Source: Leptolyngbyaceae cyanobacterium
Lineage (GTDB): Bacteria > Cyanobacteriota > Cyanobacteriia > Phormidesmidales > Phormidesmidaceae
Direction: 5' to 3'
Assembly (NCBI GenBank): GCA_050331235.1
Contig: JBHJHA010000027.1
Location: 1 to 64,000 of the forward strand
DNA length: 64,000 nucleotides
Shown: positions 1-64,000 of the stretch, one piece after another
Position numbering within the stretch: the first letter of the stretch is position 1
Layout of the letters: every line of letters starts with the position of its first letter
The notes under the pieces: model-generated
The model's input: the letters and a program-made list of their open reading frames with translations, nothing else
Database searches by the model: none
What the model was told of the DNA's origin: nothing
Made by a program: the position numbers and the translations under genes

Positions 1-1839
1 TTACAAGTGCAGCAACTAACTCGTAAGGAATGTTTTCGGCCAAGCTATTCAAAGAAGCCCTTATAAGCGCATAACGACACTGCAGCGCAATCGCCTGGGC
101 GGGGGATTCTTTATACAGGTCTTTTGCCAGTCGCCAAGCACGCGCTACATCTCCGACAAAGCTAGCTGTTTGTTCTAGGGCAACACAAGCTTTATACCAG
201 CCGTTTCTACCCTCAGGAGTATCCTCTTGCAAGAGCTGATGAATCTGGTCGAACTGCTCCGCCTGCTCCAGGTGCCAAGTCAGGTGAGCATGGATATAGC
301 CATCGTCAGACAAGGTATGCCATTGCTCATCGAGCGTTTTCTCGCGATACCGCTCGATGATTTGCTGATGCGCCTCTGCTCTCGTAAGTCCTAAGCCCGG
401 TAAGTCACTGGCTTGCTCTGGATGTTGGGGACTGGTTAGAAGCTTTTGAGCCAGGTCATGCATCAAGTCATGCATGCGATAGGTGACTCGCTGGCACGAT
501 TGCTGTCCACTTTTCAACAGCAGCGCTTTAGCACTAAAGATCCGCAAAATTGCTCCGGCGGTTCGCTTAGAAACCTGCCAGAGGGTCGTGGCCATTTCTT
601 GGGTCAGAGTGACATCCTCGGGAACTACCCCGAGCCAGGCAAAGTGCCGGAGCTGCTCCGGTGTCAATTGCTTCAGGCTGAGCTTAAAACAGGCCGTCAA
701 GCTGTATTTTCGGCGTTTGGTATCTTCTGGGATGTCATCTTGACTGTATAGATCTAGGGTTTCGAGCCGGGCCACTTCGGTTTTAAAGTCTTCCAGCAGT
801 TCCGTCCAGGTGACGCCTTCCTCAATTTGAGAGGCTGTTAGTTCTAAGGCTAGCGGCAAGTATCCGACTCGCTCAGCAAATAGGAGTGCTTGCTGCTGTT
901 CCTGCTCATCCAGCGCCCTGCCCAGCTTTTGAGTCATCAACGCCAGAGATTGCTCTGGGCTCATCACATCTAGGGGATAGCGACGCGCTTGGGGAATGCG
1001 GGCCTCACGTGTAGTGATTAGTACACAGCAGTTTGAACTGCCAACACGAAATAACTCAGCATGCTCTGGATTCCAGACATCATCTACAACCAGCAGCATT
1101 CGTTTATCTGCTAGCAAAGTTCTGAGATGTGCAGACGCGGCAGTTTCGGTAATGGGTTGATAGCTATGATCGCCAAGGGTTTGAATCCAGTGACTTAAGT
1201 GAGCTAGGATGTCAGGCTGTTGTCCTAATGGAGCCCACAGAACACCGTCACAATATCGGTCTACAACATCTTGGTCATGAGCCAGCTTCATGGCCATTAC
1301 TGATTTTCCAATACCACCTAAGCCATGTATTGCACTTACCACTAACGTGCCAGGGTGGTTGGCTGCATCTTCCAGCAAAATTTTTTTGACCGCATTCTGA
1401 TGCTCAGGTCTCTCAACAAAATGATAAGGCAGGGGTGGCGCTTGAAAAGGCACTCCGACGGGTGGCCTAAACGATTGAGATTGCTGAGACTTAGTTGAGC
1501 TTATGGATGATTCACTCTGATCTGCTATTCCTTGGTAAACATCTAGGACATTGGTACTAGGTAAACCGTAATCAACAGATTCAAGGGTTAACTCAAAAGC
1601 CCGAAACAAGTCTTCGATTTTTGATCTATCTACTCCGGCCTGGGCTTGGCGAATTTTTTTGATGGTTTTAATGCTAAGGTGCGATCGCTCCTCCAGCTCT
1701 GCCTGAGTGAAGCGCTTGCCATCCTTTTCCCGTTCTTGGGCTGCTGCGATCGCGGCTTCTAACCTTTCTTTGCCGTGATTGGTGAGAACAACACCACGTT
1801 GACGCTTGCTTATAGGACTTTGGGGGCAGATGACGACAC
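1..1839 (-). CDS. HTH + NB-ARC (STAND NTPase) protein with APAF-1-like helical region; 3' end lies outside the window
   Basis: Not in the ORF track. Manual translation: KRQRGVVLTNHGKERL..FTQAELEERSHLSIKTIKKI (HTH), IHGLGGIGKS (Walker A), LLVVDDVW (Walker B), VLITTR, GYLPLAL, YRMHDLMHDLA (MHD). Likely GTG start at 1839 is one base out of frame at a C5 run. Confidence 0.88.
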
Positions 1840-2066
1840 AGGAGAATCGGATAGTTAGCGTAAAGTTCTGCGTGCTTGCATCGACTATATTCGATCTTTC
1901 CGGAATGTGTCTAGACGCTGAAACTCATATAAATAGAGCGTTACGTCAGGCACAAAGTAGTCTGTGAAAAGTTTCTAGCAACTTTCGCTTAAGGCACTCA
2001 AGTTTCCTGGTGGAATCGTGGCGGTTTTTCAATACTGGCCTCATGTTCAGCTTTGAGGAAACCGTC

Positions 2067-2453
2067 ATGTTGAAATCAACCGTTTTAGGATTAGGCACGT
2101 TTGCGCTGCTCTCGCCTGTCAGCGCTGCTGTGATGCCGATGGAACTGGCTCAAACACCTCCTGCTCCATTGGTAACTGAGATTTGCGGCGTCGATAAGTC
2201 GTGGACAGCAGGATTTCGCATTGGTGAAACAGTGCCGCTTGATCCTAGCCAGTATCACCGGGCGGTGACGATCACAAAAACACCGCTGCGAGCCGGTTAT
2301 GGCTTTGAGGGACCAGTCATCGCTGACTTGGCAGTGGGGGCTCAAGTCACCGTCATGGGTGAAGTCTGGGATATGGGCTGCAACCAGTGGATGGTTGTCC
2401 CTGCGGACGGGGGAGTCGCCTATATCCATGGCAATGCTTTGCAGAACCTCTAA
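2067..2453 (+). CDS. Secreted protein with bacterial SH3-like domain
   Basis: GAGG RBS before ATG 2067; signal peptide MLKSTVLGLGTFALLSPVSA; LRAGYG..VIADLAVGAQVTV..W..V....VAYIH pattern of SH3b domains. Confidence 0.7.
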   Translation: MLKSTVLGLGTFALLSPVSAAVMPMELAQTPPAPLVTEICGVDKSWTAGFRIGETVPLDPSQYHRAVTITKTPLRAGYGFEGPVIADLAVGAQVTVMGEVWDMGCNQWMVVPADGGVAYIHGNALQNL

Positions 2454-2545
2454 TCCAGATTCATTGGAGGGCATCGACTGTACTGCTCTCCCGACTTTCT
2501 TAAACTAGCGAACCGCTACAGACATCAACTCAAGGGATAAACACC

Positions 2546-2782
2546 ATGATGCGACAACAGCATTCCTATAGTTGGCTCTTTAAGGCAGCCACAATATCGT
2601 TGAAATATTTTTTGCTGGGGTTGGCCGGTTGTACGGTGACGTATGTCTTGGCCCATGTGCTCAGCTTTGGAGGCCTCGCCAGCCTGATGGTCTTGCTGTT
2701 AGAAAAACTGGCGCTGCGGGCGTTGGTGGTGGTGTTTTGCTTGGGGGCGATCGCCGTCATCACCGAATCTCTCCGAAATTAA
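2546..2782 (+). CDS. Small membrane protein
   Basis: 78 aa, two to three hydrophobic helices, AGGGA upstream. Confidence 0.65.
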   Translation: MMRQQHSYSWLFKAATISLKYFLLGLAGCTVTYVLAHVLSFGGLASLMVLLLEKLALRALVVVFCLGAIAVITESLRN

Positions 2783-2831
2783 AGCCCGTTATCTCAGGGG
2801 GCCACCATTGCTGTTCAATTTTAAGGTGCCT

Positions 2832-2999
2832 ATGAATCGCTCACTGCGGCAATATCCCCAAACAGTTAAACTCCTCGTGGTGATTGATTGCGAGAGGCCT
2901 AACCCTCAGTCGTTAGCAAAGCCTGTCCCAACTCGTTCAGCGCCTGATCCAGATCTTGAAGCCCTGTGGCTGTTGGAATTATTAATGCGCCCAGCCTAG
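2832..2999 (+). CDS. Small hypothetical protein
   Basis: AAGG before ATG 2832; follows the previous gene on the same strand. Confidence 0.4.
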   Translation: MNRSLRQYPQTVKLLVVIDCERPNPQSLAKPVPTRSAPDPDLEALWLLELLMRPA

Positions 3000-3142
3000 A
3001 TGCTTGGCCTCAGGTACGAGTCTAGGGAGCAGTGATTGCACGACAAATCGAAGCATCGTTATGTTGGCTGATAAATGTTGAGTTACTGCGGTTTTCAGGA
3101 TTGCGGATGATTCATTGACAGATACTGAGGCCGTAAAATTCT

Positions 3143-3446
3143 TTATTCGTCAGTTTCAAATAAGGCTGTCAAATCTTGATAACCACTGACGACTCGAAAA
3201 ACTTCGATCGCATCATCCAGTAGACGGTAGAAAACCAGGTATTGCTTGTAAGGCAAGCTCCGCAGATTAGGATAGAGTTCATCCCGCTTGCGGCCAATTT
3301 GAGGAAATTGGGCAATCTGCTGGAGTACCGAAAATACCACTTAGGAATGTTTCTGCACGGTCGAGGCCGCTGTCGATGGCGAGGTAGTCTGCAATCTCCT
3401 CAATATCCTGACTGGCGCGAGGGGTGATGCGGCAGACTCGACTCAT
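3143..3446 (-). pseudogene. parE: ParE/RelE family toxin, frameshifted
   Basis: ATG overlaps the antitoxin TGA; MSRVCRITPRASQDIEEIADYLA..RAETFLSG, then a frame change near 3335 into FSVLQQIAQFPQIGRKRDEL..YLVFYR..IEVFRVVSG. Confidence 0.85.
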
Positions 3447-3706
3447 GGTTCAGCGTGGCGGCTGCGAAGACGCTGACGAATGGCGTCAATTTCTGTGGAG
3501 GCTTCTAGCAATTCGCCGCGCTCAGCTTCATTCGCACCCAGCAAGACCTCATCACGCAGTTCTTCGAAACGTCCCTGATAAATCTGCTCACGCTCAGCCA
3601 ATGCTTGCAGTCCTGCCAAGAGGATGTCATCTAGAGAGGCGTATTTGCCGCTAGCAATCTGGCGATCGGCAAACTCTTGTAGTTCGAGGGGAAGGGATAA
3701 AGCCAT
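3443..3706 (-). CDS. parD: ParD-like ribbon-helix-helix antitoxin
   Basis: SLPLELQEFADRQIASGKYASLDDILLAGL motif; directly upstream of parE. Confidence 0.88.
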   Translation of the reverse strand: MALSLPLELQEFADRQIASGKYASLDDILLAGLQALAEREQIYQGRFEELRDEVLLGANEAERGELLEASTEIDAIRQRLRSRHAEP

Positions 3707-3754
3707 CGCTTTGCTAGAAGGGTTTGCTGATATGGATATCAGTTTAGCGTGTAC

Positions 3755-5412
3755 TCAGGAGAGGTTAGATGAGCCAACCTCTCCTGCTGCTGAGCTTTCC
3801 GAAAAGTGGTCAACGGCCCCTAACGCAATCATCGACGCCCGCTGCGCCTCAGTCAGCCCATGTACCCCAGTAATGTCAGTACCTTCATAGGGACGCGGTA
3901 CTGACATAGCTACTTCACATCCCCATGTTTGTACATTCCATAATCGAATTGTGCCGTCATCACCAGCACTACTAAGAATCTGACTGTCAGGGCTAAAAGA
4001 TACTGATCTGACCCCATCAGTATGGCCTTGAAGCATATTGACACATCGTATTTGGCAGATATCCCAAATACGAATGGTTGAGTCTGCACTGCCGCTGACT
4101 AAAAGGCGTCCATCAGGACTGAATGCTACTACCCTCACCCAATTTTAGTGACCCTTGAAAGTTTGGAGACATTGGTGGTTTTTGAGATTCCATATCCGAA
4201 TAGTAGAATCATGACTACCACTTGCAAGAAGCCCATCATCGGGACTAAAATCCACTGATCTATCTTCCTTTAAATGCCTTTCAGAACATTTAGTATTTGA
4301 TGATTTAGCATATCCCACAATCGAATTGTAGAATCATCACTCCCGCTTGCCAAAAGTTGACCATCAGAACTTACAGCTATTGACCAAATCCAGGTAGAAT
4401 GACCTTTCAATAAACTGAGGCAGCAATACTTTTGAGTATCCTATAATCGGATCATAGAGTCATCATTACCACTAACAATAAATTGATTAGATGGATGCCA
4501 AGCCAATGATTTTATGCCATTAATATATCCACTAAAAACATGTAAGCATTGATGTTTTCCTATATCCCAGAGTCGAACTGTAGAGTCCGAGCTTCCACTC
4601 ACGAGGAACTTGTCATCAGGACTAAAAGCAAGCGAATTAACTAAATTGGAGTGCTTGTCAAATACATGGATACATTGTTGCTTTTTTATATCCCAGAGTC
4701 GAATTGTACAATCTGCGCTTCCACTAGCAAGAAACACGCTATTGGAACTAAAAGCCAATGCTCCAACCCGATCAGTATGCTTATCAAATATATGAATACA
4801 TTGCTGCTTCTTTATATCCCAGAGACGTATTGTACAATCGTCACTGCTACTTGCAAGATACTTCCCGTCTGGACTTAATGCCACAACCCAAACCCAATTG
4901 GTATGTTGATTGACTACGTCGCAGCAGCAGCCTTTCTGGATATCCCATAATCGAATTGTATGATCTTCACCACCACTGAAAATGAAAAAGCCATCAGGGC
5001 TAAAGACCACTGATCTTACTCCCTTTATATGTCCTCTAAATGTGTTCTGACATTCAAATTTTTCCATATCCCACAATCGAATTGTAGAATCTGCACTGCA
5101 ACTCACAAGCAAGCGACCGTCAAAATTGAAGGATAGCGATCTAACTTCACCTGTATGCCCTCTAAGAACACAAATACATGAGTATTTTTCTACGTCCCAA
5201 ATTCGGACTGTAGAGTCTGTACTGCCACTAGCAAGGGTTTATTATCAGGGCTAAAACGGACTGATCTCACCCAGTTTTTATGCTCTTTAAAGGTAATCAG
5301 ATGCTGTCTTTTTTTAATGTTCCAAAGCTGTATTTCGCAGTTGGCACCACCTATCGCTAAAAGCTTACCATCAGAGCTATAATCAACTCCGTAAATGCGA
5401 TCAAAAGCCCCT
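3755..5412 (-). pseudogene. WD40 beta-propeller region of an NB-ARC/NACHT-WD40 gene; 5'-truncated and disrupted several times
   Basis: About a dozen GH..WV.SV.FSPDG..LASGS.D.TIRLWD repeats; stops at 4145-4147 and 4441-4443 plus frameshifts; C-terminal RPYEGTDITGVHGLTEAQRASMIALGA typical of cyanobacterial STAND-WD40 proteins. Confidence 0.9.
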
Positions 5413-5413
5413 C

Positions 5414-7015
5414 TTGAATGGTGATCCTATTTTTCGAAAACGAGCTTTAGAAGTCATTGCAAGAGTTGAACTCGGCTCTGAAAGCGTAGTAAATGCAACA
5501 ATTAGAATTACACTTCATGATTCAGATTGGCAAACCAGAAGTAACGCTAACGTCGCTTTGATATCAATCGGTAATTCTGCAGTCGTTCGTGCACTTAGCT
5601 ACATTCTTGAGGAAGATGATTTTGAGATATCAAGATAACTTCCAGTCACACAATAGCAATTGGATGCCTATGCCAGATAAGTAGCAGAGAATCTCTACCG
5701 ACATTGATAAAGGTTCTACTTGACGAAAGCAAGGGCATCGTAATTCGCGGATACGCTATACGAGCTTTAGGTGAAATCGGTGATGCATCTGTAATTCCGG
5801 TACTCATGAAGTATCTTGCACCTGATGAGAGTGATTTTATATATCGCGAGAGTCTCTTTGCTTTAGGAAAACTAGGGTTAACACACCTTGAAGATAAAAT
5901 CATCTCAATTGCCATAAGACACACAGAGCCAGATGTTCGAAAAGATGCTGTAAAGGTTCTAGGGAAAATATTTACTCAGAAATCTCAGCAGGGACTTCAA
6001 GAAGCCCTTAAAGATCCAGATTTCATCGTCCGTTTCACCTCTGCCGTGTTTCTGGCAAAACAAAAACATACAGGAAGTATTCCAACCCTGATTGAAGGCC
6101 TGGGGTGTAGAAGTTCTCTCGGTTTTGAGGACTATACAGTTTGTCGAGATGCTATCGATGCTTTGTATGAGGTAAGTGGAGATGCATATTCATCTTTAGA
6201 GTATGCTTTCAAGCACCATAAGGATTTTCAAGTGAGGCGTAACGCTAAACTAGCTATCGATAAAATCAAAGGCTTACCCACTCAAGAAAATTATGTAGAA
6301 AGGACATTAAAAGAAATTAGCGAAAAATACAATTTTGCTGAATTACTTGAAATTTTGAATATTGCTAATACGGATAATGATTGGCAGTTTGCTTCAGCTC
6401 TTCGGGAAAAATGTGAAGCTGAGCATATGAGTTCTTTATATGAAGCAATCCTGCAATCTGGCTCGAATAGTGTTTTCAAATATGTTCCAAATTTAATTAG
6501 TACAATTCAAACCGATTGTAGGTTTTACAACTACGAGATTGCCTACGACATCATTCCCTAAGGCAAAACAGTTTCCCTCTACTTCTCCTACGCCCCCGCC
6601 GCCGAACCTCTGCAAACCCAACTCACCCTGCTCGAACGCCAGGGCGTCATCACCAGTTGGAGTCAGCGCCAAGTTCTTCCCGGCGACGATCGCGCCCGAG
6701 TCATCAACCAGCAGCTCAATACCGCCGACATCATTCTGCTGCTGATCAGCGCCAACTCCCTCGCCGACAAAACCTGCTACACCCTTGAAATTCAACGGGC
6801 AATCGAACGCCACCAGACAGGCGAGGCTCGCGTCATCCTCATTCTGTTGCGTCCCGTAGATTGGTATGGTGCGCCTTTTAGTCAGCTTGAAGTGTTCCAA
6901 AAACCATCAGCCCATCACTACCTGGGCTAACCAAGACGCAGCATTTCAAGAAATTGCTGAGGGTATTCGAGCAGTCGCGCTTGATTTGCAACAGCGGAAT
7001 CCAACCTCCCCGTGA
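5414..7015 (+). pseudogene. HEAT-repeat + C-terminal TIR protein; 5'-truncated and disrupted
   Basis: HEAT repeats (DVRKDAVKVLG, VRFTSAVFLA); break near 5638; TAA 6559-6561 is followed in frame by SLYFSYA..LERQGVITSW..ADIILLLISAN..CYTLEIQRAIER..VILILLRPVDW; frameshift near 6898; ends TGA 7015. Confidence 0.85.
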
Positions 7016-7156
7016 ATTTCCAGCATCACAAAAGCTCATCCATTGACTGAAGGGCAGCGGTGTTCCACGACGATTCTTCCTCCAGTGGCATCTTGACTCG
7101 CTTTTTGAGCAAAATTGAACTTAAACGTCTTCCTAATCCGTTGAGGCAAAGTATTC

Positions 7157-7642
7157 ATGACTTCTGTCTCCGAAGTGCCCTCACAACTGCGTTCCTACGG
7201 TCACCGTGGAGCCTACAGCGAATTGACTCACTACGCTGATGAGCTGCCCCCTGCGGTTAAACAGACTCCTTTAGTTTCTCTGGAATTGTCGCGGGCTTTT
7301 CTGCGCCAAGGTCGTCCCATTGATGCCGAAGCAGTTCTAACCTCCGCAAATTTGGCAACAGCCACTCCCGGAGCACAGCTGATCTTAGCCCTGGAAAAGG
7401 CCTCTCTGAGCATTTATCGACAGATGGCAATTCAGGCCGCGCTGCAAGCGGCGCAGGCAGCATTTGCCGCAGCAGAAATCCAGACCATTGACCCGGCTGA
7501 TCGCGCCGAAGCCGATCGCGTTCATATCCGCATTCTGTTGACAGCCGCCACCTACTTTGAGATCTCCCCAGAGCAAGGCCAACAGGCACGAGATCGGCTG
7601 CCTGCGATCGCCAAAATCCTGCCCCATACCAAGTATCACTGA
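7157..7642 (+). pseudogene. N-terminal fragment of a helical (TPR-like) protein, probably truncated
   Basis: Ala/Leu-rich amphipathic helices ending abruptly in HTKYH*. Confidence 0.45.
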
Positions 7643-8107
7643 AAGGTGCAGAAAACGGGGGTAGGCAAGAAGCTTGCCCAATGGTAGTTTCGAGAAAATC
7701 TAGACCAACGAGATGGCATTGGTTCAAAACAGGTTGTAACACTCACCTTACCTGCAATTGGCCAGGTGACCGGCACCGTTATTGTGAGTGCTCGTCTGGC
7801 CCAGCCAGGACTGCAAGGTGGGCTTGAAGCTATCCACGATTTGCCCCTGAGGTCTACACCTGAAGAGCGGTTTTACCCCATCGCCTTTGAAATTCCCCAA
7901 GCGTCTAGAGGTGATTTGGCTAGGTTTTTCAGCTTTGTTTGATGCCAACGAGAACGATTTCGGCCCGAGAGTATTCGACAAATGGTCGAGTACTCCTATG
8001 GTGCATCTATGTAGCTCAAGATACCTGTATCTACACCAGTAGTTTCATCAAGCTCATAAAAAATAGCCTGAAACGACGAAATTCCGTTTATCAGGTTGGA
8101 CATTTTA

Positions 8108-8127
8108 TTGGGGTAAATTTGGGGTAA
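8108..8127 (+). repeat. Tandem TTGGGGTAA direct repeats, possible integrase arm-type sites
   Basis: Copies at 8108-8116 and 8119-8127 (11-bp period), about 50 bp from the tRNA fragment. Confidence 0.5.
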
Positions 8128-8175
8128 TTAAATTTTGATGTCACTCAAATTACGTTCCTGCATAAATTGACCACC

Positions 8176-8220
8176 CGATTCGTAATCGAGCGGTCGCGGG
8201 TTCAAATCCCGCCATCGGCT
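8176..8220 (+). tRNA. 3' half of tRNA-Thr(CGT); att-site fragment, not a complete gene
   Basis: CGA-TTCGTAA-TCG anticodon arm (CGT), T arm GCGGG-TTCAAAT-CCCGC, acceptor strand CATCGGC-T; no D arm or 5' acceptor strand upstream. Confidence 0.9.
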
Positions 8221-8440
8221 TAGACGTTTGTAAATTTGTTGTACGTTCGCAAATTATATGTCGCAGTTCGCAGATTGATGTCGCTATTGCAGGAAAAGCG
8301 ACCTTAACCGTGGTCCTTAGCGATTTCATGTCGCAAAATTCAGTTTTCGTGCTCTTTGCAGAATAATGTCGCGAAATCCGTCTTCATTTTCATGCGTGCA
8401 CTTACCTGTCAGCCACACTTAATTGCTAAACACTCTGCTT

Positions 8441-8470
8441 ATTACGAATCGAGTGCTCCTTTCAGCTTCC
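8441..8470 (-). CRISPR. Delocalised homing crRNA: truncated repeat + 18-nt spacer against tRNA-Thr(CGT)
   Basis: Minus strand GGAAGCTGAAAG-GAGCACTCGATTCGTAAT; spacer matches 8169-8186 at 16/18 positions. Confidence 0.85.
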
Positions 8471-8532
8471 TTTTTAAATTTCTGAGTTCTGGCAAAAGTA
8501 AATATCTGGTTTGAGATTGAGACAACATCCTG

Positions 8533-8569
8533 CTCTCAACTCCTCTTCGGATGAAGGAGAGATCGCGAT
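8533..8569 (-). CRISPR. Single 37-nt type V-K-like CRISPR repeat (array remnant)
   Basis: Minus strand ATCGCGATCTCTCCTTCATCCGAAGAGGAGTTGAGAG: 37 nt, internal hairpin, end one base from GTTGAAAG, same orientation as the homing crRNA. Confidence 0.7.
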
Positions 8570-8816
8570 CGCTATAAAAGGTGGTCCTACCTTCAGCCTC
8601 TATGGGTTCAACGATCTAGGCATAACTAGCGATGCTTGGGATACGAAAGGCGTTGCTAAAGGTAATGGCAATGCAGAGCCCGGTTTGCCTAACTTCTCTA
8701 TTTATGTAAAGCGTGGTGATGGTGGTGACAACCCCACTATCCCCGAGCCGGCAGCAATGGCGGGACTATTGGCTGTGGGTGCGGGTATGGTGGCCAGCCG
8801 TCGTAAGCGAGCTTAA
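8565..8816 (+). pseudogene. 5'-truncated PEP-CTERM protein
   Basis: AIAIKGGPTFSLY..IPEPAAMAGLLAVGAGMVASRRKRA; no signal peptide; aligns with the C-terminal half of the neighbouring paralogue. Confidence 0.85.
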
Positions 8817-8876
8817 GGCAAGCTGTCCCAGCTATCTGTTTGTCTAGACCTGTCTGTTGTATTCCTGAAAACGACT

Positions 8877-8918
8877 TGCTCCTGTTGAGCCTTACACGCT
8901 TGTTAGGGGCATTTTTTT
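8877..8918 (+). terminator. Probable intrinsic terminator
   Basis: TGCTCCT..AGGGGCA stem followed by T7. Confidence 0.55.
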
Positions 8919-9481
8919 GCTTGCGAATAGAATCGGTGATGTCATGGATGCATTGTTGCTTTTTTCATAAAGGTGATGCGGGATGTCTCGATTAATACCT
9001 CGCCAACAGAGAGCCGATTACTACACGAGGCCGATCGCTTAAGTTTGATGCCAACTTCTCTACAATTAATCTTGATGGTTGCGGACTTCGTGGCAGAGAG
9101 ATTTTGCCGCAGATGTTGCACCTCAGTAAAAGCCGAAACCTCCACCAAATAGAGCTTCAGAGGCCTCTTTAAAAACGGCAATGGCAACCAGCAACAGAGT
9201 TCACATTCACCGATTTTGTATGAAGAGGCAAAAAAGTATCAACATAGACGATTGTTTATTTAAAGTGGTCTAGATAAATTTGGAATGCAAAACAAATGCG
9301 TGCAAGTACTGGCAGAAGTATTTGATACAAGCCCCTTTGCGATGCCTACGTGAATATTGCATGAAGACCCCCACATGCATTCGGATGCTAGGAACGCTGC
9401 CATGTATGTATAAGTGCTTGCCTCTTGGCTAACCAGGAATTGCAAGCACACACGCAACTGTCTCATAGCTCAAGGAAAACA

Positions 9482-10156
9482 ATGAAGAAAGCTTTGTTAA
9501 TTGGATCCCTGCTGCTTGTTAGCTCTGTTGGCATGACTACTCCTGCCCTAGCTCGAAACAACGGCAACAATGGCAATAACGGCAATGATGGTGGTGGTGG
9601 CGGCGGCCAAACGGCTGCTAGCTGTCAGTCTGGTTCTGTACTCCTGGGTACTGCTAGCTACGATGATTGCTTTGGTGCTGAAAACGAAAATGATACCGGC
9701 GCACAAGGGACTCTGCTAGATAACCTAAATGGTGGTGTTTTCGATGGCATTACTGGTAGTGGCGGCGAGTGGTTTATTTTCGGTAAGTCTGATGAAGATA
9801 CTGAGGTAGATGCCGATGAAGGTTCTAACTCAGGTGCTTTCTCAGTTGATTTTTCTGATTTGGACCATGACGTCGATTCAATTGTTGTCAGCCTAAAGGC
9901 AGCCGACTTCTACAGTGCTTACCTATTTGATGGAGCCGGATTCGACTCTGATGATTCAGATTTGGCTAAGCAGTTTGCAGGTACTTTTGACACCTTTGGC
10001 GTCACTAAGAAAGGTGCCGATTTGTCTCACTTGACGATCGCTTACCTCAAGCGTGACGACAACGGTGGCGGTCCCACTCCTGTTCCTGAGCCTGCTGCAA
10101 TGGCTGGCTTGTTGGCAGTTGGTGCGGGTATCGTCATCAACCGTCGCAAGAAGTAA
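9482..10156 (+). CDS. PEP-CTERM sorting domain protein
   Basis: AAGGA RBS; signal peptide MKKALLIGSLLLVSSVGMTTPALA; NNG/Gly low-complexity stretch; VPEP-TM-RRKK tail. Confidence 0.92.
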   Translation: MKKALLIGSLLLVSSVGMTTPALARNNGNNGNNGNDGGGGGGQTAASCQSGSVLLGTASYDDCFGAENENDTGAQGTLLDNLNGGVFDGITGSGGEWFIFGKSDEDTEVDADEGSNSGAFSVDFSDLDHDVDSIVVSLKAADFYSAYLFDGAGFDSDDSDLAKQFAGTFDTFGVTKKGADLSHLTIAYLKRDDNGGGPTPVPEPAAMAGLLAVGAGIVINRRKK

Positions 10157-10215
10157 GGAATCTCCAGCCCTCGTCGAGTTGGGACTTGTTGCACACCTGA
10201 ATACGACTTCACACA

Positions 10216-10258
10216 GCTCTCGCATAGCTCAACGGCTTTTAGCGGGAGCTTTTTTTTG
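10216..10258 (+). terminator. Probable intrinsic terminator
   Basis: GCTCTCGC..GCGGGAGC stem followed by a long T run. Confidence 0.6.
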
Positions 10259-10385
10259 GGGGGTATCAGATTATCAGGTTTTGTATCAGCGTTTACCAAG
10301 CAGATAGGTTTTAGGGAATTATGGATGAACCTTTTGAAGCATTGTTTATCGAAAGCTGTGCAGTTGGGTTGATGAGGCGATCGCG

Positions 10386-11093
10386 ATGGAATTCATTGGC
10401 ATTTTCTTTTTAGTCGTCAGTGGGGTGATGTTTTTTAGCCGGCGGAGCCAGCAGCAAAAATTGTTTAGCCTGAAGCGAGCCCGCGCGATGACGGCTGCTG
10501 AGCTAGCGGCTACGGCGGGGGCCGTGGCCGAAGAAATTGGCGGCGGTAGCTGGCGTGACTACATCAAACTGTGGGGCACCGTTGAAGTAGAACACCCCCT
10601 GCTTTCGGAACACCGACAACAGCCCTGCGTTCACTTTGTCTCTACCGTACAGCGAGAGTACGAAACCCAAGACGACGACGGCAAAACGAAGAAAGTAACC
10701 AAGCAGATTTCCCATAACCGTCAATCTATCAACTTTTGGCTGGTTGACGATACGGGGCGGGTCCTAGTCAATCCAGAAGGGGCGGCCATTGAAACCGTGC
10801 AGGTAATGGATGAATTGCGTCCAGAGCCTGCAGACCCGACCTCGGGCGATCGCTACAAAGAGTCCATCTTGCCCGTGGGTCAAAATGTTTTGGTGGTGGG
10901 AGCCGTCAGTGACCTAACCGGCAAGGTCATCATTGGCAAACCGACCCAGGCCGATCACCATTATGTGATTTCTCTCAAAGACGAAGAAATGCTGGCAACG
11001 GCTACGACCCAAAGCGCCAGAAACATGGGCATTGGCCTGTTTGTTTGCCTGGGCATAGGCCTAGTTTTATTGATTTGGGGAATATTGAGCTAG
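10386..11093 (+). CDS. GIDE/BAM-domain membrane protein
   Basis: N- and C-terminal TM helices; G.VE..PL.S....PCV, F.L.DDTGRVLVNP, RYKESILPVG..V.VVG motifs. Confidence 0.8.
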   Translation: MEFIGIFFLVVSGVMFFSRRSQQQKLFSLKRARAMTAAELAATAGAVAEEIGGGSWRDYIKLWGTVEVEHPLLSEHRQQPCVHFVSTVQREYETQDDDGKTKKVTKQISHNRQSINFWLVDDTGRVLVNPEGAAIETVQVMDELRPEPADPTSGDRYKESILPVGQNVLVVGAVSDLTGKVIIGKPTQADHHYVISLKDEEMLATATTQSARNMGIGLFVCLGIGLVLLIWGILS

Positions 11094-11474
11094 GTGGCTC
11101 GCCTTCCTCCGCAGCCTCGCCTTGCGACCGCTGGGAGGGTTTTCCGGCTTGTCAAACGAAGGGTGTGACGACATAACGGTTACGTTGAGCTGCAGCATTC
11201 TTCCGTCCTTTTACGGATCTTTCTGTAGGCTCAGCCGCCTTAAGTTGTAAAGTGTGTCGTCTTTGGACAGACCAAGTATATTAAATGCAACCCTAGCTAC
11301 ATGGAAATGGTGGGGCATCTAATCGGGCCGCTGGCTCAATGTAGTTTTCGCCAGCGGTGGCCAAAGCTGACTCCAGCAACTAGCTAAATCAAAGTGGCAC
11401 CGTTAATCTCAGTTGGCCAATGGGCTTGACCAAAGCGAACTGGTACCGGTTGGCACTATCTACCTTGGCTCACC

Positions 11475-11888
11475 ATGATAGCCACTATCTCCTCCTCTTC
11501 AGAATCTGGTTTGAACCCTCCTGCAAAGACATCACTCAAAATAACGGACATCTTAGGTGTGGCGATTTTTGACATCAATGGCTTGCCCAAGGAATATTTT
11601 ATCACCGAAGAAAATCCAACTACGATTTGGGTACAGATGGTGTTTCAGGCGTTAGGACTGCGATCGCTCTTGGCTTCCTCCCTTGAGTTGGAAAGCTTTT
11701 TGCAAATCACCATCCAATCCGACAACGAAACGGCGATCGTTGTGCGGCGGCGACAAGACTACATTGCGTTGCAGTTTAAGGGCAAAATCGCTCTCCACAG
11801 CTCCGCCGATAGTGAGCGGCTCTTAGCGCTGATCAATGCCCTCAATCCTGACAAACTGCGGGACCATCCCCATTTCAAGCTTAGCTAG
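11475..11888 (+). CDS. Hypothetical protein, roadblock/LC7-like fold
   Basis: ILGVAIFDINGLP..WVQMVFQALGL pattern. Confidence 0.65.
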   Translation: MIATISSSSESGLNPPAKTSLKITDILGVAIFDINGLPKEYFITEENPTTIWVQMVFQALGLRSLLASSLELESFLQITIQSDNETAIVVRRRQDYIALQFKGKIALHSSADSERLLALINALNPDKLRDHPHFKLS

Positions 11889-13324
11889 CCAGGTTGCCAG
11901 GTGCCATGAAAGCTGTGGGGCACCACTTGCGGTAGCTGTAGACGGCAGATCGGGCCTTGGGTAAAGCGATCGCTGTCGTAAATCCACAGTTCGCTCTGGT
12001 GGGCCGCCCCGTCATACACAACGGTTAAAATCCAGCCTGAAGGTGTCTCGCGGTGATGCCTGGCAACGTAGATCGGCTCGGAAGGATACTGTGCAGGCCC
12101 CGCCTCAGCCACGACGAGATTGTCAGTATCGGGCTCAAATCGCGCGATCGCGCGAAACATTTCGCCAGTATTATCTTGCCCTGGCGGTTGAATGGATAAG
12201 TATGTGGGGGCCGTGACCGTCGGCTGATTGTCCGGCACGCAGGGAAACTCACAATGACCATTCACTAAACAAGTTTGCGAGCGGATGGTCGCCGTTTGTG
12301 GCTCAATGCAGTAGCGCCAAAGCTGCCCCACTGCAGAAGTTTTGATCGTTCCCGCCGCCACCTCCTTTAACTGCTGGTTAGTGGCAAAGTTGGGATAGCG
12401 CACGACCTCCAGCACAATATCATCGTCTTTATTCACAAAGCCTTTGCCAAAGTGCCACTGATACCAGGGATCGACAGCTTCTGAACTGATGACTTCGAGG
12501 GTCTCCGCATCAATGATGACGAGCTGTGTGCCATGTTTGGGCTGCCACATCAGGGCATCGCTAAAGCTCTGAAAACCCAGCACCGCAGGAAGAGGATTCA
12601 TCCGAACAGGGGGGACACAAAAAACGAGATAGCGATCAGCTAACACAAAGTCATGAATCAGTGGAATGCCGTTGAGCGGAATGGCGTTTTTCTTTTCGAT
12701 ATGACCGGTGGCGTCGCTGCGATAGAGCTGTAGGGTGGCGTTAGCACCGGTCTTAATCCCAAAGTTGAAAATTTTGCCGGTCTGAGTATGGCGTTTAGGG
12801 TGGGCCGAGTAGGGCTCATCACTAGTCAGTTGCCCCAGCGAGTAAATCCCTTTTGTTTCTAACGTTTGGGGATCGAGGTGATGGGGCCAGCCCCCTTCCC
12901 ACAGGGCCAGTAGCTTGTCGGGTAATGCCAACACCGAGGTATTGCCCGCATTTTTATATTGCGACTTCCAGCGCTGCCAGAGAGGTACGGGTGCGAGGCT
13001 GCCATAGCCGCTGTAGAGAAACTGATCGGCGTTTTCCTCATCGACAAAGCCGGCCGATCGCACGTAGCGATAGGTCGCCTCGGCCGTACCGTCAGCAAAA
13101 TGTATCGCCAGTACCGCCCCATCCCCATCAAACCAATGGTTGACCCGCTGACCTTGCCGCTCAAACCGGGCAGGGCCGTTGCGATAGAGGCTACCTCGCA
13201 AATCTGAGGGAAGGCTGCCAGCTAATACCGATAGCGGGGTCAGGGCAAACTCTTGGGCGGGCTGGGCGATCGCTCGGGCCCAGGGTCGTTGCTGCTCAGT
13301 GATTACGGGAACCGTAGCGGTCAT
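11885..13324 (-). CDS. Carotenoid cleavage oxygenase (RPE65 family)
   Basis: LRGSLYRNGP, HWFDGDG, SAHPK, IHDF, WH, EFP, SEP, SFHGTW (four His ligands). Confidence 0.95.
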   Translation of the reverse strand: MTATVPVITEQQRPWARAIAQPAQEFALTPLSVLAGSLPSDLRGSLYRNGPARFERQGQRVNHWFDGDGAVLAIHFADGTAEATYRYVRSAGFVDEENADQFLYSGYGSLAPVPLWQRWKSQYKNAGNTSVLALPDKLLALWEGGWPHHLDPQTLETKGIYSLGQLTSDEPYSAHPKRHTQTGKIFNFGIKTGANATLQLYRSDATGHIEKKNAIPLNGIPLIHDFVLADRYLVFCVPPVRMNPLPAVLGFQSFSDALMWQPKHGTQLVIIDAETLEVISSEAVDPWYQWHFGKGFVNKDDDIVLEVVRYPNFATNQQLKEVAAGTIKTSAVGQLWRYCIEPQTATIRSQTCLVNGHCEFPCVPDNQPTVTAPTYLSIQPPGQDNTGEMFRAIARFEPDTDNLVVAEAGPAQYPSEPIYVARHHRETPSGWILTVVYDGAAHQSELWIYDSDRFTQGPICRLQLPQVVPHSFHGTWQPG

Positions 13325-13677
13325 AACTGGGTGCACTCTCGGATAACACTCATTTCAGTATGCAATAAAGTGCAGTTTATGGCCGTGTCACTCACTAGAC
13401 GCCTGCTGAGGTTCTCTATTTCCTTATCCGCAGCCCAGCTTGCTCAGATCACCGATGCCTTTAAGCGATCGCTCTCAAATCACTTCAGAGATCGCCATGA
13501 GAAAGGCGATCGCCCCCTCACTCAAAACCGCGATCGCTTAAAGTGGCCCGGATGCAATGGGGCAATCGCTCCAACATCACCTAAGCATTAGCACAAGAAA
13601 TTTATTCTTAAAGTTTGACAATCATTCTACTATCCTAAAGTCAAAGTATCTATTGAAACATCGAATATCCGATCACT

Positions 13678-14910
13678 TTATCTAAAGAGAAACAACGACA
13701 GAGGGATCAGCAAAACGAATAAAAGAGAAAAGTAAAATATAGCAGTAGAAGCAAATGCATTCCAATATGGAACATCGTGAATTTTACTCATAATGTTATT
13801 CAGATAAGCGAAAACTCCTCCAACAGCCTAGGATGTCGACAGGTTGCTTGCGTCAAAGAATAGCGAATAAATCCCTTCGAAAATTATGACAATCGGAAAA
13901 AATGTTACAGTGACGTATATTGCAGCAACCAAGCTATGTTTAAATTCACCTTTTCCTCCAATCCATCTGAGAGGATAGTGAAAAAACGGAGTATTGATCA
14001 CTCCTGCCAAAAGCAATGATATAACTCCCATTATTTCATCGATGATATGAATGTCAAACCAGATGGAATCTACATCCAGGAAAGTCGTAGCGATAGTGGT
14101 CAAGAACACTGCGCCGAGCATGTATGTGATTAAACCGGAAGAATTCGATAGGCTTATCTCATCGATCCTAATAAGGTTTGCTAGAATTCTTGGTTTACTG
14201 AGCATTGTATAGCCCCTCCAATACACTCGAAGTGGCTCGAGAACAATCAAAATCGTATCAACGAGAAAACCGAAAGAATTATTCTTTGTAGTGACAGACT
14301 TGGTAGTGGCAGACTCTGACTTAAGATCAACTTGTGCTAGTGACGAATTTATCAGATTGTAGTAAGGAGAAAGACGGCTGGCGAAAACCTTCCTCTCAAA
14401 AGGCGAAATAAATATAGAACGAATGCTTAATACTGAGTTCTTTTTGTCACTATCTTTCATTATTTCCAGTTGACGCGAGGAAGGCTTAGGGATACAAATG
14501 AAAAATAAAATAAATGAGATTTTTACAATGTGTTCTTCAGCTGGATTTTGCTTCATCTCATCCATCTTTAAAAAAACTTTATTTTTCCATGCAACCCATT
14601 TTTCTATGTATCTGAGATCGGCTTCAATTAAACATAGAAACTGAAGGCTTCTTTTTATCCCTGTAGATTCTTCGGACACAAAAATATCTTTAGAATTCTT
14701 TTTTAAATTGCCAAAAAGATCCTGAGGAAATATTGAATCTGCGTCAAAATCAAAAGTTTTTTTGACATTAATTAGCCCTAGATTTTCAAGCTTCTTCGAA
14801 ATTAGTTTATGGATCTGATTGGGTTCCACTTTTAGCTTGTAGGCACAATTACTACAATAGCTTCCTGTGTCTGTGAAGCCACAATTTAAACATAAGAACT
14901 TGAATTCCAT
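13678..14910 (-). pseudogene. AT-rich zinc-ribbon + Yip1-like membrane protein with premature stop
   Basis: CLNCG..YCSNC N-terminus; TM C-terminus; TAG 13828-13830 is followed in frame by AVGGVFAYLNNIMSKIHDVPYWNAFASTAIFYFSLLFVLLIPLSLFLFR*. Confidence 0.6.
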
Positions 14911-15039
14911 AGTTGTAATACTATTGATGTTCAGAAAAGTAAACGTAAACCTTTTAATGTTTTAGGTGTTGATAAGGGGTTCGTATCAAGTCGCCCAAAC
15001 CTTTAAATGAGCTAGTAGTAAGCGCCTGACTGACTAATA

Positions 15040-15086
15040 GTATTAGTATGTCTGGCAGCACGTTTCGTCAGCCTGACCTTATACAT
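15040..15086 (-). pseudogene. First codons of a RelE-like toxin, rest deleted
   Basis: ATG overlapping the antitoxin end: MYKVRLTKRAAR, then similarity is lost. Confidence 0.55.
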
Positions 15087-15312
15087 CGCTGCGGATTATG
15101 CGCCAATCTGTTAGCTCACGCGTATCCACTTCCTGTTCTGCGGCTTCTAATTCTGCAGCAAGTCCCGGAATGGCAAGTAATTCGGCAGTGCCATCATTAT
15201 CTTCTCACTCAACCAAATACGCCAAAAAATCTAAGACAACTGCTAGCCATTCAGGAGACAATTGTTCCACATGGTCATGGGCCTGTTTGCGTGAGTCTAT
15301 GGGATTGAGCAT
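15079..15312 (-). pseudogene. Type II antitoxin-like gene with in-frame stop
   Basis: MLNPIDSRKQAHDHVEQLSPEWLAVVLDFLAYLVE*EDNDGTAELLAIPGLAAELEAAEQEVDTRELTDWRIIRSDV; TGA at 15205-15207. Confidence 0.7.
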
Positions 15313-15398
15313 AAGCAAAGTAGCAAAAGAAGATGTAGCGATGCTTGCGAGTTGCGTCATTCAATCTTAGCTTTTACAGCTCTGAGTATTCACAAAGC

Positions 15399-15434
15399 AA
15401 AGGGGATAGAAACCTTTCGGCAACTATCCCCTTT
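15399..15434. terminator. Probable bidirectional terminator after the ABC gene
   Basis: Perfect 11-bp inverted repeat AAAGGGGATAG/CTATCCCCTTT. Confidence 0.6.
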
Positions 15435-15463
15435 ACACATTAGAAGCATCTAGCTTCGGTTAT

Positions 15464-17281
15464 CTAGCCCAATAGATCGCCGGTTTCTTGGAGGGTGTGG
15501 AGGCGGTGGTAGAGACCACCATGGTTGAGCAGGTCATCGTGGCTGCCCATCTCCAGGATGCGACCCTGATCGAGGACGACGATAACGTCGGCATCGCGCA
15601 CGGTACTCAGACGGTGAGCAATGATGATCGTCGTACGGGTACCGAGGATGCTACGCATCGCCAGTTGAATCGCCCGCTCCGACTCGTAGTCCAGGCTAGA
15701 GGTGGCTTCGTCAAACACAAGCACATCCGGGCTCATCAGCAAGGCGCGGGCGATGCCGAGCCGCTGACGCTGTCCGCCAGAGAGGCGCACACCCCGTTCC
15801 CCAACCACTGTCGAGTAGCCACCCGGCATTTGGTTAATGAACTCGTCTACCCGGGCGATCGCACAGGCTTCATCCACCTGCTGCCGGGTCACGTGAGGAT
15901 TTCCGTAGGTCAGGTTATCCATCAGCGTGCCGTTAAAGACATCCACCTCTTGATGTACGATCGCCAACTGTTTCCGGTAGCCCGTGATATCCAGCTTGCG
16001 GATGTCTTCCCCATCGATCAGGATGCGGCCCTGCTGCGGCTCAAAATAGCGGAACAGCAGTTTCACCAACGTCGATTTACCGGAACCCGAGCGCCCCACC
16101 AACGCCACCGTCTGCTTCGGCTGAATCAGTAAATCAATGTCCTTGAGGACAGGGCGATCGCGATCGTACCCAAAGCTCAGATGCTCAAAATGCACCTTCC
16201 CCGTGAACTGGTAGCGGGTGACCGCCTCCGGCGTACCGGCGACGCTGGCGGCTTCGATCCCCGTAGGCTGCTGCAAAAACTCGTGAAAGCGCAGCATCGA
16301 CGCGTACCGGCGGGCAAACATTTCAGCTAGGTTACTGATGGGTTCCAACTCGGCGTAGGCCATGCTGGAAACCGTCAACGTCGTCACAAAGTGTCCGAGA
16401 GAGATATTGCCCCGCAGCGTTGCCACCAGCGTCCACACCAGAATGACAAACACACAGGTCTGAATGAACAGTTCCTGCCAGGTCAGCAGCACCACATAAC
16501 CCTTGTGGATGATTTGCTCCACGACGGTGAGCTCTCGGCCCAGACGCTGGCGCTGGCGAGCTAACTCATCATGCTCCGTCGCAAAGGCCTTGACTGTTTT
16601 GATGTTGGTGATGATTTCCGAAGTGCGGCTCTCGGTGGTCTCCATATATTTGTCGAGGGTCTGCTCTTTCTTCGTCAGGCGAATTAGGTCGCGCATACTG
16701 AACGCCAAAATCGCCACAAATGAGAGCGCAAACAGCGCGGCGATGCGCCAGTCAATGACGGCGATGATGCAGAAAATGCCTGCCACACGAATCAGCTTGG
16801 GGAAAAGCTGTCCCGCAATTTCTGGATAGGTCCAGGTGTGGTTGGACAACCCCCGGGCGACCCGCCCCGCAATGCGCCCGGGATTATGCTCGTCATAAAA
16901 GCCGAGGGGTAGACTGAGCAGCTTTTTCACCACCTCGCCTGCATGATCTCGACGGGCCTTGAGGGCGATATCCCAGTGGAACCAAACGCCCAGCCACGGC
17001 TCAATCGGTGAGCGGGCTACCGTAACGAGAAAAATCATCCCCAGCAAGAGGCCAAGGGTGAGCGATCGCGTCACTTCCAGACCGGTGATATCGGCCAATC
17101 CACCCGCCAACCCCTGGGCGAGTCTGTCAACCGGCTGGTCAGATAGCAGGTTGAGTAACTGACCGATCGCGTAAGGCACCACCAAATCCAGCAGCTCGAA
17201 AACGCCGCTGGCGAGGATGCTGAACACCGCGATCGCCTTGTAATTTTTGTAGTATCGAATAACGTCTGCGAACTTAGCCAT
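15464..17281 (-). CDS. ABC exporter, fused permease/ATPase (MsbA-like)
   Basis: TM domain, GRSGSGKS, LSGGQRQR, VFDEATSSLD, IAHRLST. Confidence 0.95.
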   Translation of the reverse strand: MAKFADVIRYYKNYKAIAVFSILASGVFELLDLVVPYAIGQLLNLLSDQPVDRLAQGLAGGLADITGLEVTRSLTLGLLLGMIFLVTVARSPIEPWLGVWFHWDIALKARRDHAGEVVKKLLSLPLGFYDEHNPGRIAGRVARGLSNHTWTYPEIAGQLFPKLIRVAGIFCIIAVIDWRIAALFALSFVAILAFSMRDLIRLTKKEQTLDKYMETTESRTSEIITNIKTVKAFATEHDELARQRQRLGRELTVVEQIIHKGYVVLLTWQELFIQTCVFVILVWTLVATLRGNISLGHFVTTLTVSSMAYAELEPISNLAEMFARRYASMLRFHEFLQQPTGIEAASVAGTPEAVTRYQFTGKVHFEHLSFGYDRDRPVLKDIDLLIQPKQTVALVGRSGSGKSTLVKLLFRYFEPQQGRILIDGEDIRKLDITGYRKQLAIVHQEVDVFNGTLMDNLTYGNPHVTRQQVDEACAIARVDEFINQMPGGYSTVVGERGVRLSGGQRQRLGIARALLMSPDVLVFDEATSSLDYESERAIQLAMRSILGTRTTIIIAHRLSTVRDADVIVVLDQGRILEMGSHDDLLNHGGLYHRLHTLQETGDLLG

Positions 17282-17467
17282 GTTCGTTCCATGAGTTCGG
17301 CAATGAATTTATCCAGTTTATACTACAAATACTACATGCGCTACATCGATATTGGAAAATGTTTCAACGGCTTGAGCCTCAAGCATTTTTAGTTTCCAGA
17401 AATCTTTGTAGGACTACGAACGGATAGTCTAGAACTGATGCACTGAATGACGCTTTAGGCATTGAAA

Positions 17468-17873
17468 GATTCTCCTGGCTGCGTTGTCTCTCTGGATAAG
17501 CGGAGCAAGGGGGAATCCTCTTCCTGCCGATCTTGTTCGTCGTTTGACTGCGTAAGGCCGAACGTCTTTTATCGCCGTCATCGGAATCTTTTCTGGCGAG
17601 CAGAGCCAATCTCGGCAATTTTCTGTATGGGCAAAACAGTCGCCACGGGAGCCGTTGGGTTTCTATCCTCCTCCGAACGGCTGTTGCCACCGAAAGTCAG
17701 AGCGTTTTGGTGGAGGATAGCATTTGGCAAAACTGACGCACGGCTTTAAGAACAGCGATATCGGTTGCCGTTGCGCGTAGCTCAATCCAGGTTTGCCACT
17801 GCTGACGGGTAATCTGCGGCAACGCCAGATTACCCGCTGCTTCAGTGACAGTAGCGGGGGTGAGATGGAAGAG
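17468..17873 (+). ncRNA. Candidate large structured non-coding RNA, family unknown
   Basis: About ten nested helices found by eye, many G-U pairs on the + strand, GCAA/GAAA loops; no convincing ORF. Confidence 0.55.
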
Positions 17874-18193
17874 TCGAGCTGGCCCTGTCGATCAACCCAC
17901 AACTCTCATATACCCAGGACTATATAAATCGCAAGGTTTTGACTCAGGGGCGCTGGCGCTGTTCACCTTATCGCCCAATCTAGCGGTAGGTTTTCAGGAC
18001 TATCAGGATTCAGCCCCGTGACGCGATGGGCATTTTGTAAATCAGTCAGGTCGCGCGATCGCTGCTGGCAGCACAGTCTGATTAGCGGAGTTGCCAGAGC
18101 AACTGTCATTGGCAACAAATTGATTGGTTACGCGACCGAAAACATAGCGCGGGGGTGGCAGTTCCCGGTATTACTCGCATTGCACCTATTGAT

Positions 18194-18316
18194 ATGCAAC
18201 TGGATGAGCTCACTCCAGAGTCGGTCCCTGACCTGGAACTGGATACCGCAGTCCCCATCATGTATTACATGACCAATAACGGCGCGATCACTCAAAAAGT
18301 GATTCTCCGTAAGTAG
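18194..18316 (+). CDS. Possible 40-aa small protein
   Basis: MQLDELTPESVPDLELDTAVPIMYYMTNNGAITQKVILRK; below the ORF-track cutoff; no clear RBS. Confidence 0.3.
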   Translation: MQLDELTPESVPDLELDTAVPIMYYMTNNGAITQKVILRK

Positions 18317-19297
18317 ACGGAAGTTGGAGGCAAATTTGATGTAATAAAACTGTCCAGTGCCGGCTGCGATCACCAGCTACTATGCTCAATCCCTGACTGA
18401 GCCAGCACTTCAGTCAGTTATACCACCCGCCGGGGAAACTACGGAGACCTCACGGGTTTATCCTAATGTCATAAATTGAGTGGTTTTGCCATCCCCTAGG
18501 TCCATCCAAGTGCGATATTTTGATGAAGTCCTACAGGATAAGCAACAACTAGCGAAAGCAATTCGCCGATTTGTAGACAGTGTAGGTTGTTGACTTGATC
18601 AGCTTGCGCTTATCAATTCCCCAATCGCAGGGCTCTACCCCAAAGCATTATCCTTGTCTAACTGAAAAGACAAATAGTGCTTTTGTAAAACGCGAGGGCA
18701 ATGAGACAGCGACGATAGTGGCGATCGCGTCACCAAAGCTTAACTTAACCCCCCTTTTCTCATTTATCTGCCTTCTAGGAATTGAGTTTTGCGTCTCTAC
18801 AGGTTTTTTACAAGCAAGCGATCGCAGTTGAATTTTCAACTGACGAGTTCAACGACTGCACTAAACTGATTTGGATTTTTGAGACTGGTTGCCTCCAGTA
18901 AGCTAAGGCAGAGGATTCACTTTTGCGGCTAAATTTTCAATCAATGCCGCCAGCTAAACCTTTTCATCTCTTGGCATCAAAGCCTTAGAGAGATGCCAGA
19001 CACGACTTCATAGATGCAATGTCAGGTTCAATAGAGTCAGGCAAAATCTACCCTTTGAACGATCTTTTCAACAGAATGCTCGGCGCTCAGGGCTGAGGCT
19101 TAATGCAGTGATTGCTTTAGACCGCTCTAAAATTTGTTGTTGCGATCGTTCAAGCTGACTTGAAGTTGATAGGGACGTGTGTTCGCGTGTTTTAATTCAG
19201 CGCGAGCCAGACCTGGAGTGTTTAGTTTTTAATCGTTCAATCCTCTGATTTAGCGTCTGCTACAGCCAGTTCTCACTGACGTTATCTCTGGTAGATC

Positions 19298-21343
19298 ATG
19301 TTGAATAATGCTGCTTCTAGCTCGTCCTACAGTTCCGATGAGCTGAATTTTTCGCGCGACAATTTAACTGATGTCGCCCCACTAGCCGAGAACACTCCGG
19401 CGGCCAGTGCGAGTGAGACTTCTGCATCAGAGGCCACCGCTACCGGTGCACTGTTAGAGTTTGCCCTGATTGACACCACGACTGACGAAGTCGTCCCCGG
19501 TTACGAAAGGCTGACCGACGGGGATACCATTGACCTCAAAGGTCTTACGGATACTCGATACACGATTCGAGCGATCGTCAACGCACAGCACGCCGATGCG
19601 CAAACAGTGGAAAGTGTCAAATTTGAGACCAACACCGGACAGCAAATCGAAAACATCGCCCCCTATGCCATGTTTGGCAATCGTGGAGATGACTATGCGG
19701 GAAAAGTGTTTGACACTGGGGTGCATCGCCTTTCGGTCACGGCCTACAGCGCCGATGGAGCCAAAGGCGATGCCTTAGCCACCATTGACCTCAGTTATCT
19801 GGTAGTCGACACCGCACCGGATGTCAGCACTGGCGGCGGTGACGCTGACACTTCAGACCTCGATGAGTTTGACCAGATGATGGCGGCGCTGGATGCGCTC
19901 AACGGCCAAGAATCTGCAACAGGGGCAGGTCTCACTGTTGCCGTTAATGACAGCACGGTAGAGACCATCAGCGGTAGTGAGGACGACGATACCCTGAGTA
20001 TCCGCACTCATACTGGCACCAGCACGACGACAACTGCAGACGCCGGCAGCGACCGGGTCATCCTTTATGGGTCCGAAGCGATTCCCGAAGGCAACTACCA
20101 CGACATGCTGGCGGACCTCAAAGCCAACCCCATGCAAACCGCCGCTGACTATTTCGGCGCGACCCACCGCGTCGATTTGGGTGCTGACAACCACGCCGAC
20201 AACCTCGACCTGGTCAGCGAACTCGGGGCTCGCCCGCAGTTTATGCTGAAGCATACCCAAGCCGATGGCCGCATCAATGGGGCCGGCGTCGCCGGTGAAA
20301 ACAACGCTGCCTATGACCACTGGGCTGGGGTGTTTGGCCTGATTGACATCAGCAACTTTGACGCTAGTCGCGACGCGGTGAAGCTCGCGGGGCATACTAC
20401 CACCCTGGGCGACAGCTTCACCCAAGACGGAGACTTCTACCAAACGGTCTTTTCTGAGCAAAATGCCAACGACCAAAGCGGACCGCGCGCTGGGGCGGCC
20501 CATGATGACACCTTCTTAGGGCTCTTACGCTTTGAGGACGGCGCGGCGGACGGCGCGGCCATCAGTGAGGCCATCACCGTGGACGGCATGCGCACCTTCG
20601 TTATCAAGGGCTTGGGTCAGGATGTCTTTGAAGATGACCCCACGGACAACCAAGTCGGCGACGCCATCACTGACAAAGCGCTGTTCACCTTTGCCTTGGT
20701 GAACAGCGACACCAATGAAGTCGTGCAGACGCTGACCGATGGGGCTGAGATTGACCTCAACGGTCTTGGCGTCGACCAGTTCAGTGTGGTGGCTCAGGTC
20801 AATCCTGACCATTTCTATGCCTCGGAGGTGGAGAGTGTTCAGTTTGAGTCTAATCTGGGCAATCAGACGGAAAACCTTGTGCCCTATGCGTTATTTGGTG
20901 ACATTCGCGGCGACTATCGCGGTCGTGACCTTGACGTTGGTGAGGTTAGTCTGACCGCTACTGCTTTCAGTCGTGACCGAGGGCAGGGTAAGGAGATCGC
21001 TTCGGCTAGTCTCGACTACACAATCGTGGATACTTCAGATGCCTCGGTCGATTCGCTGACGGGCATAGCTGCATCTGATTCGCTGACGGGCGACATGGCC
21101 CAGACGGATGAGCTGACGAATACATCGTTGACCATGGACACGATCGCCGCTGGTAGCGAGCTGCTGGTCGATCCTTTGGTCGATGAGTTGGCGATCGCCG
21201 CTACTGAGTCAACCATGGCCGAATCGGCGATCGTCGGCACCAGTGATGGAGATAGTGAGGCAACTGAGCTAGATCCATTCGGAGATGCGCTCCCCGTCTG
21301 CGCTCAACCCTCGCTCATGGAACCCGCCTACAGCGTTGGTTAG
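19298..21343 (+). CDS. Large acidic, probably extracellular protein with a duplicated beta-rich domain
   Basis: Two copies of FAL....DEVV..LTDG..IDL..VESV.FE...EN..PYA.FG..GDY.G..TA.S..G; very Asp/Thr/Ala-rich. Confidence 0.85.
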   Translation: MLNNAASSSSYSSDELNFSRDNLTDVAPLAENTPAASASETSASEATATGALLEFALIDTTTDEVVPGYERLTDGDTIDLKGLTDTRYTIRAIVNAQHADAQTVESVKFETNTGQQIENIAPYAMFGNRGDDYAGKVFDTGVHRLSVTAYSADGAKGDALATIDLSYLVVDTAPDVSTGGGDADTSDLDEFDQMMAALDALNGQESATGAGLTVAVNDSTVETISGSEDDDTLSIRTHTGTSTTTTADAGSDRVILYGSEAIPEGNYHDMLADLKANPMQTAADYFGATHRVDLGADNHADNLDLVSELGARPQFMLKHTQADGRINGAGVAGENNAAYDHWAGVFGLIDISNFDASRDAVKLAGHTTTLGDSFTQDGDFYQTVFSEQNANDQSGPRAGAAHDDTFLGLLRFEDGAADGAAISEAITVDGMRTFVIKGLGQDVFEDDPTDNQVGDAITDKALFTFALVNSDTNEVVQTLTDGAEIDLNGLGVDQFSVVAQVNPDHFYASEVESVQFESNLGNQTENLVPYALFGDIRGDYRGRDLDVGEVSLTATAFSRDRGQGKEIASASLDYTIVDTSDASVDSLTGIAASDSLTGDMAQTDELTNTSLTMDTIAAGSELLVDPLVDELAIAATESTMAESAIVGTSDGDSEATELDPFGDALPVCAQPSLMEPAYSVG

Positions 21344-21390
21344 CAAACCGAACACGCTAGTCAGTCAGGAGACTGCTCGCGTGTATAGCT

Positions 21391-21421
21391 TCCCTCTCTC
21401 AGCTTTTGGGAGAGGGATTTC
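21391..21421 (+). terminator. Hairpin/terminator
   Basis: TCCCTCTCTC-AGCTTTT-GGGAGAGGGA-TTT. Confidence 0.5.
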
Positions 21422-21449
21422 TTAGCTCGGTTCTTTCAGAGTTAAAAAC

Positions 21450-21566
21450 TAATACCAATTCCCTGTAATAGCGCTACAGATTTGAAGATCCACCGCTGTC
21501 GCGGCCCCCTTGAAAAAGGGGCTTTGAAGAATCTATATGTCGTCGTGATTCGCAGAAACAGGATAA
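21450..21566. repeat. Degenerate palindromic dispersed repeat (REP/MITE-like)
   Basis: Central GCCCCCTT-GAAA-AAGGGGC hairpin with imperfect outer inverted arms. Confidence 0.4.
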
Positions 21567-21703
21567 GAAGCCGTTTCTCCGCTTTCAGCTTGCTTTCTTC
21601 TCCACAATGGAAGCTGCACTGGTCGTTTGCCGCAACCGGCTATGTTGATTGGTGTAATTTTGACTTAGCGCGACCCAATTTTTGCTCTGACTCACTAAAA
21701 GCG

Positions 21704-22615
21704 ATGGATACTCCCTGGCCCCAATTGACGCTCGAAGACTGGCAGGACACCTACGTCACCTTACATATGTGGACTCAAATTGTTGGAAAAATCCGCTTGG
21801 TGCAGACGCCCTGGATTAACCACTCTTGGCACGTGCCGCTTTACCTCACCACCCAGGGACTAACAACCAGCACCATCCCCTATGGCGATCGCATCTTTCA
21901 AATTGACTTTGACTTTCTTCACCATCGTTTATTGCTTACGACTGCCGCAGGAGCAAGCCAGACGGTTGAGCTCCGGCCTCGTTCTGTTGCCGATTTTTAT
22001 CGGGCGGTGATGGCGGCGTTGCAGGTCCTGGAACTAGACATTCACATCAACACCCGCCCCAATGAGATACCCGAGCCGATTCCCTTTGAGCAAGATGAAA
22101 CCCATACCAGCTATGACGGGAAAGCAGTGCAGCGATTTTGGCAGGTGCTGTTGCAGAGCGATCGCGTTTTTAAGGAATTTCGGTCCCACTTTTGCGGCAA
22201 GGTTAGTCCCGTCCATTTCTTTTGGGGCAGCTTTGACTTAGCGGTTACTCGCTTTTCGGGGCGATCGGCTCCCGAGCATCCAGGGGGAGTGCCCAACTTA
22301 CCCGACGCTGTCGCCAAAGAAGCCTATAACCAAGAAGTCAGCAGTGCTGGCTTTTGGCCAGGGGCTGGCTTGGGCTACCCCGCCTTCTATTCCTATACCT
22401 ATCCCACTCCCGAGGGATTCAAAGATGCCCCCGTACAGCCCGAAGCCGCATTTTTCCATCAGGAACTGGGGGAGTTTGTGCTGCCCTACGAGGCAGTAAG
22501 AACGGCAGACGACCCTGACCAAGCCCTCCTGCTCTATTTACAGAGTACCTATGACGCCGCGGCGGACTCAGCCCAATGGGACAAAGATACCCTGCGGCAA
22601 ACCTGGTTTAAGTAG
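21704..22615 (+). CDS. DUF5996 family protein
   Basis: TLHMWTQIVGKIRL..NHSWH; SPVHFFWGSFDLAVTRFSGR; AFYSYTYP. Confidence 0.88.
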   Translation: MDTPWPQLTLEDWQDTYVTLHMWTQIVGKIRLVQTPWINHSWHVPLYLTTQGLTTSTIPYGDRIFQIDFDFLHHRLLLTTAAGASQTVELRPRSVADFYRAVMAALQVLELDIHINTRPNEIPEPIPFEQDETHTSYDGKAVQRFWQVLLQSDRVFKEFRSHFCGKVSPVHFFWGSFDLAVTRFSGRSAPEHPGGVPNLPDAVAKEAYNQEVSSAGFWPGAGLGYPAFYSYTYPTPEGFKDAPVQPEAAFFHQELGEFVLPYEAVRTADDPDQALLLYLQSTYDAAADSAQWDKDTLRQTWFK

Positions 22616-22623
22616 CCGTGCCT

Positions 22624-23739
22624 TTAAGCTGGATGAAAATAAAACGCAATGCCCAAAATCGCGAAGGTCGCTAAAAGCAACACCCCTTCGAGCCAGTTGG
22701 AACGACCATCCAGACTGATAAGGTTCACCAGCGCCACCGCAATGATGATAGCCACCACCTCAAATAAATTGAAGTTCAAATCCATGGGCTGTCCGATCGC
22801 CTGACCGACGAGCACCAGCACTGGCACGATCAATAGCGCCACCAGCAAACTAGAGCCCATCGAAATGGAAACGGCCAGATCCATGTTGTCCTTTGCCGCA
22901 ACGCGCACGGCGGTCAAGTACTCGGCTGCCCCCCCGACCAACGGCACTAAAATCACTCCAGAAAAGAGTTCTGTAAAACCAAGGCTGGCCGTTGCCTCTT
23001 CTAAAGCTGCCACAAAAATCTCGGAGATAAAGGCGACACCCAGGGTCGCAGTGAGCAAGACGCCCACCCATAGCCAAAGGTTGGGCTTTTCTGCACCGTG
23101 AACAGCGTCAGGGTCAATCTCTAAATCTTCTACCCCCACATCGTACAGATAGCTATGGGTCTTGAGGGAAAAGAACAGCGTTAGGGCATAGACCACCACC
23201 AGCACGATCGCGACGGTAAAGGAAAGCCGGGAAATCGTCTCGGGCTCAACCACCGTCGACGTTTTGATCAGTAAGGCTGGCAGCACCAGCGCCGTGACTG
23301 CGAGGGTCATTGTGGAGCCATTGATGCGGGCAACCACCGAAGCAAATTCCTGCTCTTTATATTTGATACCGCCCACCAGCATCGAGAGACCCATCACCAA
23401 TAGCAAATTGGCCAGCAGGGCACCGGTAATACTGGCCTTGACCACTCCCACCAGTCCGGCTTTGAGCGCAACCAGGGCAATAATCAATTCCGTAGCGTTG
23501 CCAAACACGGCATTGAGCAAGCCGCCAATGGAGGGGCCGGTAATGACCGCCACTTCTTCGGTGGCGGTGCTGAGCCACATTGCCAGGGGCACAATGGCGA
23601 TCGCCGAGACCGCAAACACGATCATGGCATCCAGCTCCACCCGTTCGGCCCAAATGGCCAGTGGCACAAAAACGAGCAGGCCAAAGGAAATCAGATTTGT
23701 TAGGGAAAACAGGGTTTGGGGTTTGGCGGCAGTAGACAC
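22624..23739 (-). CDS. cax: Ca2+/H+ antiporter
   Basis: GGLLNAVFGNATELII, LFFSLKTH, GGAAE, DGRSNWLEG; start codon estimated. Confidence 0.93.
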   Translation of the reverse strand: MSTAAKPQTLFSLTNLISFGLLVFVPLAIWAERVELDAMIVFAVSAIAIVPLAMWLSTATEEVAVITGPSIGGLLNAVFGNATELIIALVALKAGLVGVVKASITGALLANLLLVMGLSMLVGGIKYKEQEFASVVARINGSTMTLAVTALVLPALLIKTSTVVEPETISRLSFTVAIVLVVVYALTLFFSLKTHSYLYDVGVEDLEIDPDAVHGAEKPNLWLWVGVLLTATLGVAFISEIFVAALEEATASLGFTELFSGVILVPLVGGAAEYLTAVRVAAKDNMDLAVSISMGSSLLVALLIVPVLVLVGQAIGQPMDLNFNLFEVVAIIIAVALVNLISLDGRSNWLEGVLLLATFAILGIAFYFHPA

Positions 23740-23916
23740 GGGCAAAGGAATCCTCAACAGTGAACAAATTGCTGCATCTCTTGGTAGCCAGCGACAACCA
23801 ACCATATCGTATCTCTTGCTAAAACTAGGCCAGCTTGGCTCAGCTGCCGCAATGTCACGATAGTCAAGGTATCCCCTCTACCCGGAACCCAGGGCCCAGG
23901 CAAAATTTCATGACGC

Positions 23917-25548
23917 TCAAGGGGATTGAGTCGCCAGCAGCGGAGCCGTCCCCAGTAGCTCTTGCGTGTAAGGATGCTGGGGCTCGTTAAAAAGGGTCGC
24001 GGTGGAGCCCATTTCAACAATCTGGCCTGATTGCATGACGGCAATGCGATCGCAAAGGTATCGCGCTACCCATAGATCATGGGTAATGAACAGGTAGGTA
24101 AGGTCAAATTCCTCCTTGAGCTCTAGCATCAGCGCCAATACCTGAGCTTGAATGCTGGCGTCGAGCATACTCACCGGTTCATCGCAGACCACCAGCTTGG
24201 GGCGCGTGATCAAGGCACGGGCGATCGCCACCCGCTGCTGCTGCCCCCCGGAGAGATCGCCGGGATAGCGGCCGATATAGTCCTCTACAGGCGTCAGGCC
24301 AACGCGCTCCATCATGGCTCGCACCTGCTGATCTAGCTCCGCCCCTGTGGCCAACTTGTGAATCCGGAGCGGGTCGCTAATGCCTCGTCCCACGGTCATC
24401 ATCGGATTCAAACAGGCGTGAGGGTCTTGAAACACCATTTGCATATCCCGCCGCTGGGTTTGCAGGTCGGCCCGTGATAAGCGCGTGATGTCTTTACCGA
24501 GAAATTTGACCTGTCCAGAGCTGGCTGGAATGATCTGCAATAGCGTACGGGAAAGGGTGCTTTTGCCGCAGCCCGATTCACCCACTAAGCCAAACACTTC
24601 ACCGTGGTACAGCGCGAAGGAGCCCCCATCCACCGCCTTAATCACCTGATTAGTCTGTTGTCCCAAGAGCCGAGCCAGCGGATTGGCTTTCAGGGTGTAG
24701 TGCTTGATCAAATTTTGCACTTCCAATAAGGGTGCGGCCGTTTGCTCAATTTCGTGTCGAATGGCAGCCTGCTGCAAGTCAATGGCAGATTGCAGCAGCG
24801 ATTTTGTGTAGTCGTGCTCAGGGGTTTGCAGCACCTGCTGTGATGGACCCAGCTCCACCAGTTTGCCTTGGTACATGACGGCAACGCGATCGCAATACTC
24901 AGCCACTAACGCAAGGTCATGGGAAATCAAAATTAGGCCCATGTGACGCTCCCGACAGAGGCGGGTTAGCTCCGACAAAATTTGCGTGGACACCGTGACG
25001 TCTAAGCTGGTGGTCGGTTCGTCGGCTACGATCAGCTTCGGGTTTAGCACTAGCGCTAGGGCGATCGCCACCCGCTGCCGCATGCCGCCACTAAATTCGT
25101 GGGGATACTGACTCCAGCGGTCAGCGGGAATGCTCACCGCAGATAAAGCCGCGAGCGATCGCGCTTTTGCTGCCGACTTAGAAAGCTGAGGTTCATGGGC
25201 CAACAAGGTTTCAACGCAGTGATCGCCAATGGTCATCAGCGGATCGAGGCGTGTCATCGGGTCTTGAAAGATGAGCGATACCGCCTCGCCGCGAAAGTGA
25301 CGCAGCGCCTGGGGCGTCATCGCGGGAATCGAGCGCCCCTCAAACGTCGCGTCTCCGACAATCTCAGTGCCCTTGGGTAAAAGCCGCAGTGCCGCTCGGC
25401 CCAACGTGCTTTTGCCGCAACCCGATTCGCCAACCAGCCCCAAAATGTCACCAGGGGCCAGCGTCAATGACACATCATCGACGGCCCAAGTCGTTTGCCC
25501 AGGGTAAGAAACGCGAAAATTTTTTAGAGACAGGAGACTATCGGACAT
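23917..25548 (-). CDS. Peptide/nickel-type ABC ATP-binding protein, two NBDs
   Basis: Two GESGCGKST motifs; FSGGMRQR and LSGGQQQR. Confidence 0.93.
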   Translation of the reverse strand: MSDSLLSLKNFRVSYPGQTTWAVDDVSLTLAPGDILGLVGESGCGKSTLGRAALRLLPKGTEIVGDATFEGRSIPAMTPQALRHFRGEAVSLIFQDPMTRLDPLMTIGDHCVETLLAHEPQLSKSAAKARSLAALSAVSIPADRWSQYPHEFSGGMRQRVAIALALVLNPKLIVADEPTTSLDVTVSTQILSELTRLCRERHMGLILISHDLALVAEYCDRVAVMYQGKLVELGPSQQVLQTPEHDYTKSLLQSAIDLQQAAIRHEIEQTAAPLLEVQNLIKHYTLKANPLARLLGQQTNQVIKAVDGGSFALYHGEVFGLVGESGCGKSTLSRTLLQIIPASSGQVKFLGKDITRLSRADLQTQRRDMQMVFQDPHACLNPMMTVGRGISDPLRIHKLATGAELDQQVRAMMERVGLTPVEDYIGRYPGDLSGGQQQRVAIARALITRPKLVVCDEPVSMLDASIQAQVLALMLELKEEFDLTYLFITHDLWVARYLCDRIAVMQSGQIVEMGSTATLFNEPQHPYTQELLGTAPLLATQSP

Positions 25549-25609
25549 GCTGTTAGCCGTCAAAGGCAAATCTAGGGAGATAATCGGACCGCCACCGTAA
25601 TCAGTGAGG

Positions 25610-26188
25610 TCATTCCTCAAATCTTCGCATCAAATAGGCGACCCCAAAGTCTCCATTGGGATGTTCTTCCAACAGCTCTGCCAATTCAAAGACTTTGACC
25701 GCAATGTCAGGTCCCAGCTTTTCTATCGTGGCGTCCCTTTCGCGAATGGCCCAATCCAGAGCTTTGACCTGACTCTGCCACTGCTCGTTAAAGATATAGT
25801 CCAGGCGGTGAGTTAGCTCCAGCTGTTCGAGAACTGCCCACTCGCCGCGATCGCACCAATACCCTTTGCAGTTGGGGCAGCGCTCTACAAAGAAAATGAC
25901 CTCTTGGGGGAGCTGGATTCGCCCCCGCACCAGATAGTGACGACAATCAGGACACAGGGCCGCTCGGTTATCCAAAGAAGGCGGGTGAAAATCAATGGGC
26001 GTTTGGCTAGGAATTTTCGTAACCGTAGGCTCTGCCTCACGATCTATGCCCCGCTCATCTTGCCAGGTTTGGTAAACCTCTGGACGAACCCAAGCTCCGC
26101 CACAATCAGGGCAGCACTGAGCCGGTAGCTCTCCAGACAACATCCCATCGCTGAGTTCTACCTTCAGCTCTTTGGGGCAAAGTACCAT
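25610..26188 (-). CDS. zf-TFIIB (double zinc-ribbon) domain protein
   Basis: CPDCGGAW, CPDC, ERCPNCKGYWCDRGEW. Confidence 0.85.
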   Translation of the reverse strand: MVLCPKELKVELSDGMLSGELPAQCCPDCGGAWVRPEVYQTWQDERGIDREAEPTVTKIPSQTPIDFHPPSLDNRAALCPDCRHYLVRGRIQLPQEVIFFVERCPNCKGYWCDRGEWAVLEQLELTHRLDYIFNEQWQSQVKALDWAIRERDATIEKLGPDIAVKVFELAELLEEHPNGDFGVAYLMRRFEE

Positions 26189-26387
26189 ATCGCCACATCA
26201 CATCAACAAAGCAGATCTATTAAACCATTTCAGCTTTCACCCGTTGGCGATCAATTAGGACCTCTGTCCTGCGATCGCCCAGTCATGACAGCAGGTAGCC
26301 GCTTAGCCAGCAGCAAGCCATGATGAAAACTGCTGTAGTAATGTCCGCTGCGACAGAACTCAGGGTCAACAACGATGCCCCCCGAAA

Positions 26388-28076
26388 TTAGCCGCTGGTC
26401 TTTTGCAAGATGGACACCTCAAAAGCTTGTAAGTTGTCTGCCAGATCAATAGTTTTGTCCGTTTCATAGTCGGTCGAGAGTAAGACCGTCCAAGCTTCGC
26501 GATCGATGGGCACGTTTGTAATAAATGGCTGTTCGTAGGAAAAGTTAATGACCACTAACACCGTTTCCTCCTCCGTCTCTCGCAGGTAGGCCAGATGCTC
26601 ATGGGGAAAGTGAATAAGCGATCGCCAGCGGCCACGCTTTAGAGCCTCGCTGGATTTCCGAATTTGCAACAGCCGCCGATAGAAATTCAGAATTGAGTTG
26701 GGATCTTGCAGCTCAGTTTCGACATTTACTGCGGTGTAGTTATCATTGACCGGCAGCCACGGCTCGATGGCTTTGCCAAAGCTAAACCCGGCTTGGGCGG
26801 AGTCGTTCCACTGCATGGGGGTGCGGGCACCATCGCGGGGTGGAGGGGTATCTTCGGTATCGCTTTGCACCACAGCTCGATCCTGTAGTTTCTCTTCAGG
26901 AATATCGTTGTTGTCGACCATGCCCAGCTCTTGGCCATAGTAGAGCAATGGCGTTCCCCGGACGGTGAGTAAAAGAGCGGCCGCTGCTTTAGCGATCGCA
27001 TTGGAGTCAACACACAATCTGCACTCCACCCATCGGGACAAATTCCGCGGTATATCATGGTTATCGAGTAAGTAGCAGGGCCAGCCATCGCTCGGGGTGA
27101 GCTTTTCGTTTTTCTCAATTTCCCGTTGGAGATAGCCCGGATACCAAGGACTAAAGGGAAACTCGAAGGTAATCGGCAGGTGCAGTTCATCTTCGTCGAC
27201 CCCGTGAAAAACCACCGAATCGTAGAGGCGATTATCGATAAAGGTCTCACCGATCAAAACGCGCTCATCATAGGTGTCTAGAATGGCGCGAATCTCCCGC
27301 AAAATCTGATGATTAGTGGGCAAATTTTTGTCGTAAAGGTGGTGATAGTTGTTGTAATTATTGCGATCGGTCGCCCCATATTTCAGCGGATTGTCACGAA
27401 AGTAGGGATCTTTGCTGTACACGCTTGAGGCATCGAGGCGAAACCCATCGACGCCGCGATCAAGCCAATAGCGAATAATGTCATAAATGGCAGCCCGCAC
27501 CTCAGAATTTTGCCAGTTGAGGTCTGGCTGGTTTTCATTGAAGGTGTGAAAGTAAAACTGTCCCCGCTGCTCGCAGTAGGTCCAGCCGGTGCCCCCAAAG
27601 TAGGACTGCCAGTTGTTAGGCAAATCGCGCCCTTCTAAGGGAGTTTGCCAGAGATACCAGTCAGCTTTGGGATTATCTTTGCTCTGGCACGACTCCGCAA
27701 ACCACGGATGTTCGTTGGACGTGTGGTTGACGACTAAATCGAGAATGATCTTAATACCGCGATCGTGGGCTTGCTTCAGCAGCTCATCAAAATCGTCTAG
27801 GGTACCAAAGGTGGGGCAAATGTCTCGATAATCAACGATGTCATAACCGTTATCCACCATCGGCGACTTATTAATTGGCGATAGCCAAATGGCATCAATG
27901 CCCAGAGACGTTTCGCTCTGGGGGATGCCGTCATTTAGATAGTCAAGACGCTGGATAATGCCCTGCAAATCGCCTGTGCCGTCACCACTCGCATCGGCAA
28001 AGGTGAGTGGATAAATCTGATAAATGGTTCCAGTTTCCCACCAGCGATGAGAGCGAAGCGGTCGTAGTTCAGGCAT
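26388..28076 (-). CDS. GH13 alpha-glucosidase-like glycosidase
   Basis: YQIYP, DLVVNHTS, DGFRLDA, GET, DNHD, RDGARTPMQW. Confidence 0.95.
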   Translation of the reverse strand: MPELRPLRSHRWWETGTIYQIYPLTFADASGDGTGDLQGIIQRLDYLNDGIPQSETSLGIDAIWLSPINKSPMVDNGYDIVDYRDICPTFGTLDDFDELLKQAHDRGIKIILDLVVNHTSNEHPWFAESCQSKDNPKADWYLWQTPLEGRDLPNNWQSYFGGTGWTYCEQRGQFYFHTFNENQPDLNWQNSEVRAAIYDIIRYWLDRGVDGFRLDASSVYSKDPYFRDNPLKYGATDRNNYNNYHHLYDKNLPTNHQILREIRAILDTYDERVLIGETFIDNRLYDSVVFHGVDEDELHLPITFEFPFSPWYPGYLQREIEKNEKLTPSDGWPCYLLDNHDIPRNLSRWVECRLCVDSNAIAKAAAALLLTVRGTPLLYYGQELGMVDNNDIPEEKLQDRAVVQSDTEDTPPPRDGARTPMQWNDSAQAGFSFGKAIEPWLPVNDNYTAVNVETELQDPNSILNFYRRLLQIRKSSEALKRGRWRSLIHFPHEHLAYLRETEEETVLVVINFSYEQPFITNVPIDREAWTVLLSTDYETDKTIDLADNLQAFEVSILQKTSG

Positions 28077-28417
28077 ACCCGAAAGTCCTTTCTATTTGCT
28101 GGGGAACTGTTCAACTATGATGACGGTTCTTTCCTTTGTCTGCCTAAAAAAAGCGTAAAAGTTGATGTGTGGCGCGCCGCCGTCAGGTTGGGACATCTTC
28201 GATCGCCCGATTGCCAATGGGGAGGACCTCCCTTGTACCTAAACCTTGCATTTTTCTATCCTCTGCTAGATAAGCCGCGCTGATTCATGGAGCGGCCTTG
28301 CCCCCCAAGCACTTTACCCCTATCTCTTAATCATCAGTTCTGGTTCGCCTTGATGCCGCCCTAGCTGCTCGCGATCGCACCTCGGTTGAGCTCAAAATAG
28401 CCTTGCTGATGAACCGG

Positions 28418-30409
28418 CTAAATCGCCCGTGACTCCGTTCCGGCATCCAAGTTAGGTCGCAACTTAAAACGCACCGCAATCACCGTAATGTTGTCATGGC
28501 CATTGTGCTCGTTGGCTAAGTCGATAAGGTTGGCCACCCCCTCTTCTAAGTCGGCCTTCGACCGCATGAGCGGATCGAGATGCGACTCGACATGGGTTTC
28601 TAGCAGGTCATTGTCGCTCAGCCCATCTGAACACAGCAAAAATAGCGTATCTTGGCTGATCGTTAGCCGAGTAATTGTGGGGGCGACTTCGCTATTGCTC
28701 CGGGGTCCTAGGGCCTGGGTGAGCTGGTAAGCATCTGGGCGAGCGTAGGCGATCGCGGGCTCAACACCACGATTAATTTCGCGCTGACCCACTTCGTGAT
28801 CGGTCGTAACTTGCTGAATCCCCTGGCGGGTGAGGCCATAGAGTCGGCTATCACCGACATGGGCCACCAGGGTCTGCTGGCCATCGACCAACATAAGCAC
28901 CAGGGTTGTTCCCATGCGCGCATTGCCCGCCCGGCCTTCCAACTCATTTTTTTCAAAGATAACTTGGTTAGCGTGGAGAATGGCCGCTTTGATGGTGTCA
29001 TCGTCAGGGAGCGTATCCCCCCAGCCTCGGGCAAAGTGATCGCGCAAAGTCTTTACGGCTAAATGACTCGCTACCTCTCCTCCAGAGTGGCCGCCCATGC
29101 CATCACAGAGAATATAAAGGCCCCGGGCGTTGAGATAAGAACCCACTGGACTGTCCGTCCGCAGCAGCTGCGTTTCCGCAAAAAAGGAGTCCTCATTGTG
29201 CGATCGCTGCCGCCCCACATGGGTACGCCCCACCTCATCAAGCCGCACCAGCTTCATGGGCAAGGCGATTGTCGGCAGATCACCGACATTATTTTCTTCA
29301 GCGGCGATCGCCTCATCAAGGTCATTGAGCTTGTCAAGGTCATCAGGCAGTAGCCAATCATCCACCATTAAATCGGGGGGCTCCTCTACATCAGGGGTCG
29401 CTTCTGCGGCAGTAGCACCGGTCAAGGAAGCCAGCGGCGGCTCCGGGTCAGCAGCGGCAGCGTCGGTGTCACTGATCAAGGGGGAGGTCACTACCTCCGC
29501 TTCTTGAATCTGCTCAGCAACAGCCGCTAGGCGCGCTTTGACGACCGACAGCTCCACTGCTTCACCGGCGGCCATGTCCGCGAATAGGTTTTCCATGGCA
29601 GCGATTTTGGGGGCGGCGAGGTCAGGCAGCCAAATTTGCCAAAACGCTCCCAATGCTTGCAAACCGGGGGGGCGATCGCTGGGGTTAAAAATGAGTCGTT
29701 GCAAACAGACGACTTGATCATCATCCACGCGAATATTGTCTGGCACCAAGAGACTTGACTCGGCCTCAAACGCTGCCAGCCTCTGCCAGAGGGTCAACAT
29801 TTCGTAAAACCAGTGGACAAACTCCAGTGGCTCCACTGGTTCATCATTGGCCAAGGCTGCCAGCGTTTGCCAGTGGGAACGATCTTCCAAAACTGTGACC
29901 GCCACATCGCGCGTTTGCCAGGCAGCGTGGAGTTCTGGCACCATTGGATAGAGGGGCTCCTGGAGCTTCCAATAGGGAAACGCTAGCGGCGGAATCATTG
30001 CATCCAGGTCATTTTCTTCCACATCATCGGGAATCGTATCCAAAAACTCGATGAGCGGCGAATCGGCAGCGGGCTCTCCATCTAGGATATTGAGCATTAC
30101 TTCATCCCGGTTTAAGGAGATTTGCGCATCGGCCGGCTGCCGGAGTTGATAGCGTGGATGCTTCTTCAGTTGATAATTGTCCGTGAGGAGTTGAGCTACA
30201 GTACTCGTAGTTTGAGCCCGCTCAGCGGCAAGGGTAGCAGCGGTGGCGGTCGCTTCGGCTTTGCGGTCGAGCTCGACGGTTGCTTGCGGCTCAGACTCAA
30301 GACCGATAGGCAGGATAATGGCCTGTAGCCCCTTCAGGGCATTCCCGCATTGCTGGCAAAACCGATTGTGGGAGGGGTTCTCAAATTGGCAGTGCGGACA
30401 GACAAACAT
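28418..30409 (-). CDS. PP2C-type Ser/Thr phosphatase with N-terminal zinc ribbon
   Basis: CPHC..FCQQC; NEDS, LCDGMGGH, HVGDSR, LLCSDGL, GHDNIT. Confidence 0.95.
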   Translation of the reverse strand: MFVCPHCQFENPSHNRFCQQCGNALKGLQAIILPIGLESEPQATVELDRKAEATATAATLAAERAQTTSTVAQLLTDNYQLKKHPRYQLRQPADAQISLNRDEVMLNILDGEPAADSPLIEFLDTIPDDVEENDLDAMIPPLAFPYWKLQEPLYPMVPELHAAWQTRDVAVTVLEDRSHWQTLAALANDEPVEPLEFVHWFYEMLTLWQRLAAFEAESSLLVPDNIRVDDDQVVCLQRLIFNPSDRPPGLQALGAFWQIWLPDLAAPKIAAMENLFADMAAGEAVELSVVKARLAAVAEQIQEAEVVTSPLISDTDAAAADPEPPLASLTGATAAEATPDVEEPPDLMVDDWLLPDDLDKLNDLDEAIAAEENNVGDLPTIALPMKLVRLDEVGRTHVGRQRSHNEDSFFAETQLLRTDSPVGSYLNARGLYILCDGMGGHSGGEVASHLAVKTLRDHFARGWGDTLPDDDTIKAAILHANQVIFEKNELEGRAGNARMGTTLVLMLVDGQQTLVAHVGDSRLYGLTRQGIQQVTTDHEVGQREINRGVEPAIAYARPDAYQLTQALGPRSNSEVAPTITRLTISQDTLFLLCSDGLSDNDLLETHVESHLDPLMRSKADLEEGVANLIDLANEHNGHDNITVIAVRFKLRPNLDAGTESRAI

Positions 30410-30645
30410 GGCCAGGGACCCAACTCGTTATCTGGCGGAGCATGTGAGAAAGTCTTATCACCCTAGCTTACCTGAAGAATTTAGAGTGAACTGATTCGCA
30501 CAAATTCAGCCGTGTCAGAAGTAGTGTGCCCGGCTGCCGCTATGTTAAATAATGGCATTCACCCAAATCTTTTCGACTGTGGGGGGCCTCGTCCGGAAAG
30601 TTTACATTTTTTTTTGATGCTGGAGACCGCAGCCTCTCCTGCAAA

Positions 30646-31347
30646 TTAAGGCGCCAGTTGGACAGAGACCAATAACTGCTGGGATTCGGTAGCGCTGAGC
30701 GATCGCCATTCTCCCGGTTCTAACCCCGCAATCGTTAAGTCGCCAATGGCCAACCGCACCAGCCGCAGGGTCGGATGCCCTACCGCCGCGGTCATGCGCC
30801 GCACCTGACGATTCCGGCCTTCAGTAAGCACCATTTCTAGCCAGCAGGTGGGCACGGTTTTGCGATAGCGCACGGGCGGGTACCGGGGCGGTAGGGCCGG
30901 TTCATCGAGCAGCCGTCCTACCTGAGCAGGACGAGTGCGCTGGTCCTGTATCACCACTCCCTGACATAGCTGCGCGATCGCGGCGTCATCGGGAATGCGC
31001 TCTACCTGCACCCAGTAAGTGCGAGCATGGCCAAACTTGGGGTTACTCAGGCGATGCTGGAGCTGACCGTGATTCGTCAGCAGTAGTAATCCTTCACTAT
31101 CTCGGTCTAATCGACCTACCGGATACACTCCGGGAATGTCAATCAGGTCTTTGAGGGTCTCGCGATTGCCGACTTTATCAGTGAACTGGGACAGCATGTT
31201 GTAAGGCTTATACAACACGATATAGCGAAAAGGCGGTTCTGAAGAATTCCCGGCTTGCGGCCGACGGCGAGGCTGATAGAAAGGTTTATGGGGCTGATAA
31301 AAGGAGCCCTTGGGTTGGTAAAAGGGACGTTTGCCAGATGTGGACAC
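30646..31347 (-). CDS. rluE: rRNA pseudouridine synthase, RluE-like
   Basis: [43 protein letters not shown]. Confidence 0.9.
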
Positions 31348-31483
31348 AGGAATCTCACTCGTTAGGTGATGCAGAATGTAACTGTATCTCTCGATATCTT
31401 CAAAAATATTGAGAAATGCTGCTTTCTGAAATGAGGCTTATATCCTGAGAATACTGAACGGATTGTTTTTAGCCAGCGAAATC

Positions 31484-31792
31484 ATGGATAACTTACAACG
31501 CTATCGCTTCAAATGTACGCTCACCTTTGGTGATATTTACGGTCAGGTCATCGCTTGGCTAGTTGTCTTATTGATCAGCCTAGCTGCGGCAATGGCCCTC
31601 ATGGGTGCCCGTCAGCCCCTCTATGCCTTGGTTTCTGTCGGCTTAGTATTAGTGTTGTCTTTACCGTTTCTCTTATTTGCCTTTGTCACCACATTGGTCA
31701 ATCACATCGAGTTTGTCACTGTGGACCCGCAAGCTGAGGCTTCTGGCAAAACTGCGCCTAGCTTGAGTCAGCGACCCGCTCAGGCAACTTAA
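31484..31792 (+). CDS. Small two-TM membrane protein
   Basis: CTLTFGDIYGQ..LPFLLFAFVTTL.NHIE; two hydrophobic helices. Confidence 0.8.
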   Translation: MDNLQRYRFKCTLTFGDIYGQVIAWLVVLLISLAAAMALMGARQPLYALVSVGLVLVLSLPFLLFAFVTTLVNHIEFVTVDPQAEASGKTAPSLSQRPAQAT

Positions 31793-31986
31793 CCAAGAGC
31801 GGTTTCGACCCAGCTCTGACACAATGAGACACCGTTGCCGTCATAGATTGAAGCTGGCAGGGGTGTCTCGGGTTTTGAGACGGGGCTTGCAGGGCGCTGC
31901 CACCTTGGGGCTGGAACAATCGCTGACGAGAGGGTCGCCCATGTAGGAGGATAGAACGACTGGGATGGGAGGCGAGAGCTCCAGTC

Positions 31987-32850
31987 ATGTTTTATCTAGG
32001 CTGTGCCGTGTGGGCATTTAAGGATTGGGTCGGCAGCTTTTATCCAAGGGGGGCTCGCCCGGGGGGCTTTTTGAAGCTTTACGGCGATCGCCTCACCGCG
32101 GTAGAGGGCAACACGACTTTTTACTCCATCCCTGATGCGGCCACGGTTGATCGATGGGCCGCTCAGACACCAGAGACCTTTCGATTTTGTCCTAAGATAC
32201 CGCGTGTGTACTCCCACAGCGGGGCATTACTGCCCCACTATGAAAAGATCCACCAGTTTGTGCAAACGCTACAGCGCTTGGGGGCGCGACTGGGGCCTGT
32301 GTTGTTACAACTGCCCCCGAGCTACGGTCCCGATCGCCTCAGCGACCTCGCAGCTTTGCTGCAGCGCTGGCCCCATGACCAAACGGCGATCGCGGTCGAA
32401 GTACGTCATTTAGACTGGTTTCAGCCAAAGTCAGCGGAGCAGCTCAATGCGACTCTTCAACGGCTTGGCGTGGGGCGGGTCTTGCTGGATACGCGGACCA
32501 TGTATGACGGTCAGTCAGAGGGGCTACCCGATCCGCAACTGACCTCCCAGCGGCGAAAACCCCAGGTGCCCTTGCAACCAGTCGTAACCGCCGACTTTTG
32601 CCTGCTGCGTTACATTAGCCATCCCGACCGACCTTTCAATGAGCCCTATTTACAAGCGTGGGTGCCGCGGTTGGTCGATTGGCTGCAAGCCGGCAAAACG
32701 GTCTATCTATTTGTGCACTGTCCAGACGAGTCTCAATCCCCCGCAATTGCCCGATATTTTTATGACCTGATCAAAGCGGCCTACCCAGAGTTGCCGCCGC
32801 TGCCGTGGGAGATGGTCGCGCAGCCCGCAGCTCAACTTACTCTGTTTTAA
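31987..32850 (+). CDS. DUF72 domain protein
   Basis: YLGCAVW..W.G.FYP, VEGNTTFY, LQLPPS, AVEVRH. Confidence 0.92.
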   Translation: MFYLGCAVWAFKDWVGSFYPRGARPGGFLKLYGDRLTAVEGNTTFYSIPDAATVDRWAAQTPETFRFCPKIPRVYSHSGALLPHYEKIHQFVQTLQRLGARLGPVLLQLPPSYGPDRLSDLAALLQRWPHDQTAIAVEVRHLDWFQPKSAEQLNATLQRLGVGRVLLDTRTMYDGQSEGLPDPQLTSQRRKPQVPLQPVVTADFCLLRYISHPDRPFNEPYLQAWVPRLVDWLQAGKTVYLFVHCPDESQSPAIARYFYDLIKAAYPELPPLPWEMVAQPAAQLTLF

Positions 32851-33619
32851 GCTGTTGCCGCCGCAGACGTACCGCTACCAACGAAGCCACTAAAGTAACT
32901 GTCGCCGCAATTGCCATCAGCAAGATCGGGAGCGTATCAGCATGGCGCACGGCGATCGCGATGTAGGCCCACACATATACCAAGGTAAAAGGAATATCTC
33001 GCCGGGTAAAAATGACGACAAGTGCAATCACAGCGCTGGCTAAAATCATGACCACAGTCCAGCCCACATCCCCTAGGCCGGCACTCCACCCCGCCACAAA
33101 TAAGGCCGAAGCCACATTCACAATTGTTGCCACTGAAATCCAAGCAAGATAAATGCTGAAGGGATAGTATGCCAGCCAGCGACGACGGCGATCGGCACGA
33201 TCCATCCGCAGCACCAAGTAGGCCGCAATGAGCGGCAGCAAGATGCCCAACATGGCCACAATCGACCAGGCAAAATACTGCAGCGTAAATAAAAAGATCC
33301 AAACGATTTGCGCTACACAGGCGACAATCAGCAACCAGTCAACGGGGCGAATAATGGGATCGCGGCGCTGGCTGGGTTCCAGTTGGTAGACTCCATAAGC
33401 AATCAGCCCTAGATAAATCAAGCCCCAAATGGCAAAGGCGTAGTTGGCTGGGGTAATCAAAACACCAGACAGGGTGGTGTTGGCAATTTCGCCCACATTT
33501 TGTCCCCCCGGGGGATAAAAGTTAGACAGTGTATTGATAGCCAGCGTGCCAAGAATCGCAATGATGGTAGCGATCGCTAGCCCCCAGCCGGGTTTATTGG
33601 TTGATGTGGACGTAGCCAT
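32837..33619 (-). CDS. TspO/MBR-related tryptophan-rich membrane protein
   Basis: ITPANYAFAIWGLIY, PFSIYLAWISVATIVN. Confidence 0.82.
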   Translation of the reverse strand: MATSTSTNKPGWGLAIATIIAILGTLAINTLSNFYPPGGQNVGEIANTTLSGVLITPANYAFAIWGLIYLGLIAYGVYQLEPSQRRDPIIRPVDWLLIVACVAQIVWIFLFTLQYFAWSIVAMLGILLPLIAAYLVLRMDRADRRRRWLAYYPFSIYLAWISVATIVNVASALFVAGWSAGLGDVGWTVVMILASAVIALVVIFTRRDIPFTLVYVWAYIAIAVRHADTLPILLMAIAATVTLVASLVAVRLRRQQLKTE

Positions 33620-33993
33620 AACGAACCTGCAGTTCACTTCCCCTATCCTGCCGTATTTCGGGGCATTTACTGGTATGTCAAAAGCCAGAAGTCCCAGGAG
33701 GGCAAGCATCAAATAGGCAGGCTAAAGGCGCGATGAATGGGTAAGTCAGAACGCTCAGGCAACAGTCTCCATCAATAGAGCCGGCCGAGAAGACCATATC
33801 TAAAAGGCATGACTTTTTTCTGACACCTTTTGGACTGCCACACCGTCAGTTATCAAATCACCAGGACAGATTTACTATAGAAGGGTCACAGGCTGGTTTA
33901 AACTTGCCGGGCGGCTCTTAATTTTGCTCTGTGCGGTGTGCCTAGAGTTTCCAGCGTCACGATTTTCTTTGGTGTGTCCCGTGGTCTAAGCTT

Positions 33994-34413
33994 GTGCTCC
34001 CTTTCGAATTTATCTTGCCGGGTCGGCCGGTGTCGTTTCAAACCAAAGATAAGTCGAAACTCCAAGCCTGGATGACGATGGTAGAAACGGTGGCAAACCA
34101 ACAGTGGCAGAGCGATCGCCCCCATGACGATTATGTGCGCATCAAGCTGACTTACTATTTTGACGCGCCCAGTGGCAAGGAGGACAGCGTTCCCGATAGC
34201 GACAACATCATCAAGCCAGTGCGGGAAGCCCTCACCGGAGTTGTGTTTGAACGTGCCTACTTAGCCACCGATGTGGTGAGCCGTCGCAAAAACCTCAACG
34301 GCTCATTTCGAGTTAGGGGGATGTCGGCAATACTGGCGGAAGGCTTTATTCAGGGAGTAGAATTTGTGCATGTTAAGATTGAGTGCGCTCCAGATCCCGC
34401 TGATTTGAGCTAG
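33994..34413 (+). CDS. RusA family endodeoxyribonuclease
   Basis: PGRPVS..W; PDSDNIIKP..EAL.G (RusA DxDN..K motif). Confidence 0.82.
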   Translation: MLPFEFILPGRPVSFQTKDKSKLQAWMTMVETVANQQWQSDRPHDDYVRIKLTYYFDAPSGKEDSVPDSDNIIKPVREALTGVVFERAYLATDVVSRRKNLNGSFRVRGMSAILAEGFIQGVEFVHVKIECAPDPADLS

Positions 34414-34438
34414 TGAGTTCTTGCCAGTTGTCGCCTTT

Positions 34439-34771
34439 ATGAGTTACCGCAATCATCAATCGAGCTTAGAGCACCGCCGGGTGCTCAAGTTAGCCCGTGA
34501 ATATCGCAGTGAAGGGTACGACGTCACGGTTTATCCCAAGGCCGCTGAACTTCCTGAGGCCCTATCTAAATGCCCTTTAGATTTGATTGCTAAGGGAGCC
34601 GATCGCGTTATTGCCATCGAAGTTCGCACCCGCGAAAGCTTAACTTTGAATGGCTTTGAAGATTTACGTCGGATGGCTGAAAAGATCAAGGATATTCCCG
34701 ACTGGATTTTTGAACTGGTGGTCACCAATCCACGCAAGCCGCAGCCGCAAAACGTGGAAAGTTCCACTTGA
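34439..34771 (+). CDS. REase_AHJR-like PD-(D/E)xK fold protein
   Basis: LAREYRSEGYDV..DLIAKG....IEVR..W.FELVV. Confidence 0.72.
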   Translation: MSYRNHQSSLEHRRVLKLAREYRSEGYDVTVYPKAAELPEALSKCPLDLIAKGADRVIAIEVRTRESLTLNGFEDLRRMAEKIKDIPDWIFELVVTNPRKPQPQNVESST

Positions 34772-34970
34772 ACGGTTTTCTCTAAGCATTGAGCCGCCCG
34801 CTCAGCGATGACGTCGGCCCTCCTTTTTGTCTCGAATGGCCCTGGGTAATCCGCCTCGCCAAAATCTTTACCGTCGGCGACGTCCTACCCTAGCCAAGAT
34901 GCCTCAAGCATGGGGGGGATGGTCTCCTCACGTCGCATCCCCTGCCCGCGCTTAATCAACCCAGTTTTGC

Positions 34971-35618
34971 CTAGCCGCGATCGCTAGCCGCGTCATCCAA
35001 TTGGCCCACCAGATTATTGAGCGCAGACATCAGTGCATTCCCCCCCAAAATGTATGAGGAATGGGCGATGAGAGAGGTTTCCATTTGGGTATTGCCTGCC
35101 AGTAGCCCCATGCCGATTGCCGTTTGTAGCGTGCCCAGAGCGAGGTCGCGACGGCGCTGCTTTTTGGGTTTGCGGCTTAGTTTGGCCGTTTGACGATATT
35201 GCTTAGCGATCGCCGGACTGACTTTGAGAAAGGCAGTTTGCAGGTCTTCTGTAGCCTGAACGGGCTGATCCTCATCAGGAGTGGTCAAAAAGTAAGCCAC
35301 AATTTTATCGAGTTCTTTGCGGCTGATGCCGAGCGGGTGCACTGTGCGTAACTCAACGGTGAGTAGTGGGTCAGCGTTTTTGATAAGCTCAGCGCGTACG
35401 TCTTCGGCCGAGCGATCTCGGCTCGCGATCGCCCGGGCAATGAGCGCCTCTAACTCAGTCACGACCTCTTGTGACTTGAGGCAATCAATTACGCGCTTTT
35501 CTGCTTTGGTTAGCTGCTGCTCTTTTTTTGACCAGGATGTTTGCTTGTGGCCGTAATTGTCCACTGCGGTTTGCCATTGACGCAGTGCCACGAGCAATTT
35601 AGCGATCTCCGATGCCAT
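34971..35618 (-). CDS. Hypothetical protein
   Basis: 215-aa ORF starting 14 bp after msrP; helical with a hydrophobic C-terminal hairpin. Confidence 0.75.
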   Translation of the reverse strand: MASEIAKLLVALRQWQTAVDNYGHKQTSWSKKEQQLTKAEKRVIDCLKSQEVVTELEALIARAIASRDRSAEDVRAELIKNADPLLTVELRTVHPLGISRKELDKIVAYFLTTPDEDQPVQATEDLQTAFLKVSPAIAKQYRQTAKLSRKPKKQRRRDLALGTLQTAIGMGLLAGNTQMETSLIAHSSYILGGNALMSALNNLVGQLDDAASDRG

Positions 35619-35632
35619 ACCGATGGAAGCTC

Positions 35633-36622
35633 CTAAGCGTACAGGTCGGCGACATAGTCGCCGTAACCGTTGTAAATGATAGTGTCTTGGCGTTCCCAGT
35701 CAAATGGGTTGCTGTTGCTGTCGACAATCTTCTCTTTTTGTTGCGACCAGCGCGGGTGAGGGATCTCAGGGTTCACATTCGCCTCAAACCCATATTCATT
35801 GGGAGAGACGGTATTCCAGTAAGTTGCGGGTTGGTCTTTGGTGAACTCTATTTTGACGATGGACTTTGCCCCCTTAAAGCCATATTTCCAAGGCACCACC
35901 ATGCGAACCGGCGCGCCGTGCTGTTTGGGCAGGGTGCGTCCATAGATACCGACGGCAAAAAACGCCAGTTCGTTCGCCATTTCTTTAACCGTTAGGGCTT
36001 CTACGTAGGGCCACGGCAAATTCATCGTGAAGCCCCAGGTAGGACCTTGGGTAATGTCTGGATCAAAAAAGGAGGTGAAGCTAACAAACTGGGCGTCGCT
36101 CGTAGGTTCGACCTCATCCATCAGGGCCTTCATGGGAAAGCCAATCCACGGCACCACCATGGCCCAGGCCTCCACACAGCGAAACCGATAGACCCGCTCC
36201 TCAAGGGGAAAGCGATTGAGCAGATCGTCGCGGTCGTACTTACGGGGGTTTTTGACTAAGCCACCAACGTCCACAGTCCAGGGATCGGTAGGCAGCTTTT
36301 GGGCCTCGGCCCAAATATTTTTAGTGCCGCCAAATTCATAAAAGTTGTTGTAGCTGCTGGCATATTGTTGCTCAGTGATGGAGCGCCCCGCATCTTCAAA
36401 GGCGGCATTAACCTGCACATTGCTGATGGGTAGCCCCAGGGTTTCGCGCAGTTTGAGCTCTCTGGAGCCCGTTTGCTGACATCCAAGCACAGATACCGCC
36501 GTGGCTCCAATTCCAGCGCCCACCAGCCGCTTAATAAGTTTGCGACGGTTCCAATAGGTTGACTCGGGGGTAATGATATTTTCCGAGAGCTGCCAGGATT
36601 TGGGGATATGGATAAAGCTCAT
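35633..36622 (-). CDS. msrP: Protein-methionine-sulfoxide reductase catalytic subunit
   Basis: Tat signal NRRKLI; YNNFYEFG, RFRCVEAW, PWKYGFKGAKSI, HPRWSQ. Confidence 0.95.
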   Translation of the reverse strand: MSFIHIPKSWQLSENIITPESTYWNRRKLIKRLVGAGIGATAVSVLGCQQTGSRELKLRETLGLPISNVQVNAAFEDAGRSITEQQYASSYNNFYEFGGTKNIWAEAQKLPTDPWTVDVGGLVKNPRKYDRDDLLNRFPLEERVYRFRCVEAWAMVVPWIGFPMKALMDEVEPTSDAQFVSFTSFFDPDITQGPTWGFTMNLPWPYVEALTVKEMANELAFFAVGIYGRTLPKQHGAPVRMVVPWKYGFKGAKSIVKIEFTKDQPATYWNTVSPNEYGFEANVNPEIPHPRWSQQKEKIVDSNSNPFDWERQDTIIYNGYGDYVADLYA

Positions 36623-36718
36623 GGGCGATCGCTGATTGCAAGAGGGCCTCTGCCGTCGATTGTGGCATTTTTTGCCAGCGATGGCGGCAGGCGATCGCCC
36701 AGGTCTTTGCTGGGGCAA

Positions 36719-37993
36719 TTATTTGGACTCCATCGAACTCCGAGGATTAGACGCCCCCCGGCGACTTAGATTATAGGCCTGGGACAGAGCCTTTTTGCGC
36801 GCTCGCATCGTATCACCCCGGGCATAGTCCTGTTCCAAATCGTCGAGGGCTGCCTGTTCCGCTGCGGTATTGGGCGACATCGGCATTGCCTTCAAAGCGC
36901 GCTGAGCTGACTGAAGGGCACTGGTGGCTGCCCCCAAGTTGCCGGCATCGGAGTGGGCGATCGCCTCCTGACGCGCCCGAGCCACCATAAGTAATGCCAC
37001 CTGTTCTTGCACGGTTGGGTTGGCGGGAAAATCGCTGAACTGTTCGGCTGTGACCACGGGTAACGTTAATTCATTGTTGGCGGTGAGCCGCCCCGACGCC
37101 TGAACATCATGCCAGGATAGCTGCACCGTAAGCAGATTGGTTGGAGTCGTTAAGGCTGGTACCTGCAAGCGTGCCACAACGTTGATCGGCGCGCCAATGA
37201 CCAAATTGGGCAGCTGATATTGCTGGGTCGCAGTCCGGTCAAAGTCATTTAGCACATCCAAAACCTTTGCCCCATGTTGGGGTTGAATGTCCAAGGTGAC
37301 TTGTTGTCCCAAAGTAGCCGTGAGCCCTGACAGTTCAGTTTCAAAAATCTCAGGGAGTTGGTCGGCAGACTCGATGTGAAAAAAGTTGCCGTCGCCACTT
37401 GCTGCCATCGCCGCTAGCAGGTCTTCGTTATACCCCTGACCGATGCCCAAGGTGCTGGTGCTGATGCCGCGCTGGGCCAGACCGTGAACATCATCCGCGA
37501 TCGCATCGGGGTACGTTTCCCCTACGTTGGCTTTGCCGTCGGACAACACTACGATGCGGTTGAGCTGATGGGGATTGAGATATTGTCCAGCTTGGAGGCC
37601 ACCTTCAACCCAGCCGGCGTGTAGTGCCGTCGAGCCCCCAGCTCGAATCTGCCGAATCGTCTGTAACAGAGCCGGCTTGTCTGTAGCCAAGGTGCTCGGA
37701 ATGAGCGTCTCTACCCGATCGCAAAATAGAACCACACTGAGGCGATCGCTGGGCAACAAATTTTCCACCGCAAAGCAGGCAGCTGCAATAGCCTGTTCAA
37801 TCTTGGGGCCACTCATCGACCCCGAACGGTCAATAACCAAACTGAGGTTGAGGGGTGAGCGGGCGGTTGCTTGGGGGCGATTTTGGGGAGTGATGCGAAT
37901 CAGCACATCTAGGGTCATGGCGCGCTGGACCGCGATCGCTCCATATAAGGGCAGTAATTCAATCGTTGGGAGGGTAAATGAAGCTGGGGTCAT
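36719..37993 (-). CDS. VWA domain protein (YfbK-like)
   Basis: MIDAS DRSGSM, GSTAL, LSDGKAN; ATGA overlap with the upstream regulator. Confidence 0.9.
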   Translation of the reverse strand: MTPASFTLPTIELLPLYGAIAVQRAMTLDVLIRITPQNRPQATARSPLNLSLVIDRSGSMSGPKIEQAIAAACFAVENLLPSDRLSVVLFCDRVETLIPSTLATDKPALLQTIRQIRAGGSTALHAGWVEGGLQAGQYLNPHQLNRIVVLSDGKANVGETYPDAIADDVHGLAQRGISTSTLGIGQGYNEDLLAAMAASGDGNFFHIESADQLPEIFETELSGLTATLGQQVTLDIQPQHGAKVLDVLNDFDRTATQQYQLPNLVIGAPINVVARLQVPALTTPTNLLTVQLSWHDVQASGRLTANNELTLPVVTAEQFSDFPANPTVQEQVALLMVARARQEAIAHSDAGNLGAATSALQSAQRALKAMPMSPNTAAEQAALDDLEQDYARGDTMRARKKALSQAYNLSRRGASNPRSSMESK

Positions 37994-38646
37994 GGTGGGT
38001 TTCTCCGAGATGCGTTGAGCTGGGTTAATGATTGGGCAATTAATTGCAGTAGACGGTCTCGCTCGTGGGAGGTCGCCGGGGGCACAAAATCTTCGCGAAC
38101 ATGGAGCTCCAGCCCGGTCAAGATTTGGAGTCGAGTCCAAGTCGGCGGCGGCCCTGATGGCTCCTCTTGAAAAGCGGTGCTGGGAGGGCTAGCTGCACGG
38201 GCAGGAGAACTGGGGGCTGGCGCAGCTCGTTTTATCGGTTTGGCGCGATCGCGAATTTCGGTCAAAAACGACAGCGCTGGATTCGCAGCTTCAACCGTGA
38301 GCTGAGCGCCCCCTTGCAAGATTTGTTCGAAAGCTGAGTTGGGTTGTCCGCCAATCAGCTTATCCATCGAGCTAATGCTGTATCCCTCCGCCAATAAACG
38401 ACGTAGCACTAACAATTGCAGTAGATGTCGATAGGTATAGCGAGCCTCGCGCCCCATCTTGAGGGGCCGGTCCAAGAGTCCCTGGGTCGTGTAGTGCCTC
38501 ACCAGTCGCGAGTTCACAGACTCTTGACCGCGGCTACCGGAGACCGACTCCGGCAAAAACTGCGGCAAGAGCATATTAGTCACTTCAACGAAGCGATCCA
38601 GGGGGAACTGCGGCTGTTCTTGAGCGAACTGTTGCAACGTTTCCAT
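37990..38646 (-). CDS. MerR-family HTH regulator
   Basis: RLVRHYTTQGLLDRP....EARYTYRHLLQL..LRRL..EG. Confidence 0.88.
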   Translation of the reverse strand: METLQQFAQEQPQFPLDRFVEVTNMLLPQFLPESVSGSRGQESVNSRLVRHYTTQGLLDRPLKMGREARYTYRHLLQLLVLRRLLAEGYSISSMDKLIGGQPNSAFEQILQGGAQLTVEAANPALSFLTEIRDRAKPIKRAAPAPSSPARAASPPSTAFQEEPSGPPPTWTRLQILTGLELHVREDFVPPATSHERDRLLQLIAQSLTQLNASRRNPP

Positions 38647-38752
38647 GGCGCCATTCTAGATGCTGACAACAAAAAGTGTCAATGACATTTTTTAATGGCA
38701 ATAAATGATTGGAAACCAATCGAACGATTTATGGAACTGGCGCGCTACGGGC

Positions 38753-40417
38753 TCAAGGCAGAAATTCATCTACCGCTGGGGGCAGTTCACGCACTAGGTG
38801 AAAATCGAACGGCGCCTGACTCGTGGTTTCGACGTAGGCCGGGGTCAGGTAGGGCGCAAATTCAGTTTGATCGGCTAGGTAAATTTTGCTGAAGGCCACG
38901 ATTAACGCTTTGTTGAGATTGCGGCTAATCACCATCCCTTCATCAATGCCTTGCTCAAACTGCTGCTCTAAGTTGAAAAGTCGGCTCGTTAGTCCCGTAA
39001 AGCCCGGACTGTGGGAAGTGTTTTCCGCCAGGTAGAGATACTTATCACTCCCGGATAACCAGCTAAAAGTCGTCACCTGCTGGGGCACTACCGGAGCCAA
39101 AATATCAAAGGCTCCACCTTCCATCATGACGGGCACCTGAATTTGGCTGATGCCAGTCTCTCCAAAAATATTGCTCACCGGGGAAAACGCCATAACTAAA
39201 GCAACTCGGCGATCGCGGACGCCCTCAACCCCCAGCTGCTAAACGATCGCGGGGTCATCCTGGAGTTCCAGGGCGCGGCACTCCAGCACCATGGCGGCAT
39301 CGATCACGATGTTGGCATTGGGGTCACAGCGCTCAGTCAAACGAGCAAAATCGATGGTGGCGCCCCCCAAGGCCAAGACGGTATATTCCCCGAAGGAATG
39401 TCCGGCAACAGCCACTTGCTCAAGATTTAGTCGGCCTTGATATTGGGTAGCGTTCAGCCGTTCTAGCTCATCCAGCAGGAAGGTGATATCCAGCGGTCGA
39501 TTGAGAAAGTCGCGGGCATCAAAGTATTCATCGGTGAGCCCCGCAAATAATGCTTGGCGATAGTCCAGGTTGCTCCCGACGTGATCGGGCAGGGCTACGG
39601 CAAAGCCATGGGAAGCGACGTGACGGGCAATGTCAAAAAAACTGCTGCGGGTGTCTCCTAACCCGTGGGAGAGGACCAGCACCGGCCAAGGTTCACGGGC
39701 CGGGTCGACTCGCTGCGGCCAAAACAGCGTTGCGGGATAGGTGCGATCGCCCCGGGCCGCATCTTGCAGGGTAAGGTCTTGCTGCTGTACGGAGTAGGGG
39801 CCCGGTTGAATGAGGTCGGGTCGCCCGGAAAGATCGGGTAGGGGATTGGCGGCCGCTGCCGTCTGGGAAGCTTGCTTGACCGCTTCTACTACCGCAAGGG
39901 CGCGATCGGCCTCGGCAATCACTTCCCGCGTACTGCGAATTAGCAACGGGAGGTCAACGCGCAGCACCTCAGTGGGATAGTGGCGCATGATATCGAGCGC
40001 CGATGTTTGGCCATCTTCGGCCGCTGCACTGATAATGGCTGCGCGCAACGCCATTTGACCGTTGAGCCGCGCCCCAGTAGGAAATAAGCGCCCGACAAAC
40101 TGTAACGTGCGCTCGCCCATGGGAGCGTAATACCAGCGAGACAGGGCGACTACATCGGCTTCCCGCTCAGCGGTGAGTGCCTGACGCAAGTCAGCCTGGC
40201 GCTCCGGACTCAACCGAGATAAAAACTGCGCTAGGTCTGAAGTTTCGTCCCCTTGTTCGGCATAGGCGGTGAGGTCATCAACTGCAACTGAGCGGCTAAA
40301 GGGACCAAAATCGAAGACAACTGTTTCCGCGGCGGCAGTTGGCAGTGCCCCGAGGGCGATCGCGGTCAGCCCACCAAGGAAGGCACTGACTTCTTGCCGC
40401 GTCAATGATCTAGGCAT
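38753..40417 (-). pseudogene. DUF1400 + alpha/beta hydrolase, split by one in-frame TAG
   Basis: DDPAIV*QLGVEGVRDRRVALVMAFSP reads through 39239-39241 into ORF 38753-39193; SHGLG and GHSFG motifs. Confidence 0.85.
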
Positions 40418-40756
40418 AGCCCCTGCAAATCCCCATCATTTGCCTGCAGGATAGTCGAAATCGTTAAAGGTTGGATTAATGCCACTGCCGACCAAGGGGA
40501 ACAGGGAGAGAACCCGTCGGTGACCACAAAGGGGCACGGGAACGCTCTGAAAGTCTGAATTTACGAACCGCTGATCATGTTTTATCCTCCCTCTCCAACC
40601 GACTACTCAGTATTTCAATTCGCTGGCCATATCCGGCAGGTAAGCATAGGCAAAGGCCAAAAGTGTCGCCTAGGATACGCTCACTTGAAAGAGTAACGAC
40701 TTGTAACAGAGAATGAGGATAAAGCTTTAGCTGTTACTTCTATATCTTCGACTTTT

Positions 40757-41632
40757 ATGGTGAGTCAGGCCCTTGAGCCGCAGTCTTGCGATCGCCAGCC
40801 CGAGTTGCGATCGCCTAAAAATCACGAAGTTGGTCCTTTTTCTTGGATACGGTTCACGTTTTTTACCGCCATTCATGGGGTCGCACTGCTGGCTCCCTGG
40901 CATTTTTCTTGGCTGGCGTTGGGCATTACTCTGCTGCTGCATTGGGTTACGGGCAGCTTGGGGATTTGCCTTGGCTTCCATCGCTTGCTTACCCACCGCA
41001 GCTTGCGGGTACCTAAATGGCTCGAATACGGTCTGGCAATTTGCGGCTGCTTGGCGATTCAGGGGAGTCCGATTTTTTGGGTGGCGGGTCACCGGCAACA
41101 CCATCTCCATACTGAGCATCGGGAAAAAGATCCCTACTCAGCACAACGGGGCTTTTGGTGGAGCCATATGCAGTGGGTACTTTACCGTCGTCCTGAGTTT
41201 TTTGAGTACGACCAATATGTCAAATTTGCCCCTGATTTGGCCAAAGACCCGGTTTATCGCTGGCTAGACAAATACTTTTATATCTTGCAAGTTCCCGTGG
41301 CACTACTGTGCTATGCCTTAGGCGGTTGGGACTTCGTCATTTGGGGCGTTGCCCTGCGGTTGGTGCTGCTTTGGCACTGCACTTGGTTTATCAATTCGGT
41401 CTGTCATATGTGGGGCGATCGCGTATATGACTGCCCCGACGACTCACGCAATCTATGGTGGGCCGCCATTTTGGCCTATGGCGAGGGCTGGCACAACAAC
41501 CACCACGCATTTCCCAATGTGGCTCCAGCAGGCCATACCTGGCGACAGGTTGATATGACGTGGTGGGCAATTTTGCTGTTGCAAAAGTTGGGGCTAGCGA
41601 CCCACGTCATCCTGCCGCCCCAAGAAGGCTGA
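40757..41632 (+). CDS. Delta-9-type fatty acid desaturase (DesC family)
   Basis: His boxes HRLLTH, HRQHH, HNNHH; GEGW. Confidence 0.92.
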   Translation: MVSQALEPQSCDRQPELRSPKNHEVGPFSWIRFTFFTAIHGVALLAPWHFSWLALGITLLLHWVTGSLGICLGFHRLLTHRSLRVPKWLEYGLAICGCLAIQGSPIFWVAGHRQHHLHTEHREKDPYSAQRGFWWSHMQWVLYRRPEFFEYDQYVKFAPDLAKDPVYRWLDKYFYILQVPVALLCYALGGWDFVIWGVALRLVLLWHCTWFINSVCHMWGDRVYDCPDDSRNLWWAAILAYGEGWHNNHHAFPNVAPAGHTWRQVDMTWWAILLLQKLGLATHVILPPQEG

Positions 41633-41683
41633 GCAGTGGGTAAACTGCTGGATTGAGAAAAAGTTCCCTAGTCAATCGGCCCC

Positions 41684-43120
41684 CTAAAGCGAGCCGTTGT
41701 AGCGAAATAAGTTATCCCAAACGTAGTCCAACACGGTACGCGCTTGCTCCAAGGACAGCACTTGGCAGCGATTTTGGGAGTCGTAGGTGAGCAGCGACTG
41801 GCGTTTTCCGCCCGGTTGTGTGCAGCCGCGAATCTTTTCCAGGTTTTGTAACGGACCTTGAATGTCAAAGTTGATGGTTTTACCCGTTTTTTCCAGCAGC
41901 CACGCTTCGATTTTGGCGTCTAAGGCAGGGGCCGTGAGGGGAGTCGGACTGGTCAGCAAATGGTAGTAAACCAAGATGACCTCTTTGCATTCTTCCTCTT
42001 CGGCGAGGTCCACCAGCATCTGAAACACGCTGGCGTTGTTGGCCAGATTTTTGAAAAACAGCGTGTCCGTGACTTCCTTTTGAAATTTGATGCGCTTGTT
42101 TTTGTACTGACTATATTGTTTGACGGCAAAACCGCCTAAGGCGATCGCGAGTGTCAGTGTGGCGATGAGCACCGGCATCACCTGCCGAGCTTGATCCTCT
42201 TCAACGTTGATCGACTGCAGTGCCGAGCGGGCATTCACTGCAATCATGATGGCAGCGATTAGCAGCAGCACGTTTGGCAAGGTTTTGATCAGCAGGGGCA
42301 CTGCTGCCCCGATAGCAGGACCAATCAGCATGACGCGATCGCGCAGGGTCATGCTGGTTTGAGTGTTAGGAAACAGCAGGTCTAGATCCAGCTTAGGAAT
42401 ATTTTTGTAGAAGTATACATACATCTTGCCGGGGTCAAAGGTACGACCGAGGGCACTCTGCTGCCGGTTCGCTTTGGCGCGGAAGTGTCCCGGCCCCTTA
42501 AAGCGAATTAACAGCACCAACCGCTCAAAGATATCGATGGTGTGCTCTTTTTCCCAAAAGACAAAACGCTTTTTGGTAGTCGTTTTGTTGACATCGCCCC
42601 GGCAATAGCAGAGAAAGTCTTCAAAATCATTGAAGTCTACTTCGGTTTTGAGTTGTACTAGTGAGCGATCGGCCAGGGATTGCTGAATCACCTCATTGGG
42701 CATCGGGTAGTAGTTGGCCTGCTCCAAAATCTGCTTGAAGGTATGCACCACCTGCGCCGCCATTTGTTCGCGCTCTTGTAGCGATTCCTCAAACAGTGGC
42801 TGGATCTCAGCGTTCGGATTAAAAACTCGATAGTTTTCTTTGAGGGTTTCTAACGCACTGTGGAATTGGATGTGGTAGAAGGCGGCGAGCAAGTCACAAA
42901 AAGACTGAAAGGTCCCTGCCGTTGCCAAGTCGAGACGACCGTCCTGCATACAGAGTTGCACAATATCCTGGCGCGGATACGGAATAAATGCTTCTGGCTG
43001 GGGAGTCTGCTTCTCCATGGAACGAATCAGCCTGATAGGTGCAGTCTTATTTTCCAGTGAGCGGTAAATCTTGTCGATTACCTGGGTGGAAAAAGTCGTC
43101 TCCGGCACAGCAATGTGCAT
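41684..43120 (-). CDS. DUF3754/TMEM143 family protein
   Basis: YKNIPKLDLDLLFP, LFFKNLANN, AEEEECKE..L.YY.L. Confidence 0.85.
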   Translation of the reverse strand: MHIAVPETTFSTQVIDKIYRSLENKTAPIRLIRSMEKQTPQPEAFIPYPRQDIVQLCMQDGRLDLATAGTFQSFCDLLAAFYHIQFHSALETLKENYRVFNPNAEIQPLFEESLQEREQMAAQVVHTFKQILEQANYYPMPNEVIQQSLADRSLVQLKTEVDFNDFEDFLCYCRGDVNKTTTKKRFVFWEKEHTIDIFERLVLLIRFKGPGHFRAKANRQQSALGRTFDPGKMYVYFYKNIPKLDLDLLFPNTQTSMTLRDRVMLIGPAIGAAVPLLIKTLPNVLLLIAAIMIAVNARSALQSINVEEDQARQVMPVLIATLTLAIALGGFAVKQYSQYKNKRIKFQKEVTDTLFFKNLANNASVFQMLVDLAEEEECKEVILVYYHLLTSPTPLTAPALDAKIEAWLLEKTGKTINFDIQGPLQNLEKIRGCTQPGGKRQSLLTYDSQNRCQVLSLEQARTVLDYVWDNLFRYNGSL

Positions 43121-43411
43121 TCAAAAACGTGATTGAATCGAGAAGCTTCTGCTGGCAGGGTTAACCGTTCGGTCATGATGATTTCGGCTAGCAACAAATT
43201 TTTGAACAGGATTCGCAACCGCTACATTCACGATCGCTGTCGCCTGACTCGGATAAGCATTCTCGGCCAATCAACCCATATTTTCCCAGATCGCCAAGCC
43301 CCTATCAGCGCCGACCGACCAATCACCTGACTTTTTCAAGCAGACATTCTGGGTCAGGCTGCATACCCTAGTTTGCGTAGCGGAGCAGCGTGAAAACACT
43401 GGAGGCGGGGC

Positions 43412-44188
43412 ATGAAACTCGATGGCAAAGTAGCCCTTGTAACAGGGAGCAGTCAGGGCATTGGGCAGGCGATCGCCATTCGGCTCGCTGCCGCCGGGGC
43501 AAAAGTTGTGATCAACTATCGCTCTCATCCGGAGGGCGCCACAGCAACCGTAGAGCAAGTCAATATCGCAGCGGGAGCAGAAGGCCAGGGCCACAGCATT
43601 CAGGCAGATTTGGGCAACATCGCAGACGTGCGCCGCCTGGTGAGCGAAAGCATTGAGCACTTTGGCCAAGTCGATATCTTGGTCAACAACGCCGGGATCG
43701 AAAAAAATGCCCCCTTTTGGGAGGTTGAAGAATCGGCCTTTGATGCGGTGTTCAATGTCAACCTCAAAGGTGTTTTCTTTGCGACCCAGGCCGTGACTCA
43801 GCATCTCATGGCGACCCAGCGCCCTGGCAAAATCATCAATATCAGCTCAGTCCACGAAGATTTGCCATTTCCCAATTTTGCAGCCTACTGCGCCAGCAAA
43901 GGAGGACTCAAAATGCTGACCCGCAACCTTGGGGTAGAGCTAGCTCCCTACGGCATCACCGTTAACAATGTGGCCCCTGGCGCGATCGAAACTCCGATCA
44001 ACACTAAATTGCTCAACGATCCGGAAAAGCTGGGTGCCCTCCTTCAAAATATTCCCCTCGGTCGGCTGGGGCAGCCGAAGGACGTCGCGGGCTTGGTCAA
44101 GTTCCTTGCGTCCGACGATGCCGACTACATCACTGGCAGCACCTTCTTTGTCGATGGGGGACTGACTTGGAATTACAAAGAGCAGTAG
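43412..44188 (+). CDS. Glucose 1-dehydrogenase-like SDR
   Basis: TGSSQGIG, NNAG, SSVHE, YCASK, PGAIETPIN. Confidence 0.92.
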   Translation: MKLDGKVALVTGSSQGIGQAIAIRLAAAGAKVVINYRSHPEGATATVEQVNIAAGAEGQGHSIQADLGNIADVRRLVSESIEHFGQVDILVNNAGIEKNAPFWEVEESAFDAVFNVNLKGVFFATQAVTQHLMATQRPGKIINISSVHEDLPFPNFAAYCASKGGLKMLTRNLGVELAPYGITVNNVAPGAIETPINTKLLNDPEKLGALLQNIPLGRLGQPKDVAGLVKFLASDDADYITGSTFFVDGGLTWNYKEQ

Positions 44189-44252
44189 ATTTCGTAGGTT
44201 TAGCTCTTTGACCATCGCTAGCCAAATTCTCTAGGCAACAGGAGGCTGAGGA

Positions 44253-45056
44253 ATGTGGATTTCGTTGCGATCGCACTGGCCCGAGTATTTGATGGAAGGT
44301 GCCGAGCTCGGCATCTTTATGCTGGTGGCTAGCGGCTTTGCGACGGTGCTTTATGCGCCAGCTTCGCCAGCCTCACAGTGGCTACTCCCGACATTTTGGC
44401 GAGGGGCTTTGATGGGAGCACTGGTCGGCATCACGGCGATCGCGATCATCTATTCCCCCTGGGGCAAGCGTTCTGGGGCGCACTTCAATCCTGCGGTAAC
44501 CCTGGCGTTTTATCGTTTGGGTAAACTGACCACCTGGGACGCGCTGTTTTATGTTTTAGCCCAGTTCATCGGCGGGGCACTTGGCATTTTCCTTGCCGCG
44601 CAGATTTTGGGCGATGCGTTCACCAATTTGCCGGTCAACTACATCGTCACGGTGCCCGGTAGTTGGGGGTGGCTCGGGGCGTTGATTGCCGAAGCCCTGT
44701 TAGCCTTTGGGCTGATGGCCATGGTGCTGGTCATTTCCAATCATCCCAAGTTACATCCATTGACTGGAGTTTGCGCGGGAATTTTGGTGGCGTTATTTAT
44801 CACCCTTGCTGCTCCCATCTCTGGCATGAGTATCAATCCAGCCCGCACGTTCGCCTCGGCACTAGCCGCAAATGTCTGGACTGCATTTTGGATTTACTAT
44901 CTGATGCCCCCGCTGGCGATGTTAGCGGCGGCGGAAGTCTACCAGCACATGACGCAGCGGCGGTCGCGGGAAATTTGTGGCAAGCTTTGCCCTAATCGCG
45001 AAACGCGCTGTATTTGTACTACCTGCCCCTGTATGGATGACCCTGATCAGCAATAG
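44253..45056 (+). CDS. MIP/aquaporin family channel
   Basis: Two NPA boxes (SGAHFNPAVT, SINPART); GGAGG RBS. Confidence 0.92.
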   Translation: MWISLRSHWPEYLMEGAELGIFMLVASGFATVLYAPASPASQWLLPTFWRGALMGALVGITAIAIIYSPWGKRSGAHFNPAVTLAFYRLGKLTTWDALFYVLAQFIGGALGIFLAAQILGDAFTNLPVNYIVTVPGSWGWLGALIAEALLAFGLMAMVLVISNHPKLHPLTGVCAGILVALFITLAAPISGMSINPARTFASALAANVWTAFWIYYLMPPLAMLAAAEVYQHMTQRRSREICGKLCPNRETRCICTTCPCMDDPDQQ

Positions 45057-45172
45057 GGTTGAGATCAATGTCAGCCGCGCCTTACATGACACAGAACCTG
45101 GCGCTTTGAACGCTTGTCTATACCTCCAGTCCTTGTGAGAAGATAGCCAGGAGTTCCTCAGACAGTGCTGCC

Positions 45173-47113
45173 ATGATTTGGATTGACTGGCTAATCGTAT
45201 TGGCCTATCTCATTTTGACCCTCTGGTTGGGACTTTATCTCTCACGACGTGCTTCTGGCTCACTGGTCGATTTCTTTGTGTCGGGGCGATCGCTGCCCTG
45301 GTGGCTAGCGGGCACGAGTATGGCGGCGACCACCTTTTCTATTGATACGCCTCTCTATATTGCTGGGGTAGTCGGCACGCGTGGCATTGCTGGCAACTGG
45401 GAATGGTGGAGTTTTGGCGTCGCCCACGTGGTAATGATTTACGTCTTTTCGCGGCTGTGGCGGCGATCGGAAATTGTCACCGATGCCGAGCTCACCGAAC
45501 TCCGCTACGGCGGCAACACCGGAGCTTGGTTACGAGGCATCAAAGCCTTTTTATTTGCCGTACCGATTAACTGCATCGGCATCGGTCTGGCCATGCTGGC
45601 TATGGTCAAAGTCATCACCGCCTTAGAACTGTGGGAAAGCTTGGGCTTTGACCCCGGTGATGACGCCAAGCTCTGGACAGTCATCGGCATCAGTCTATTT
45701 GTCCTGGTATACGCGGGCTTTGCCGGACTTTGGGGGGTAGTGGCAACAGACTTTCTACAGTTTTTTCTGGCGCTCTTTGGGGCCGTTGTGGTGGCTGGGG
45801 CAGCCTTGATCAAAATTGGCGGCATGGGGACTCTCATTGATGCGGTAAGCGCTCAGTTTGGTGCCGACACCTTAGCCTTAGTGCCGGTCAACTGGGGTGA
45901 AGGAGGGAGACTGCGCTGGAGCGAAACGGCGGGCATCTCCGTCAATACATTTCTGGCCTATATTGGCCTCCAGTGGTGGGCATTTCGTCGTAGTGATGGT
46001 GGTGGTGAATTCATCCAGCGGCTAGCGGCCTCTAAAAGTGAAGCCGAGGCGGAAAAAGCCGCCTGGTTTTTCAACATCTTGCATTATGTCGTCCGTACCT
46101 GGCCTTGGGTCGTGGTGGCGCTGGTGGCTTTGGTAATCTATCCCAACCTTGAAGATCGCGAACTGGGGTATCCCAAGCTAATGTTGGATGTTTTGCCGCC
46201 GGTCTTGTTAGGGCTGGTGGTGGCCTCCCTCGTTGCAGCTTTTATGAGTACGGTGTCGACGCTGATCAATTGGGGAGCTTCTTATCTGACCAATGATTTG
46301 TATGCCCGGGTCATCGATCCCACTGCCGAGGGGGAGCAACTCGTGTTTGTCGGTCGCGCTGCATCCGCATTGGTTACGGTGCTGGGTGCGATCGCCGCCT
46401 TTTATGCTCAAGATGTGACCACTATCTTCCGCTTGGTGATCGCGATCGGCACGGGGCCGGGCTTAGTACTGATTCTGCGGTGGTTTTGGTGGCGCATAAA
46501 TGCGGCCGCTGAGCTCGCGTCTATGGTGGCCGGATTTCTCATTGGCCTGCTGACTATCTCTATTGCCGACCCGGCCACTGCGCAAAATCCTTTCATTCGC
46601 GTGCTGGCGGTGATTCAGTCCCGAATTACAATTTTGCAGACGGCTGATTTTGGTCAGCGATTACTGGTCATTGCCGGTATTACAACGGTGATTTGGGTGT
46701 CGATAATGTACCTCACCGCGCCCGAAAGCCCCGAAACGCTGGCCCGCTTTTATCGCAAGGTGCACCCTGGCGGCCCCGGCTGGAATCGGCAGCGTGTAGC
46801 CGTCGGCGAACGTCCCATCCAGCTCTTGATGTTTTCTGGGGGCTGGCCACAAGTCGGCTTTGAGCAACCGGGAATATTGCCTGAGCAAGATTTATTGCTA
46901 CAGGCGCAACAAGTGATCGCCGCATTGGGTGTGCTATTTGGCAGTATGTTCGCGATCGGTGGTTTCTTACTCTTGCAGGCCAGCGTCGGGTGGGTGAGCT
47001 TAGTCATTGCGGTGCTGGGAGGCGTATGGCTACGACAGCTCAATCGAGCTCGCATTGAGCCAGTACCGAGACCCGGATTGGAAGATATGAGTAAACCGCT
47101 AGATGATCGGTAG
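45173..47113 (+). CDS. Sodium:solute symporter family protein
   Basis: FFVSGRSLPWW, GLWGVVATD, AAFMST; many TM helices. Confidence 0.93.
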   Translation: MIWIDWLIVLAYLILTLWLGLYLSRRASGSLVDFFVSGRSLPWWLAGTSMAATTFSIDTPLYIAGVVGTRGIAGNWEWWSFGVAHVVMIYVFSRLWRRSEIVTDAELTELRYGGNTGAWLRGIKAFLFAVPINCIGIGLAMLAMVKVITALELWESLGFDPGDDAKLWTVIGISLFVLVYAGFAGLWGVVATDFLQFFLALFGAVVVAGAALIKIGGMGTLIDAVSAQFGADTLALVPVNWGEGGRLRWSETAGISVNTFLAYIGLQWWAFRRSDGGGEFIQRLAASKSEAEAEKAAWFFNILHYVVRTWPWVVVALVALVIYPNLEDRELGYPKLMLDVLPPVLLGLVVASLVAAFMSTVSTLINWGASYLTNDLYARVIDPTAEGEQLVFVGRAASALVTVLGAIAAFYAQDVTTIFRLVIAIGTGPGLVLILRWFWWRINAAAELASMVAGFLIGLLTISIADPATAQNPFIRVLAVIQSRITILQTADFGQRLLVIAGITTVIWVSIMYLTAPESPETLARFYRKVHPGGPGWNRQRVAVGERPIQLLMFSGGWPQVGFEQPGILPEQDLLLQAQQVIAALGVLFGSMFAIGGFLLLQASVGWVSLVIAVLGGVWLRQLNRARIEPVPRPGLEDMSKPLDDR

Positions 47114-47246
47114 GATAGTGGGATGCAATGGTTGGGTGTGGAGCTTCCTACAGCGGAAGCATGCTTGTCGGGTACACTTGCCATTCTCGTACCGCACTTA
47201 ACATTGCTTGTTTGACTGGTCATACCTTTATCTTTATCTGATTAAA

Positions 47247-47468
47247 ATGGCTTTTTTTCGCAGCTACATTGCGCCGTTCCTGATTGTTCTTACGTTTTTG
47301 ATTGCGATGCTGGCCGTGAGCGCTCGCATCTTCTTACCCAATGACATGCAGGCACCAGCACCAATCGAAGACCCTGTGGGCTTGCCGCAACCAGGAGCCG
47401 AGCAACCGGTATCTCAGAATTTGGGCTCAGGGTCGGTATTGGCATCAGTGTTCCTAGACCGTGGATAA
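47247..47468 (+). CDS. Small single-TM protein
   Basis: FFRSYIAPFLIVL..AVSARIFLP.DM.APAP. Confidence 0.72.
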   Translation: MAFFRSYIAPFLIVLTFLIAMLAVSARIFLPNDMQAPAPIEDPVGLPQPGAEQPVSQNLGSGSVLASVFLDRG

Positions 47469-47955
47469 AACCCCATCCTTGCTATCGTTTGCCGTGGCCC
47501 ATTATGCCTTGCGGCGAGGCTCGATCGCTGATCGTGATTTGCTGGTAGAGTTTCTGAGCAAAACTTATCAAGAGGCCGCGGGGACACAGACGTTCTCCCA
47601 TCTAGCCGAGACGGTTGATCGGCACTTTTCGGAGCGGACACCTGTTTGGTGGGTGGAAATGGAAGCCACAGCGCAAGCAGACTCAGCGCAGCCAATTGGT
47701 TGCTTATGGCTGGGCAACGCCATTGATCAGCAGCGGGGTGAGCGTCACAGTTATGTCCTGGCGTTATATGTCTCGCCCGCCCACCGGCGCCGGGGGATTG
47801 CTACTGCCTTGATGCAGCATGCTCAGGATTGGGCTCGAGCGCGGGGCGATCATCAAGTAGGGCTCCAGGTGTATGCTGAGAATCCTGGTGCGATCGCCCT
47901 TTACCAAAAGCTGGGGTATCAAACTCACTCGCTGTGGTTGACCAAGCAGCTATGA
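47461..47955 (+). CDS. GNAT N-acetyltransferase
   Basis: LYVSPAHRRRGIATAL; N..AIALYQKLGY. Confidence 0.9.
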   Translation: MDKTPSLLSFAVAHYALRRGSIADRDLLVEFLSKTYQEAAGTQTFSHLAETVDRHFSERTPVWWVEMEATAQADSAQPIGCLWLGNAIDQQRGERHSYVLALYVSPAHRRRGIATALMQHAQDWARARGDHQVGLQVYAENPGAIALYQKLGYQTHSLWLTKQL

Positions 47956-48126
47956 TAAGGCGACGCAGACTTCAGCCTTGGGACCGACCCCGTAAAAGGG
48001 GAGACACTCCTCTCAGTTTTCTTTTCCAGCCCGTGGCAGTGGCCACCTCAGCCTCCGCTGGGAAGTCATAGTTTGGAATGCAGCGACTAATCAACACCGT
48101 GTCGGACCTCTTGACTCCTTTGCCGT

Positions 48127-49743
48127 ATGAACGCTTCCCCCACAACCACCAAAAGTGATTTGATCTGGGGGATAGTATTTGCCTTGGCGGCGCTCTTTCT
48201 TTTTTATATCGACTTAGGGGGAGTGCCTCTGCGTGATTGGGATGAGGGCACCGTAGCCCAGGTTGCAAAAGAGATGAGCCGCAGCGATACCTGGTCAACT
48301 TGGCTCCATCCTCAATTATGGGGGCAACCCTATCTCAACAAACCTCCCTTGATGCACAGCCTGATTGCAGGCGTTTTTAACCTTTGGGGCGTGCATACCT
48401 GGACGGCACGCTTGCCAGGCGCTACCTTGACAGCACTCTCGGTGCCGATGCTGTTTTTGCTGTGCCGAGAGCTCTTCACACTTCAGCTTTATGCCGTGAT
48501 GAGCACCGGCGTGTACCTGACGCTGTTGCCTGTCGTGCGACATGGGCGGCTGGCGATGCTAGATGGCGCGGTGGTTGCCTTCTTTATTGCCCTACTGTGG
48601 TTTCTCCTGCGATCGCGACGACAACCCAAGGCCTACATCGGCATCGGCATCTGCTTTGCCCTGATGTGTTTAACAAAGGGTATTTTGGGGCTACTGCTGC
48701 TGGCGATCGCGCTGCTATTTCTCCTGTGGGATGAGCCTAAAGCCCTGCTCTCACCTCACCTTTGGGCTAGCATTGCTCTGGGCAGCCTACTGGTCATTGG
48801 TTGGTACTTTTTGCAATGGCAGTTCTATGGCCAGCAATTTATCAACGTTACACTGCTCAATCAAAACTTTGAACGCGTGTGGGACAGCGTGGACAATCAC
48901 CAAGGTCCCCTCTGGTATTACCTCCTAGAGCTGTTGAAATATAGCTGGCCGTGGCTAATTTTCTGCCCGACCGGCATTTGGTTAACGGTAAAATCTCGTC
49001 ACCAAAGCTGGGCGAAGCTGCTATGGGTTTGGGCTGGGGGCTATGGGTTAGCGATTTCTCTTATGGGTACGAAATTGCCGTGGTACATATACCCGCTGTA
49101 TCCCGCTCTGGCCATGATTTGTGGGGTTGCACTGACAGCAACTTGGCGCATGCATCAATATTGGAACGGCCGTGATTTGGCGCTCAAGAGAATTCCTCAA
49201 TACTGGAGTGTATTGCTGGCGCTATTTAGCGTGGGCGGCGGCGGTGGCATCATCTACGCCAGTCCCTGGGGGGGAGAGCCGGCCCTGGCATTGCTGTTAA
49301 CGTTTTTAACCCTGATGGTGACTACGTGTGGAGCTGCACTGCTCGCGAGCCGCCAACAAACCCAGTTTATTCCTACGCTGTTGGTCGGGTTGTACATAGC
49401 CTTGATCTGTTTTGTAAATTCCGACCACTGGGTCTGGGAGCTCGGAGAAGCCTTCCCAGTAATGCCTATGGCAGACCTGGTCAACGCCAACGTATCGGTA
49501 ACAGACCCAATTTACATTGCTGACTTTTACGATCGCCCATCCCTTGACTTTTATTGCGATCGCCGAGTTGTAGCCCAGCCTTCGGAAACGCTAGCATCCA
49601 TTTGGCAGCAAACCAGTCCAGTTTACATCCTGACCAAAACGCCTACCTTCTTTCAAACCTCTCCTCAGCCTTTGGCCCAGGTTGGGGTGGTAGAGGATTG
49701 GGCCCTGATTGTTAATCAGACTGCTACGGCTAACGATTCCTGA
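48127..49743 (+). CDS. ArnT/PMT-like membrane glycosyltransferase
   Basis: DWDEG, YLNKPPL, ARLP, TKLPWY. Confidence 0.9.
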   Translation: MNASPTTTKSDLIWGIVFALAALFLFYIDLGGVPLRDWDEGTVAQVAKEMSRSDTWSTWLHPQLWGQPYLNKPPLMHSLIAGVFNLWGVHTWTARLPGATLTALSVPMLFLLCRELFTLQLYAVMSTGVYLTLLPVVRHGRLAMLDGAVVAFFIALLWFLLRSRRQPKAYIGIGICFALMCLTKGILGLLLLAIALLFLLWDEPKALLSPHLWASIALGSLLVIGWYFLQWQFYGQQFINVTLLNQNFERVWDSVDNHQGPLWYYLLELLKYSWPWLIFCPTGIWLTVKSRHQSWAKLLWVWAGGYGLAISLMGTKLPWYIYPLYPALAMICGVALTATWRMHQYWNGRDLALKRIPQYWSVLLALFSVGGGGGIIYASPWGGEPALALLLTFLTLMVTTCGAALLASRQQTQFIPTLLVGLYIALICFVNSDHWVWELGEAFPVMPMADLVNANVSVTDPIYIADFYDRPSLDFYCDRRVVAQPSETLASIWQQTSPVYILTKTPTFFQTSPQPLAQVGVVEDWALIVNQTATANDS

Positions 49744-49872
49744 CCCGATGAAGGCTCTCTTTAGCATTTCCCTAATAAAGCGCAAATTTTGCCAACTCCG
49801 ATAAGAGGCTCGGTATTGCGAGATGCATACCGAGCCAGACATTGTTTACTCAGCGATCGCTCCCTTCAAGGA

Positions 49873-52800
49873 CTACACCGAACTGAGAACCTTATCTTCC
49901 GTCGTTGCATCCGGATTTGCGACTGGAGTATCTGCTTCAGACGGGGGAACCACTTGCCAGAACTGAGGTAAATAAGCATCCCAATCGGCTAAAATTTTGG
50001 CCGCTTTGGGGCTGCCCGTCTGATCAGCATGGGCCCGAATCAGCATCTTGAGTTGAGCTGCCCCTGCCTCAGTAATTACCCGCTGCACCTTAACAATTTC
50101 TGGGTTGACCAGCGTTGGAAAACTGCCGGCTTCATCCAGGAAGTAGGCCAATCCACCCGTCATGCCCGCGCCAACATTGCGACCCACGGGCCCTAAGACA
50201 ACGACAACGCCTCCAGTCATATACTCACAACAGTGGTCGCCGGCCCCCTCAATGACAGCCTGCCCCTTAGAATTGCGCACGGCAAACCTCTCGCCCGCAA
50301 TGCCTTGGGCATAGAGCGTACCGCCAGTGGCACCGTAGAGACAAGTATTCCCCAAGATAACGTTTTCAGAGGGATCGTAAGCGATCCCCGCAAAGGGCTT
50401 GATGATGATCTCACCCCCGTGCATTCCTTTACCCACATAATCATTGGCCTCCCCAACGAGGGTTAGGGTCATGCCGGGAAGGTTAAAGGCCCCAAAGCTC
50501 TGCCCTGCCGTCCCGTCGAAGGTGAGGTTGAGATGGCCCTCGAAGCCGCTGTTGCCATGTCGGTCAGCGATCGCGCCAGAGACTCGGGCTCCGACGGTGC
50601 GGTCAGTATTGATGACCTTAAAGCGCTTGCTCACAGAGCCATGGTCCGCTATGGCGGTTTGGATATCAGCATCGGCCAGCAGCTCATCATCCAGAACGGG
50701 GCCATTGCTATGGATGCCGCCATGATTTAACCAAGTGCGGTCTTGGGAAACATCGGGCAACTCGAGCAGGGCGGCCAGCGTTAGCGAGTCAGTCTTCGTC
50801 AAGTCGACCCCGGTTCGCGGCTTCAGCAAGTCGGTACGGCCAACGATCTCGTTCAAGGATCGGAACCCTAAGCGCGCTAGCAGCGATCGCACCTCTTCAG
50901 CCACAAAATAGAAGAAGTTCACCACGTGCTCCGGAATGCCGGTGAAGCGCTTGCGCAGTTCCTCTTTTTGGGAGGCGACACCGACAGGACAGTTGTTGGT
51001 ATGACAGACCCGTGCCATGATGCACCCTTCAGCAATCATAGCAATGGAGCCAAAGCCATATTCCTCAGCTCCCATAAGTGCCCCCATGACAACATCCCAG
51101 CCAGTTTTCAGACCGCCGTCTACCCGCAGCAGCACGCGATCGCGGAGTTGGTTCGCCATCAAGACTCGGTGTACTTCAGTCAAGCCCAGTTCCCAAGGCA
51201 GGCCAGCGTGCTTAATAGAGCTCAAAGGTGACGCGCCAGTTCCTCCATCGTGCCCAGAGATTTGAATCACATCGGCATTGGCCTTGGCAACCCCCGCAGC
51301 AATGGTCCCAATGCCAATTTCTGCCACAAGCTTGACCGAGACCCCAGCCTTGGGATTGATCTGATGGAGATCAAAAATCAACTGAGCCAAATCTTCAATC
51401 GAGTAAATATCGTGGTGCGGCGGCGGCGAAATCAGCGGCACCCCAGGCTTAGAGCGGCGCAGCATGGCGATGTAGGAGCTCACTTTTTTGCCCGGTAGCT
51501 GCCCCCCTTCACCGGGCTTGGCCCCTTGAGCCATTTTGATCTCGATCTGCTTCGCGTGCATCAGGTATTCCGGCGTAACCCCAAAGCGGCCTGAAGCTAC
51601 CTGCTTGATGGCAGAACTGGCAGTGTCGCCATCTCTCAAGCCCTTCAAATTGGGGTAAAGTTCCGAGCGGCCTTCTACATCTACATTTTTCAGGACTTTG
51701 AAGCGCTTGGGATCTTCGCCTCCCTCCCCAGAGTTAGACTTACCGCCAATTCGGTTCATGGCGATCGCTAGCACCTCATGGGCCTCTTGGGACAGCGCCC
51801 CCAGAGACATCCCGCCTGTACAAAAACGCTCCATAATGCTAGCCGCGGGCTCCACCTCATCAATGGGCACCGGCGTGCGATCGCTGGTCAAATCCAGCAA
51901 ATCGCGAAGCGCCGTGGGGGTACGGTTTTCGAGGTGCGACTTATATAGCTCGTAGTGATCGTACTCTTTAGACTCCAGCGCTTTGTGGAGAGCTTTGGTC
52001 AAGGCGGGCGTGTTCATGTGATACTCACCCTTAGGCATCGCCTTGACAAAGCCCATGTTTTCCAATCGTTTCCCCCCCAGCTCTGGGAACGCCTTCTGAT
52101 GGAAAAGATTAGTCTCTTGGGCCAAATCCGTGAGGGTCAGCCCTCCCAACCGCGAAGTCGTCCCCCGGAAGGCTGTCTCGAGCAAATCAGGGCCAATACC
52201 AACCGCCTCAAAAATCTGCGCCCCCTGATAGCTGGTAATCAGCGAAATACCCATTTTGGACAGAATCTTGAGCAGGCCGTTCTCTACCGCTTTACGATAA
52301 TTGGCCTGGGCTCCGTTCAGAGTAACTCGCTCAATCTTCCCCGTCTCCATTAGTTTTTGTGTCCGGCTGTCATGCCACCAGTGGCGCACAGACTCAAGGG
52401 CCAAGTAGGGGCAAACCGCACTCGCACCATAGCCAATCAGGCAGGCAAAATGGTGGGTGCTCCAGCATTGAGCCGTGTCCACCACGATGGACGCATGCAT
52501 CCGCAAGCCTTGACGGATCAAATGATGGTGTACTGCTCCAGTGGCCACCAACGGCGGAATGTAGGTGGTATCGAGGTCTAGCGGACAGGTTTCTCCCTGA
52601 TCATTGGCGCGATCGCTGAGCACCAAAATTTCACTACCGGCTTTGACTGCAGCCGTGGCGCGATCGCATAGCTGTTGAATCGCTTGGTGCAGGCCATCGG
52701 GGCCACTATCCAGGGCACATAAAGTCGACAGCAGACTCGCCTGAAAGCCCGACTGCTGCACTTGCTCCAGCTCGGATTCATTCAACACAGGAGAATCTAG

Positions 52801-54549
52801 CTTGAGGAGTCGGGCATGTTCAGCCTGCTCTTCTAGTAAATTGCCTCGACGCCCCAACTGCATTTCTAGCGACATGACCAGGCGCTCACGCAGGGGATCG
52901 ATGGGCGGATTAGTTACCTGGGCAAACCGCTGCTTAAAGTAGTCGTACAGCAAGTGGGCCTTCGTCGACAGGACCGCCAGGGGAATATCATCTCCCATGC
53001 AGTAGGTCGGCTCTTTACCCTGAGCCGCCATATCTTGAATGATCATTTCGACATCTTCTGCTGTGTAGCCAAACGCGGTCTGCTGCTGCATCAGCGTGGC
53101 CCCTTTACAGATCGTCCCCTCCGCAAACATTTGTGGCTGAATCGCTTTGCGGTACTGATTCAGCCACTCGCCGTAGGGCGCTTGGTGGGCAACCCGCTGC
53201 TTGATATCCCAATTCTTGAGAATCTCATGGGTCTCGAAGTCGACAGCGATCATTTGCCCAGGCCCCAGACGGCCTTTTTCGACAATGCTGTCAACGGGCA
53301 CATCGACTACCCCAGCCTCCGAAGAAACAATGATCAAACCGTCGGAAGTGATAATGTAGCGAGCGGGTCTTAGGCCGTTGCGATCAAGGGCAGCTGCCAC
53401 CTGCTTACCATCGCCAAAGGCAATCAGGGCTGGACCATCCCAGGGCTCTTGTAAACCTGAATAAAAGTCGTAGAAGTCAGTAATTTCCGGATGCTGTTCT
53501 AGCGCTGGCTGATTGCGGTAGGCCTCTGGCACCATAATCATGAGCGCTTCCAAAGGAGTTCGGCCTGATCGCACTAGAAGCTCCATGACGCCATCCAGGT
53601 TGGCCGAGTCGCTATTGTCCATATTGACAATTGGCAACAGCTCTTCAACATGTCCCTTCCAGATGGGATGGGCTAAGTCGGCCTCGCGGGCCTTCATCCA
53701 GTTGATGTTGCCCACAAGGGTATTGATTTCACCATTGTGACCCACCAGTCGCATTGGGTGAGCGAGGGGCCACTTGGGCATGGTGTTAGTGCTGAAGCGT
53801 CGATGGTAGATTGCGAAGGGACTAACGTAATCGGCGTTTTGCAGGTCTAGGTAAAACTGGCTCAACACCTCAGAGCGCACCATCCCCTTGTAAACAATAG
53901 TCCGCGCCGAAAAAGAGCAGATGTAAGTTTCTCTCAGTGGCTGGGCTAGGGCATCGTCTCCGGACCAACTCACTTGGGCCCGATAGATCCGTCGCCGCAG
54001 GCGATACAATTCCCGCTCCAGCTCATCCCCACTGGCATGCTTAGCCTGGACTAAAAACTGCTCGATGCGAGGCCGATTTTGCTGGGCCAGGGGACCTAGC
54101 ACCTCGGGCTGCACCGGTACCTCACGCCAGCCGAGGACCGCAAACCCCTCTGCTTCTGCTGCATTGGCAAACAAATCACGGGCGATCGCCGCGGCCTCGT
54201 CTGCCAGTGGCAAAAAGACCATCGCCACACCGGTATGGTCAGACACTAACTCCGTGTCAATGCCGCTGGCCGTAGCCCAGTCTTGCAGCACCCGCCAGGG
54301 AATCGCCGTCATTACGCCAGCCCCGTCACCCGAATCTTTATCCGCACAGCAGCCCCCGCGATGCTCCATGCAGTTCAAGGCATCGAGTGCCTGTTGTACT
54401 AACTTAAAGCTGGCCCGCCCCTGCTGATCGGCAACAAACCCAACACCACAGGCGTCACGTTCTTCGACAATCGCGCGCGGCCCCCACTGGAGCATGCTGT
54501 AATCCATCGACTGATTGGACTGGTTTAAATTCAACGGTGTGTTTCCCAT
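49873..54549 (-). CDS. glsF: Glutamate synthase, ferredoxin-dependent type
   Basis: [40 protein letters not shown] domain; no small subunit adjacent. Confidence 0.95.
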
Positions 54550-55000
54550 GGGACAGCTTTATCAACAAGGAGTAGTATCAATGGCAATGATCATATCGAG
54601 CAGCTTGAGCCCTTGCCCAGCAGGGAAATCGTTCTATTTCACCTGACGCAGAGCAGCCGCAACACATAAATCAGTTCAGCCGGTCAGTCGTCATCTGAGA
54701 ATAAACTCGAAATCGATAGGCTCGACTTACTTAAAACGCCACAAATGAGCCGGCAGACATGCCGTCGGGGGCAGCGTTCTGTGACTACGACCGCACTGCT
54801 CAGCGGCAATAGCAGTCAGAGCAAAACAGGCTGTTAGGCTGTTTAGTCAAGAGTCTAAGACAACCTGGATTGATGATTATACCGCCCTGAACTCGCGTAA
54901 TGCACTGTGCCATACAGAACGAGCAGCCAGTGGGGCCATGCTGTAAATCCATAATTATTGACAAGTATTTCAGTATTAAGCGGTTAGGGCGCTAATTGCT

Positions 55001-55014
55001 GTACGAAAGATTAC
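55001..55014. promoter_or_regulatory. Possible NtcA box
   Basis: GTA-CGAAAGAT-TAC in the divergent region upstream of glsF. Confidence 0.35.
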
Positions 55015-55063
55015 GCTTTTAGGAAAAAAATCTGTCAACTTCTTCGATTCATGGCTATTCAGT

Positions 55064-56869
55064 ATGCAAAACGCTCAGTCTAAGCGATGGATTTCTCTAG
55101 TCTTGGGGCTCAGCATCACTAGCGTCGCTTTAGGAAGCTTGCTCAACCCGCGTCTGGTGGCGATCGCCTGGTCAGCCCATACAGCCAAAGCCCCCCCCCG
55201 CATGGCCCCCCCAATGGCCCAGTTACCTGTCCCCACACAGGGCGACAGCATCACTGTCGGATCGATTACTTTGCCGATTCCTTGGCAACGACAGGGCGAT
55301 CGCATCGGCGTTGCTGACATTCCCTTGATGACCCATTTGGGGATAGAACTGCAAGATAGCACCACAGCCGAGCAACAGCCAGTGCTCTGGTTTTCTGACA
55401 CAGCGGTGCCATTACCCACTTGGTTCAGCCATGGCTACCGCTACTTAGACCTCACGGCTTGGGCTAGCCAGCGTGGGTGGTCACTCATTCCCACTGGCAA
55501 TCGCTTGGCAATACAAGCACCGACCGGCACCGTCACGGCGGGTCGACGCAGCTCACAAGCCGGGGGCGATCGCTTAGTACTCGAGGTCAATCGGCCTATC
55601 CTATGGACCTTAGAGGAAACGGCGACTACATTTACCTTGACGCTGCAAGCCACTGCCGCTAGCACCTTTGAACCGAGTGCCCTCGTCGGCAATCAGGGCA
55701 GCGAGTTCAACTCGTTACAGATCATAACGGGCAACGGTCAATTGCAGCTGCGCGGCACCTTTGATGAAACCTCCCGTCCCCGGGTTTGGAGTCTATCCAG
55801 CCCTAATCGCATTGTGGTGGACGTCAATCAGCGGGATGTGGTGCCTCGAGAAATCCGCTGGGCTCCAGACGTGCTGTGGAAACAGGACTATCTCAGCGTG
55901 GGCGATCGCAGTTTTCCCGTCCATCAGCTCTGGCTCAATCTCAACGACCGCACCAGCCTCGAGCCGATTTGGGGGAACCCCGCTCAACTACCGGGGATTA
56001 CACCCCTTAAAACGATGGCGGCCGATGCCCAAGCCTACTTCGCGATTAATGCAGGCTTTTTTAACCGCAATAACCAGCTGCCCCTAGGAGCCATTCGCAA
56101 AGATGACCAGTGGATTTCAGGACCGATTTTGGGTCGCGGGGCGATCGCGTGGAATGCTCAACGTCAGTTTCTCCTCAGTCGGCTTGCCTTAACCCATACC
56201 CTGACGACGGCCCAGGGGGCTACCTTGGTCGTGAATGATATCAATAGTGGCTTTGTCCAAGCCGGAATTGGCCTCTATACCGCCGCCTGGGGCAGCACCT
56301 ATACGCCCATCACCGATGGAGAAATGCTGATCACCGTGAATCAAAATCGCGTCGTACAGCAAACCCCTGGCAGCGTTGCCGGGATAGGAGCCCATGTCAT
56401 TCCTCGGGAGGGCTATCTGCTAGCTTTACGGTCCTTTAACTCTGCCGCCCAAGCTTTGCCGGTGGGCACCTCCTTGACGCTGACCCCCGATTTGCGCCCG
56501 GCGGCGTTCAGCAACTATCCCTTTGCCGTTGGGGGCGGCCCCATCCTCGTCCAAAACGGCCAAATCAACGCGAATGCTCAAGCAGAAGGATTTAGCGATG
56601 CGTTTGCGGCCCAGGCCGCACCCCGCAGTGCGATCGCCACAACCCCAGACGGCAATTTGATTTTGGTCGCCATTCATTGCAGTCCTGGCGGGCGCGGCCC
56701 GACCTTAAAGGAAGCCGCCCAAATCATGCAGCAGCTCGGTGCCCAAAATGCGCTCAACCTCGATGGCGGCACGTCATCCAGTCTGTATCTTGGCGGCACA
56801 ATCATCAATCGCCACGGCAGCACTGTGGGCCGCGTACACAATGGACTTGGCGGCTTTCTTGCCCCATAA
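55064..56869 (+). CDS. Phosphodiester glycosidase (NAGPA-like) family protein
   Basis: AINAGFF, APRSAI, ALNLDGGTSS. Confidence 0.88.
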   Translation: MQNAQSKRWISLVLGLSITSVALGSLLNPRLVAIAWSAHTAKAPPRMAPPMAQLPVPTQGDSITVGSITLPIPWQRQGDRIGVADIPLMTHLGIELQDSTTAEQQPVLWFSDTAVPLPTWFSHGYRYLDLTAWASQRGWSLIPTGNRLAIQAPTGTVTAGRRSSQAGGDRLVLEVNRPILWTLEETATTFTLTLQATAASTFEPSALVGNQGSEFNSLQIITGNGQLQLRGTFDETSRPRVWSLSSPNRIVVDVNQRDVVPREIRWAPDVLWKQDYLSVGDRSFPVHQLWLNLNDRTSLEPIWGNPAQLPGITPLKTMAADAQAYFAINAGFFNRNNQLPLGAIRKDDQWISGPILGRGAIAWNAQRQFLLSRLALTHTLTTAQGATLVVNDINSGFVQAGIGLYTAAWGSTYTPITDGEMLITVNQNRVVQQTPGSVAGIGAHVIPREGYLLALRSFNSAAQALPVGTSLTLTPDLRPAAFSNYPFAVGGGPILVQNGQINANAQAEGFSDAFAAQAAPRSAIATTPDGNLILVAIHCSPGGRGPTLKEAAQIMQQLGAQNALNLDGGTSSSLYLGGTIINRHGSTVGRVHNGLGGFLAP

Positions 56870-56879
56870 CGACTGACCG

Positions 56880-57806
56880 CTATTCAATAAACTCATCGTC
56901 AGCGGCGGCATCATCGGCCCCAGCTTCAGAATCAGCTTCAGGGTCAGTGGTCGATTCTGGGTCTCCTGGAGCGATCGCCTCACCATCCGCCGCAGGGTCT
57001 GCTCCACCATTTTCACCCGCAGCTAGTTGGCGCACCTGATCTTTAAACTGAGCTGGGGCCATCTCCTCAGCTTGCTTAAATAACACTGCCGCGTCTGGGG
57101 CGCGACCAGTGTCTCTCAAAACAAGGGCCTTAGCTAGCACCGGCCGGAAGTCATCCGGAGCCGCCGCGATCGCGTCGTCATACACCCGCAGCGCCTCATC
57201 GGTATCGCCCTCTTCCACATACACCTGCGCTAACAACAGCTGCACTGAGCCAGTATCAATGGCTCCAGGGGTGACTTCATTGGTTTGAGGGGCGGTCTGC
57301 AACGTGTCCTGCAGCAGACCAACCGCCGCCTGGGGACGCCCCTGCTGTAAGAGCAGTGCGGTCAGCCCCTGAAGGGCACTCATCTCTCCGGGACGCTGGG
57401 TTAAAACCGTGCGGTACGCTTCTGCCGCGCCTTCTAAATCACCAATACTTTGCTTGGTTTGCCCTAATAACACCCGATACTCTGGCGTATTAGGGCTGAG
57501 GTCAGCTAACTTCTCGAGGGGCTCAACGACCCCTTCCAGGTCACCGAGCTGAATTCTAGCCTCTACCAACCCTTCGATCGCCGTAAGGTTATCTGGCTCC
57601 CGTTCCAAGACGAGTTCATAGCCCCGTGCTCGATCTTCCAGTTCTGCCTGCACAGCCGCAGCGTCAGTGGCAGTATCCCCAGTCGCCGTCGTCGCTGGGC
57701 GATCGCCCCCCGCGGACAAGAAGGGCAAAATTGACAGGGCCAAAAAGGCCCCAACCGCAACCACCAAAACCCCAATGACTAACCACCGATTACGCTTTGC
57801 CGCCAC
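56880..57806 (-). CDS. Membrane-anchored TPR protein
   Basis: N-terminal TM, GYELVLEREPDN, several TPR helices. Confidence 0.88.
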   Translation of the reverse strand: MAAKRNRWLVIGVLVVAVGAFLALSILPFLSAGGDRPATTATGDTATDAAAVQAELEDRARGYELVLEREPDNLTAIEGLVEARIQLGDLEGVVEPLEKLADLSPNTPEYRVLLGQTKQSIGDLEGAAEAYRTVLTQRPGEMSALQGLTALLLQQGRPQAAVGLLQDTLQTAPQTNEVTPGAIDTGSVQLLLAQVYVEEGDTDEALRVYDDAIAAAPDDFRPVLAKALVLRDTGRAPDAAVLFKQAEEMAPAQFKDQVRQLAAGENGGADPAADGEAIAPGDPESTTDPEADSEAGADDAAADDEFIE

Positions 57807-58117
57807 AAGCGAAGATCCGAATTCAACCTGCCCATCTTAGCGCCTCAACCTAGGAGAAAACCCTGATGATATCCGTCTACACACTGAGGAATGTTCATAC
57901 CATCCCTCATAAAATGATGCGGATTTGTCCCCAGAGCACGCGGAAAGACAAGACAGTACGCCGCTTTAAGCAAGCGGTCTTCACCTTGAAGAATCGATTG
58001 GAAGGATCTCGCGGGATTACAATCTGCGGTGCTAACCTTGAGGGAACAACCCCCATTCTGACGACGATCTCAATAGGTGTAGGTGGGAGTTTTAGGTTCA
58101 GGAGGATTCAGAGACCC

Positions 58118-59242
58118 ATGAGTGCAGCGGATAAGCCATCCCCCAACGTGTCGTCTCAAGACAACAGCAAACCGTTAAGTACACCGCCCCGCCGTCCTTC
58201 TTTGCGCCAGCCTCCCCCCCGCCCTGAATCCCAACCTGCCAAGGCAGCTCCACCGGCAGCGTCGAAGGCGATCGCGCCGCCAGCGGCGGCCCCTACGGTC
58301 CCATCAGCCGCCGTTGCCGATACGCCATCGGCAGTACCCCCAATGCCGAATCACCCCATTGCCCCGCCCAGCGAACCGATGCAATACCGCGCTATCGGAT
58401 TGGTCAAAGGCACTTATCACCCTTCCGAGGAGCAGCTCAACCGGGGCAACATCGTGACGGATGATGGCGTGGTTATTGACTCGGTGCTGTTGGGCCGAGT
58501 CACTAGCCTTATCAAAAAGCATCTTGATTTAGAAAGCTCCCACCTGTGGGTGGTTTACCCTCGTACCCGGCAAGGGAATGGCGAAGATGAGGGCGAGGAA
58601 GCGGCCTGCGGCCTGCATTTGCAAATCGTCGGGGTTTGGGAGCCAGATACCCTCGGATTGCCAGGGGAAAATCCTAAAACGAAAGCCAAAGCAGCAGCAG
58701 CTTCATCAGACGCAGAAGACAGTGTGCCTGATAAAGCTGCGCCGGCTGCGGGTGATCAGAATGACTCTGCCCTTACCGCAGCAGACATGTCGGCGGCGGT
58801 TCCCGAAGCCACTGCTGAAATCGATGATGTCGCAGCAGGCGACCCACCTCCCCTACCATCGGAAAACTACTTCTCCATTCGTGGTGAAGTGCTGAACTAT
58901 GAGGAAGACTCAGGCAACATCCTGATCAAAATCGTCCAGGGGGCTAAGCGGTCAGGCAAACCTCCCAAGGCCTTCAAGCTGAATGTCTTTGGCAACATCA
59001 CCGGCAAAATTCTGGGTTACTTTTGGGAATTTGATATCGAGCGCCAGGGCGAGAAACTCATCGTTACTGACGGGCGCTCGATTCGTATGGTACCGCCGAA
59101 GAAGAAAAAGAAAGGCGGTCGCCCGTCAGGGGTTCGTCGAGGCTCTCGCCCAGGCGGGCCGAGCGGCAAACCCAAACCAAGCCGCAATACTGAAAAACCC
59201 CGGATTCGCCCCTCGGCTCCTGTTAAGTCAAATCCGCTGTAG
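58118..59242 (+). CDS. Conserved hypothetical protein
   Basis: GGAGG before ATG 58118; PIAPPSEPMQYRAIGLV, HLWVVYPRT, YFSIRGEV. Confidence 0.82.
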   Translation: MSAADKPSPNVSSQDNSKPLSTPPRRPSLRQPPPRPESQPAKAAPPAASKAIAPPAAAPTVPSAAVADTPSAVPPMPNHPIAPPSEPMQYRAIGLVKGTYHPSEEQLNRGNIVTDDGVVIDSVLLGRVTSLIKKHLDLESSHLWVVYPRTRQGNGEDEGEEAACGLHLQIVGVWEPDTLGLPGENPKTKAKAAAASSDAEDSVPDKAAPAAGDQNDSALTAADMSAAVPEATAEIDDVAAGDPPPLPSENYFSIRGEVLNYEEDSGNILIKIVQGAKRSGKPPKAFKLNVFGNITGKILGYFWEFDIERQGEKLIVTDGRSIRMVPPKKKKKGGRPSGVRRGSRPGGPSGKPKPSRNTEKPRIRPSAPVKSNPL

Positions 59243-59266
59243 TAGCGTCAGGCGCCGCCCTATCAG

Positions 59267-59776
59267 TTAGTGAACGGAACGGCGGCGATAGCGCTGCTTG
59301 CAGCACCGCAACTGCTTGAGCCACCACGCCGCTGGCCTGCCATAAAATGCAAAAATATCGCCAAAGGCTTGGTTTGCATGTTGGTGATGGATCCAGTGTC
59401 GCTCTGGAGTGGTGATATGGCAGGTTCGGCATAGTTTAGTTAGCCATGCTGGGCGATCGCCAGCCGCAAAAAAGCGATGACGCCAAATCACATGCAGCTC
59501 AGCCAGGATGAGACCAAGGGCAACTCCCCAGGGGGAAATTTGCCATAGCCCAGGGATAAACATCAAATACGGAAAAGCACTCAAAAATCCGTCAATCAGG
59601 GCAACGGGCTGGCGGTTTTGGATAGCATAACGGACGAAGCTGCGCTTAGGGCTGTGGTGCACAATGCTGTGAAACTTACCAAACACATGCTCAGGAACGT
59701 GGTAGCCGAAGGTCGCAACGAAATCCCCTAGCAACAGCAGCAGCGTAGCTGCTGTAAGTAGACGAAGAAAGTCCAT
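59267..59776 (-). CDS. Sterol desaturase/fatty acid hydroxylase family protein
   Basis: His boxes HVPEH, HSIVHH, HVIWRH, HWIHH. Confidence 0.85.
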   Translation of the reverse strand: MDFLRLLTAATLLLLLGDFVATFGYHVPEHVFGKFHSIVHHSPKRSFVRYAIQNRQPVALIDGFLSAFPYLMFIPGLWQISPWGVALGLILAELHVIWRHRFFAAGDRPAWLTKLCRTCHITTPERHWIHHQHANQAFGDIFAFYGRPAAWWLKQLRCCKQRYRRRSVH

Positions 59777-60104
59777 AGAGTCCTCTTCCACAAGACACAG
59801 GCTGGTGGCAAGTTAGCAAACAGGGTTTAAAGAAAATTTAACGATTGTTTTAGATGCGGTATAGAGCAGATTGTCGATCGCGCATCTATCTCAAGTGGCA
59901 AATTAGGGCGAGACTGCCGAGGTGTTTTTTTGGGCGTCGCTACAAAGCCGTGCCGTTCCCCGCTGAAAATAATGGGTTATCAGCTTTACCCAAGCCGACT
60001 AACCAAGTTTTAAGGTTGATTTGTATTAAGGAGACGCCAAATTTACTCAGCCAGTACAGTTCTTTTGTTAAAACCATCTAGCAAGCCTTTTGCGAATTAG
60101 CGCC

Positions 60105-61754
60105 ATGTATACCCTCAGCCCTTTTACCTGCTCTCGTTTACAGCGCTTGCCCAAGCAACCTGTTATCTGGGAAGGCGATCGCCGTCCGATCTCGGAGGGT
60201 CTGTTAGAAGCGTTTGGGTATGAAGCTAATCTGCCCGGCGAAGACAACGAAGCCAGCGACTGCATTCTCTGGGTGGATGGCACGGAAGGGGTATTACGCG
60301 CCGTTACCATTGTGCCTGCTGATACCGGTCACGAAGCCGTGGTCAGAACCCTATTGCAGGCAATGGAGCATCCTCAAGGAGCCATTCCACCGGCGCGGCC
60401 CCATAAGCTGGTGGTATGCGATCGCGAAATCCATTTTTTTCTCCGCGGCGCCTTGCAAGATCTCGATCTCGCCGTTGACTACACTGAAGCATTGCCTATC
60501 ATTGACGAGATTTTTGAGAGTTTGCAGCAGCCCAATGACGCGCAGGCCAATGCTCTGCCAGCCGATTGGGAGCAGGTCATGGGTGAGCAAGCCCATCGGT
60601 TCTGGGATATTGCCCCCTGGAATCATCTGGGAGACGACCAAATCCTTCAAATTGACCTCAATCAGTGGAATCTAGATCGACTTTATGTTTCAGTCTTGGG
60701 CATGGCTGGCCTGGAATATGGCTTACTGATTTATCGCTCCCTAGAATCCTTGACTCAGTTTCGCAAAACGGCCACTACTGAGAACCTGAGTCCCCGGCAG
60801 ATGCAACAGGCATTTTTGTCCCAGGACTGCCTATTTCTTAATTTCGAACTTATTCGCGATGAGGCCGCCCCCCCCTTGCTGCCCCTCCCCTGGATGCAGT
60901 CAGCGCCCTCAGAAGTTGTTCCTGAATTTGGCAGTATCCATCCTTTGGAGGGGCTCAGGCATACCCTAGAACTCGAAGAAGCTGCGGCATTGCGAGTCTG
61001 TTTAGAGACCCTCAGTCGGTTTTTTGCTGAACAGGAAGAGGACCTGAGCGGCGCTGACTTTCCCGATTTAGCTAGCGAATATCAAATTCCTAATCCACTG
61101 GGACAGTCACCGCTGACGGTATCCGTGTGCACTTGCCCGACCATCGCTGCTCAGCTTGCTATCAGCGAAGAGCTCGGTGATATTGATCAACAACTGGCCG
61201 CGTTAGAAATGCCGCGATTTCGCGATGACTACGTTCCAGAAGGGTCGCTAGTGTTACTGACGCGTTTACCGCTGGCGACTATCCATCAAATTCAGCAGAA
61301 GCAGCATTACTTTGCGATCGCCCAGTCACCGCCCGACAGTGACATGCTTCCCGTGGTCGCCATTCAAACCACCCGTGCCAAGGCCCAAAAGCTCAACGCT
61401 CAGCTCCAAGCTGCCCAAGGCGTAGAAGCGATTTGCTTTAACCCGAGCAGTGACCCCATCTCCGGCGACACCTTGCAGCTCGGTCTGCTGAGTACTCGAG
61501 ACGGCGACTATCACCTGTTTGTAGAATTCTCCGCTGCTGACAGCCATGACACGAAACTTTTGAAGCAGTGGCAACAGTGGTGCGAGGCTACTGACGGCAT
61601 CTGTGGGGTAATGATTGCTTCGGGGGTGACGGGTGGAGCGCGGGGTAAACCGGGCCTCAAAGAGCATGTCGCGTTTTTTGAGACCTATCTCAAACAGCCG
61701 GAAGAGCTCAATTTGCCCCCGCTGCGGATGAGCTATGCCCTGGACTGGGAATAG
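60105..61754 (+). CDS. Conserved hypothetical protein (DUF6930-like)
   Basis: WEGDRR, CILWVDG, SVLGM.GLEYG..YRS, FGSIHPLEGLR. Confidence 0.8.
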   Translation: MYTLSPFTCSRLQRLPKQPVIWEGDRRPISEGLLEAFGYEANLPGEDNEASDCILWVDGTEGVLRAVTIVPADTGHEAVVRTLLQAMEHPQGAIPPARPHKLVVCDREIHFFLRGALQDLDLAVDYTEALPIIDEIFESLQQPNDAQANALPADWEQVMGEQAHRFWDIAPWNHLGDDQILQIDLNQWNLDRLYVSVLGMAGLEYGLLIYRSLESLTQFRKTATTENLSPRQMQQAFLSQDCLFLNFELIRDEAAPPLLPLPWMQSAPSEVVPEFGSIHPLEGLRHTLELEEAAALRVCLETLSRFFAEQEEDLSGADFPDLASEYQIPNPLGQSPLTVSVCTCPTIAAQLAISEELGDIDQQLAALEMPRFRDDYVPEGSLVLLTRLPLATIHQIQQKQHYFAIAQSPPDSDMLPVVAIQTTRAKAQKLNAQLQAAQGVEAICFNPSSDPISGDTLQLGLLSTRDGDYHLFVEFSAADSHDTKLLKQWQQWCEATDGICGVMIASGVTGGARGKPGLKEHVAFFETYLKQPEELNLPPLRMSYALDWE

Positions 61755-61885
61755 CTAGCCTCACTCAACGCTAGTCACCGAGGGGCTATAGAGTTCCCAG
61801 TGGAATGGGGAAAACTCTGCCCACAACCTGTCAGGAACTATTAAAATACGTAAAGTCATTTTTTATAGAGGGCAGATCACCGCGC

Positions 61886-63322
61886 ATGCGAGTTGCGATT
61901 GTTGGGGCAGGGTTGGCAGGCTTAGCCACCGCGGTTGAGTTGGCCGATGCCGGACATGAGATTGAGATCTTTGAGAGCCGACCTTTTGTTGGTGGCAAGG
62001 TCGGCAGTTGGGTAGACAAAGACGGCAACCATGTTGAGATGGGATTGCATGTTTTCTTTGGGTGCTACTACAACCTATTTGAGCTGATGCAGCGGGTTAA
62101 TGCATTTCAACACCTGCGGCTAAAGGAGCACACACATACATTTGTTAATCGCGGCGGCGGCACCGGCAAGCTCGACTTTCGTTTTTTGACAGGGGCTCCC
62201 TTCAACGGACTGAAGGCTTTTTTCACGACGTCGCAGCTCTCGGCGGTGGACAAAGCGATGAACGCGATCGCCCTCGGCACAAGTCCCATTGTTCGGGGGC
62301 TGGTCGATTTCAAAGGTGCGATGAAGGTGATTCGTGAGCTAGACCGGATCAGCTTTGCCGATTGGTTTCGTCAGCATGGGGGCTCCAATGGGAGCCTCAA
62401 ACGGATGTGGAACCCGATCGCGTATGCTCTCGGATTCATTGACACCGAGAATATTTCTGCCCGCTGCATGCTCACCATCTTTTTATTCTTTGCAACTAAA
62501 AGCGAAGCCTCCGTGCTGCGGATGCTGGAAGGTTCGCCGGACGAATTTCTGCATCAGCCCATCCTTCGCTACTTAGAAGAGCGCGGGGTCAAAGTCCATA
62601 CCCGGCGAGGCGTGCGAGAAATCTTGTTTTCAGACAGTGGGAATGCGACGCATGTGACGGGGCTGGCAGTCGCGGCTGGAGACGTGGCTGAGACTGTGAC
62701 GGCTGATGCTTATGTCGCGGCCTGTGATATCCCAGGAATTAAACGCTTACTGCCCGAAGCCTGGCGCCGCTGGCCAGAGTTTGACAATATTTACCGGCTA
62801 GACGCCGTGCCGGTGGCAACTGTGCAACTACGCTTTGATGGCTGGGTGACAGAGCTCCAAAATCCGCAGGCTGCTCAGCAAGTCGAAACACCAACGGGGT
62901 TGGATAACCTACTCTATACTCCAGATGCCGACTTTTCTTGCTTTGCGGACTTGGCTCTAACAAGTCCCACTGACTACTACCGCGAAGGGGAAGGCTCCCT
63001 GTTACAGTGTGTGCTCACGCCCGGTGATCCCTTTATCAAGGAGAACAACGATGAGATCGCCCAGCATGTACTGAAACAGGTGCACGATTTATTTCCCTCT
63101 TCCCGCGAGCTCAATCTGACCTGGCACAATGTGGTTAAATTGGCGCAGTCTCTCTACCGTGAGGCACCGGGAATGGATCCCTATCGTCCCCACCAAGTCA
63201 CTCCAGTTGATAATTTCTTTTTGGCTGGCAGCTATACGCAGCAGGATTACATCGATAGTATGGAGGGAGCCACCCTGTCTGGCAAGCAGGCAGCGGGGGC
63301 AATTTTGGAACGGATGAGATAA
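61886..63322 (+). CDS. zds: zeta-carotene desaturase (CrtQ/Zds)
   Basis: [31 protein letters not shown]. Confidence 0.95.
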
Positions 63323-63326
63323 CTCA

Positions 63327-63776
63327 ATGGCTGACTGGTTGGAGCACAGTGTCTTAATAGAAGTCGATGCACCGGTAGCACTGTCTTGGGAATTGTGGTC
63401 TGACCTACAGCAGATGCCCCGCTGGATGAAATGGATCGAGTCGGTCAAGATTTTGGAGGACGAGCCGAACCTGTCGCGATGGAAATTGGCCGCCGGGGGA
63501 TTTGAGTTCACTTGGCTATCGCAGATCACTAAACTAGTGGAAAATCAGCTCATTCAATGGGAAGCCGTAGATGGGCTGCCCAATCGGGGGGCTATCCGGT
63601 TTTATGACCACAAAGACAAGAGCGCAGTCAAACTTACGGTCGCTTATTCGATCCCAAGCTTTTTGGGTAAGCTGATGGACAATTTATTTTTAGGACGCAT
63701 TGTTGAATCGACCCTAGAAGCCGATCTCAAACGATTCCAAACCTATGTAAACCAAATTCAGCGAGAACGTACTTGA
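63327..63776 (+). CDS. SRPBCC/START family protein
   Basis: WLEHSV, MPRWMKWI, GLPNRGAIRFY; directly after zds. Confidence 0.9.
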   Translation: MADWLEHSVLIEVDAPVALSWELWSDLQQMPRWMKWIESVKILEDEPNLSRWKLAAGGFEFTWLSQITKLVENQLIQWEAVDGLPNRGAIRFYDHKDKSAVKLTVAYSIPSFLGKLMDNLFLGRIVESTLEADLKRFQTYVNQIQRERT

Positions 63777-63786
63777 GTTACTGGGC

Positions 63787-64000
63787 ATGGCGGTTGACCA
63801 TCCATCATTAGCCCTGGCCCTAGCCCAGCACCACGATCGCTTTGCCAAGGCACTGCAAGGGCTACCGAGGCGAGTTGAGCAGCGCTACTTTGCCCATGTG
63901 CTGTTGTGTCGACTGTGGCTAATCCATGAATTGCAGCAGTCAGGATATTTAGGGAATGGCGATCGCTGGTATCTGCACAATCAGTTAAGTCGCCACAGCC
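63787..64000 (+). CDS. 5' end of a gene resembling N6-adenine methyltransferase/type IIG RM proteins
   Basis: Open to the window end: RYFAHVLLCRLWLIHELQQSGYLGNGDRWYLHN, like the helical LLNRL.F..FLQ..G.L segment of such enzymes. Confidence 0.5.
   Translation, partial: MAVDHPSLALALAQHHDRFAKALQGLPRRVEQRYFAHVLLCRLWLIHELQQSGYLGNGDRWYLHNQLSRHS

Follow-up and report, generated by a model that had tools for sequence, protein, structure and literature searches.

A type V-K CAST left end and its homing guide behind a displaced tRNA-Thr(CGT) fragment in a Leptolyngbyaceae genome

Results

Organization of the locus

The window, i.e., the whole stretch of 64,000 nucleotides analyzed here, harbors a single end of a type V-K CAST, preceded by a 3' piece of a tRNA gene and followed by a truncated CRISPR repeat with an anchor spacer and by a truncated PEP-CTERM gene (Table 1). 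Within the first 8 kb, NB-ARC-like, ParE, WD40, and HEAT ORFs were found, several of them in pieces and partly with a GC content of 40-46%. Read as island cargo, positions 1-7700 comprise an NB-ARC-like ORF of at least 641 codons running off the window start, a ParE-type toxin and its likely antitoxin, a HEAT-repeat ORF, and WD40 ORFs that are split. Downstream of the PEP-CTERM gene follow GIDE (present in 9 of the 11 genus genomes searched), a carotenoid oxygenase (11 of 11), and then glutamate synthase.

Table 1. Coordinates of the features around the CAST end (window numbering)
Feature	Position	Strand	Remark
Direct-repeat motif in the island arm, likely integrase arm-binding site, outside the CAST	8105..8127	+	two copies in the genome
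Displaced 3' fragment of tRNA-Thr(CGT), island att junction	8169..8221	+	96% over 53 nt to C20:2653-2601
Candidate target-site duplication TTTGT, 5 bp adjoining the terminus	8235..8239	+	
Type V-K CAST left end	8240..8372	+	TGT terminus, four putative TnsB-type sites, spacing as in three left ends
Four putative TnsB sites (direct repeats ending ATGTCGC)	8246-8264, 8267-8284, 8317-8334, 8355-8372	+	
Anchor (homing) spacer	8441..8458	-	18/18 to intact tRNA-Thr(CGT) C20:2653-2636, PAM GTA
Truncated CRISPR repeat (R*), ends GAAAG, directly precedes the anchor spacer	8459..8470	-	
Likely last residual element DNA	8471..8521	.	diverged sibling keeps homology there
5'-truncated PEP-CTERM gene, host side of the break	8559..8816	+	TIGR02595 above cut-off

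The end and its homing guide

The original prediction had described a TGTAC terminus preceded by TTTGT, and both were confirmed at 8240 and 8235-8239, respectively. The four repeats it listed are likewise present and all end in ATGTCGC; the pattern in which they had been written, with a 2-base gap, matches 0 times, the real gap being 6-7 bases. GC-N6-ATGTCGC occurs four times in the 64 kb window compared with 0.69 expected, a number reached by none of 100 shuffles, and three of these four occurrences lie inside the CAST end. A 46-nt matrix was built solely from 24 ends of other genomes, several of them next to cas12k or tnsB; these ends themselves score 51.5-81.6 bits. The window end falls inside this training range with 63.3 bits, and the runner-up site in the whole genome scores 5.3 bits. 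By eye, positions 8221-8239 faintly resemble the first end unit.

The site spacing equals that of three left ends (G008, L041, and L045) and is unlike that of six right ends, which identifies the window piece as a left end. On the basis of this spacing together with the anchor guide, we assign 8240-8372 as a left end.

In the published V-K layout (PMC9938897), the left end stands behind a tRNA and is accompanied by an R* of ~12 nt and a 17-nt anchor spacer, whose protospacer carries a GTN PAM 46-82 nt from the end. The clue to such an anchor guide in the window was an inverted match between 8169-8186 and 8441-8458. Over 17 nt the spacer is unchanged in all eight aligned loci, and full repeats with the same 3' end as R* come next in the related loci L044, L045, and G120. 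The guide, absent from the original prediction, is the strongest evidence for the CAST end. The assignment to type V-K thus holds, upheld by the terminus, the sites, the matrix score, the anchor guide, and the gene linkage in relatives described below.

The target tRNA and a tyrosine-integrase island

An intact tRNA-Thr(CGT) gene is located on another contig (C20:2602-2673). Allowing up to two mismatches, the guide has three sites genome-wide: the guide itself, the C20 tRNA, and the copy at 8169, which shows two mismatches and ATT where the GTN PAM is expected. Hence, the anchor target is the tRNA gene with its GTN PAM on C20 and is not adjacent to the end. The 71 bp originally proposed between terminus and protospacer start are arithmetically correct (8240-8169), but 8169 belongs to a PAM-less displaced tRNA fragment and is not the target. 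Measured on this fragment, the end lies 71 nt from the PAM position, inside the published 46-82 nt and also inside the 56-72 bp of the 17 family ends behind intact tRNAs. The expectation of a tRNA gene just upstream of the end did not stand up: ARAGORN finds no intact tRNA gene in the window, only the 53-nt 3' piece, and Rfam gives only a weak T-loop match. Behind the C20 tRNA, no CAST end was found, C37-type ends (see below) included.

The 23-nt arm motif has exactly two copies in the genome (at most three mismatches), one in the window and one at C20:2486-2464, where it lies between the intact tRNA-Thr and an integrase gene in the same orientation to the tRNA as in the window. This integrase ORF of 371 codons behind the tRNA yields weak matches to XerC/XerD models, all of them below cut-off. 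In a related genome (G187), tRNA, integrase (66% identical), ~28 kb, fragment, and CAST end follow each other on one contig with their own paired arm motif; a second relative (G120) has the same arrangement on two contigs with a different paired arm motif. In the genome studied here, tRNA and integrase are located on C20 and the fragment on C27, so that the island span is inferred across contigs. The 8169 fragment would mark the distal boundary of a tyrosine-integrase island that likely recombined into the tRNA when the CAST was already in place.

Two further loci (L014 and L015, in G009 and G014) contain the same arm as window 8058-8188, stopping at the anticodon loop; there it is inverted and 1.5-2.3 kb from a related integrase. 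Moreover, G011:C1:24123-26819 is the same integrase island start as C20:1-2696, with 91% DNA identity compared with ~70-79% in core genes, which we read as a sign of recent horizontal spread.

The end family in other genomes

A DNA search of 172 other genomes of the order returned matches to the family of the window end in 18. R* together with the Thr spacer was found at five loci in the genome collection and gave 0 matches (R* plus anchor) in the metagenome contig collection. All five loci have the same kind of end, and two of them (L044 and L045) run on into CRISPR repeats. We inspected 30 loci of the family, judging gene linkage within the 1.5 kb fetched. Six left-end loci have cas12k within this distance, one of them being G120, whose anchor is the same Thr spacer; tnsB adjoins two right-end loci. 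Which guide is present depends on the neighboring tRNA (Thr, Val, or Ala), and the targeted position, GGTA|GAGC, is constant; in G119 the 5-bp flank TACGC is common to left and right ends. The cognate Cas12k proteins are 69-84% identical among themselves. A Cas12k search of the genomes of the five anchor-bearing loci gave a hit above cut-off in one, situated ~100 kb or more from the locus if two numberings agree and therefore excluded as linkage evidence.

Several family members deviate from the regular architecture. At L095:5640-5700 (G079:C78), a right end stands head to head with a left end missing its first bases, as if one element had entered another's tip. L085 and L075 (G107) share 9 bp, rather than 5, between left and right end flanks (reverse complement). 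At L078:302 (G100), no tRNA sequence precedes the left end, which has a Thr anchor and an altered terminus and represents an off-site or rearranged copy.

Distances were evaluated for 28 ends, with duplicates reached by two tools counted once; 22 of them follow tRNA sequence, and the remaining six, which are right-end types, were left out of the distance count, as were L037 (diverged, no tRNA) and L078. The 17 ends behind intact tRNAs lie at 56-72 bp, and the five behind fragments at 54, 60, 65, 70, and 71 bp. All fragments derive from tRNA-Thr(CGT), i.e., 5 of 11 Thr ends compared with 0 of 11 Val/Ala ends, and the pattern involves at least four different arm types; the corresponding Fisher p of 0.035 is overstated, as kin are not independent and the same island family occurs in the window and in G008. 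None of the five fragments has a GTN PAM and four are mismatched in the first seven positions, while the L045 fragment retains a perfect protospacer. Distances behind fragments (54-71) show more scatter than those behind intact tRNA-Thr (56-60; Levene p 0.024); against all 17 intact sites, p is 0.31, the intact Val/Ala sites ranging from 59 to 72 bp.

The break and the missing parts

Homology to PEP-CTERM begins at 8559 and the frame opens only at 8502; homologs of the genus have open frames of 197-266 aa. On the other side, a diverged sibling is homologous over 8433-8521 in one sequencing run (X1) and over 8433-8508 in another (X2). Taken together, sibling homology up to 8521 and PEP-CTERM homology from 8559 place the break at ~8521-8558. 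The sibling copy in X1/X2 is ~88% identical over 8433-8521, covering anchor, R*, and flank; after the tRNA-Thr 3' end it has ~200 unlike bases, and we read it as a relative that occurs alongside and has another end at this site. One public contig covers 8192 to beyond 10600 with no gap, and two more bridge 8356-8586 and 8373-8523. These contigs come from three DNA runs of one study, possibly including the source sample, and thus back the assembly rather than representing independent occurrence.

As originally stated, the window contains no tnsB, tnsC, tniQ, or cas12k: a Pfam search of 42 window ORFs returned none of these families. No partner end had been seen in the window either, and none was found genome-wide by blastn, by an 8-site matrix, by the matrix of 24 foreign ends, or by the ACAAA-TGT pattern, the latter representing an end-like inverted terminus followed by TTTGT. 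CRISPR array, tracrRNA, and cas12k were not found beside the left end, and no trace of a cognate end, repeat, Cas12k, or TnsB was detected in the 4.8 Mb assembly (118 contigs, 95.5% complete). Cognate array/tracr DNA as query matched the tracr region of C37 only. The orphan status was therefore upheld for this assembly, which, with 118 contigs and 95.5% completeness, could leave missing parts unassembled. Synteny revealed no conserved right-hand neighbor of tRNA-Thr in relatives, so that deletion and rearrangement are indistinguishable.

Other tns and cas12k loci of the genome

On contig C37, a V-K element resides behind tRNA-Met (G000:C37:38710-54314), with ends at 39191 and 54211 and the duplication GGTGT. 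A single stop interrupts its cas12k in frame at codon 596 of the 631 read, and a single stop its tnsC at 120 of 273. An IS21-like sequence has inserted into the element. Immediately beyond its right end, an older left end and a piece of cas12k, both of the same family, mark a tandem insertion. The candidate anchor of the C37 element points to the T-arm of the tRNA, at a hand-counted 48 bp from the end. A second cluster, C82 (1783-5330), comprises an open tnsB of 551 codons, tnsC and tniQ with stops, and end-like repeats upstream; it is cut off at the contig start by an IscS-like fragment and an IS1-like element, and no partner for it was found.

Both loci were rejected as partners of the window end, C37 since it already has both of its own ends and a duplication, and C82 since its upstream repeats do not score, its TnsB is distant, and its tnsC and tniQ carry stops. 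The TnsB frames of the two loci are both open and 67% identical to each other, compared with 33-38% to the cognate TnsBs (C37 33-35%, C82 36-38%); C37 Cas12k is 32-35% identical to cognate Cas12k. The genes suggested to act in trans thus exist in this genome, but they belong to distant families and contain internal stops, so that, judged from sequence, action of the C37 or C82 systems on the window end is unlikely.

Discussion

A proposed history and its alternatives

It is probable that the V-K element to which this end and guide belonged originally inserted behind tRNA-Thr(CGT), was evicted by a later integrase island, and lost its remaining parts. Observed directly are the end, the guide and the tRNA that it matches perfectly, the tRNA fragment, the two copies of the arm motif, and the absence of cognate parts from the assembly; the steps themselves are reconstructed. 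Following the known mechanism, Cas12k with the anchor crRNA would have recognized the protospacer of the intact tRNA next to its GTA PAM, and TnsB/C/TniQ would have inserted the element 71 bp on, left end leading. As its anatomy suggests, a tyrosine-integrase island would then have recombined into the anticodon region of the tRNA, rebuilding tRNA, PAM, and an empty flank at C20 and leaving the old 3' fragment with the CAST end in the window. The order of the two events is indicated by the fragments lacking a GTN PAM and by the C20 tRNA having no end behind it. Finally, array, tracrRNA, cas12k, cargo, tnsBCQ, and right end would have been lost through a deletion or rearrangement at ~8521-8558 that fused the stub to the middle of the host PEP-CTERM gene. 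Since terminus, four sites, and guide are all intact, either this loss was recent or the stub was kept. With one end and no cognate TnsB, the stub is predicted to be immobile.

The break could also reflect a split by rearrangement, with array, genes, and right end surviving in unassembled DNA. The fragmented, incomplete assembly and the often poor assembly of mobile DNA would allow for this, as would the gene order near tRNA-Thr and the PEP-CTERM/GIDE block, which is not conserved in relatives. Against it, the 4.8 Mb yielded no cognate component, and the stub continues straight into host genes on a contig backed by public assembly; we assign this possibility a small probability. The order of events might likewise be reversed, with the CAST arriving after the island and inserting behind the displaced fragment in a PAM-less or guide-independent manner. 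Simple inheritance of the fragment with the end does not predict the scatter of fragment spacing relative to intact tRNA-Thr, which is a point against our preferred reading; that 5 of 11 Thr ends follow fragments and that the L045 fragment has a perfect protospacer also speak for the later arrival. However, a GTN PAM, found in nearly all natural att protospacers in the consulted part of Hsieh and Peters (10.1101/2021.02.06.429022), is missing from every fragment, most fragments are mismatched in the first seven positions, the perfect C20 target has no end behind it, and the intact Val/Ala sites themselves span 59-72 bp, rendering a later CAST very improbable.

Two further explanations concern the nature of the stub itself. 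It might persist because it still supplies a guide: the C37 V-K system would load its crRNA, which would steer that system, or plain Cas12k binding, to tRNA-Thr. The guide indeed matches its target perfectly, the same guide is kept in G008 and in the sibling copy of the runs, and a CTTTC in the C37 tracr region could pair with the GAAAG of R*. Yet the stops in C37 cas12k and tnsC, the low identity of C37 Cas12k to cognates that are far more alike mutually, the loss of tracrRNA promoter and array, with a scan near R* giving no consensus promoter above shuffles, and the C20 tRNA without a C37-type end behind it leave such a role only a remote chance. That the repeats are a chance occurrence or a transcription-factor site has nothing in its favor besides the lack of transposon genes nearby; the gap in matrix score to the next-best site, the guide layout and spacing, and the gene linkage in relatives refute this reading and reduce its probability to practically nil.

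Significance

The window stub is genuine, yet as a remnant it is ordinary and its class is known; the likely displacement of a V-K end by an island is its only mildly new aspect. On its own the stub matters little, as decayed V-K elements have already been described and it offers no genes to reuse. Incomplete elements are ascribed to inactivation and decay in the part of Hsieh and Peters considered here (10.1101/2021.02.06.429022). It does contribute a clean anchor guide against tRNA-Thr(CGT), as well as an end family for which relatives have cognate Cas12k and TnsB. Furthermore, an island between an end and its true target explains why some CAST ends seem PAM-less, and surveys limited to the neighborhood of the end misread such ends.

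A broader idea, which we regard as rather unlikely, is that V-K CASTs at tRNA-Thr(CGT) are routinely evicted by tyrosine-integrase islands that recombine between the PAM and the insertion point. A review (PMC11406308) notes that phages and ICEs use the same tRNA att sites as V-K elements, for which it also describes apparent target immunity. Under routine eviction, the CAST end would be stranded and an empty homing site rebuilt an island's length away, beyond target immunity, so that any CAST that is still active would insert at the rebuilt site, within the arm of the island itself. If true, this would amount to a recurring conflict of two mobile-element classes over one tRNA, which may drive CAST decay and guide turnover; if the pattern holds in a larger sample, it would provide a small, testable case of RNA-guided and integrase-guided competition for one tRNA. 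Our literature search found no paper on islands displacing V-K ends, and bioRxiv supplements may hold cases.

Comparison with known systems

The V-K CAST on C37 of the same genome is alike in layout, and 32 of its first 45 left-end bases are identical to the window end; it belongs to a different end family (5.3 bits) and, unlike the window stub, has both ends present. With the tRNA islands of the Islander database, as far as described in the sections of PMC4383910 used, the locus has in common a regenerated tRNA with integrase at one end and a displaced 3' fragment at the other, as well as a crossover near the anticodon; that source describes the island and not a CAST, and here the island ends lie on two contigs. 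The consulted part of the Hsieh and Peters survey (10.1101/2021.02.06.429022) makes no mention of island displacement and begins from cas12k genes, so that a gene-less stub would escape cataloguing. Its truncated repeat-spacers of Tn7-CRISPR-Cas12K elements, with a 17-bp spacer after GAAAG, a perfect tRNA match, and a GTN PAM, correspond to the arrangement found here. With AnCAST of Anabaena PCC 7120 (Ziemann et al. 2023, PMC9938897), the window stub has in common a left end behind tRNA sequence, an R* and anchor spacer that read towards this end, the GTN PAM in the tRNA, and the distance from PAM to end. It differs in that array, tracrRNA, cas12k, regulator, tnsBCQ, and right end are absent and that a displaced piece of the tRNA, instead of the tRNA gene, precedes the end.

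Follow-up and report, generated by a model that had tools for sequence, protein, structure and literature searches.

A tRNA-Thr(CGT) homing unit in a type V-K CAST left end of a Leptolyngbyaceae cyanobacterium, most likely the relic of a once-guided transposon

A truncated CRISPR repeat followed by a 17-nt spacer that matches tRNA-Thr(CGT) was found in a type V-K CAST left end in the genome of a Leptolyngbyaceae cyanobacterium. We are highly confident in the reading that this unit likely guided a transposon here and is now most likely a dead relic. The DNA analyzed, referred to as the window, is a stretch of 64,000 nucleotides from contig C27 of a 4.8-Mb assembly (G000) that comprises 118 contigs and is 95.5% complete. 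The following features of the window are relevant to the argument.

8442..8458, minus strand: homing (anchor) spacer of 17 nt; the exact match to tRNA-Thr(CGT) extends one base more, to 8441.
8459..8470, minus strand: truncated repeat R* of ~12 nt, ending in GAAAG; its 5' half departs from the form in complete relatives.
8240..8372, plus strand: type V-K CAST left end, with terminal TGTAC and three TnsB-site-like repeats.
8246-8264, 8267-8284, and 8355-8372, plus strand: the TnsB-site-like repeats of the left end.
8235..8239, plus strand: candidate left copy of a 5-bp target-site duplication; the partner copy at a right end was not found.
8176..8221, plus strand: 46-nt duplicate of the tRNA-Thr(CGT) 3' part; attachment-site core, putative attR of an integrase element.
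8108..8127, plus strand: 9-nt repeat in tandem, an arrangement shared with a single other place in the genome; likely an integrase arm-type site.
8544..8816, plus strand: 5'-truncated host gene with a tail that we take to be PEP-CTERM-like, recognized by identity to the 3' parts of relatives' genes; latest possible limit of CAST DNA.

Judged by its sequence, the site is a homing unit of the published type V-K truncated repeat-spacer kind, also termed anchor or delocalized, and this identification is supported by several lines of evidence. On the minus strand, the repeat end TGAAAG at 8464-8459 is followed by 18 bases at 8458-8441, as quoted in a sequence-only reading of the window that preceded this work. 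This 18-mer occurs twice in the assembly, once in the window and once in the intact tRNA-Thr(CGT) gene at C20:c2602-2673, where positions 21 to 38 are identical to the guide (18/18), identity ending at base 19. The sequence-only reading had expected an exact match behind a GTN in the intact gene and was to fall if either were missing; since GTA occupies the PAM position before the matched bases, it stands on this point. Its remark that the guide restores the CTCGA anticodon stem also proved correct, the intact tRNA carrying CTCGA and the fragment in the window CCCGA. When all 5305 genomic TGAAAG and TGAAAC sites were considered, two preceded an exact 14-mer of any of the 36 called tRNAs, namely, the site in the window and one within tRNA-Ser itself (naive expectation, 0.04). 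A looser match, with up to two mismatches in 17 nt, yielded one extra site genome-wide, which is the homing unit of another CAST on contig C37. The last 8 nt of R* equal the array-repeat end in four related loci (L054, L060, L104, and L110).

Homing of V-K CASTs by a delocalized crRNA was reportedly described by Saito et al. in 2021. The sequence-only reading had likewise stated that these elements home by means of a truncated repeat with a short spacer outside the array, and the same anatomy is present in published work (PMC9938897) and in relatives with arrays, tracrRNA, and cas12k. According to Ziemann et al. (PMC9938897), a 17-nt anchor spacer lies behind a ~12-nt truncated repeat, towards the left end, and its target has a GTN PAM 46 to 82 nt from that end. 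Homing units were noted in essentially all of 282 elements, covering at least 15 tRNA types, and loss of tns genes was read as decay (Hsieh and Peters, bioRxiv 10.1101/2021.02.06.429022). The review PMC11406308 and PMC11656645 give the same account of V-K homing units. An R-loop of 17 bp (Schmitz et al., PMC9798831) explains the 17-nt length of the spacer. The tracrRNA has two anti-repeats, one of them at its 3' end (PMC12416283). No copy of the spacer in the window was found in the eight supplements of PMC9938897, which list proteins and positions, and tRNA-Thr is not mentioned in the portion of PMC9881144 consulted. Our literature search returned no paper on a tRNA-Thr target of V-K elements or on remnant left ends; tRNA-Thr may well be included in the att-site table of Hsieh and Peters or in Saito et al. 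(2021).

The first 25 nt of the left end match, at 92% identity, an end that adjoins tnsB in the complete tRNA-Thr CAST of genome G046, and the left end as a whole can be aligned with related left ends. The unit reads towards this end at 8240, with the spacer start 219 nt away from it. If the fragment at 8176-8221 is taken as the original 3' part of the tRNA, the PAM-to-end distance is 71 nt, which is within the published 46 to 82 nt and is the longest among the 11 loci measured (54 to 70 nt in the others). All testable sequence features of a V-K homing unit are found together: the short repeat, a 17- to 18-nt match, a GTN PAM, the orientation, and the PAM-to-end spacing.

A search for the partner of the candidate target-site duplication gave 11 genomic places with the expected five bases before TGTAC or TGTAT, none of which has TnsB-site repeats in the next 60 nt. 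Because the duplication could not be paired, it is only the geometry that points to transposition into this exact site. It should be noted that the five bases outside the two ends of the complete reference element in G046 form no duplication either, so the right end assigned to it may belong to a neighboring or rearranged element. A TnsB-site weight matrix built from 12 training sites with fixed spacing detected no cluster anywhere in the genome; as it recovered only one of the three known sites of the left end in the window, this was a weak test. At 8227-8239, the pentamer that precedes the left end is also present 8 nt earlier, the PAM-to-end spacing exceeds that of nine relatives by 7 to 17 nt, and in L104 the first five bases of the left end are doubled. 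Such features may be traces left by several insertions into one site.

The sequence-only reading spoke of an adjacent tRNA; what adjoins the unit is only the 46-nt duplicate at 8176-8221, and ARAGORN called no tRNA in the window. Upstream of the duplicate, at 8166-8175, ATT occupies the PAM position, and the first seven protospacer bases include two differences. The tandem 9-nt repeat occurs at 8108 in the window and at C20:2483 beside an integrase and nowhere else in the genome. On C20, the gene beside the intact tRNA encodes an Arm DNA-binding domain and has a sub-threshold phage-integrase match. Islands carried by tRNA-targeting tyrosine integrases leave the 3' part of the tRNA duplicated as attL and attR. 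It is thus likely that a single integrase element in tRNA-Thr has one arm at positions 1 to 8175 of the window and the other at 1 to 2600 of C20, although the two contigs are not joined, and the 46-nt duplicate was likely left when this element entered the same tRNA. The left end stands beside such an att fragment in 4 of 11 loci with a tRNA-Thr neighbor, this locus being one of them. Gene order around the locus is poorly kept across the genus, and a synteny comparison over 12 stretches from same-genus genomes did not identify the native neighbor of tRNA-Thr. The part of the window assigned to the integrase arm has a lower GC content at 4 to 7 kb and contains broken WD40-repeat genes and a HEAT-repeat gene. 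An integrase stretch of 96% identity is located beside the tRNA-Thr of G011.

The rest of the element is missing from the assembly. Within ~75 bases of R*, the DNA turns into the truncated host gene at 8544..8816. Compared with the 3' parts of its counterparts in G008 and G010, it is 40 to 58% identical, and compared with a paralogue at 9425-10156, 42%; it has an in-frame stop upstream and matched no Pfam family; the genes downstream of it form a host chromosome block in same-genus genomes. In three runs from one study, including what may be the source sample, single contigs continue from the left end through the spacer into the host fragment, so an assembly artifact is unlikely. No CAST gene was present among 50 open reading frames of the window that were scanned, and no array, tracrRNA, cas12k, tns genes, or matching right end was found near the unit. 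Among the families listed by a repeat finder for positions 1 to 30000, none was a CRISPR array, and a loose V-K repeat pattern returned four scattered single matches genome-wide, none near the unit. A repeat-like stretch near 8530-8570 falls within the host gene fragment and was discarded as chance. Rfam at gathering thresholds gave no match in the window, and folding of the minus strand from 8400 to 8520 revealed no structure (z, 0.25). As an observation apart, a 360-amino-acid open reading frame without a Pfam family lies at 13828-14910 in a patch of 36% GC.

Genome-wide, Cas12k matches were confined to C37, as was the single significant tracrRNA hit. TnsB genes exist only on C82 and C37, their products being 41% and 35% identical to TnsB of G046 and associated with other end sequences. 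A right end of the type expected for the window was not found in the genome by blastn, motif, or flank search. At the window, neither cas12k, tracrRNA, and array nor tnsB-tnsC-tniQ with a matching right end, as expected of a complete type V-K CAST, is present. Since the rest of the element is absent from the assembly, the guide is probably idle. The sequence-only reading had called the site a homing crRNA targeting tRNA-Thr; the marks of a homing unit bear this out, and because the unit is stranded in this genome without machinery, the targeting applies to a likely past.

The remaining CASTs of this genome were considered as sources of the missing parts. The tns operon of C82 was rejected as partner of the left end in the window due to its other end sequence and other flank, and the element on C37 was rejected because it has two ends and a duplication of its own that delimit it. 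The latter (G000:C37:38700-54314) is a second V-K CAST, located at tRNA-Met(CAT), with its right end at 39187, its left end at 54211, and a 5-bp duplication. It contains tnsB, tnsC (with a stop), tniQ, cargo, cas12k, tracrRNA, and a one-repeat array ending in GAAAC. Its homing spacer has one mismatch, and the PAM, 47 to 48 nt from the end, is TTC; shifting the spacer start back by one base would make it GTT. Eleven nucleotides beyond the right end lie an older left end and a cas12k 3' fragment (81% identical), a tandem insertion. The third tnsB-tnsC-tniQ operon, at G000:C82:1777-5310, has a right end at 5309 and no cas12k on its contig; its cargo side is cut by an insertion-sequence-like stretch near the contig start.

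Related loci were searched for with an exact 20-nt pattern composed of the repeat end and 14 spacer bases, which returned nine loci in a species-level genome set and seven in metagenomes. L104 to L107 represent one locus and were counted once, L108 repeats L053, and L109, a 14-nt match with no left end and no tRNA, was dropped as probable chance, leaving 11 distinct loci besides the window. In all 11, a left end follows 152 to 233 nt downstream of the unit. A tRNA-Thr or its fragment lies just outside in 10 (intact with GTA in seven, an att-type fragment in three), with PAM-to-end spacings of 54, 56, 57, 58, 59, 59, 60, 62, 64, and 70 nt. The guide match is 15 to 20 nt long, and exactly 17 in five loci. 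cas12k is present in 4 of the 11 and tracrRNA in 6, two of those six reaching the contig edge before cas12k; the other five have neither, and two of these are covered for only 0.5 to 1 kb upstream. In complete relatives, tracrRNA and array are situated within ~1.5 kb upstream of the short repeat. An alignment of the window with six of the 11 loci shows the spacer plus TGAAAG as the sole long invariant block, which is partly by construction of the search. Among 13 same-genus genomes, only G008, which was not counted in addition to the 11 loci, has the unit; it shows a similar integrase-element arm, a spacing of 54 nt, and an insertion-sequence-like frame directly behind the repeat.

Several observations were made alongside. 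At L056:6001-6170, a left end and a tRNA-Thr homing unit occur with no adjacent tRNA-Thr and no cas12k or tracrRNA within 6 kb, representing either an off-site insertion or a moved relic. The same left-end type is found at L044:8506 (G033) behind a different tRNA-like 3' end, Pro by manual reading, and at L013:1559 (G019) as a ~45-nt stub behind tRNA-Thr.

We propose that Cas12k, tracrRNA, and a short crRNA of ~30 nt would have bound GTA and tRNA bases 21 to 37, and that TniQ, TnsC, and TnsB would have placed the element 71 nt beyond the PAM, with its left end leading. A tyrosine-integrase element would have entered the same tRNA, so that the intact gene was retained on the distal side of the integrase element (C20) and the CAST was left next to a 46-nt copy that lacks the PAM. 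A deletion or rearrangement would have taken everything from just upstream of R*, namely, array, tracrRNA, cas12k, cargo, tns genes, and right end, and joined the CAST stub to the middle of a host gene. The order given here for integrase entry and deletion is tentative. That the spacer is still perfect counts against a long-dead relic; a recent loss would explain it too.

The best surviving alternative, to which we give only a slim chance, is that the element is split rather than dead, the rest of the CAST having been relocated by a rearrangement to another part of the chromosome that is missing from the assembly, where a cognate Cas12k and tracrRNA could still load the guide. With 95.5% completeness in 118 contigs, missing CAST parts could indeed be unassembled, and the poorly kept gene order of the genus and the intact spacer and left end agree with this. 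However, the 4.8 Mb yielded no cognate right end, tnsB, cas12k, or tracrRNA. Moreover, a broken host gene lies where relatives carry tracrRNA and array, so the presumed usual source of the transcript upstream of R* is gone.

It is slightly less probable still, and improbable in itself, that the orphan guide is used in trans by Cas12k and tracrRNA of C37 or by an incoming CAST, with a second homing site at tRNA-Thr. The perfect spacer and the intact target with PAM on C20, free of CAST, are in line with such use, and the tracrRNA region of C37 has CTTTC, presumably the first anti-repeat, which is complementary to GAAAG of the repeat. Pairing of the short repeat does not favor it. Duplexes were predicted between the 12 nt before GAAAG and the 3' ends of seven tracrRNAs, six from relatives and one from C37. 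Cognate pairs gave -14.1 to -16.9 kcal/mol in the six relatives and -16.4 kcal/mol on C37, and pairing was weaker across groups. R* of the window reached -3.1 to -4.9 kcal/mol with the seven 3' ends (-3.4 kcal/mol with that of C37), its own tracrRNA being lost and possibly different. In addition, Cas12k of C37 (38% identical to the G046 protein) is interrupted by a stop before the end of the family model. No sigma-70-like promoter was found within 700 nt upstream of the unit, the sole site detected (9242, minus strand) being at chance level. Finally, no CAST end lies downstream of the intact tRNA-Thr on C20.

A further-reaching version is regarded as equally improbable: the unit would have been retained as an independent guide whose transcript is still made and is loaded in trans by a different or an incoming Cas12k, steering foreign CASTs to tRNA-Thr. 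If it were true, tRNA-Thr would have been re-opened by an integrase element that separated the intact PAM and target from the earlier insertion, and the site would be a non-autonomous guide donor, with mobile elements of two kinds alternating at a single tRNA.

The weak predicted pairing of R* is not general to orphans, since the short repeats of two others, L056 and L057, still pair at about -14 kcal/mol with a relative's tracrRNA. Either R* has changed by drift, or the tracrRNA that it once had was a different one. In two runs (X1 and X3) of the same study, a second allele or strain shares 8433-8521 with 7 to 11 differences but is unlike the window in the ~200-nt stretch that separates the spacer from the tRNA end. 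Among five of its 11 differences, four fall at 8468-8475, where by eye they make the repeat more like that of complete systems, a thin hint that R* drifted. In six relatives (L053, L058, L059, L060, L104, and L110), short repeat and tracrRNA 3' anti-repeat covary in two groups, GGGTT with AACCC and GGACT with AGTCC. In L058, the tracrRNA is by eye a better fit to the short repeat than to the array repeats, and the tracrRNAs of these six loci look longer than that of C37.

There is hardly any probability that the 18-mer is a tRNA scrap from integrase events or a product of chance rather than a spacer: this tRNA is an integration hotspot with att-type fragments in several relatives, but those are the 3' part in direct orientation while the 18-mer is inverted, begins exactly after GTN, and lies behind a V-K repeat end inside a left end, chance is countered by the expectation of 0.04, and a scrap is refuted by the finding that the spacer keeps its place behind V-K arrays in L058, L060, L104, and L110.

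As the probable relic of a guided transposon, the site in the window is one more natural example of known V-K homing, and the general understanding of that process is unchanged by it or by its relatives. It suggests that a left end and guide can outlast the rest of an element, and surveys based on cas12k would not see such remnants. Of more use is a side product of the search, the complete tRNA-Thr(CGT)-homing systems with longer tracrRNAs and covarying short repeat and anti-repeat.

Three known systems can be compared with the site. Tyrosine-integrase islands resemble it in the duplicated 46-nt core, the integrase-like gene at the intact tRNA, and the tandem arm-like repeats at both ends; however, they account for the fragment at 8176-8221 only and not for the inverted spacer. 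The cyanobacterial V-K CASTs ShCAST and AnCAST differ from the window in that it has no upstream array, tracrRNA, or cas12k, the 5' half of R* is predicted to pair poorly with the seven tracrRNA ends tested, and the neighboring target copy is a PAM-less att duplicate, with the intact tRNA on another contig. They share with it a repeat of ~12 to 13 nt ending in GAAA(G/C), a 17-nt spacer directed towards the left end, and a protospacer in a tRNA gene behind GTN with a PAM-to-end distance within 46 to 82 nt. The third group comprises the complete tRNA-Thr(CGT)-homing V-K CASTs detected in this work in other cyanobacteria (L058/G046, L110, L104, and L053). Unlike the window, these keep cas12k, tracrRNA, and array, and the predicted duplex between short repeat and cognate tracrRNA amounts to -14 to -16 kcal/mol; their spacing is 57 to 70 nt. 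Spacer start, TGAAAG, left-end type, and tRNA are the same in these systems and in the window.
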